DNA from: a virus
Lineage: Duplodnaviria; Heunggongvirae; Uroviricota; Caudoviricetes
Reading direction: 5' to 3' (one strand)
IMG/VR virus record: IMGVR_UViG_2703718806_000009
Length of the DNA stretch: 8,057 nt
How positions within the stretch are numbered: position 1 is the first letter of the stretch; the number at the start of each line of letters is the position of its first letter. The notes beneath the pieces are model-generated. The model ran no database searches. It saw nothing but the letters and a program-made list of their open reading frames with translations, and was not told where the DNA came from. Below are positions 1 through 8,057 of the stretch, piece by piece. The translations under genes and the position numbers were made by a program.

Positions 1-668
1 ATCGCGCCGGTACCATAACGGTGAATGGCTGTTTCGCTGTGATGATAATCGCCGTGTGGCCACTGGCAGGATTTCACGTGACGTAATAACCAGTCAGACA
101 GTGCACCTGCACCACCTGCTGCACGAATAACCTGCTCATCGCTGAAAAATGGCAGTAATGTTTTATCCTCTGCCAGCGGCTGGCGAACGGCAGGAACGAC
201 TCCGGACGGCAGACCGCGCATGTTTTTCGGTTCCGGCTCCACCAATATTCTGCCGTTATGGAATACTGACATTGATTCACGGCCTGGCTTAACGATAACC
301 AGACCGAGTTCCGGTACCAGAACAGGTCGAAGTAATACCCGCACGTTACCTCCAGATGCGCTGCTGGAATGTGCGGGACGGACGCGGTGGGCGTTCGGAA
401 TAAGGGAGCCTGGCGGAGATTATCCAGTGACGACGATCGAAGCTGAGGGCTTTCTCAAACTCATATCCGCGCCTGCGGTAACACTGGATCAGCCATTCGG
501 CCTGTTCTTCAGTGCATGGGGGATGCTGGAACCAGTCGGTTTTAAATACGTGCGAACACCGCCCTTGCCTACTGGCAAGGGCGGCAGAATTGTGCAATCT
601 GCTATCGTGCGCCATCGGGATCTCCGGTGGCACGGTGTTTCTCAGCGACGGTTCAAGTCAGCCTGATT

Positions 669-896
669 TTATAGCTGCTTCTGAATATCATCAACAGGTA
701 GTCCTGCCAACTCTCTTACCTCAGAAAGAAGAGAAAGGCTTACAACAACCTCATTACTTCGCATAACAAAACCACATTGAAAAGAACCATCACTGTTTCT
801 GTAAACAACAACCGGGCGCGTGCTCTCATAAAACCCCGGGATCAAACTGGCTGGGATTTTCACAACACCTCCTGACGTAAAGGAAATGAAATGCAT
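669..896 (-). CDS. hypothetical small protein (75 aa from internal ATG at 896; ORF extends to a GTG at 941)
   Basis: Track ORF 669..941 minus. The ATG at 896-894 is preceded by GAGAAG about 6 nt upstream, whereas the GTG at 941 has no RBS. Translation is protein-like (MHFISFTSGGVVKIPASLIPGFYESTRPVVVYRNSDGSFQCGFVMRSNEVVVSLSLLSEVRELAGLPVDDIQKQL). No family recognised. Confidence 0.3.
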   Translation of the reverse strand: MHFISFTSGGVVKIPASLIPGFYESTRPVVVYRNSDGSFQCGFVMRSNEVVVSLSLLSEVRELAGLPVDDIQKQL

Positions 897-1061
897 TATC
901 GCTTCTCTCGGACTATAACCATGAAAAGAGACGCATTTCACTCAGTAAATCTGAGGATTTTATGCGCAAGAACAATGACTTTTTCTGTCTGCCGTTTATA
1001 CAATCTGAATTACGTCTGTTTTTTGAACACCGATAAATCAGCAAGCATTCTCAAATAAAGA

Positions 1062-1105
1062 TTGCCTCCATAGTCCACATAGTGTAACACTATGTGTTAT
1101 ATAAA
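1062..1105 (+). promoter_or_regulatory. putative promoter/operator of the toxin-antitoxin operon; 21-bp near-perfect palindrome CACATAGTGTAACACTATGTG at 1076-1096
   Basis: TTGCCT (1062-1067) as a -35-like hexamer, TATATA/TATAAA (1098-1105) as -10-like, and the palindrome overlapping them, ending 24 nt upstream of the toxin ATG (RBS GAGG 1111-1114). Type II TA operons are typically autorepressed by the antitoxin at palindromic operators. Confidence 0.4.
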
Positions 1106-1119
1106 ATGCAGAGGCAGGT

Positions 1120-1492
1120 ATGCGAATTTTCAAAAACGCCTGGTTTGAACGTTTCGCCCGAAAACATCGGATTTCCGATAAATCGCTGCGCAAAATCGTG
1201 GAGCAGGCCGATAAGGGGGATCATATCCGCAAATTTGGGTAGTGGTGTCATTAAACAAAGATTAGCCCGAAGTGGTGGCGGAAAATCAGGCGGTTACCGG
1301 ACAATAATTTTTTACCGCGTTGCAGAAAAAGCCTTTTTCATCTACGCATACGCAAAGAATGAACGAGAGAATATCACTGCTATAGAGGAAAATGCTTTTC
1401 GAAAAGCCGCTCCCCATGTCCTCAATCTTACTGATGAACAGCTGGCACAATTGATTCAACAAGGCCAGTTCACGGAGGTACCCAATGAGTAA
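1120..1492 (+). pseudogene. RelE/ParE-superfamily (HigB-like) mRNA-interferase toxin, interrupted by a +1 frameshift in a G5 homopolymer (1215-1219)
   Basis: Frame 1 from ATG 1120 gives MRIFKNAWFERFARKHRISDKSLRKIVEQADKGDHIRKFG then TAG at 1240-1242. Frame 2 continues ...GIISANLGSGVIKQRLARSGGGKSGGYRTIIFYRVAEKAFFIYAYAKNERENI... to stop 1490-1492. Removing one G restores a single ~123-aa ORF with the GGGKSGGYR..F.Y..KNE motif I associate with this toxin family. The track ORF start at 1094 is an artefact of the shifted frame. Confidence 0.6.
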
Positions 1493-1802
1493 AAATTACC
1501 GCAGTGATGCACTTGCATCTGTACATGAAATGATGGAGTCACTCCATGATATCGGTGCAATCACAAAACAAACTATGCGCGAATTCGATGAAACTTGTCT
1601 TCAGCCTGCGCCGGTAATGTCTCCAGAAAGGATCCGTGCACTGCGAGAACGCGAGCATCTGTCTCAACCTGTTTTTGCCAGATACCTCAACGTCAGTAAA
1701 AACCTGATATCAGACTGGGAACGAGGAGTGAAACGCCCGGGAGGTGCAGCTCTTCGGCTTCTTTCAGTTGTCGAGAAAAACGGGATCCAGGTAATATCCT
1801 GA
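1485..1802 (+). CDS. HTH DNA-binding antitoxin (XRE/YiaG-like) partner of the upstream toxin
   Basis: 105-aa ORF whose ATG overlaps the toxin stop (ATGAGTAA), with GGAGG 7-8 nt upstream. C-terminal half has an HTH-like signature (SPERIRALREREHLSQPVFARYLNVSKNLISDWERGVKRPGGAALRLL). Toxin-first order is typical of HigBA-like modules. Confidence 0.75.
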   Translation: MSKNYRSDALASVHEMMESLHDIGAITKQTMREFDETCLQPAPVMSPERIRALREREHLSQPVFARYLNVSKNLISDWERGVKRPGGAALRLLSVVEKNGIQVIS

Positions 1803-1819
1803 TATTCTAATACAACAAA

Positions 1820-1846
1820 ACCCGCCGAAGCAGGTTAAGTGCGGGT
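1820..1846 (-). terminator. probable intrinsic terminator at the 3' end of the hok transcript
   Basis: Stem ACCCGC (1820-1825) / GCGGGT (1841-1846). On the minus strand the hairpin is followed by UUUUGUUG (complement of 1812-1819). Lies ~60-85 nt downstream of the hok stop, between the convergent TA operon and hok. Confidence 0.4.
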
Positions 1847-1875
1847 GCGTTGAGGATGCCTGACACATCAGAGGT

Positions 1876-1897
1876 GGCGAGGGATTTCTCCCTCGCC
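1876..1897 (-). promoter_or_regulatory. perfect 9-bp-stem hairpin (GGCGAGGGA-TTTC-TCCCTCGCC) 8 nt 3' of the hok stop; candidate hok mRNA 3' structural element
   Basis: Perfect inverted repeat read directly from the sequence. hok-family mRNAs carry 3' elements (fbi) that pair with the 5' end to control translation and stability. No U-run follows, so it is not a classical terminator. Confidence 0.4.
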
Positions 1898-1904
1898 AGG
1901 TCTC

Positions 1905-2060
1905 TTACTCCTCAGGTTCGTAAGCTGTGAAGACAGCGACCTCCGTCTGGCCGGTTCGGATTCGTACCTCGCAGAGGTCTTTCCTCGTTACCAGTGCCGT
2001 CATTATGACGGTTAAACAGATGACAATCAGGGCGATTAACATCGCCTTTTGCTGCTTCAT
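1905..2060 (-). CDS. hok: Hok-family type I toxin (HokD/RelF-like small membrane toxin)
   Basis: Translation MKQQKAMLIALIVICLTVIMTALVTRKDLCEVRIRTGQTEVAVFTAYEPEE is near-identical to Hok/RelF as I recall it, with one N-terminal transmembrane helix and the conserved KDLCEVRIRTGQTEVAVF periplasmic part. Confidence 0.85.
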   Translation of the reverse strand: MKQQKAMLIALIVICLTVIMTALVTRKDLCEVRIRTGQTEVAVFTAYEPEE

Positions 2061-2117
2061 AGCCTGCTTCTCCTTGCCTTTCGGCACGTAAGAGGCTAAC
2101 CTACATGTGCAAAGCAT
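1905..2117 (-). CDS. mok: Mok-like reading frame (in-frame N-terminal extension of hok that permits hok translation)
   Basis: The 70-aa track ORF starts MLCTCRLASYVPKGKEKQA upstream of the hok Met, the same arrangement I recall for chromosomal mok/hok pairs (compare MokC MLNTCRVPLTDRKVKEKRAMKQHK...). Confidence 0.55.
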   Translation of the reverse strand: MLCTCRLASYVPKGKEKQAMKQQKAMLIALIVICLTVIMTALVTRKDLCEVRIRTGQTEVAVFTAYEPEE

Positions 2118-2294
2118 GAAATTGGCCTCAGATTAATGTTAAGCGTCCTGCAAGACGCGTAATGTTAACTGGGGCTTTTCTCTGTCTGCCTTACGGCGGC
2201 ATGCCCGAGGCAGACAGCCTCAAGCACCCGCAGCAATTCTACTTAACTCTTCTTTCCCCGCAAATCATTTTATCCCCGATGGTAATGTTCTCCC

Positions 2295-2314
2295 GATATG
2301 GGAATTCCCATATC
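2295..2314. repeat. perfect 20-bp palindrome GATATGGGAATTCCCATATC (EcoRI site at centre)
   Basis: Read directly from the sequence. Sits 17 nt 3' of the ORF6N-like gene stop and upstream of the hok leader. No flanking T-run, so more likely a protein-binding dyad than a terminator. Confidence 0.8.
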
Positions 2315-2331
2315 AAGGTTAACTCAATCGG

Positions 2332-2883
2332 TTAAAGCTCCATTAATTTTCCGGCCAGTTCATCTCGTGGCATTACCAGCCATCCGCGCGATTTAAGCAA
2401 AGCCAGGGCTTCTTCAACCGTCACCAGCTGGCCTGGCGCATAACTTCGGATGAAGGCGGTTTTATCGTCACGGATCGCCAGGTGAAAATCGATATTCATT
2501 TTTCCCATAGCCCGCTCTTTCTCGTACTGGTTGAAGTAACTGTCTTCGAGTTTTTCGAATACTTCCCACGCCTGATCGGTTTCGAGCATTTTTGCATGAC
2601 GGGCTGCTCCGCGTTCTGTCCAGAGGATGAGAGTGCGGGTTTTGGGAGAAATTTTCATCTCATTTTGCGACTCGTTTAAAACTAGTCGCAAATTTTTGAG
2701 CTCATCACCAACAGCTTTAAAGAAGTGTTTTCCCTCAATAAATCGAGATTTATTTTCATGGTGATTCTGCTGTATACGGATTGCTTCTGTTCCGTAAAGG
2801 CGGGCGAGTAACTCAGTTGTGATTACAGGAATCTGGTTATAAGTGACAGGGGAAAGGTTTTTGACAGTAACTTGAGTCGTCAT
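2332..2883 (-). CDS. ORF6N/KilA-N-like DNA-binding domain protein (phage antirepressor-like)
   Basis: 183-aa ORF with AGAGGG RBS ~8 nt upstream of the ATG. N-terminal segment IPVITTELLARLYGTEAIRIQQNHHENKSRFIEGKHFFKAVGDEL resembles the ORF6N pattern (..LA.LYG.E...I.QN...N..RF.EG..FF). C-terminal half not recognised. Confidence 0.6.
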   Translation of the reverse strand: MTTQVTVKNLSPVTYNQIPVITTELLARLYGTEAIRIQQNHHENKSRFIEGKHFFKAVGDELKNLRLVLNESQNEMKISPKTRTLILWTERGAARHAKMLETDQAWEVFEKLEDSYFNQYEKERAMGKMNIDFHLAIRDDKTAFIRSYAPGQLVTVEEALALLKSRGWLVMPRDELAGKLMEL

Positions 2884-3044
2884 GATAACGCCCTCTGGTT
2901 GATGAATTTAACTATCACCACCTTCAGGTCTCAATCATCAGGTGGCGAGACGTACAGGGTTGAGACTACCGGATCAACCAACCGGCCAGCCTTTCGGCTG
3001 CCCCATACGCCTCACCATAATTCAGATGTGCGTGCGCATACGAC

Positions 3045-3069
3045 AATAAAAAACACGCTCGCGGCGTGT
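3045..3069 (-). terminator. rho-independent terminator on the minus strand, ending the dicC-replication operon upstream of the ORF6N gene
   Basis: Stem ACACGC (3053-3058) / GCGTGT (3064-3069), loop TCGCG. On the minus strand the hairpin is followed by UUUUUUAUU (complement of 3045-3052). Minus-strand specific. Confidence 0.55.
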
Positions 3070-3154
3070 GTCTGTCGCGGTTGAATATCCGGGGTCTCAA
3101 TCCCGACGGTCAACTCGACCGTGCGGTGAATATAGCCCCGGATTAGTAATTACG

Positions 3155-3238
3155 TCAACCCCAGCGGCAAATCGAATAAACCACCAGCGCTACCGCCATT
3201 GCAACTCCTGCCGTTACGAATGCCTCAGGCCAGGTCAT
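3155..3238 (-). CDS. possible 27-aa hydrophobic peptide (MTWPEAFVTAGVAMAVALVVYSICRWG), overlapping the 3' end of the upstream gene
   Basis: ATG at 3238-3236 lies inside the last codons (GATGACCTGGCCTGA) of the preceding ORF in another frame. Has a 19-residue hydrophobic stretch. Below the track size cutoff, only a weak RBS (GAGA), no homolog recognised. Confidence 0.2.
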   Translation of the reverse strand: MTWPEAFVTAGVAMAVALVVYSICRWG

Positions 3239-3419
3239 CGTAAACTATCTCAGCGCCAATCAGTCCGTTTCGCTTCAGGCAGTCCATCGCTTTATACGGT
3301 AATTTGGCTGACAGGCGAAAATCACCCTGCAGCATCAGGCTTATTCCCTTATCCCGGGCTTTCGCTCTGACCGCTGCCTCGCTACGACCAATCAGACTGC
3401 CGATACTTTCGACAGTCAT
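3225..3419 (-). CDS. small hypothetical protein with HTH-like segment (64 aa from the ATG at 3419; track ORF extends to 3569)
   Basis: Track ORF 3225..3569, but its first 50 codons overlap the upstream gene by 91 nt and are R/G/A-rich. The internal Met gives MTVESIGSLIGRSEAAVRAKARDKGISLMLQGDFRLSAKLPYKAMDCLKRNGLIGAEIVYDDLA, with SIGSLIGRSEAAVRAKARDKGIS resembling a helix-turn-helix. Confidence 0.45.
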   Translation of the reverse strand: MTVESIGSLIGRSEAAVRAKARDKGISLMLQGDFRLSAKLPYKAMDCLKRNGLIGAEIVYDDLA

Positions 3420-3478
3420 CGTTCCCGCGCACTGCCGGAGTATCAGAATTTCAGCCCGGCACCACGTCTTCCACCCAC

Positions 3479-4240
3479 TCACCGCTGCTGTTCTCTGGTG
3501 GCGGTAATATCCCGGAGAATATCCCGGCACTTGTTCAGCTCCCGCAGCGCGGCGCAGACTCGCTCCCACTTCTGAACCTGACCTTTTGCCCGGCGCAGCT
3601 CGCGGTTAGCCACATGCAGCGATGGTAAAATCAGACCATCCGGATGTTTTCTGGTGAACGACGGCTGTGACTGCACTGTGACCGCCACACTTTCAGTTTT
3701 TATTTCTTCCTGTGTTTCCGCTTCCCGGACAGGTAACGCAATACCTGCTGGCTGAGGAATGGCTTTACCATCCGTTTCCGCTACGGATGCAGCTTCCGGC
3801 TCTGCCGGTAAATCAGCGCCCGGTATGCAGTAACGAAATTTACCGTTCTGATTTACGCGTGCCAGGCGCCCCGTTGCTGTTACGACCGCCAACGTGGAAG
3901 CAACCTTGCGAATGCTAACACCGAACTTATCCGCCAGTTCCTCACACGTTTTAGCCCCATCCTGACAGATAAACTCAATCATCATGTCCGCGGTAACTTT
4001 TTGTTCGACCTCCCCGGTCAGCACATCCGGTACTTCAGACTGTGCTGGCTGTTCTTCGGTTACCCCGGATTCACCTTCACCAGCCAGAAACCAGGTGTGA
4101 CCCGTTTTATCAACAACGCCATTTTCTTTGAGTTCCCACAGTTCGTTGAGAACTTCTTCACGGCTGATATCAAGCCGCGCCGCCAGTTCAACAGAATTGG
4201 CTTTACCCATCGCTTTCAGTGCATGCAATACGGTTTCCAT
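3479..4240 (-). CDS. prophage DNA-binding protein with two winged-helix-like repeats and an acidic linker (YdaW/DUF1627-like)
   Basis: 253-aa ORF with GGAGG RBS 9 nt upstream. Two repeats of a wH-like segment ([33 protein letters not shown] and [35 protein letters not shown]) separated by an E/Q-rich linker. Sits downstream of the dnaC-like gene as in Rac-type prophages. Family name is from memory. Confidence 0.65.
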
Positions 4241-4269
4241 TAAAACTTCCTCCGGATAAAAATTACTTC

Positions 4270-5010
4270 TCAGTTCCTGTGCTGGCTGACGTTCGGACGC
4301 CAGCTCTCCCAGTTAAACGTCACCCAGCGACCACCGTTCATGGACATGCGGTCCATCACCCGCTCGCCGAGAAGTGTATTCATCGCTGCATGGTTAAGAT
4401 TTGTCAGCATCCCCACACTGAGTAACGATGCCGTTCTGCGGTCAACAATCTGATTCAGCGTGACCTGCTCATTACGCGTATCCCGTTGCATGCCAATTTC
4501 ATCCAGTACCAGCAGGTCAACGCCACACAATCCCTGCAAAAATTTTTCGCCCGAGTTTTTGTTGTCGTAGCTGCCATGTAACGCCAGCATCACATCCGCC
4601 ACTGTTATCACAATCACACTGCGACCTTTCGCCAGAAGGTGGTTGCCAATAGCCGCCGCCAGGTGTTTTTTTCCTGTGCCAGGCCTGCCACTGAAAACAA
4701 AATTCGTACAGCCGCCTTCCAGCTCTGCCGCAATGGATTTCGCCTGACTCAGGGCATGGCGCTGACCATCGTTCTGCACCCGGTAGTTACCGAACGTACA
4801 CTTCCGGTGAAGCAGCTGGATACCGGAGCGGTTAATAATTTTTTCAACCCGCGTCTGATGATTCAGACGATTAACCTCCTCGCTGCGCTTACGCCCTTCA
4901 GCAAGCTGCCATTCCCGCCACTCCGCCACCGTACGGTACGGAGGGATTGCATCCTGCGGCACAAATCTGCTGACTCTTGCCAGAACACCACCTGACGTAA
5001 TGTTTTTCAT
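4270..5010 (-). CDS. DnaC-like replicative helicase loader (AAA+ ATPase)
   Basis: 246-aa ORF with Walker [16 protein letters not shown] and Walker B LLVLDEIG, and extended similarity to E. coli DnaC (..VITVADVM.., [29 protein letters not shown]). RBS AGGGGG upstream. Confidence 0.9.
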
Positions 5011-5016
5011 GATGCG

Positions 5017-5970
5017 CTACCCCCTGAAACCCGGCGGAATTTCGGTATCCGGTTCAGAAATATGATTCACGCAACGCTGCGCGGGACCACGCCACAGTCG
5101 AATAACCAGTTCATCCCATTTCTCACGGAGTTTTTCCGGGCTCTTGATGTTTTTTATCCAGAACGGATCCCGTTGTGCCCGGCTGAACATTTCGCAAATT
5201 TGTCTGTGACTTCTTCCATCCAGCATCCGCATTGTGCGCACGTCATTGGCCCACGCCGTCCAGTTGGGCTCTTTCGGTCGCGTGATCTCACCATCGTCAC
5301 TGGCAGCCTGTTCGTACAGGTTTACAACCCGCCCCCAGATCCACTGCGCACATGTCAAATCCTCCCGGGTTCCCCACTGGCGTTTTTTCACGCTGAACAC
5401 AACAGCATCAGGATGGCGGGTTAAAAACGCCTGTTCAGCCGTCAACTCGTCCGGTTGCGAAGCGTCCGGACAAGAGAGTTTTTTATTCTCTGTTGTATTC
5501 TCTGTAGGATCATCGGGCCATTTTGACCTGATGACATTGGGCCGTTTTGAACCAATGGAACGTTTCATTTTGACCTCTTCCATCGTGTCATTTTGACCTG
5601 ATGGAGTGGCGCATTTTGACCCGATGGATTCGTTCACTTTGCCATCATCTAAAAGCGCGCTATCGTAGTTAATTGTGTAAAAATTAGTCATATCACGCTT
5701 CGATTTATTGAGCTTTTCGCTACGCAAAAGCCCCAGCGCTTTCAGACTTGCAAACGCACGCTTTAACGTTGACTCTGACCAGAACGGAAACTGTTCCAGC
5801 CATTGTTCCGTTGTGTTGTAAATCCAGCGAACGCCATCACATTCCATGCCGGAACTGGTATCCCTCAACCAGTAATGCAGTTGCTGCAACACAATGGCTT
5901 CGTTTAAACCAATCTTCATCGCCAGCTGTGTGTTTATAACCAGCGGGCGTTCAGCAAAAAGAAGGCTCAT
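5017..5970 (-). CDS. phage replication initiator (O-like replisome organiser) with DnaT-like C-terminal tail
   Basis: Track ORF 5017..6012 begins with a GTG lacking an RBS; the ATG at 5970 (MSLLFAERPLV...) is preferred. C-terminus ...ISEPDTEIPPGFRG matches the C-terminal end of E. coli DnaT (..VSEPDSQIPPGFRG) as I recall it. The middle of the protein is encoded by the iteron array. Confidence 0.85.
   Translation of the reverse strand: MSLLFAERPLVINTQLAMKIGLNEAIVLQQLHYWLRDTSSGMECDGVRWIYNTTEQWLEQFPFWSESTLKRAFASLKALGLLRSEKLNKSKRDMTNFYTINYDSALLDDGKVNESIGSKCATPSGQNDTMEEVKMKRSIGSKRPNVIRSKWPDDPTENTTENKKLSCPDASQPDELTAEQAFLTRHPDAVVFSVKKRQWGTREDLTCAQWIWGRVVNLYEQAASDDGEITRPKEPNWTAWANDVRTMRMLDGRSHRQICEMFSRAQRDPFWIKNIKSPEKLREKWDELVIRLWRGPAQRCVNHISEPDTEIPPGFRG
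5519..5650. repeat. replication-origin-like iteron array inside the initiator gene: 5-6 copies of CATTTTGACC(T/C)GATGG at ~23-bp spacing, followed by a moderately AT-rich stretch
   Basis: Copies at 5519-5533 (CATTTTGACCTGATG), 5543-5558 (CGTTTTGAACCAATGG), 5566-5580 (CATTTTGACCTCTTC), 5589-5604 (CATTTTGACCTGATGG), 5612-5627 (CATTTTGACCCGATGG) and a degenerate 5635-5649 (CACTTTGCCATCATC). Start-to-start spacing 24,23,23,23,23 bp. Same layout as lambda ori within gene O. Confidence 0.7.
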
Positions 5971-6472
5971 AATTCCATCCGGCTTTTTGTTGGTACTGGT
6001 GACGATAGGCACGCTTGAAAGCGATTGCTTTTTCTATAAGCTCGTCTGTCTCACGTTCCACAACAGCTGGATCTGCAAAAAGCAGCCCGGACTCCACCAC
6101 ATCGCCATATTCTTTGTTTAACCCGGCAATCATGTACGTAATGCTTTTTCCGTCAGTAATTTCGCGGTACAACCTGAAATCACTAATCCGGATAGCCTCC
6201 ATAATTGCCGGAATCAGCGCCGTGAATTTTTCACGCTTATCCCTGGTGTCGATAGCCTTCCAGCGTTCGAATATCTTCACCCGGTTAACGCCAAGCGCAC
6301 GCTGATCAACCCCGCCATCATCAAGCGTGACACGCTGAACATCGATGTTCGGGCGTTCCTGTAGAGCCCAGAAGGCTTCAGTGATTAATATCGTCGCCTG
6401 CTCCTGCGTCATTCCTGGTCGGCTTATCCAGGCATCCAGGGCATCGCGTGCCTGCTCAAGGGTGATTTTCAT
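5951..6472 (-). CDS. YdaT-like protein (occupies the cII position between cro-like and replication genes)
   Basis: 173-aa ORF overlapping the dicC stop by 17 nt and the initiator start by 20 nt. Segment DKREKFTALIPAIMEAIRISDFRL resembles my recollection of Rac YdaT (REKIQKLIPAILAILPRELRHRL). Assignment is by memory and gene order. Confidence 0.55.
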   Translation of the reverse strand: MKITLEQARDALDAWISRPGMTQEQATILITEAFWALQERPNIDVQRVTLDDGGVDQRALGVNRVKIFERWKAIDTRDKREKFTALIPAIMEAIRISDFRLYREITDGKSITYMIAGLNKEYGDVVESGLLFADPAVVERETDELIEKAIAFKRAYRHQYQQKAGWNYEPSFC

Positions 6473-6686
6473 TGTTCAACCGCCCCGCCCGCTTCGTCTT
6501 ACGATATTCGTCATAAACTTTGGGGTCATACTGAAGCTCCCCGCCGGATGCCTCTTGCAGGCGCATCGCGCGACCTTCAGGTACTAGCTCCCCTTTCCAG
6601 CTATAAAGCGAAGCCAAACGAATACCAGCAGCTTGTGCAAGTTTTGTTTTTGAACCGAAATACAAAAGTGCATCAGTTTTAAGCAT
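6456..6686 (-). CDS. dicC: DicC-like Cro-type HTH regulator
   Basis: 76-aa ORF divergent from dicA. MLKTDALLYFGSKTKLAQAAGIRLASLYSWKGELVPEGRAMRLQEASGGELQYDPKVYDEYRKTKRAGRLNNENHP matches Qin DicC as I recall it, in length and sequence. Confidence 0.8.
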   Translation of the reverse strand: MLKTDALLYFGSKTKLAQAAGIRLASLYSWKGELVPEGRAMRLQEASGGELQYDPKVYDEYRKTKRAGRLNNENHP

Positions 6687-6769
6687 TTAAAACACCTTGG
6701 TAGTTAGTCATAGCTAACAAAATAAATGTTAACAAAAACATAGTCAATAAGGTTTAGCATTAGCTAACT
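6687..6769. promoter_or_regulatory. divergent dicC/dicA promoter-operator region with repeated operator-like dyads
   Basis: GTTAGTCATAGCTAAC (6703-6718, arms GTTAG/CTAAC) and TTTAGCATTAGCTAAC (6754-6768) in an 83-bp AT-rich intergenic between divergent repressor genes. Confidence 0.6.
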
Positions 6770-7177
6770 ATGGATACAAAAAATTTAACCATTGGCGAAC
6801 GCATTAGACATCGCCGAAAAAACCTCAAATACACCCAAAGGTCTCTTGCTAAAGCCCTGAAAATTTCTCATGTATCGGTTTCACAATGGGAACGGGATGT
6901 TAGCGAACCTACAGGGAAGAATCTTTTTGCCCTCAGCAACGTACTGCAGTGCTCGCCAACATGGATTCTATTTGGCGATGAAGACAAGCAGCCATCACCA
7001 CCTATTGAGGAGCCAGTTGCTCTATCCCCCAAAGAACATGAGCTCCTTGAGCTTTTTAATGCATTGCCTGAATCAGAACAGGATGCTCAGCTCACCGAGA
7101 TGCGCGCCCGAGTAAAAAATTTCAACAAACTCTTTGAAGAGTTATTAAAAGCCCGTCAACGAACAAACAAAAGATAA
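6770..7177 (+). CDS. dicA: DicA-like CI-type repressor (XRE-family HTH), repressor of the dicB division-inhibition operon
   Basis: 135-aa ORF MDTKNLTIGERIRHRRKNLKYTQRSLAKALKISHVSVSQWERDVSEPTGKNLFALSNVLQCSPTWILFGDEDKQP... matches E. coli DicA as I recall it. HTH at residues ~20-40. Confidence 0.9.
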   Translation: MDTKNLTIGERIRHRRKNLKYTQRSLAKALKISHVSVSQWERDVSEPTGKNLFALSNVLQCSPTWILFGDEDKQPSPPIEEPVALSPKEHELLELFNALPESEQDAQLTEMRARVKNFNKLFEELLKARQRTNKR

Positions 7178-7200
7178 CGCAATCAATGCGTTATCTTTTT
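7173..7200 (+). terminator. rho-independent terminator of dicA
   Basis: Perfect 9-bp stem GATAACGCA (7173-7181) / TGCGTTATC (7187-7195), loop ATCAA, followed by TTTTT (7196-7200). The stem overlaps the dicA stop codon. Confidence 0.7.
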
Positions 7201-7212
7201 GGCTGACAAAAA

Positions 7213-7264
7213 TGTTAGTCATGGCAAACAAAACACTTGACCGAACTGTTAGCCATGACTAATC
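7213..7264 (+). promoter_or_regulatory. promoter of the ydfA-dicF-dicB operon with two operator-like sites of the same family as the dicA/dicC intergenic repeats
   Basis: -35 TTGACC (7237-7242), 16-bp spacer, -10 TAATCT (7259-7264). Operator-like GTTAGTCATGGC (7214-7225) and GTTAGCCATGACTAA (7248-7262) are inverted copies sharing the TTAG(T/C)CAT core; the second lies between -35 and -10. Confidence 0.5.
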
Positions 7265-7341
7265 TTGCTTACATCAAGACACCGCACGGTGTTCTCAGCA
7301 AACAGTTCCGCTACCCGGCGTTAAGGGCAAATGAGGTCAAC

Positions 7342-7494
7342 ATGGATACACTCAATCTTGGCAACAACGAATCTCTGGTATGCGGTGTGTTCCCTAACCA
7401 GGACGGCACGTTTACCGCGATGACGTATACCAGAAGCAAAACGTTTAAAACTGAAGCTGGCGCGCGTCGCTGGTTAGCCAGAAACACTAACTGA
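7342..7494 (+). CDS. ydfA: YdfA-like small protein (DUF1391)
   Basis: MDTLNLGNNESLVCGVFPNQDGTFTAMTYTRSKTFKTEAGARRWLARNTN, 50 aa, GAGG RBS 5 nt upstream of ATG 7342. Track ORF 7237..7494 would begin at the -35 box of its own promoter, so the internal start is preferred. Confidence 0.6.
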   Translation: MDTLNLGNNESLVCGVFPNQDGTFTAMTYTRSKTFKTEAGARRWLARNTN

Positions 7495-7757
7495 TTAGCA
7501 CCAGTAAAAACAGGTTGCCACTGGTTAATTTACCCTGAAAAGTCAGGGCATAACACGAAAGCGCACGGAGAAGCTCGTCTCTCTGTACTTTGTCGTTAAA
7601 TTTAATTCGACCGTGCGCTTCCGGTTTTGGCAATCCGCGAAATGGCGCGGCGGTAAGTATGGCTGGGGCTTCCTCCATTGCTCCAGAAAATGCACCGGGT
7701 TGTCAGGTTGACCATACACCTGAGTGACAACACCGCCACAACAACCTCTGTTATCAC

Positions 7758-7797
7758 TTTTCTGGTGATTCGGCGGAAATGGATATCCGCCATTTTT
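7758..7797 (+). ncRNA. dicF: DicF-like small RNA (short variant) ending in an intrinsic terminator
   Basis: UUUCUGGUGA (7759-7768), the 5' motif of DicF as I recall it, then terminator stem GGCGGA (7772-7777) / TCCGCC (7786-7791) and AUUUUU (7792-7797), between ydfA and dicB as in Qin. Boundaries approximate; the 5' end would be made by processing. Confidence 0.45.
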
Positions 7798-7974
7798 AAA
7801 GTGTATTTTGTGATGCGGTGAATGCGGCTAAGCGCACGCGGAACAGTTAAAACAAGCGGTCTTTTACTGGCGTAACAGACATCAACTAACAATCCGGCGT
7901 TAATTGTTAACTGGTTAACGTCACCTGGAGGCACCAGGCACCACATCACAAAATTCATTGTTGAGGACGCGATA

Positions 7975-8057
7975 ATGGAAACGTCACTACCAAACGTTAA
8001 TACGTCTGAAGGGTGTTTTAATATTGGTATTCTGCTCAGTAACCGGGAGTTTACTGA
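7975..8057 (+). CDS. dicB: DicB-like cell-division inhibitor, 5' partial (runs off window end)
   Basis: ATG 7975 with GAGGA RBS. METSLPNVNTSEGCFNIGILLSNREFT resembles the DicB N-terminus (M.T.LPNVNTSEGCF.IG...SN) as recalled; position immediately downstream of DicF. Confidence 0.55.
   Translation, partial: METSLPNVNTSEGCFNIGILLSNREFT

Follow-up and report, generated by a model that had tools for sequence, protein, structure and literature searches.

The window analysed here, a stretch of 8,057 nucleotides from a virus of the class Caudoviricetes (IMG/VR record IMGVR_UViG_2703718806_000009), carries a small toxin-antitoxin (TA) locus in which the toxin gene is interrupted at a run of five G residues and the antitoxin gene appears undamaged. 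The question raised by this locus is whether the supernumerary G is an error of sequencing or assembly, a switch by which the toxin is turned on and off, a shift site that the ribosome is able to bypass, or a genuine lesion. As it will be argued below, a real insertion of one G, i.e. ordinary toxin-first decay of a HigB2/HigA2 module with the antitoxin left as an orphan, is very probably the correct explanation.

The G5 run (GGGGG, 1215-1219) is located inside the toxin gene (Table 1). The frame-1 ORF (1120-1242) begins with the ATG at 1120 and, after AAG (1213-1215) and GGG (1216-1218), has read 33 correct codons, encoding MRIFKNAWFERFARKHRISDKSLRKIVEQADKG; these are followed by seven aberrant codons and a TAG at 1240-1242, giving a piece of 40 aa in total. 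Frame 2 is open through the TAA at 1490-1492, with no earlier stops downstream in that frame. In Pfam, the 40-aa piece matches positions 1-35 of PF06296 (E 5.8e-10, 39.9 bits; gathering cutoff 27 bits) and the piece in frame 2 aligns with positions 31-120 (E 8e-33, 113.6 bits). It is precisely at the G run that the two pieces adjoin in profile coordinates, which would not happen if unrelated ORFs lay next to each other by chance; the split is therefore real. Removal of one G yields a protein of 123 aa that covers the entire profile (1-120 of 120, E 1.4e-47, 161.3 bits); in the window itself no uninterrupted ORF spans the whole PF06296 domain, the frame being broken after codon 33. The toxin gene is situated upstream of a helix-turn-helix (HTH) antitoxin gene, and its stop codon falls within the first codons of the latter, the overlap amounting to 8 nt (ATGAGTAA). 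The operon occupies the plus strand and the flanking prophage genes are all on the minus strand. Sequence, ORFs and Pfam coordinates thus confirm what the first-pass annotation had proposed, namely that the toxin is split by a +1 frameshift in the G5 run, that deletion of one G restores a RelE/HigB-like toxin (seen here as a full-length PF06296 match), that the toxin stop overlaps the antitoxin start, and that the operon is set opposite to the minus-strand genes of the prophage.

Table 1. Features of the TA locus and its borders, in positions of the window.
Feature	Position	Strand	Remarks
Perfect 10-1-10 palindrome, CACATAGTGT-a-ACACTATGTG	1076-1096	.	Candidate operator for the HTH antitoxin
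Putative promoter core, TGTAAYACTATGTGTTATA	1083-1103	+	Block conserved between two diverged allele types in otherwise diverged upstream DNA; function inferred
Toxin codons 1-33, frame 1	1120-1218	+	Comprises beta1, alpha1 and alpha2 in the model
Frameshift site	1215-1219	+	G5: ancestral G4 (AAG GGG, K32-G33) with one inserted G
Toxin codons 34-123 and stop, frame 2	1220-1492	+	Beta-sheet core and C-terminal helices
Shine-Dalgarno sequence, GGAGG	1474-1478	+	6 nt upstream of the antitoxin ATG; function inferred from sequence
HigA2/YiaG-like antitoxin, 105 aa, intact	1485-1802	+	N-terminal region of ~45 aa, C-terminal XRE HTH (residues 48-100)
GC-rich hairpin and T run	1819-1836	-	Terminator for the convergent transcript of hokD; the TA cassette ends here on its 3' side

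The frame-corrected toxin has 1,418 homologues, in Salmonella, Chromatiaceae and Halomonas among others. Most of them are 123-129 aa long and share 59-67% identity with it across 98-100% of its length; the alignment to RelE/HigB-family toxins that had been suggested as a check is hence end to end for more than 1,400 proteins. In an alignment of 34 sequences, many of the first 33 residues are invariant, including R2, F4, K5, N6, A7, W8, F9, R11, F12, R14, K15 and G33, and the codon for G33 is part of the G run itself. The closest solved protein by sequence is HigB-2 of Vibrio cholerae (E 4e-4). An AlphaFold (AF2) model, built on a 99%-identical intact allele (pLDDT 81.4), consists of beta1 (residues 2-6), alpha1 (7-15), alpha2 (20-31), a four-stranded sheet (37-77) and C-terminal helices. 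Its top Foldseek matches in the PDB are all V. cholerae HigB2 (probability 0.99-1.0, TM 0.47-0.62), followed by HigB1, RelK, YoeB and ParE, so that the modelled fold is of the RelE/BECR type and resembles solved HigB2. PF06296 has been described as a HigB2-type family of ribosome-dependent mRNases with toxin/antitoxin gene order, often accompanied by YiaG-like HTH antitoxins (2025 survey, PMC11980606). No NCBIfam model matches the toxin, and among the known defence systems of PADLOC the toxin has no match and the antitoxin generic HTH matches only.

The product of the antitoxin gene is recognised by Pfam as HTH_3 (32.3 bits, cutoff 23), and its closest solved matches are the HigA-2 chains 5JAA and 5J9I (E 6.7e-8 over residues 45-99), the C-terminal XRE helix-turn-helix thus being homologous to that of HigA2. 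For the N-terminal extension of ~45 aa, sequence search shows no detectable similarity to the disordered region of HigA2. The match to the YiaG model NF007481 (E 2.7e-5) is below the curated cutoff, and the NCBIfam matches to MqsA, YiaG, DicA and NadS all fall below cutoff. Of 26 copies examined, 25 encode the complete protein, with the same sequence in 22, and the sole incomplete copy (L009) ends at the edge of its locus. The claim of an intact antitoxin was borne out as well, the 105-aa ORF being complete and containing HTH_3. Since the gene possesses its own GGAGG 6 nt from the ATG, its translation need not rely on coupling to the toxin.

Pfam, the homologues, the sequence matches to HigB2 and HigA2 and the fold search all agree with the earlier type II TA call: the locus is a HigB2/HigA2-type type II TA operon (PF06296/XRE-HTH) with the toxin gene first. 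Judged from the sequence, the copy in the window is a non-functional member of this family, its toxin being presumably dead as the frameshift separates the sheet core from the conserved strand and helices of the N-terminus. RefSeq/PGAP treats the G5 toxin either as two CDSs (40 aa and 85 aa) or as one 132-aa ORF with a spurious GTG start, and annotates these fragments as ordinary CDSs and not as pseudogenes. One must bear in mind that the 85-aa or 132-aa C-terminal ORF may retain residual activity, which would count against a simple loss of the toxin.

The palindrome (Table 1) lies 24 nt upstream of the toxin ATG, and an arm of at least 10 nt was obtained in 19 of 20,000 shuffles of the region 1000-1130 (p about 0.001). 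A 6-3-6 inverted repeat, TAACAC/GTGTTA (1085-1099), overlaps an extended -10-like TGnTATATA (1095-1103). A scan with the sigma-70 consensus called no promoter directly upstream of the toxin; the extended -10 is put forward as a candidate on the ground of its conservation. HigA2 of V. cholerae, on its own, binds a single inverted repeat extending from after the -35 across the -10 region (KD 25 nM) and represses in vivo (PMC11006873). By analogy, the palindrome may act as the operator, and the orphan antitoxin plausibly still represses its own synthesis. An A at position 1081 makes the palindrome perfect, and a G at this position leaves 9 of 10 arm positions paired. 1081G is present in all G4 alleles and in one G5 sub-clade, and 1081A is found solely within the toxin-dead G5 clade; the G-to-A change may be a compensatory operator change or may simply have hitch-hiked.

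To follow the G run among related prophages, 5,426 complete Escherichia coli genomes were searched, 169 of which contain the TA locus. The G5 span is present in at least 53 of these 169 genomes and the remainder have an in-frame G4 run. With a 161-nt query that includes the promoter and the G run, 24 identical matches, 12 with one mismatch and 17 with two were found, all of them with the G5 span; the G4 copies, whose span is 160 nt, rank lower and are invariably 1081G. As exact strings, the G4 allele (89-mer) was retrieved from 113 records, O157:H7, O26 and O145 strains among them, and the G5 allele (90-mer) from 37. A gapped pattern scan of IMG/VR returned 16 contigs, 12 with G4 and 4 with G5. 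Neither G3, G6 nor any other run length was encountered in the 169 genomes and 16 contigs. The strains with G5 come from several countries and include O104:H21, O113:H21, O22:H8, O43, O91 and O178:H19. The collection of species-representative genomes gave no match to the same G-run pattern, which limits the allele, at the level of exact matches, to particular E. coli strains. The comparison of G4 and G5 across related prophages, recommended by the first-pass annotation, accordingly reveals both alleles, G5 being present in at least 53 of 169 genomes and in 4 of 16 contigs.

These counts bear directly on the reading that the extra G is a homopolymer error of sequencing or assembly and that the module is in fact intact. 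Homopolymer indels are a common type of error, and the G5 run of the window is known from assembled sequence. However, 24 complete genomes, produced in different laboratories and countries, share the 161-nt haplotype of the window (1081A together with G5) without a mismatch, and the run has been found in at least 53 independent complete genomes and four IMG/VR contigs. Moreover, G5 co-segregates with flanking SNPs, which random errors would not produce. The error offered as one option in the first-pass annotation was therefore rejected on the allele counts in complete genomes and IMG/VR, and its probability seems close to nil.

The association of G5 with its flanks was followed in 22 aligned copies. 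A1625 is present in all 8 G5 copies and in 2 of 14 G4 copies (Fisher p = 1.4e-4); of the other G4 copies, 11 have G and one has T, and the two with A belong to a visibly different haplotype. A G4 allele with 1081A was not found among the 169 genomes. The G5 clade comprises at least three sub-haplotypes. In one sub-clade of 12 G5 genomes, an A-to-T change at 1136 (at the equivalent position in L012 and L025) results in N6I, N6 being invariant across the 34 family members of the alignment; the substitution is consistent with relaxed selection on a dead toxin. At the site of the G run the outgroup allele reads AAC GGG CTT, and G5 is therefore the derived state.

That outgroup belongs to a diverged allele of the TA module (85% amino acid and 79.6% DNA identity), which was found in 38 complete genomes and in Escherichia phage PhiR12_3. 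The latter (79.6% identity) is the sole full-length relative in the phage GenBank collection, where the other matches cover only the hok-flank end of the query. The toxin genes of the diverged allele were located at 2540-2910 in locus L006, at 1521-1890 in L023 and at 1521-1892 in L024. In strain SCU-104 the diverged toxin is intact (A5 run, 123 aa), but in PhiR12_3 and about 31 of the 38 genomes an A5-to-A4 change at toxin codons 15-17 causes a -1 frameshift, and the O104:H4 outbreak strains, e.g. 2011C-3493, add to the A4 frameshift a further 1-bp deletion near codon 95. In every copy of the diverged allele examined, the antitoxin is complete. Comparison of the two allele types in their intact form gives pN/pS ratios of 0.10 (toxin) and 0.07 (antitoxin), the synonymous sites being close to saturation. 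Purifying selection had thus acted on both genes for a long time before the recent losses of the toxin. The toxin has thus been lost independently in two allele lineages, by G4-to-G5 in one and by A5-to-A4 in the other, and the antitoxin has been kept both times.

The circulation of both G4 and G5 in E. coli, along with the breakage of the second allele type in a homopolymer too (A5 to A4), might be taken to mean that the G run is a phase-variable switch turning the toxin on and off within populations, as had also been considered at first. Known contingency loci have runs of roughly 7 nt or more. The tract here, of 4-5 nt, is too short, and it has two lengths only in the 169 genomes and 16 viral contigs; G5 is fully linked to A1625 in the 22 copies, 1081A occurs with G5 only, further mutations have accumulated in the G5 sub-clades, including N6I, and the diverged allele of O104:H4 has a second frameshift. 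A slippage-prone switch is hence not supported: the haplotype linkage and the lack of other tract lengths led to its rejection, and it must be regarded as very unlikely. The two lengths, the SNP linkage, the sub-haplotypes and the short tract together point to a single old heritable insertion.

It is also conceivable that the lesion is bypassed, either by a +1 slip of tRNA-Gly on GGG-G (1216-1219) or by reassembly of the fragments into an active toxin. Re-pairing in the P site from GGG to GGG is possible and would give a product identical to the G4 toxin, resulting in low, regulated expression; the run is contained within an SD-like TAAGGGGGAT, and the downstream frame has no further stops in the window. 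On the other hand, only one clade has the shift; the frame is intact in more than 1,400 homologues and in two thirds of the E. coli copies. The A-site codon, GAU, is neither a stop nor rare, and a correctly spaced upstream stimulator is missing. The site thus differs from a programmed +1 frameshift of the prfB kind in that it is not conserved, has GAU in the A site and is confined to one decaying clade. The replacement of the invariant N6 and the doubly frameshifted O104:H4 allele likewise indicate relaxed constraint, and bypass seems extremely improbable.

With error and switch ruled out, the option left from the first-pass annotation is a real inactivation that leaves an orphan antitoxin, and the situation that was to mark an ordinary decayed pseudogene, homologues sharing the same frame break, is indeed what is observed, G5 being common to dozens of strains. 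The sequence of events would then be as follows. The TA operon, complete with a promoter and an operator of its own, would form an independent cassette directed against the surrounding transcription in a Qin/Rac-like lambdoid E. coli prophage, with the antirepressor/hokD region on one side and the nin-like genes on the other. The intact G4 toxin would be a ribosome-dependent mRNA endonuclease, as judged from the V. cholerae relative (about 24% identity). By the same analogy, the antitoxin would neutralise the toxin by means of its N-terminal region and, through its HTH as a dimer at the inverted repeat that covers the -10, would keep the operon repressed. Entry of a single G into AAG-GGG (K32-G33) would end translation after 40 residues, so that no toxin would be made. 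The insertion presumably occurred once, was inherited stably and has since reached many E. coli strains, non-O157 STEC as well as others, and the orphan antitoxin, with a strong ribosome-binding site of its own, most likely still represses its own promoter. TA modules usually decay by loss of the toxin first, as a cell deprived of the antitoxin before the toxin would die.

A further reading accepts the loss of the toxin as real and supposes that the orphan antitoxin is kept by selection, either for anti-addiction or counter-defence against HigB2-type toxins encoded by competing prophages or by hosts, or as a stand-alone transcription factor. It is compatible with decay and adds a function to the antitoxin. 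The antitoxin is complete in every full-length toxin-dead copy examined, in two independent lineages of loss, including PhiR12_3, a phage deposited as a complete genome; its gene has its own strong SD, and the palindrome-perfecting 1081 G-to-A change is found in the toxin-dead clade only. Orphan genes resembling antitoxins are a known means of counter-defence in phages (PMC11825919). Against this, an intact antitoxin ORF is not a proof of selection, because the G5 clade is young (no more than 3 SNPs per 1.5 kb) and an ORF of 318 nt that has remained intact over such a time is uninformative. In addition, the locus is present in two places in only 6 of the 169 genomes and the diverged allele (38 genomes) is in none of the 53 listed G5 genomes, so that usually there is no close resident toxin to neutralise. 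Retention by selection hence seems unlikely on the whole. The more specific proposal that the antitoxin is a selected orphan directed against toxins of the HigB2 type from competing prophages or from defence modules of the host, and that 1081 G-to-A tuned autorepression in compensation for the loss of the toxin as co-repressor, is quite unlikely. Plain decay remains the preferred explanation.

In near-identical loci of RefSeq, the genes for DUF968, RusA and Q precede the TA operon, and hokD, an ORF6N antirepressor, replication genes and dicC/dicA/dicB follow it. The type I toxin gene hokD (PF01848, E 4e-23; 1905-2060 in RefSeq) is on the minus strand within 1905-2229 of the window, and an Rfam sok/hok leader element is found at 2055-2229 (117 bits, minus strand). 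It is convergent with the type II operon, two unrelated TA systems thus standing tail to tail. A perfect 10-4-10 palindrome is present in the hok 3' region (1875-1898), and a perfect 20-bp palindrome (10-0-10), GATATGGGAATTCCCATATC, is situated at 2295-2314, just 3' of the antirepressor gene. The slot adjoining the TA operon is a hotspot for TA genes (2251-2934 in L023, 2216-2521 in L024): in O104:H4 it holds a doc-family toxin with a small upstream ORF, and in SCU-104 an extra HigA-family antitoxin gene without an adjacent toxin, an apparent orphan.

A C4 antisense RNA (RF01695, 69 bits) and isrK (RF01394, 51 bits) were detected at 2938-3135 on the minus strand, just upstream of the ORF6N antirepressor gene (2332-2883, minus strand). 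Together with this gene they look like a P1/P7 immI-like or Gifsy-type RNA-controlled module in a dicB/dicC-type prophage. At about 3303-3482 (minus strand), RefSeq lists a truncated "DNA-binding protein" pseudogene that lacks its C-terminus and overlaps the start region of a DUF1627 gene; it is present in all related prophages examined and represents another decayed gene. The early region (5951-6472, minus strand, and 6456-7177) is Qin/Rac-like, with a YdaT-family "toxin" protein in the cII position, then dicC (cro-like) and a divergent DicA-like HTH repressor gene (6770-7177, plus strand), at the 3' end of which a perfect 13-5-13 palindrome is located (7169-7199). A sub-threshold match to STnc100 precedes dicB (7790-8007).

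The consequence of the frameshift is mainly one of annotation, as toxin fragments, or the 132-aa ORF with a false N-terminus, are listed as RelE/ParE toxins in dozens of STEC genomes; in RefSeq a single pseudogene with a frameshift should be recorded instead. The G4/G5 polymorphism may serve as a simple lineage marker that separates prophages of the O157/O26/O145 type from those of O104:H21, O113:H21, O22:H8, O91 and related STEC. The locus is, moreover, a clean natural example of toxin-first decay, and the twofold loss of the toxin with the antitoxin kept makes it a possible test case for anti-addiction or counter-defence roles of prophage orphan antitoxins.

Literature searches found no paper on this E. 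coli prophage module, but several known systems are close to it. In the Qin prophage of E. coli K-12, relBE-hokD (relBEF) is presumably a comparable arrangement, in which a type II TA system of the RelE superfamily adjoins hokD in a defective lambdoid prophage of the dicB/dicC type. The K-12 RelE is a member of PF05016, and relBE is antitoxin-first and co-directional with hokD, whereas the toxin of the window belongs to PF06296 and its operon is toxin-first and convergent with hokD. A precedent for orphan antitoxins is the chromosomal ccd system, which acts in anti-addiction. The phage DarG-like counter-defence genes (PMC11825919) are likewise antitoxin genes that a mobile element retains although no functional partner toxin accompanies them. 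Unlike such orphan and anti-addiction antitoxins, that of the window arose by a recent frameshift in situ, and a neutralising or counter-defence role is putative. The bicistronic PF_RelE-YiaG modules (PMC11980606) have, as in the window, a PF06296 toxin upstream of a YiaG-like HTH antitoxin, but the toxin of the window is without the extended disordered N-terminus and its antitoxin matches YiaG below the curated cutoff.

Likeness to HigB2/HigA2 of V. cholerae (PDB 5JA8, 5JAA, 8A0X; PMC5416850, PMC11006873) extends to PF06296 and the toxin-first order, to the RelE-like fold of HigB2, which is the top structural match to the toxin, to an antitoxin with an N-terminal tail and a C-terminal XRE-HTH (E 6.7e-8), and to an inverted repeat over the -10 region, which in the window is predicted. 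The differences are that the toxin of the window is only about 24% identical to HigB2, is frameshifted and presumably dead, that the host element is a lambdoid prophage and not a superintegron, and that the inverted repeat is 10-1-10 or 6-3-6 instead of 7-5-7 and has a different sequence. Nothing in the module departs from known TA biology.

Follow-up and report, generated by a model that had tools for sequence, protein, structure and literature searches.

Positions 1812-2263 of the window (the whole 8,057-nucleotide stretch of DNA analysed here) very probably carry a complete and apparently functional hok/mok/sok type I cassette of the hokD/hokW subgroup, which forms a self-contained insert within the early region of a lambdoid prophage from Shiga-toxigenic E. 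coli. The locus is an ordinary hok/sok toxin-antisense-RNA cassette of a type already known, and involves no new mechanism. The preliminary description of this DNA had named a mok/hok type I toxin locus, an identity borne out by the Hok/Gef domain, the mok frame and a Sok placed by homology; the alignment to characterised hok/sok loci that it proposed placed sok, ucb/dcb and tac/fbi, with which the folding agrees, and the search that it proposed for inactivating changes, made in the sequence and against K-12 hokD, found no IS insertion or stop codon interrupting the cassette. The elements, with ucb and the others defined according to PMC9841398, are the following.

1812 to 1836, minus strand: intrinsic terminator of the hok mRNA, AACCUGC-UUCG-GCGGGUU followed by UUGUUGU, at the end of the conserved cassette.
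1843 to 1854, minus strand: fbi, CUCAACGCACCC, complementary to tac.
1876 to 1897, minus strand: 3'-UTR hairpin, GGCGAGGGA-GAAA-UCCCUCGCC, seen in the folds, with compensatory changes in helix 22.
1905 to 2060, minus strand: hok toxin gene, 51 amino acids, MKQQKAMLIALIVICLTVIMTALVTRKDLCEVRIRTGQTEVAVFTAYEPEE, from PF01848 and the PGAP name hokD.
1905 to 2117, minus strand: mok reading frame of 70 codons, sharing the frame of hok and continuing through that gene.
2074 to 2102, plus strand: Sok promoter, -35 TTGCCT (2074-2079), 17-nt spacer, -10 TAACCT (2097-2102).
2092 to 2129, minus strand: mok translation-initiation/Sok-target hairpin, with the Shine-Dalgarno (SD) GAGGC at 2129-2125, AUG at 2117-2115 and dcb GCCUC at 2096-2092.
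2109 to 2183, plus strand: Sok antitoxin RNA, predicted from its fold and from an alignment without gaps to the 71-nt sokW annotated in phage 933W.
2170 to 2178, minus strand: ucb/anti-SD box, AAAGCCCCA, pairing with the mok SD region (full-length) or with tac (truncated) in the folds and the Rfam structure line.
2182 to 2217, minus strand: 5'-leader hairpin of the hok mRNA, GGCUGUCUGCC...GGCAGACAG, from the folds and an inverted repeat.
2218 to 2229, minus strand: tac, GGGUGCUUGAGG, at the 5' end of the hok mRNA, pairing with fbi (full-length MFE) or with ucb (3'-truncated MFE).
2236 to 2263, minus strand: putative hok promoter, -10 TAGAAT (2241-2236), weak -35 TTGCGG (2263-2258), 16-nt spacer.

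From about 1814 to 2245 the sequence matches, at 100% identity, a chromosomal locus of many Shiga-toxigenic E. coli that carries the annotation hokD; strains RM10466 and FORC_041 are among those with the identical locus. The cassette is carried by 3803 of 5426 genomes, thousands of which keep it at 90-100% identity, and hok cassettes were counted at 10,935 places in complete E. coli genomes. In the comparison with other genomes, homology of the cassette ends at window 1814 and conservation starts at about 2241, the hok -10 being its first conserved block, and in the phage genome it lies between an ORF6N gene and the Q/nin region. Variation was followed in 97 related cassettes from viral contigs. 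A pattern scan of viral contigs (GCCTCTTAC, a gap of 11-12 nt, CAAGGAGAAG) returned 120 loci, and a scan of genome contigs with GCCTCTTAC-N{8,10}-CAAGGAGAAG returned 12, mostly chance matches in unrelated MAGs; the cassette sample is one of viral contigs.

The toxin gene matches PF01848 (Hok/Gef) over profile positions 1-42 of 42 (E=4e-23), is preceded by the SD AAGGAG within 2069-2077, and is predicted to encode a small hydrophobic Hok/Gef peptide of about 50 residues, as is expected in the family. Its PGAP name, hokD, reflects peptide identity only. The sole difference from K-12 HokD is V20M, a comparison made against the commonest cassette peptide, which we take to be the K-12 HokD sequence; this substitution may affect the toxin and is weighed against full function. 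The mok frame opens with the ATG at 2117, with GAGG 8 nt upstream, and by its sequence mok is an upstream frame overlapping hok with an SD of its own, as the family demands. Fusion of mok and hok in one frame occurs in 80 of the 97 cassettes (77 as 70+51 aa), and in other classes the upstream ORF is 19 aa long or overlaps out of frame.

The hok mRNA would begin at G2229, to judge from position 1 of the Rfam model and the alignment with an R1-like locus. In the MFE fold of the full-length mRNA, 2229-2218 pairs with 1854-1843, the long-range tac/fbi pairing of the family, and ucb pairs with the mok SD; in that of the truncated mRNA (2229..1858), tac pairs with ucb and the SD with dcb, as the R1 model requires. 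This rearrangement, characteristic of the family, agrees with the consensus structure of RF01794, which matches the whole leader at 117 bits (gathering score 59). The truncated fold presents a 7-nt loop, CUUUGCA (2114-2108), containing UUUG. At the 5' end, a metastable hairpin of the nascent transcript can form between GAGGC (2220-2216) and GCCUC (2211-2207). The full-length mRNA folds well beyond its shuffles (z=-8.5), 91% of cells are paired across the 97 cassettes, and 35 pairs have changed on both sides, compared with 18.8 in shuffles (0/500) and far above slid controls. Helix 2 of the leader hairpin shows compensatory changes; for instance, 72 sequences have A-U, 15 have G-C and 2 have U-A. 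The SD/dcb hairpin recurs in most of 28 sequence classes, including every common one, with a variable loop and a stability of about -12 to -13 kcal/mol. The tac element is almost invariant, and the tac/fbi helix, 99.2% paired, is invariant in the 97 cassettes; therefore, this set lends it the support of conservation but none from covariation. A 9-bp stem had been noted at 2182-2190/2210-2218 in the search for Sok: the stem is genuine (CTGTCTGCC at 2182-2190 pairs with GGCAGACAG), its second arm lies at 2209-2217, and it is part of the 5' leader of the hok mRNA and not of Sok.

At the 3' end, the structure described at 1876-1897 is a real hairpin (GGCGAGGGA/TCCCTCGCC), which by the R1 model (PMC9841398) would be left as the last stem-loop once the hok mRNA is processed to its truncated form. 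For a second structure at 1820-1846, the pairing ACCCGC/GCGGGT is possible, and the terminator-like hairpin itself is 1836..1819 on the minus strand, followed by TTGTTGTATT, the only terminator-like site that a scan of 1700-2450 found. Both structures belong to the hok mRNA itself: one is its 3' hairpin, the other its fbi/terminator region.

The antisense RNA, expected on the plus strand around 2100-2180, could be placed there at 2109-2179 by gapless homology to SokW. It would start at G2109 with a single-stranded 5' tail (about 2109-2123), continue into a terminator hairpin at 2124-2175 and finish with a U-tract whose end falls at 2179-2183, for a total length of 71-75 nt; its transcription and both ends are predicted by homology. 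The predicted fold reaches -29.2 kcal/mol, compared with a shuffled mean of -14.4 (z=-5.7). The direct repeat TAATGTTAA that had been pointed out has exactly two copies in the whole window, one at 2134 and one at 2160, and the hairpin GCGTC-CTGCAA-GACGC at 2143-2158 is present as described; repeat and inner hairpin, as arms and tip, are the Sok terminator stem and also the Sok-target/ucb stem of the hok mRNA. The -35, 17-nt spacer and -10 of the Sok promoter are identical to those of sokW, and in the 97 cassettes the -10 TAACCT is kept in 75, the -35 TTGCCT in 72 and the 17-nt spacer in 96; a missing conserved Sok promoter, which had been offered as a sign of a degenerate or silent locus, is thus not what the alignment gives. 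The 'pro-less' primers YO-421/422 of Takada et al. (2021) replace exactly the Sok -10 (hok strand TAGGTTA to CCGGCTC), upon which HokW toxicity appeared (PMC8621323). A generic consensus promoter scan called no sigma-70-like site in 1700-2450, the Sok and hok promoters both being sub-threshold; this miss is not counted against Sok, because the hexamers of the experimentally validated sokW promoter are equally sub-threshold. At the sequence level, the locus has a cis-encoded Sok that covers the mok SD and AUG and possesses a promoter and terminator of its own.

The placement of Sok also bears on how the Rfam hit is to be read. Since RF01794 is named 'sok antitoxin' and scores 117 bits on the minus strand, its 175-nt segment 2229..2055 could be taken literally as the antitoxin. 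However, the match terminates within the hok SD and AUG, the structure line describes the tac-stem/target hairpin of the hok mRNA, and in K-12 and 933W the model likewise hits the hok strand, with the annotated sokC and sokW opposite and inside the hit. The match marks the hok strand, and a minus-strand antitoxin was rejected as having almost no chance of being correct.

Among known systems, hokW-mokW-sokW of Stx2 phage 933W (Sakai prophage Sp5) is 91% identical in DNA over window 1833-2271 and has the same architecture, both loci being prophage-borne; the Sok hairpin is near-identical, with the extra GCGTC/GACGC tip in both. [quoted passage not shown] With hok/sok (parB) of plasmid R1, the alignable parts are tac, the metastable hairpin, ucb, the mok SD and AUG, the target loop, dcb overlapping the Sok promoter, the hok SD, the 3' hairpin and fbi, and RF01794 matches both loci; by contrast, the Hok peptide has diverged, the window Sok hairpin has an insertion of about 18 nt, and the window locus is in a prophage on a chromosome rather than on a plasmid. 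An R1 Sok sequence that served as a guide only matched the R1-like plasmid locus inexactly. HokW itself is 44% identical to R1 Hok (PMC8621323).

K-12 hokC (gef)/mokC/sokC shows the same element order (RF01794 at 118 bits), with sokC annotated antisense at the equivalent place; K-12 sokC is 59 nt long and lacks the 18-nt hairpin insertion of the window Sok, and an IS186 lies downstream of the K-12 locus. K-12 hokD (relF, cryptic prophage Qin) is 97.7% identical in DNA over window 1817-2074, comprising the hok SD, ORF, 3' hairpin, fbi and terminator, but lacks everything upstream of 2074 (Sok -10, Sok, mok start, ucb, tac and hok promoter), where relE stands instead. The window departs from this relB-relE-hokD arrangement, which is devoid of leader, mok start and sok, in having the full leader and Sok; of the two loci, K-12 hokD is the truncated form and that of the window the complete one.

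Based on these findings, we propose a mechanism that follows the R1 model, its elements drawn from sequence and folding and its in-vivo steps conditional. The weak promoter (-10 TAGAAT) would yield a hok mRNA of about 417 nt, from 2229 to about 1813, in which tac at the 5' end is paired with fbi at the 3' end and ucb holds the mok SD, so that neither translation nor Sok binding would occur. Slow 3' trimming to the 1897-1876 hairpin would remove fbi, after which tac would pair with ucb and the mok SD would enter the SD/dcb hairpin, displaying the loop CUUUGCA directly after the mok AUG. Sok, transcribed from TTGCCT-17-TAACCT on the plus strand from 2109 to about 2180, would pair through its free 5' tail with the target loop and the mok start region, and the duplex would block translation of mok, on which that of hok would depend, and be cleaved by RNase III. 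If Sok synthesis stopped, upon prophage loss or induction or transcription shut-off, the unstable Sok would decay, and the stable processed mRNA would be translated into Hok, which would depolarise the inner membrane. For R1 (PMC9841398), and in part for hokW-sokW (PMC8621323), it has been shown that Sok is unstable, that RNase III cleaves the duplex, that the hok mRNA is processed at its 3' end and that cells are killed when Sok is lost. The role of the cassette may be maintenance, help in lysis or phage exclusion.

Whether such a locus still works has to be asked, as K-12 hokD is a relic retaining only window 1817-2074, and intact hok loci of chromosomes that had been assayed before reportedly failed to bring about post-segregational killing (bioRxiv 10.1101/2025.08.07.668861). 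The window locus might likewise be a silent or decaying relic, recognisable but with hok and/or Sok no longer expressed or toxic; both promoters match the consensus weakly, and the neighbouring RelE-type toxin gene is frameshifted, and therefore decay does occur in this prophage. However, all cassette elements are intact and canonically spaced, the Sok promoter equals the functional one of sokW, the cassette is kept at 90-100% identity in thousands of genomes with compensatory changes in its stems, and the HokD peptide is toxic on expression (bioRxiv 10.1101/2025.08.07.668861), which together make a relic highly improbable. The same neighbour bears on a functional coupling of the two systems, by a shared bidirectional terminator or by read-through from the toxin-antitoxin operon that would act as antisense on fbi at the 3' end of hok. 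The convergent type II operon reported earlier holds as to its HTH antitoxin ORF, intact at 1485-1802, and fails as to its RelE-type toxin, which is split between two frames (PF06296 positions 1-35 and 39-120, at 1120-1242 and 1235-1492) and annotated as two CDS by PGAP; the arrangement of an intact toxin ORF followed by an antitoxin ORF is absent, and the frameshift is tentatively placed at the G5 run 1214-1218, by an alignment to FORC_043 too diverged and oddly annotated for more.

For coupling speak the mere 102 nt by which the stop codons of the antitoxin gene (1802) and of hok (1905) are separated and a scan of 1700-2450 that found no plus-strand terminator-like site, and therefore read-through across fbi is conceivable. 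Yet the hairpin with its T-run is present on the minus strand only, on which ground 1820-1846 was rejected as a shared terminator; the claimed common termination zone is not supported by the homology, which ends at 1814, nor by an adjacency of hok and the operon in only 202 of 5426 genomes, versus the 3803 with the cassette. In addition, the flank of the window cassette recurs in 0 of 96 other viral-contig cassettes, in FORC_043 another toxin-antitoxin pair (Doc family) lies between cassette and operon, and the RelE toxin is frameshifted in the window. Coupling is therefore very unlikely, and the self-contained, apparently functional hok/mok/sok cassette is the reading we retain.

In conclusion, the main significance of this work is in annotation. 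RefSeq records of the allele list only 'hokD', with mok and Sok absent, and the Rfam 'sok' family marks the wrong strand; therefore, automated pipelines will misplace or miss the antitoxin. With the coordinates given here, the many Shiga-toxigenic E. coli that have this cassette can be annotated for Sok, for the Sok promoter and for the switch elements of the mRNA. A further point concerns Sok nucleotides 2-6 (window 2110-2114), which follow the invariant +1 G and pair with the loop of the target hairpin. They take 16 forms in the 97 cassettes, which are otherwise 85-95% identical, and their per-column entropy (1.2-1.8 bits) is as high as that of unrelated flanking DNA, compared with 0.1-0.3 bits in hok, with a near-constant stability of the enclosing stem; the window class, GCAAAG, is rare (3/97). 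In the literature available, a search for descriptions of cross-talk between Sok RNAs, or of classes of Sok specificity, brought up nothing specific. A genome holds up to 10 cassette copies, and the class differs in three and is identical in one of only four same-genome pairs, a sample too small to weigh. It is possible, though we hold it doubtful, that these nucleotides are a specificity code by which a genome could house several prophage hok/sok cassettes with no Sok silencing the hok of another copy. If so, each prophage would keep its own addiction or lysis timer. The variable Sok segment is a modest lead, open to testing, on the way in which numerous paralogous type I systems might avoid cross-talk.

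The locus is a known system that the preliminary description had correctly recognised as a mok/hok type I toxin locus. The Hok peptide matches the entire Pfam Hok/Gef model (PF01848, E=4e-23). The region (528 nt) has chromosomal counterparts of 100% identity in many Shiga-toxigenic E. coli, with serotypes including O104:H21, O113:H21, O22:H8 and O43, where the sole annotation beneath the match is 'hokD: type I toxin-antitoxin system toxin HokD'. The best-annotated relative in the phage collection is hokW/mokW/sokW of phage 933W and VT2-Sakai (91% identity).

Features placed in and around the locus (element names tac, fbi, ucb and dcb after Le Rhun et al. 2022, PMC9841398)
1485-1802, plus: HTH antitoxin gene, intact
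1836-1819, minus: terminator-like site AACCTGC-TTCG-GCGGGTT plus T-run, the sole such site in 1700-2450
1843-1836: region of fbi plus terminator
1854-1843, minus: fbi CUCAACGCACCC, pairs with tac in the full-length MFE fold
1876-1897, minus: 3′ hairpin, real, expected protector of processed hok mRNA
1905-2060, minus: hok toxin ORF, 51 aa, MKQQKAMLIALIVICLTVIMTALVTRKDLCEVRIRTGQTEVAVFTAYEPEE (translation)
2074-2079, plus: Sok -35 TTGCCT (sequence)
2096-2092, minus: dcb GCCUC, pairs with the mok SD in the truncated MFE fold
2097-2102, plus: Sok -10 TAACCT (sequence), 17-nt spacer from -35
2109, plus: predicted Sok +1 G, seven bases past -10
2117, minus: start ATG of the mok frame, 70 codons, in frame with hok (translation)
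2129-2125, minus: mok SD GAGGC, pairs with dcb in the truncated MFE fold
2134 and 2160: direct repeat TAATGTTAA, the only two copies in the window
2143-2158: hairpin GCGTC-CTGCAA-GACGC
2178-2170, minus: ucb, pairs with the mok SD region (full-length) or tac (3′-truncated)
2182-2190 / 2209-2217: 9-bp stem CTGTCTGCC / GGCAGACAG, hok mRNA 5′-leader hairpin in the folds
2220-2216 with 2211-2207: metastable nascent-transcript hairpin, GAGGC with GCCUC, a possible pairing from sequence
2229-2218, minus: tac GGGUGCUUGAGG, pairs with fbi in the full-length MFE fold
2229..1812: full-length hok mRNA MFE fold, tac/fbi and ucb/mok SD region
2229..1858: 3′-truncated hok mRNA MFE fold, tac/ucb and mok SD/dcb
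2295-2314: perfect 20-bp palindrome GATATGGGAA/TTCCCATATC, between the ORF6N stop codon and the hok promoter
2332-2883, minus: ORF6N-domain gene
2938-3022, minus: C4 antisense RNA, Rfam match, 69 bits
3048-3122, minus: isrK, Rfam match, 51 bits

In a hok-sense alignment of the window, 933W, K-12 hokC, an R1-like plasmid locus and K-12 hokD, homology is colinear over the entire length of the mRNA. In the 933W record, a misc_RNA of 71 nt named 'SokW antisense RNA' faces the mokW start, and because the interval from mok SD to hok SD is of equal length in the window and 933W, annotated SokW (GTTCAGCATGG...GGGGCTTTT) maps without gaps onto window 2109-2179 (GCAAAGCATGAAATTGG...GGGGCTTTT), which places the cis-antisense Sok on the plus strand, where it had been expected. 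The proposed alignment to characterised hok/sok loci also located the Sok promoter, TTGCCT-17-TAACCT, in a stretch identical in 933W. Among 97 related cassettes from viral contigs, window copy included, the commonest -10 is TAACCT (75), followed by TAATCT (14), the commonest -35 is TTGCCT (72), followed by TTGACC (24), a 17-nt spacer separates the two hexamers in 96, and the Sok +1 G is invariant. The hokW-sokW pair is a working type I system, to which RNase III and Hfq contribute and in which a 'promoter-less' sokW mutant unleashes HokW toxicity that is rescued by Sok supplied in trans (Takada et al., PMC8621323). The TAGGTTA on the hok strand replaced by mutagenic primers YO-421/422 (PMC8621323) is TAACCT(A) on the Sok strand, the hexamer assigned here as the -10. 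A generic consensus promoter scan made no call at the Sok promoter and likewise missed the validated sokW promoter. Homology to a relative studied experimentally, together with folding, allows the predicted Sok, its promoter and every switch element of the mRNA to be positioned with good confidence, and we infer transcription, processing and killing by the window allele.

Sok is predicted to comprise about 15 unpaired 5′ nucleotides, a single long hairpin and a U-tract, with a fold of -29.2 kcal/mol versus -14.4 ± 2.6 in shuffles (z=-5.7). The repeat and inner hairpin of the preliminary description are both present: the two TAATGTTAA copies, self-complementary when G-U pairs are permitted, are the two arms of the Sok stem middle, and GCGTC/GACGC is the stem tip, an insertion of ~18 nt relative to the Rfam model, hokC and R1 that is carried by 87/97 cassettes. 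The hairpin 2125-2178 folds at -26.7 kcal/mol as Sok but only at -18.1 kcal/mol as hok mRNA, where it is far less stable because the two G-U pairs of Sok turn into A-C mismatches.

The full-length and 3′-truncated forms of hok mRNA are predicted to fold differently: the full-length fold has z=-8.5, and the truncated one exposes a 7-nt loop, CUUUGCA, immediately past the mok AUG. On the 97-cassette alignment, pairing in the full-length structure reaches 91.1% and drops to 33-42% with partners slid, and 35 pairs show double changes versus 18.8 ± 2.7 in shuffles, none of 500 reaching 35. The 9-bp leader stem, outside Sok, stood as described except that its second arm had been set one base off, and it has undergone compensatory changes, with 72 sequences having A-U, 15 G-C and 2 U-A. 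The tac/fbi helix is 99.2% paired yet invariant and is therefore backed by conservation only. The truncated fold is also the consensus structure of the Rfam 'sok antitoxin' family RF01794, which matches the window with 117 bits at 2229..2055 on the minus strand, ending in the hok SD and AUG. Since annotated sokC (553-611(+)) and sokW (1777-1847(+)) lie inside the RF01794 matches, but on the other strand, in K-12 (502-654(-), L003) and 933W (1723-1897(-), L001), RF01794 is a model of the hok mRNA leader, and true Sok is a partial reverse complement of it. Rfam-driven annotation would put the antitoxin on the wrong strand.

K-12 hokD (L005) matches only window 1817-2074, at 97.7% identity; it retains the hok SD, ORF, 3′ hairpin, fbi and terminator, but lacks the Sok -10, Sok, mok start, ucb, tac and hok promoter. 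Its homology ends at 2074, where the Sok -35 hexamer begins, and relE sequence lies upstream, abutting the breakpoint. The window locus is the complete form, and K-12 hokD is a 5′-truncated derivative of such a locus. Pedersen and Gerdes (1999) reportedly described hokD as inactivated by rearrangement. The same is stated in general terms elsewhere (PMC12214031).

Of 5426 complete E. coli genomes, 3803 have a related cassette that covers at least 80% of the query, some in as many as 10 copies, and per-column conservation among the 97 cassettes is high from ~2241 to ~1815 and at background level on either side. The hok cassette (1814-2245) appears as a discrete insert-like unit of ~430 bp with sharp homology edges and many different flanks. 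Its surroundings here are a lambdoid prophage early region with CI and Cro-like repressors, YdaT and replication genes, the ORF6N-domain gene directly upstream of hok, and DUF968, RusA and Q farther on. The C4 and isrK matches stand in tandem upstream of the ORF6N-domain gene and are transcribed toward the hok cassette, with no terminator-like site detected between them and the hok promoter; the pair is similar to the control modules c4-ant of P1/P7 and isrK-antirepressor of Salmonella Gifsy. Of the retrieved loci, 18 share the 18-bp core of the palindrome at 2295-2314; as no T-run follows it on either strand, it may bind a protein instead of acting as a terminator.

The 3′ hairpin at 1876-1897 was confirmed, but a termination zone common to both toxin systems was not borne out. 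Homology in E. coli genomes typically begins at window 1814, the downstream flank is common to none of the other 96 viral-contig cassettes, and the toxin-antitoxin-hok arrangement is found in only 202 genomes; therefore, both 3′ structures belong to the hok cassette, the terminator-like site being on the minus strand only, and the adjacency is a lineage-specific juxtaposition. In strain FORC_043 (L138), hok and the HTH antitoxin gene are separated by a Doc-family toxin pair, and the prophage spot thus accumulates toxin-antitoxin modules. The type II transcript might conceivably run on into the 3′ region of hok, since no plus-strand terminator was detected in 1700-2450. The RelE/ParE-type toxin (PF06296) is split in two frames, 1120-1242 and 1235-1492 (+), called as two CDS by PGAP, probably, though tentatively, by a +1 shift at the G5 run 1214-1218; with its HTH antitoxin intact, the type II pair is therefore an antitoxin with a broken toxin.

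The hok Tyr47 codon (1919-1922, minus) lies in a TACG context nearly invariant among cassettes, and TACG is the motif that TadA edits. A-to-I editing of this codon, giving Cys, was reported at 6% in K-12 hokD mRNA (PMC12214031) and could be an additional layer of toxicity control.

The most variable columns inside the conserved cassette are 2114-2110, which on the hok strand make up the first five positions of the loop and in Sok are nucleotides 2-6; there, entropy is 1.2-1.8 bits, the same as in unrelated flanks, versus 0.1-0.3 bits in the hok ORF. Sok positions 1-6 take sixteen distinct hexamers, all with the same +1 G; the CAU facing the mok AUG is likewise constant. The null explanation is relaxed constraint. 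Mok is fused in frame to hok in 80/97 cassettes (77 as 70+51 aa), whereas 9 have a 19-aa upstream ORF whose UGA stop appears to overlap the hok AUG and 7 have an out-of-frame overlap (varying relations in the classes of L019, L023 and L108, alignment A2); as the classes differ in how the mok frame sits against hok, the sequence of the Mok peptide evidently does not matter, and only translation through the mok region seems to be conserved. Relaxed constraint would not easily give variability above that of synonymous sites. In the large majority of the 28 classes, the SD/dcb hairpin retains a stability of ~-12 to -13 kcal/mol and its inner stems co-vary; it is much weaker (~-5 kcal/mol) in three single-sequence outliers. 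A YUNR loop motif occurs in most, not all, classes. Cassettes sharing a genome differ in class in three of four pairs, too small a sample to bear on Sok specificity. The 5′ tail of R1 Sok is said, by Franch et al. in 1999, to initiate pairing at the target loop, and the variability pattern therefore fits a diversification of recognition specificity among these antitoxins.

Follow-up and report, generated by a model that had tools for sequence, protein, structure and literature searches.

Positions 5477-5649 of the window (the whole stretch of DNA that was analysed, 8,057 nucleotides) probably contain the origin at which replication of an E. coli lambdoid prophage starts, located inside the prophage's own initiator gene. 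For the whole proposal, including the steps of binding, unwinding and helicase loading, we estimate a probability of about three in four from comparison of the sequence with its homologs. Lambda and the RepA_N plasmids are textbook cases of an origin within the initiator gene, and the finding was expected here because the prophage is lambdoid. A likely prophage origin with iterons in the initiator gene had already been suggested in the preliminary description, and this held in every comparative test that was run.

The origin may work in the following way. Dimers of the N-terminal domain (N-domain) of the initiator would bind six phased dyad iterons, and S67, where the predicted recognition helix begins, would read the base adjoining the CAAAATG centre. 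Cooperative binding at these A-tract-centred sites would bend or wrap the DNA, which would destabilise the promoter-distal block of 12-mers, and the initiator may hold one strand of this block in a sequence-specific manner. The lambda-O-like C-terminal domain (C-domain) together with a DnaT-like tail would recruit the DnaC-like loader, which would load host DnaB, and transcription from a pR-like promoter (near 6747) would run through the origin, as in lambda.

If the proposal is correct, it would define the origin for a widespread prophage replication module that has no Pfam family, and the three-part mosaic initiator would be a clean example of specificity-module swapping at an origin. It also provides testable predictions, which are the S67-T / D67-G recognition rule and the conserved 12-mer as a candidate unwinding element. 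Such origins would set the dynamics of prophage induction and the incompatibility of co-resident prophages, Stx-phage relatives included.

Table 1. Coordinates of the features of the proposed origin and its neighbourhood in the window
Feature	Position	Strand	Remarks
cI-like gene	6770-7177	+	
pR-like promoter (predicted)	6719-6747	-	TTGACT-17-TATTTT; between cI-like and cro-like genes
cro-like gene	6456-6686	-	
Initiator gene	5017-5970	-	317 aa from ATG at 5970
N-terminal winged-helix domain, putative DNA-binding	5653-5970	-	aa 1-106
AT-rich stretch, coding part	5653-5720		codes for end of N-domain, ...DMTNFYTINYDS...; conserved ...DMTNFYTINY...
Initiator-gene iteron array	5511-5649		five 23-nt units and one degenerate unit; gene nt 322-460 of 954
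Iteron 1, first in gene orientation	5627-5649		degenerate; core TGGCAAAGTGAAC at gene nt 327
Iteron 2	5604-5626		good arm on one side, poor on the other
Iteron 3	5581-5603		best dyad of the array, CATCGTGTCATTTTGACCTGATG
Iteron 4	5558-5580		variant outer arms GAA...TTC
Iteron 5	5535-5557		arms CATTGG...CCAATG; centre CAAAACG in gene orientation
Iteron 6, last in gene orientation	5511-5533		adjoins the 12-mers
Two tandem 12-mers TACAGAGAnTAC	5483-5506	-	TACAGAGAATAC and AACAGAGAATAA in gene orientation
C-terminal domain, homologous to lambda O	5101-5415	-	BLASTP, PHROG 2357/277 matches
C-terminal tail resembling DnaT C-terminus	5020-5085	-	last ~20 residues
DnaC-like helicase loader gene	4270-5010	-	immediately downstream of initiator gene

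Iteron array and its conservation

The iteron repeats in the initiator gene are real, and they almost certainly serve as binding sites of a prophage origin. The six units were delimited by a repeat search (Table 1) and their start-to-start spacing is 24/23/23/23/23 bp, in agreement with the 23-24 bp given in the preliminary description. The number of six copies reported there also stands, but their grading as five good and one degenerate does not, since three are good, two moderate and one degenerate. The degenerate iteron 1 keeps the register at 23 bp from its neighbour and forms the tail of a TRF array at 5583-5641. The 16-mer CATTTTGACCYGATGG was searched at up to three mismatches and gave four matches (5519, 5543, 5589 and 5612) against 0.12 expected, a number which was reached in none of 200 shuffles; the copy at 5566 has only the TTTTGACC core in common with it. 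The dyad symmetry within the unit takes the form CATC-nn-GTCA-TTT-TGAC-nn-GATG and both arms are recognisable in four of the six units.

The conservation of position and phasing was surveyed in 11 phage initiators and 80 genome loci from many orders, the diversity among homologs being drawn from a scan of genome contigs. Palindromic arms-CAAAATG-arms arrays with a phasing of 22-24 bp occupy the same position of the gene in the majority of 89 homologs, which range from Enterobacterales to Bacillus and Staphylococcus. The core spacings have one peak at 22-24 bp with 136 cases and another at 46 bp with 20, and the density of cores per 100 nt is 1.34 in gene nt 290-520 vs 0.20 elsewhere. A spacing that is not conserved among homologs had been named beforehand as the mark of pure coding constraint; what was found is a spacing that recurs family-wide. 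The arms change in sequence between clades yet stay palindromic, and iteron 3 is without variation among the homologs of Klebsiella phages. About one fifth of the homologs have no recognisable iterons (several Neobacillus loci) or a different repeat, for example a 21-bp repeat in ten copies in a Geobacillus locus.

Initiator protein and its partners

The initiator is taken from ATG at 5970 and the program-made list of open reading frames starts it at GTG 6012. The protein matches PHROG 391 ("replication initiation O-like", E 6.8e-90, aa 17-317); no Pfam family was matched at E 0.01, and at E 1 there was sub-threshold noise alone. The N-domain is not lambda-O-like, and according to its structural model it is RepA_N/DnaD-like. 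The model has a DnaD-like winged-helix fold with a predicted recognition helix at aa 66-78 and a wing at aa 82-85 and 96-100. The best structural matches (4pql, 4pt7, 4pta and 5kbj) are RepA_N initiators (pSK41, pTZ2162) and the Vibrio PLE RepA, and the similarity to the RepA_N structures is moderate (TM 0.66, Foldseek E 1.7e-3). The proteins returned by a homolog search with the N-domain are short, many of them marked partial, and were used solely as the alignment for structure prediction. The profile of the N-domain gave no match against PDB sequences, Pfam RepA_N (PF06970) gave none at E <= 1 in 11 family members, and the precomputed annotation of this family is absent in 120 database relatives.

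The C-domain is homologous to that of lambda O, aa 140-290 being aligned with lambda O 144-270 at 36% identity over 151 columns (BLASTP, E 2e-25). In the tail, aa 296-317 match positions 158-179 of the DnaT model NF002770, and the POCJ13 "primosomal protein I" has the same last 19 residues; the same kind of tail is common to otherwise unrelated initiators encoded upstream of DnaC-like genes. By these comparisons the initiator is a chimera of a RepA_N-like N-domain, a lambda-O C-domain and a DnaT-like tail. Klebsiella phages have 78% DNA identity over window positions 5487-5913 but a different C-domain, and at least four unrelated types of C-domain are found after the same N-domain plus repeats. 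The neighbouring loader gene product passes NF009043 with 468 bits vs a cut-off of 389, and it also matches the DnaC equivalog (E 1.2e-88) and PHROG 50. A scan of 5300-6900 for promoters and terminators gave only the pR-like site, which would drive leftward transcription through the origin, and nothing above expectation inside the origin. The region also carries toxin-antitoxin and hok genes, of a kind often found in cryptic prophages.

The N-domain and the iterons appear to be linked by covariation. Between residue 67 and the base flanking the CAAAATG centre (base -1) the covariation is perfect, S being found with T in 42 of 42 cases and D with G in 14 of 14; it is partly confounded by phylogeny since the D/G class may be one clade. 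R at this residue pairs with A or C. Mutual information with base -1 amounts to 1.0 bit for the S67 column and to 0.57 for the next best column, and S67 is located at the N-terminus of the predicted recognition helix. The changes in the arms are explained equally well by hairpin or cruciform formation and by symmetric protein recognition; formation of hairpins or cruciforms by the palindromic units was set aside because the S67 covariation favours symmetric protein recognition.

The 12-mer block and the site of unwinding

The two 12-mers form the core of an AT-rich and purine-skewed block at 5477-5509 (GC 0.27-0.30; purine fraction of the sense strand 0.60-0.70), and the 12-mer block ranks ninth among the least stable 30-mers of the window. 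Of the 89 homologs, 70 have one to five copies of the 12-mer TACAGAGAnTAC immediately behind the iterons, Firmicutes included. Against six enterobacterial homologs its wobble identity is 0.82-1.00, and the Thr-Glu of the linker is written ACA-GAG in 164 of 197 cases (83%) vs about 9.5% expected. Four copies are in another frame and the spacing is 11 as well as 12. The matching block has a GC content of about 0.33 family-wide and of 0.325 in GC-rich hosts, where the C-domains have 0.56. The block at 5477-5509 is on this evidence a probable unwinding element. In most loci the 12-mer is always read as Thr-Glu-x-Thr, so that some role at the protein level is conceivable. Its location is also the boundary where C-domains are swapped; a function as a linker for recombination at the module junction was rejected, because such second-order selection seems too weak for wobble conservation across phyla. 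No description of the 12-mer beside iterons was found in the literature search.

A wider reading of the 12-mer is offered here as a speculation which is rather doubtful as a whole. The 12-mer could be an undescribed sequence-specific origin element of a very large family of phage and prophage initiators, a code for single-strand landing or unwinding read by the RepA_N-like N-domain in Gram-negative and Gram-positive hosts alike, independent of the C-domain and of the helicase loader, and perhaps similar to DnaA-trios or to the 13-mers of RK2. If true, such a code together with the S67/base -1 rule would give a handle on the opening of DNA by RepA_N-type initiators, the mechanism of which is stated as unknown in passages of PMC7145576.

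The preliminary description had placed an AT-rich stretch at 5641-5720 after the repeats, as a part of the origin. The low GC content is real (0.37 for the coding part, 0.28 for its central 50 nt and 0.23 for 5665-5694), but the stretch is promoter-proximal: since the gene runs along the minus strand, transcription reaches it before the repeats. Its assignment to the origin was probably mistaken, the conserved low-GC element being 5477-5509, opposite the AT-rich region of lambda. A related proposal is that the iterons are the origin and that unwinding takes place at about 5660-5710, the 12-mers being a linker peptide, a recombination site at the module junction or a priming site. The segment 5665-5694 could melt, since only one other 30-mer in the whole window is less stable and the 12-mer block is more stable; a relaxed match to a DnaA box lies inside the stretch, and in 9 of 11 homologs the equivalent of 5653-5720 is lower in GC than the remainder of the N-domain. 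We nevertheless consider unwinding at this place unlikely. The wobble conservation of 5653-5720 is 0.26-0.57, on par with the rest of the N-domain and without excess, and its equivalents in homologs have a GC content of 0.41-0.57, which in two Pseudomonas loci is at or above the mean of the N-domain, whereas the 12-mer block keeps its low GC content even in GC-rich hosts. The AT-richness of the stretch is probably a by-product of amino-acid composition, because the conserved residues are N, F, Y, T, I, N and Y. The DnaA-box match (5674-5682), the only one found, is no more than chance would give (0.83 expected). Lambda has its AT-rich unwinding region promoter-distal to the iterons (PMC5043065), opposite to the side of this stretch, and the last two iterons, which are beside the AT-rich region, are the required ones (PMC7466680).

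Equally improbable is that the segment is an origin by descent which is inactive here, in a decaying cryptic prophage that has lost one 12-mer. A scan of viral contigs, which covered relatives of at least 94% identity and was used for the copy number of the 12-mer, gave two copies in the window vs three in 75 of 79 near-identical relatives, and because of this difference the present copy could be weakened; the preliminary description went too far in taking the arrangement to imply an intact origin. The toxin-antitoxin and hok genes are nearby and only 8 kb of prophage is visible. Against decay, the initiator and DnaC-like reading frames are intact and of full length, the iterons are identical or nearly so to those of relatives, and two 12-mers are the normal number in the homologs of Proteus, SopranoGao, Pseudomonas AF and USP_25.

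Relation to known origins and spread of the module

The arrangement of lambda, with its origin inside gene O, had been proposed as the model for this locus. The layout and the C-domain agree with it, and the N-domain does not, as its predicted fold and the design of the iterons are of the RepA_N/DnaD type. In lambda as here, the origin is in the middle of the initiator gene and there are four to six dyad-symmetric iterons with an A-tract centre (TCCCTCAAAACGAGGGA in lambda vs GGTCAAAATGACC in the prophage) and a spacing of 20-24 bp, six iterons being found in variants of Stx phages. Next to the promoter-distal iteron both have an AT-rich region whose sense strand is rich in purines, the gene context is cI, cro, cII-like gene, initiator and loader, and transcription comes from pR, for which a pR-like site is predicted here. 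The BLASTP alignment sets the AT-rich region of lambda O opposite window positions ~5478-5510, that is, the 12-mers. Unlike in lambda, the iteron arms differ, a conserved 12-mer repeat makes up the AT-rich region, a DnaC-like AAA+ loader takes the place of lambda P as the partner, and the initiator ends in a DnaT-like tail. Its N-domain is unrelated to that of O, with no match to Pfam Phage_rep_O and no BLASTP similarity to O 1-143.

The RepA_N plasmids are similar in the design of the iterons. Their iterons are described in passages of PMC7145576 as semi-palindromes converging on a poly-A tract, which corresponds to the arms-CAAAATG-arms form of the prophage. As given in parts of PMC5703833, the pSK41 origin is central inside rep, the linker being encoded by origin DNA, and the C-domain varies with host or partner, as it does here. 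The differences are that those replicons are plasmids and this is a phage or prophage element, that PF06970 is not matched here, and that pSK41 has a primase-binding C-domain vs the lambda-O-like C-domain with a DnaC-like loader. The passages on RepA_N origins that were available make no mention of ACAGAGA 12-mers.

A short AT-rich repeat adjoining the initiator sites is also a feature of RK2 oriV (13-mers, TrfA), of F with RepE and of the oriC 13-mers. Sequence-specific binding of the winged-helix Rep to a single strand of the DUE, with a need for every repeat, is described for RK2 and F (PMC4081077), and it is the model proposed here for the 12-mers. The likeness lies in a tandem AT-rich repeat beside iterons which appears to be under sequence-specific selection; the sequence is different, the period is 13 vs 12, and the repeat here is inside coding sequence.

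The literature on the N-domain family, on mEp460 replication and on iterons with DnaC-like loaders was searched mostly outside subscription journals, so that older work may have been missed, and within it this origin type was not found. The rep gene (ORF13) of the Lactococcus phage TP901-1, annotated in its GenBank record as "replication protein, experimental", similarly has short repeats inside the gene (nt ~354-408), which Ostergaard et al. in 2001 are said to have found necessary for replication; it is thus a further phage whose initiator gene contains the origin. Its repeats have a 15-bp period and are non-palindromic, and the protein was rejected as a characterised homolog of the N-domain (hhalign probability 0.3%, unrelated).

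It is very unlikely that the array is an initiator-binding site with a mainly regulatory function, such as autoregulation of pR read-through, titration or handcuffing, or exclusion of related phages, while replication starts elsewhere in the prophage. Plasmid iterons do act in copy control too, and extra copies of the lambda ori inhibit phage growth, as stated in portions of PMC3349717 and PMC4488673. However, an AT-rich repeat that seems to be under selection at the DNA level adjoins the array in most homologs, which is origin-like and not operator-like, the layout fits two experimentally defined types of origin (lambda and pSK41), and scans with the 16-mer and the core motif gave no second iteron cluster in the 8-kb window.

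As the preliminary description had noticed, the repeats are in the linker-coding part of the minus-strand reading frame 5017-5970, where the protein has repeated SIGSK/RSKWP-like segments (...SIGSKCATPSGQNDTMEEVKMKRSIGSKRPNVIRSKWP...). Judged by their reading frames and wobble positions, the iterons are DNA-level elements rather than protein repeats. The iteron unit is read in all three frames because its 23-nt period is not a multiple of 3 (cores in frames 2, 1, 0, 2, 1 and 1), and against the six enterobacterial homologs the wobble identity is 0.67-0.85 in the iterons and 0.31-0.51 in the N-domain. The idea that the repeats are a mere DNA image of a repetitive protein linker, without function in the DNA, finds some ground in the short segments that do recur in the protein, in the low-complexity sequence that linkers of such initiators tolerate and in the pSK41 linker, dispensable as protein according to passages of PMC5703833, but it is refuted by the frame and wobble analyses, as the three frames give differing peptides (SIGSK, SGQND, EVKMK and RSKWP), wobble conservation in the iterons exceeds that of the strongly conserved N-domain, palindromic units are meaningless for a protein, and a single residue in another domain covaries with the arms.

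Relatives of the replication module are found across Proteobacteria and Firmicutes. The 2.4-kb replication region is present over at least 80% of its length in 184 of 5426 complete E. coli genomes, and 3040 match some part of it. The initiator is labelled by PGAP as "hypothetical protein" or "phage O protein family".

Gene content and iteron array of the prophage region

The window comes from a lambdoid prophage of E. coli and represents its immunity and replication region; over 2.4 kb it is 99.5% identical to several E. coli chromosomes. The pR-like promoter faces leftward, with cro, the cII-like gene, the initiator and the loader in its path. The Pfam search assigned no family to the initiator. 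The RelE-family toxin/HTH_3 pair and the Hok/Gef gene lie adjacent to each other, downstream of the replication module, which is flanked by conserved prophage genes without assigned function (DUF1627, PHROG 30109 protein and DUF1391).

Genes and origin features of the window, in window positions
Feature	Position	Strand	Details
RelE-family toxin overlapping HTH_3 antitoxin-like gene	1094-1802	+	toxin PF06296, E 8e-33
Hok/Gef family gene	1905-2117	-	PF01848, E 4e-23
ORF6N	2332-2883	-	
PHROG 30109 protein	3225-3569	-	
DUF1627	3479-4240	-	N-terminal HTH-like matches
DnaC-like loader	4270-5010	-	
Initiator, 317 aa	5017-5970	-	PHROG 391 'replication initiation O-like', E 6.8e-90
GC-rich segment	5440-5476		GC 0.60-0.67
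12-mer block	5477-5509		GC 0.27-0.30
Tandem 12-mers	5483-5506		TACAGAGAATAC and AACAGAGAATAA
Five 23-nt iteron units	starts 5511, 5535, 5558, 5581, 5604		spacing 24/23/23/23 (repeat search)
Sixth unit, degenerate	5627-5649		in register
Unstable 30-mer	5665-5694		GC 0.23, second least stable of window
Relaxed DnaA-box match	5674-5682	-	TTTTACACA
YdaT/CII-like	5951-6472	-	
Cro/DicC-like	6456-6686	-	
pR-like promoter	6747 to 6719	-	promoter scan
cI-like repressor	6770-7177	+	
DUF1391	7237-7494	+	

The array of 23-bp periodicity claimed for the initiator gene in the preliminary description was confirmed by the repeat search and by shuffling: its 16-mer gave 4 matches at ≤3 mismatches where 0.12 were expected, a count that no shuffle out of 200 reached. 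The degenerate copy stands as described, and the five copies called good are better graded as three good and two moderate. A single unit is palindromic (CATC-nn-GTCA-TTT-TGAC-nn-GATG). The 23-bp period is not divisible by three and the cores GGTCAAAATG, in gene orientation, occupy reading frames 2, 1, 0, 2, 1 and 1, so the protein shows differing short peptides (SIGSK, SGQND, EVKMK, RSKWP) and no true protein repeat. At third codon positions, identity to six enterobacterial homologs was 0.67-0.85 in the iterons and 0.82-1.00 in the 12-mers, versus 0.31-0.51 in the strongly conserved N-terminal domain (N-domain), and in the four-way DNA alignment of the window, mEp460 and two Klebsiella phages several iterons were invariant and their flanks divergent. 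Taken together, the frames, the third positions and the invariant iterons argue that the repeats are under selection as DNA.

In phage homologs and 80 genome loci, sites with the palindromic layout arms-CA(A/T)3-4TG-arms were found straight after the N-domain, at about nt 300-470 of the gene, with a core density of 1.34 per 100 nt in this zone versus 0.20 elsewhere in the loci. Consecutive cores are spaced 22-24 bp in 136 cases and 46 bp in 20, so the phasing is conserved among homologs, contrary to what was anticipated for a pure coding constraint. The CAAAATG centre is universal and the arms are clade-specific (GGT/ACC, GGG/CCC, GTG/CAC, TGTT/AACA, GGAT/ATCC) with palindromy kept; variant centres at equal phasing occur in some loci outside the search pattern (four copies of GTGCAAATTCGCC in Desulfuromonas; Pseudomonas phage USP_25). 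In about one fifth of the loci the array is absent or different. No repeats after the N-domain were found in several Neobacillus homologs (loci L136, L143, L144, L147 and L164; 1750-2150), and ten 21-bp repeats replace the 23-bp palindromic iterons in the Geobacillus locus L150 (1873-2148), possibly as a protein repeat since 21 is a multiple of 3. The Neobacillus homologs may have their origin elsewhere or encode a protein with another role.

Initiator domains and predicted recognition of the iterons

The initiator is aligned with lambda O by BLASTP only at aa 140-290 (O 144-270; 36% identity, E 2e-25), and its N-terminal 110 residues gave no similarity to lambda O by the same method. The N-domain (aa 1-106) was modelled by AlphaFold2 from 68 sequences as a winged helix-turn-helix (pLDDT 85.8), with residues 66-78 forming the predicted recognition helix and residues 82-85 and 96-100 the wing. 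Residue S67 lies in the first turn of this helix. Over 63 non-redundant protein/arm combinations, the mutual information between its column and the base flanking the CA...TG centre is 1.0 bit (next best column 0.57): serine goes with T in 42/42, aspartate with G in 14/14 and arginine with A or C. Phylogeny adds to this covariation; yet it is common to all columns, and S67 alone is perfect. The covariation is the strongest in-silico evidence here that the N-domain would read the iteron sites.

For pSK41, the RepA_N N-domain is described as binding Rep boxes located centrally in the rep gene, with the linker encoded by them dispensable as protein and the C-domain host-specific (PMC5703833). The iterons of RepA_N systems are described as semi-palindromic direct repeats convergent on a poly-A tract (PMC7145576), and on that description the window iterons have exactly the same design. 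As modelled, the N-domain is RepA_N-like in fold and not a RepA_N member, since Pfam RepA_N gave no match to it.

Relatives of the N-domain were found in 155 phage records (Klebsiella, Erwinia, Pseudomonas, Providencia, Vibrio, Staphylococcus, Bacillus, Listeria and others) and in 309 loci of species-representative genomes. Among eleven full proteins aligned, conservation covers the first ~105 residues, beyond which lie at least four unrelated C-domains (lambda-O-like, Phg_2220_C, DnaB_2/DnaD-like, others). The downstream partner also varies: it is DnaC-like in the window, Pseudomonas phage AF has a primase-helicase there, and Bacillus phage BhaS-171 has DnaB. Klebsiella phages have 78% DNA identity over 5487-5913, a stretch covering 12-mers, iterons and most of the N-domain, beyond which their C-domain is a different one. 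This variation and the Klebsiella switch argue that the N-domain and the repeats are the unit of inheritance.

The last 22 residues of the initiator (aa 296-317) weakly match the E. coli DnaT C-terminus. The last 19, RCVNHISEPDTEIPPGFRG (within 5020-5085, minus strand), recur unchanged at the end of 'primosomal protein I' from Shigella phage POCJ13 (locus L173, 2000-2995), a protein otherwise unrelated and likewise upstream of a DnaC-like gene. This tail seems to move together with the DnaC-like gene as a module of its own; it might serve as a contact peptide for the loader or be a joint left by recombination.

The AT-rich element beside the iterons

The 12-mers lie directly past the last iteron, on its promoter-distal side, in an AT-rich block with a purine-rich sense strand. 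Lambda has a 40-bp AT-rich, purine-asymmetric region (PMC5043065), whose position this block occupies, and the required lambda iterons are the ones closest to that region (PMC7466680). One to five copies of the 12-mer, with consensus T-A-C-(T/A)-ACAGAGA-n-T-A-C, stand right behind the iterons in 70 of 89 loci, Geobacillus, Staphylococcus and Limosilactobacillus among them, and are nearly absent elsewhere in the same loci. The linker Thr-Glu dipeptides use ACA-GAG in 164/197 cases, where codon usage in the remainder of these genes predicts ~9.5%. Variation is limited to one base, at a second codon position (N, T, I or S); the frame differs in four copies, and two of the spacings measure 11 instead of 12. 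Block GC is ~0.33 even in hosts with C-domain GC of 0.56. On position, recurrence, codon bias and low GC, the 12-mer block is regarded as the AT-rich origin element that the family conserves, and as the most likely predicted site of unwinding. In RK2 and F, winged-helix Rep proteins bind one strand of the repeated 13-mers of the unwinding element sequence-specifically (PMC4081077); after this precedent, the initiator may bind one strand of the 12-mers.

The AT-rich stretch at 5641-5720, earlier taken as the AT-rich part of the origin, is promoter-proximal and encodes the conserved residues ...DMTNFYTINY... that close the N-domain. Its AT-richness in the window is real, but its GC is 0.41-0.57 in homologs and its wobble conservation is not above the rest of the N-domain, which leaves the assigned role wrong or at least unsupported. 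Its DnaA-box match overlaps the conserved codons F-Y-T and is at chance level (0.83 expected in the window). Unwinding at 5660-5710 instead of at the 12-mers is possible in this particular window.

A GC-rich segment past the 12-mers is common in the family (mean GC 0.52 vs 0.33 for the 12-mer block). In the window it carries CGTCCGG twice, 15 bp apart, and the self-complementary GTCCGGAC; Klebsiella phages have GGTTGC-AGC-GCAACC at the equivalent position.

Likeness to known origins and state of this copy

Judged by comparison, the earlier reading was right in its core: the array probably holds the iterons of an origin located within the initiator gene of the prophage. The label of a lambda arrangement holds for the lambda-O-like C-terminal half and is imprecise for the RepA_N-like DNA-binding half. 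Ori-lambda and the RepA_N plasmid origins are experimentally established, and the arrangement here, known from sequence, would work alike. It is a strict member of neither type: the lambda-O N-domain and P-type loader are absent, and the RepA_N Pfam model is without match. The TP901-1 rep, a phage initiator that has been studied experimentally and whose gene contains repeats, is an analogue only. In our literature search, which covered older work thinly, the N-domain family, its iterons and the ACAGAGA 12-mers were undescribed. Experiments would be most worthwhile on the conserved 12-mer and on the S67/base rule.

The initiator and loader ORFs are intact, and the iteron array is identical or nearly so to that of 79 near-identical relatives. 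The 12-mer TACAGAGAnTAC has two copies in the window and three in 75 of these 79 (range 1-5, being 1, 3, 4 or 5; loci L013-L092). The difference is an in-frame 12 bp, seen as +12 bp also in H18, and is consistent with slippage. Among more distant homologs, several have two 12-mers as their usual complement, so this origin is probably functional.

Follow-up and report, generated by a model that had tools for sequence, protein, structure and literature searches.

The DNA that we analyzed, an 8,057-bp stretch that we call the window, contains an allele of the Qin dicC-dicA-ydfA-dicB immunity region, and we consider it likely (probability of roughly 0.8) that this region is a Qin-like immunity switch in which a DicA-type repressor, acting on four related dyads, silences both dicC and the division-inhibitor operon directly. 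The dyads are present in the window, occur there nonrandomly, are under selective constraint, and co-vary with the repressor among related prophages. The operator layout is that of an already known system, which was proposed in 1988 and has been partly validated since, and the operator model offered by a first-pass annotation of this DNA restates that existing proposal and is not new. The useful additions made here, which come from comparing sequences, are a base-resolution consensus, the placement of the predicted dicBp operators, and a comparative case that these sites would belong to the repressor. DicB and DicF are inhibitors of cell division that also affect the use of phage receptors. 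Pinpointing the sites of repressor action would explain how the toxic dicB/dicF genes are silenced and how they are switched on.

Gene content and database matches identified the window as the early-gene region of a lambdoid prophage (Table 1). The best public match was a prophage of E. coli CB6837, with 99.9% identity across window positions 6400 to 7560; this prophage adjoins ompW and has Q, RusA, replication genes, dicB, an exonuclease, an excisionase, and an integrase, and the RefSeq annotation of this best-matching locus gives dicC and an HTH protein. The first-pass annotation had named dicA, dicC, ydfA, and dicB, and protein and nucleotide identity to K-12, together with Pfam matches, bore out all four names. 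The Cro-like protein differs from K-12 DicC by 2 residues and matches the P22 Cro structure 1RZS (E = 3.5e-6). The dicC-like and dicA-like genes are divergent and separated by an 83-bp spacer, as in modules of the Qin type (∼80 bp). The dicA-like repressor, which consists of an N-terminal HTH followed by a short C-terminal domain, shares 91% identity with K-12 DicA, and its helix-turn-helix segment TQRSLAKALKISHVSVSQWER, which holds the recognition helix, is identical in the two proteins. Residues 7 to 71 match structures of the P22 c2 N-terminal domain (1ADR, 2R1J, and 3JXB; E = 7e-19 to 1.6e-18). Pfam detected HTH families only in this protein, with no S24 peptidase domain, and no Ala-Gly (AG) dipeptide or cleavage site occurs across its 135-aa sequence. 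As judged from these features, the repressor would fall outside the Lambda/P22-type cleavable CI class (HTH plus S24) and is consistent with the Gifsy/DicA class (PMC3121763, PMC10448788).

TABLE 1 Features of the immunity region (positions are those of the window)
Feature	Coordinates	Strand	Description
YdaT-family gene	5951-6472	-	
dicC-like cro gene	6456..6686	-	76 aa; Pfam P22_Cro, E = 1.3e-11
Site 1, Oc	6703-6718		GTTAG-TCATAG-CTAAC = GTTAGTCATAGCTAAC; 0 mismatches, perfect dyad
dicC promoter	6719..6747	-	-35 TTGACT (6747-6742), 17-bp spacer, -10 TATTTT (6724-6719); promoter scan
Site 2, Oa	6753-6768		TTTAG-CATTAG-CTAAC = TTTAGCATTAGCTAAC; 1 mismatch; abuts dicA start codon
dicA-like repressor gene	6770..7177	+	135 aa; Pfam HTH_3, E = 2e-15
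Intrinsic terminator	7169..7200	+	Hairpin plus T-run directly 3' of dicA; predicted fold -16.7 kcal/mol, z = -6.6
Site 3, Od	7214-7229		GTTAG-TCATGG-CAAAC = GTTAGTCATGGC(AAAC); 1 mismatch; predicted distal dicBp operator
dicBp -35	7237..7242	+	TTGACC; invariant in 54 haplotypes
Site 4, Op	7248-7263		GTTAG-CCATGA-CTAAT = GTTAGCCATGACTAA(T); 1 mismatch; predicted proximal dicBp operator
dicBp -10	7260..7265	+	TAATCT, 17 bp from the -35; putative role
ydfA-like gene	7342..7494	+	DUF1391, 50 aa; first of the repressed operon; Pfam E = 8.5e-30
DicF, shortened variant	7759-7797		∼39 nt
dicB start	7976		

The terminator scan placed the hairpin at the end of dicA on the minus strand. Its stem carries compensatory changes among alleles (GC..GC versus AC..GT), and this terminator would insulate dicBp. 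The operon beyond it had been described as ydfA-dicF-dicB. The ydfA-like gene, 89% identical in nucleotides to that of K-12, is present as described, as is dicB; dicF is shortened and went unrecognized by Rfam, in which the DicF covariance model (RF00039) had no match in the window at the gathering threshold or at E ≤ 5. Aligned to K-12, this DicF variant retains the 5' seed TTTCTGGTGA, has its body deleted, and ends in a new short terminator hairpin, and ydfB and ydfC are missing from the operon. A small ORF at 672 to 851 was compared with K-12 Rem and had no similarity to it. We also considered the conserved ydfA leader as an HK022-type put RNA and rejected this candidate: it had no blastn similarity to HK022, and putL and putR as read from the HK022 genome look unrelated to it.

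Every site and promoter hexamer quoted in the first-pass annotation is present where it had been placed, and alignment of the four sites yielded one 16-bp dyad, GTTAG-N6-CTAAC, with no more than 1 mismatch at each. At this stringency, the pattern GTTAGNNNNNNCTAAC had exactly 4 matches in the 8,057 bp, against 0.13 expected, and 0 of 200 shuffles reached 4; all of the matches fall within 6703 to 7263, with none elsewhere in the window. The signal was diluted when 2 mismatches were allowed (5 matches, 2.1 expected). The annotation had instead given the shared core as TTAG(T/C)CAT. That motif is indeed enriched in the window (5 copies, 0.33 expected), but site 2, with TTAGCATT, lacks it, and the copy at 5684 is unrelated, so that the feature common to the sites is the dyad arms and not this core; the arms plus a central AT, not the CAT, are the determinant. 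In a scan with a position weight matrix (PWM) that was built partly from the four window sites themselves, these sites scored 24.7, 23.3, 23.2, and 14.5, the last being Oa, and the next best position scored 4.8; by the same scores, Od and Op resemble Oc more than Oa. All four sites have A at dyad position 14 and T at the symmetric position 3. Dyad and PWM scans for a third operator in each promoter region found none above background, and the best candidate for a middle site, GTTAACAAAAACATAG at 6728 to 6743, scored 2.4 with the PWM, versus 14.5 to 24.7 for the four sites. Spacing between sites is 34 bp in the Od/Op region and 50 bp in the Oc/Oa region.

In 1988, Bejar et al. had already proposed operators in the dicA-dicC interval as well as in the interval from dicA to dicBp, as cited in PMC10448788 and PMC3441716. 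In K-12, the 20-mer TTGTTAGTCATAACTAACAA (Oc) is a DicA site on the evidence of titration-relieving mutations, an in vivo operator assay, and a crude-extract EMSA, and an A-to-C change at dyad position 14, which turns CTAAC into CTCAC, abolished DicA binding to it (PMC3441716). DicA at Oc represses dicC, and transcription of dicA needs Oc-bound DicA (PMC3441716). Alignment showed that site 1 of the window is K-12 Oc, GTTAGTCATAACTAAC, with one spacer base different, and it matches the experimentally defined DicA site, including the A at position 14. Site 3 reads GTTAGCTATAGCATAC in K-12, where the CAT of the spacer is not conserved; throughout the alignment, dyad arms are conserved and spacers differ. 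At the second promoter, a dicBp-lacZ fusion located away from Qin was derepressed 22-fold by deletion of dicA and was unaffected by deletion of dicC (PMC10448788). DicC ChIP-seq gave peaks that flank dicA on both sides and a palindromic motif whose halves are TT(A/C/T)G and C(G/A/T)AA, similar to TTAG...CTAA (PMC11430063). By analogy with K-12, we expect that in the window, too, DicA would bind Oc, dicBp would be repressed in a DicA-dependent manner, and DicC would occupy both flanks of dicA.

To describe constraint within this immunity type, we compared 83 loci (80 DicA-type loci from viral contigs, the window, K-12, and one further locus), which comprise 54 distinct haplotypes of the two intergenic regions. 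The arms of Oc (GTTAG/CTAAC) and of Op (GTTAG/CTAAT) were identical in 83/83 loci, and the central AT of both sites was unchanged. The left arm of Od was GTTAG in 82 of the 83 loci, and its right arm was degenerate, reading CAAAC or CATAC. High polymorphism, transversions included, marked the bases immediately left of Oc, the five that separate the -35 from Op, and the interval from the dicA terminator to Od. Invariant arms amid varying flanks are a clean phylogenetic footprint of purifying selection on the arms. Dyad positions 6, 7, 10, and 11 varied by transitions only, giving the consensus GTTAG-YYATRR-CTAAC, which names specific bases to mutate. Oa was nearly invariant among these haplotypes with its spacer included, which suggests additional constraints at the dicA start.

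Oc abuts the -10 of the dicC promoter on its downstream side and lies over the predicted dicC transcription start; the start site of the homologous K-12 promoter has been mapped by 5' RACE (PMC3441716). With the -11 A of the dicC promoter placed as in K-12, the start is predicted near 6712, and Oc would span about -6 to +10. The dicC promoter block was almost invariant in 53 haplotypes. At the other promoter, the last dyad had been placed between TTGACC and TAATCT, and we confirmed this arrangement: Op fills the 17-bp spacer of dicBp and overlaps the first 4 bases of the -10, and the -35 begins 7 bp after Od. The final base of Op is always T where the consensus has C (CTAAT, not CTAAC), a mismatch accounted for by this overlap, since the end of the dyad also forms the beginning of the -10 hexamer. 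The -10 was conserved as TAAT(C/A)T across the 54 haplotypes and is TAAATT in heteroimmune relatives. A generic promoter scan misses TTGACC-17-TAATCT because this -10 matches only 3/6 consensus positions; conservation and the K-12 literature support dicBp as a putative promoter. From a ydfA transcript start predicted near 7272, Op would lie at about -24 to -9 and Od at about -58 to -43.

Many E. coli genomes have the same YdaT and ydfA flanks around a different cro/repressor cassette. Homology breaks just after the dicBp -10, and therefore the dicBp operators travel with the immunity module. We assembled a heteroimmune set of six E. coli loci and 21 loci from other Enterobacterales, which represent about 14 repressor types at <85% identity. 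Wherever the sites could be read by eye, each type kept the four-site layout with dyads of its own (for example, CTTAG-N6-CTAAG or TTGAG-N4-CTCAA). On the cro side, a first dyad separates the cro -10 from the cro start and a second abuts the repressor ATG; downstream of the repressor gene, a third immediately precedes a TTGAC/TTGCC -35 and a fourth is found between this -35 and a TAAATT-like -10, the last two being 34 to 36 bp apart, center to center. In L003, for instance, the dyads are CTTAGATTTTCCTAAG near cro, CTTAGGTTTTTCTACA upstream of the -35, and CTTAGATTATTCTAAA between the -35 and the -10; in the same order, they are TTGAGTTTTCTCAA, TTGAGTTTTCTCAT, and ATGAGAAAACTAAA in L006, GTTAGGTATATCTAAC, GTTAGTTTTATCTAAC, and GTTAGACATATCTAAT in L015, and GTTAGATTTAGTTAAC, GTTAGATTTATTTAAC, and GTTAGTTTAAGTTAAC in L021. 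When Oc was chosen automatically from dyad scores, other AT-rich dyads were wrongly picked in about half of the heteroimmune loci; these loci were read by eye, and the permutation and Mantel tests are independent of that choice.

The dyads of the two regions matched each other within loci. For each pairing of a cro-repressor spacer with the 190 bp that follow a repressor gene, we took the best ungapped 16-mer match; its mean was 14.1 within the same locus versus 12.4 across loci, and 0 of 20,000 permutations reached the observed mean. The more alike two loci were in their repressor N-terminal domains, the more Oc of one resembled the downstream region of the other (r = 0.51, Mantel P = 5e-5). 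Taken by itself, Oc likewise followed the repressor and did not follow Cro (partial r of 0.55 versus -0.05), despite adjoining the cro gene. This co-variation is the strongest available computational support for what would be one repressor-specific operator family at both promoters. The first-pass annotation had proposed a single family, and the constraint on the arms, the co-variation with the repressor, and the published genetics all support it.

How Oa fits into this family is the point on which another reading comes closest. It is nearly an even bet, if slightly short of one, that only Oc, Od, and Op are repressor operators and that Oa, although similar to the dyad, is an element of another kind, either a site preferred by DicC (as lambda OR3 is for Cro) or a part of the dicA promoter or of translation initiation. 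When the window was compared with the published operators, site 1 proved to be the homologue of the established Oc, and site 2 proved identical to K-12 Oa, which, like the other sequence-predicted site, Om, showed no DicA binding in vivo when isolated (PMC3441716, data not shown there); that assay covered isolated sites, with cooperative binding beside other sites outside its scope. CATTAG, the spacer of Oa, does not conform to YYATRR and shows no variation, in contrast to the spacers of the other sites, and the PWM score of Oa is well below the 23 to 25 of the remaining three sites. Two heteroimmune loci, L003 and L005, have near-identical Cro proteins and an identical Oa, yet they differ in repressor and in Oc arms. 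Against a separate element, the similarity of Oa across 13 immunity types followed the repressor more than Cro (partial r of 0.56 versus 0.25), a comparison that is confounded by the linkage of Oa to the repressor gene.

A second alternative holds that Od and Op are mainly DicC (Cro) sites and that DicA represses dicBp indirectly or from elsewhere. In vivo occupancy around dicBp is known only for DicC (PMC11430063), and Reg-Seq reports a DicA site at dicB with low evidence and a location stated as unknown (PMC7567609). Our literature search found no report, in any strain, of direct DicA binding at dicBp (Od/Op), and the text of the ChIP-seq compendium PMC12059191 does not mention DicA. Because both proteins travel with the module, co-variation by itself does not completely distinguish repressor binding from Cro binding. 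Even so, we regard this alternative as very unlikely: Od and Op are closer to Oc, the proven DicA site, than to Oa, and the similarity between Oc and the dyads downstream of the repressor gene follows the repressor N-terminal domain and not Cro (partial r of 0.46 versus 0.03). That the four dyads are chance similarities or neutral remnants of duplication with no regulatory role is scarcely credible; short AT-rich dyads are common in intergenic DNA and the enrichment at 2 mismatches is weak, but the excess at ≤1 mismatch, the invariant arms among varying flanks, the co-variation with the repressor across heteroimmune loci, and the experimental validation of K-12 Oc (PMC3441716) all argue against it.

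Direct repression of both promoters by the DicA-type repressor would then proceed as follows. The short, noncleavable repressor most likely binds GTTAG-YYATRR-CTAAC dyads as a dimer; the arms are centered ∼11 bp apart and thus lie on the same helix face, which fits a dimer contacting successive major grooves. Bound at Oc, it would block dicC and, by analogy with K-12, activate dicA. Past the dicA terminator, Od and Op bracket the -35 of the ydfA-dicB promoter. We infer DicA occupancy of these two sites from their constraint and their co-variation with the repressor. Because Op takes up the spacer and reaches into the -10, a repressor bound there should keep RNA polymerase from binding or from opening the promoter, and the division-inhibitor operon would thus be silenced directly. 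A repressor at Od may contribute cooperativity or hinder upstream contacts. Variation and co-variation together place the DicA operators of dicBp at two predicted 16-bp dyads flanking the -35. The Cro-like DicC probably recognizes the same TTAG/CTAA half-sites and would flip the switch, and Oa may be a weaker or differently used member of the family. As the repressor has neither an S24 domain nor an Ala-Gly site, induction should go via an antirepressor, as it does for Gifsy repressors and for K-12 DicA, which is inactivated by the antirepressor Rem (PMC3121763, PMC10448788).

The central bases of the operators vary in a manner of their own. The YYATRR spacers of Oc, Od, and Op come in 8 to 10 versions among the 83 prophages, and these have recurred independently in the two sequence clades; diversity at dyad positions 6, 7, 10, and 11 is about twice that of dicA synonymous sites. 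P22 operators are dyads as well, and the bases at their center, which are not contacted, tune affinity through indirect readout. A center that changes by transitions only would fit readout of shape or indirect readout here too, and the variation could reflect selection on operator affinity by that route; if affinity is selected, it may, for example, balance repressor titration among several co-resident DicA-type prophages. A palindrome-templated mutation process could also produce such variation, and we consider it doubtful that these positions are under recurrent re-tuning rather than neutral drift.

The closest known system is the K-12 Qin (Kim) cryptic prophage (Bejar et al. 1986/1988; Yun et al. 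2012; Ragunathan et al. 2023), with which the window shares its gene order and 88% nucleotide identity over dicC-dicA-ydfA. The two have an identical DicA recognition helix, an identical Oa, and an Oc one spacer base apart; the positions and left arms of Od and Op, the -35, and the -10 are the same, and ydfA and dicB follow downstream. They differ in that the window copy lies in a fuller lambdoid prophage by ompW, with replication genes, Q, an integrase, and an excisionase, lacks ydfB/ydfC, has a shortened DicF, and reads CAAAC in the right arm of Od, where Qin has CATAC. DicA/DicC bistability has been reported (PMC10448788). Short HTH repressors without a cleavage site, comparable to DicA, include the Gifsy-type GfoR, GtgR, and RacR (Lemire et al. 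2011, PMC3121763), and DicA is explicitly named among this type (PMC3121763). These repressors are controlled by antirepressors (PMC3121763), of which none was identified in the window, where one small ORF (672 to 851) was compared with Rem.

More distantly, the immC region of P22 also has divergent repressor and cro genes with dyad operators at both early promoters, and its proteins are related to those of the window: the DicA N-terminal domain is homologous to that of c2 (E = 7e-19), and DicC is in the P22_Cro family. Unlike the P22 repressor, DicA has 135 aa and no S24 autocleavage domain, and each region has two strong sites, not three, with the half-site GTTAG in place of the P22-type TTAAG. 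The lambda CI/Cro switch is similar in its logic, in that the repressor blocks the cro and leftward early promoters via related operators and activates its own gene. The lambda operators have no detectable sequence relationship to those of the window, and the DicA system has no RecA-mediated cleavage. In place of the three sites of OR1-3 and OL1-3, each region here has two strong ones, spaced at 34 and 50 bp versus about 24 bp in lambda.

The 16-bp operator dyads Oc, Od and Op, in the window and in the same-immunity DicA-type loci from viral contigs (L030 to L109), showed transitions only at dyad positions 6, 7, 10 and 11. An identical set of 8 to 10 YYATRR variants of the dyad centre was found again in both sequence clades, and this recurrence indicates homoplasy. 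Values of pi at the four positions ranged from 0.11 to 0.50, compared with a mean of 0.15 at the 4-fold degenerate sites of dicA.

Two heteroimmune loci of E. coli (L003 and L005) have near-identical Cro proteins and match exactly in the cro -35 region and in the Oa-like site (ATTAGAATTACCTAA), but their repressors differ (∼60% identity), as do their Oc arms (CTTAG in L003 and GTTAG in L005). This combination of shared and divergent parts implies a recombination joint inside the cro-repressor spacer.

A conserved block of ∼70 nt, the ydfA leader (CATCAAGACACCGCACGGTGTTCTCAGCAAACAGTTCCGCTACCCGGCGTTAAGGG), lies immediately 3' of the -10 element of dicBp, the promoter of the operon running from ydfA to dicB, and is retained also across the heteroimmune loci L003, L005, L011, L012, L015, and L023. 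The block appears to fold into two hairpins with compensatory changes between loci: stem I pairs as ACACCG/CGGTGT or AATCAC/GTGATT, and stem II, depending on the locus, as CCC/GGG, GCC/GGC, or CCCTG/CAGGG. The block may be a leader RNA of the antitermination type. Comparison of the leader with Rfam returned no match, and an identity with HK022 putL or putR was rejected because it resembles neither.

Features of the window, with positions and strand
Feature	Position	Strand	Remark
RelE-family toxin ORF, then HTH_3 protein	1094-1802		
sok antitoxin RNA	2055-2229	minus	Rfam, gathering level; adjoins hokD-like ORF
ORF6N-domain gene	2332-2883		
C4 antisense RNA	2938-3022	minus	Rfam, gathering level
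isrK	3048-3122	minus	Rfam, gathering level
Variable centre, Oc	6708-6713		homologous positions in L030-L109
Variable centre, Od	7219-7224		homologous positions in L030-L109
Variable centre, Op	7253-7258		homologous positions in L030-L109
ydfA leader block	7266-7341		
Shortened DicF	7759-7797		
STnc100 match	7790-8007		Rfam, sub-threshold

Further downstream, the DicF locus holds a shorter variant (TTTCTGGTGATTCGGCGGAAATGGATATCCGCCATTTTT) that retains the 5' seed and carries a short terminator hairpin in place of the body. The Rfam DicF model made no call on this interval, either at the gathering threshold or at an E value of ≤5, and the stretch from ydfA to the shortened element lacks ydfB and ydfC. 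Separately, STnc100, a Salmonella sRNA family, gave a match of 33 bits (gathering score, 47; E = 2.9e-5) over the stretch directly 5' of dicB and the dicB start codon.

Elsewhere in the window, C4 antisense RNA and isrK are both typical of the antirepressor/immI-like region that lies 5' of the ORF6N-domain gene. The RelE-family ORF and the HTH_3 protein are a toxin-antitoxin-like pair with the toxin first; in Qin, the cryptic prophage of E. coli K-12, relBE holds this position. The toxin ORF is 132 aa long in the window listing and corresponds to two separate CDSs in the RefSeq match.

DicA immunity regions of the E. coli type (57 to 92% protein identity) were also found on contigs of MAGs from Gram-positive or anaerobic bacteria, namely, Collinsella sp. 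(L009), Bacillota (L019), and Veillonella parvula (L020). Their placement is almost certainly binning contamination from Enterobacterales prophage DNA.

Follow-up and report, generated by a model that had tools for sequence, protein, structure and literature searches.

DicF is a textbook prophage sRNA tied to the virulence of EHEC under low oxygen; it depends on Hfq, and its overexpression blocks cell division (filamentation). More broadly, sRNAs that arise from operon transcripts through RNase E cleavage and intrinsic termination form a general class. In Escherichia coli K-12 MG1655 the dicF gene (b1574) is 53 nt long and lies in prophage Qin, 175 nt upstream of dicB. The 3′ region of the K-12 RNA pairs with ftsZ and pykA and its 5′ end with xylR (PMC5069750), and manX is likewise paired by the 3′ end (PMC5861419). 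In the mutant DicF9, which has an intact 5′ end and a mutated 3′ region, the repression of ftsZ is lost (PMC5069750). The 5′ end of the K-12 RNA is made by RNase III/E processing, with RNase E generating the end itself (Faubladier 1990, as cited in PMC8687705); such processing is known for K-12 only. The spread of DicF has been counted from copies ">99% identical" to K-12 (PMC5069750), and a Rfam-derived number of four DicF copies has been given for EDL933 (PMC5331693). K-12-like copies alone are discussed in the literature examined, and an earlier account of divergent homologues is possible: a full-text search for the sequence of the allele described here returned no paper, and Faubladier & Bouché 1994 may already describe divergent dicF homologues.

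We analyzed a stretch of 8,057 nt from the IMG/VR record IMGVR_UViG_2703718806_000009 (Caudoviricetes), termed the window, for which the initial annotation had proposed a DicF-like element of about 40 nt upstream of dicB at 7758-7797 (TTTTCTGGTGATTCGGCGGAAATGGATATCCGCCATTTTT). A 458-nt stretch is identical in E. coli CB6837, where it belongs to a lambdoid prophage adjoining ompW. At this locus RefSeq annotates dicC, a DicA-like repressor, a DUF1391 (ydfA-like) gene and dicB, and carries no feature over the dicF-slot element. The element is thus located as DicF is, between ydfA-C and dicB in a DicA-repressed operon of a Qin-type prophage, and the dicB start at 7975, 178 nt downstream, agrees with the position proposed at the outset. 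Positions 13783-14421 of locus L001 (window + 1401) place the prophage beside ompW, as in the deposited PPompW phages, which carry a dicF of the K-12 type and not the short allele. RefSeq also calls a hypothetical protein of 63 aa at 7487-7678 (-), opposite to the operon and within the conserved dicF-precursor leader; K-12 has no annotated counterpart, and the call is possibly spurious.

Coordinates of the dicF-slot element and of its neighbours in the window.
Feature	Position	Strand	Basis or remark
dicC (Cro-like regulator)	6456..6686	-	
DicA-like HTH repressor gene	6770..7177	+	
ydfA-like DUF1391 gene, first in the dicB-type operon	7342..7494	+	
Non-coding leader upstream of the slot (precursor transcript)	7530..7752	+	Homologous to the K-12 ydfC-dicF interval
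Precursor hairpin ATCACT / GGTGAT	7753..7769	+	Folding of 7728-7800 and the matching K-12 segment
dicF-slot element, DicF-like RNA (class B)	7759..7797	+	Predicted mature RNA, 39 nt; alignment to K-12 dicF, fold; 5′ end placed by homology at the start annotated for K-12 dicF, 3′ end from the U-tract
Single-stranded 5′ seed UUUCUGGUGAUUC	7759..7771	+	First 10 nt as in K-12 DicF
Intrinsic terminator: stem GGCGGA/TCCGCC, loop AATGGATA, tail ATTTTT	7772..7797	+	Fold, terminator scan
Strongly structured dicB leader (read-through transcript)	7798..7974	+	
dicB, 5′ part, cut by the window end	7975..8057	+	Annotated by RefSeq in L001, the identical locus

Alignment of window positions 7600-8057 with K-12 Qin yielded a mean identity of 87% over 458 nt and placed the element exactly on dicF. 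K-12 dicF does not map elsewhere, and the element is homologous to it by position and flanks, which upholds its designation as DicF-like. At 39 nt it is close to the length initially estimated and 19 nt shorter than K-12 dicF in the alignment, a net shortfall that is composed of a 2-nt and a 17-nt gap. Common to the two are the 5′ end UUUCUGGUGA, corresponding to the first 10 nt (TTTCTGGTGA), as well as five basal stem pairs GGCGG...CCGCC and the TTTTTAAAGTG tail; the retention of a 5′ motif and a terminator, as first read from the sequence, was thereby corroborated (first 10 nt shared, 6-bp stem, U5 tail). Between these shared blocks K-12 has 43 nt, whereas the window has 24 nt. The hairpin interior consists of the 10-nt AAATGGATAT in the window and of TATCAGTTTTACTCCGTGACTGCTCTG in K-12, and the spacer before the stem reads TTC in the window and CGTTT in K-12, indicating that the K-12 interior was swapped and not just deleted. 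The initial view that the central region of K-12 DicF is missing therefore stands for the ftsZ-pairing region, which is absent, but not for the interior as a whole, which is replaced by a different 10 nt next to a differing spacer. The initial description of K-12 DicF as an RNA of about 53 nt whose internal region pairs with ftsZ is correct (b1574 annotation, PMC5069750). The absent module is AGUUUUACUCCGUGACUGCUCUG, which mediates ftsZ, pykA and manX pairing in K-12. Within the xylR-pairing 5′ end UUUCUGGUGAC the element matches K-12 over the first 10 nt and departs from it over the following 5. As the origin of this short form, termed class B, we tried a simple deletion starting from the K-12 allele, class C or class E (see below) and rejected it because the interior sequences do not match. 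Overall, we favor with a probability of roughly 0.6 that class B is an orthologous, strongly diverged dicF allele carried by a lambdoid prophage of the Qin/Rac type within its early-left (dicB) operon.

The predicted fold of the element comprises a stem formed by 7772-7777 and 7786-7791 (6 bp, 5 of them G-C) with a loop of 8 nt and a U5 tail, amounting to -11.1 kcal/mol. A consensus terminator scan reports the site at 7772-7797 on the plus strand, in agreement with an intrinsic terminator, although the hairpin is unexceptional compared with shuffles (z = -1.5). Upstream, the loop of the precursor hairpin coincides with the position matching the K-12 DicF 5′ end. Both local hairpins persist when a read-through RNA of 296 nt is folded. 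The dicB leader is strongly structured in this 296-nt fold (z = -3.79); TTTTGTGATG (7806-7815), which follows the terminator immediately, is paired to CATCACAAAA (7944-7953), just before the dicB Shine-Dalgarno sequence, and the dicB start codon is predicted to lie inside a local hairpin. Both leader pairing blocks are present in the aligned copies of the window, O157, E. albertii and K-12, and a TTTTGTG block is found 3′ of the terminator in every slot class. The pairing blocks together with TTTTGTG suggest a putative control of dicB translation that depends on read-through.

On lifting of the DicA-like repressor, the operon transcript would either end at the slot or continue into dicB. Termination, together with a cut in the loop of the precursor hairpin, would then give rise to an RNA of ~39 nt with a free 5′ seed of 13 nt, and any trans-acting role would rest on this short seed. 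The class B element is most likely an operon terminator or attenuator gating transcription into the toxic dicB, and it may yield a ~39-nt RNA besides terminating. The Hfq-CRAC supplement for Sakai O157:H7 (Tree 2014, EcOnc sRNAs) has no entry at the class B coordinates, an absence that is weak evidence, since canonical DicF is unlisted there too and the operon is normally repressed.

Contrary to what its designation would imply, the Rfam DicF model, against which the initial annotation had proposed to align the element, does not recognize it. RF00039 (gathering score 48 bits; 76.7 bits for the K-12 dicF control) has no match in the window at gathering and none within 7650-7900 at E<=10. Other alleles of the slot score 77 bits (class A2), 61.1 bits (class D) and 43.5 bits (class C), so that Rfam accepts just classes A and D, both carrying the ftsZ module, while class C falls narrowly below the threshold. 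The Rfam matches in the window are sok, C4 and isrK. The C4 antisense RNA (69.4 bits; 2938-3022 (-)) and isrK (51.2 bits; 3048-3122 (-)) are direct neighbours and precede an ORF6N-domain gene at 2332-2883 (-), and the same pair occurs again in the unrelated loci L159, L222 and L242. A complete hok/sok type I toxin-antitoxin module is formed by sok at 2055-2229 (-; 117.3 bits) and hokD at ~1893-2048 (-), adjoined by a RelE/ParE toxin, annotated as two overlapping CDS, and its HTH partner.

The alleles at the slot were collected by scanning IMG/VR with patterns anchored on the conserved flanks only. This revealed at least seven sequence classes at the same position before dicB and with the same flanks, which differ in the 5′ sequence and the hairpin interior and have only the terminator base and the U-tract in common. 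Among 5,426 complete E. coli genomes, class A (the K-12 form) is found in 3,976, class B in 442 (~8%; 528 places), class D in 207 and class E in 163; class C is represented by about 630 records at >=95% identity in the complete E. coli set. Every intact class folds as a terminator; class B is the weakest of them with its -11.1 kcal/mol, as the hairpins of the others range from -14 to -21 kcal/mol. It occurs in many O157:H7 strains, such as SS52, where it lies in the prophage at tRNA-Ser/mtfA, and Sakai, where it lies in prophage Sp14 (NC_002695.2, 2,707,678-2,707,710) between ECs_2767 and dicB (ECs_2768); it is found in Escherichia albertii as well. Genomes can hold several classes, as exemplified by E. 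albertii NBRC 107761 (B and C) and the IMG genome 2531839666 (B and D). Among 50,697 deposited phage genomes class B was found in none and the K-12 form in 22. Positional orthology, and the fact that 442 complete E. coli genomes carry this very allele, make the element more than a chance hairpin, and class B is a real, widespread and unannotated dicF allele. Class C (L009, L110, L135 and E. coli records), present in O157:H7 and O121, is devoid of the ftsZ-complementary ACUCCG block.

The main alternative, which we regard as less likely, is that the slot of class B is decayed or minimal and holds a bare intrinsic terminator: a released fragment would have no trans function, and conservation would reflect termination and processing for the benefit of dicB. 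Consistent with this reading, the terminator base and the U-tract are the only feature present in all seven classes, the free seed measures just 13 nt without significant predicted pairing to any known DicF target, and the absence of class B from the deposited phage genomes means that it is seen in resident prophages only. Sequence variation within class B speaks against it. We compared 32 distinct class B loci that were chosen by flank anchors and slot length and not by the sequence of the element. The precursor hairpin and the 5′ seed (7748-7771), neither of which a terminator would need, are invariant (0 of 24 columns variable) and thus the least variable stretch of the region, while the leader varies in 67 of 153 columns (7545-7700) and in 12 of 47 (7701-7747). 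For the terminator stem-loop 3 of 20 columns are variable, for the spacer at 7861-7910 32 of 50 and for dicB 23 of 83. The low variability of class B could stem from recent spread and not from selection. Variants of the class B stem-loop comprise a G-U wobble, one mismatch and two loop changes. Throughout the intact slot classes the basal stem is kept, with a single compensatory exchange in class D (GGTGG/CCACC) and two wobble pairs, a covariation that is not significant, with 71-75 of 500 shuffles doing equally well. Furthermore, a truly decayed derivative exists and looks different: class H, derived from class E (L184, L199; slot gap of 95 nt), has lost the 5′ arm of the terminator and forms no hairpin (-3.0 kcal/mol).

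Going beyond an orthologous allele, it is conceivable, if doubtful, that the dicF slot is a modular, hypervariable sRNA cassette with exchangeable seeds and interiors, class B being a functional minimal member whose 13-nt seed would address targets other than ftsZ. In that case, the terminator base and flanks would be fixed and each prophage would deliver its own regulatory RNA; the invariant seed of class B would regulate host or phage targets, and O157:H7 would have more DicF-type regulators than the four now counted. A search of the window for complements of the seed returned only the element itself and one site at chance level.

To assess target pairing, each RNA was cofolded with sliding 30-nt windows of the target and the self-folding energies were subtracted; unrestricted RNAduplex was discarded because it produced unrealistically long duplexes. 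For K-12 DicF this approach recovers all four published sites (ftsZ, pykA, manX and xylR). The short allele reaches -7.5 to -10.7 kcal/mol on the same targets at other positions, which is within the background of shuffles, an imperfect control as shuffles lose the self-structure. The xylR site is paired over 13 bp (-19.7 kcal/mol) by the K-12 seed and over 7 bp (about -9 to -10 kcal/mol) by the short allele. The pairing comparison envisaged by the initial annotation for ftsZ, xylR and pykA thus gives background only for ftsZ and pykA and a xylR helix shortened from 13 to 7 bp. With the ftsZ, pykA and manX modules absent and xylR pairing halved, neither division inhibition nor repression of the K-12 targets is expected: the short RNA should, on these predictions, no longer interact with ftsZ, pykA and manX and should have lost most of its pairing with xylR. 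The allele is most likely not a division inhibitor by these pairing models, and the missing ftsZ module predicts a negative outcome for filamentation upon overexpression of the class B RNA. It is accordingly highly improbable that class B is a functional DicF equivalent that has retained ftsZ repression by way of the 5′ seed or the loop. Such a contact would consist of UUUCUGGU pairing with AUCGGAGA at the ftsZ Shine-Dalgarno sequence in an 8-bp helix with three G-U pairs; however, K-12 DicF has the same 8-bp option, and DicF9, which retains the seed, nevertheless loses ftsZ control (PMC5069750), making residual control via this helix unlikely. Moreover, the predicted -7.5 kcal/mol lies within the shuffle background, as 19 of 25 shuffles are as good.

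The sequence CACAACA is present just upstream of the element in the window and in many class B copies. A role as an AgvB-like sponge of GcvB via this motif at 7737-7745 has a very slim chance of being correct. CACAACA is the GcvB R1 target consensus (PMC4104026), and positions 7728-7797 give a weak Rfam AgvB match (15.2 bits, E = 1.5), which falls well short of the RF02702 gathering score (56). AgvB genes sit between PR′ and the lysis genes (PMC7873438), unlike the class B element; the mature RNA is predicted to begin downstream of the motif, and CACAACA is replaced by GCTGCAACGCC in the class B loci L122, L123 and L162 as well as in K-12. AgvB identity was therefore rejected as a chance match, given the wrong locus, the low score and a motif that is inconstant and outside the predicted RNA. 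HnrS, a multicopy EHEC prophage sRNA, is located in late genes and unrelated to the class B element. Finally, that the segment is part of a protein gene on the minus strand can be dismissed: an ORF of 118 aa exists at 7602-7958, but it is unannotated in the identical RefSeq locus, its frame is broken by the 19-nt class differences and, inside class B, by a net +1 nt between O157 and the window, and the K-12 minus-strand ORFs in this region are different and non-homologous.

Returning to class B as a diverged dicF allele, the counts of DicF that rely on near-identity or on Rfam miss several alleles, including class B in Sp14 of O157:H7, and we infer that the four copies of EDL933 exclude it. 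The allele also points to a gap in the Rfam definition of the DicF family and in genome annotation. Class B represents a natural 'module-deletion' experiment, in which the 5′ end and the terminator are kept without the ftsZ, pykA and manX module; owing to this loss it can reveal the solo roles of the conserved 5′ end and the terminator, and can show whether dicB-type operons need an ftsZ-targeting RNA. The interest of the locus lies in a slot that may be a modular, polymorphic cassette, in DicF counts that miss classes and in the presence of the allele in O157:H7.

Compared with known systems, class B shares with the RNase E-released operon sRNAs the internal cleavage of a longer transcript and a 3′ end at a terminator, differing in that its biogenesis is deduced from the K-12 homologue only. 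The EHEC anti-sRNAs AgvB and AsxR are likewise very short, prophage-encoded and terminator-ended, with a conserved 3′ and a variable 5′ part (PMC4104026); unlike class B, they occupy a moron site between PR′ and the lysis genes and have their own promoters, and neither sequence nor model connects them to it. Among the slot classes, class C resembles K-12 in the 5′ end and departs from it in the hairpin interior GGCGGCATCTGTTTGCCCATGAACTGATGTCCGCC, class D has a 5′ end unlike K-12 yet the same ftsZ module and is accepted by Rfam, and classes E, F and G differ from K-12 in both the 5′ end and the interior. Class B is the shortest compared with classes C-G and has the weakest hairpin, whereas flanks, terminator base and U-tract are alike. 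Relative to K-12 DicF (RF00039) itself, class B is 19 nt shorter, with a replaced interior and without the ftsZ/pykA/manX module, but it has the same slot in the dicA / ydfA / dicF / dicB operon, the same precursor hairpin, the same terminator base and the same U5 tail.
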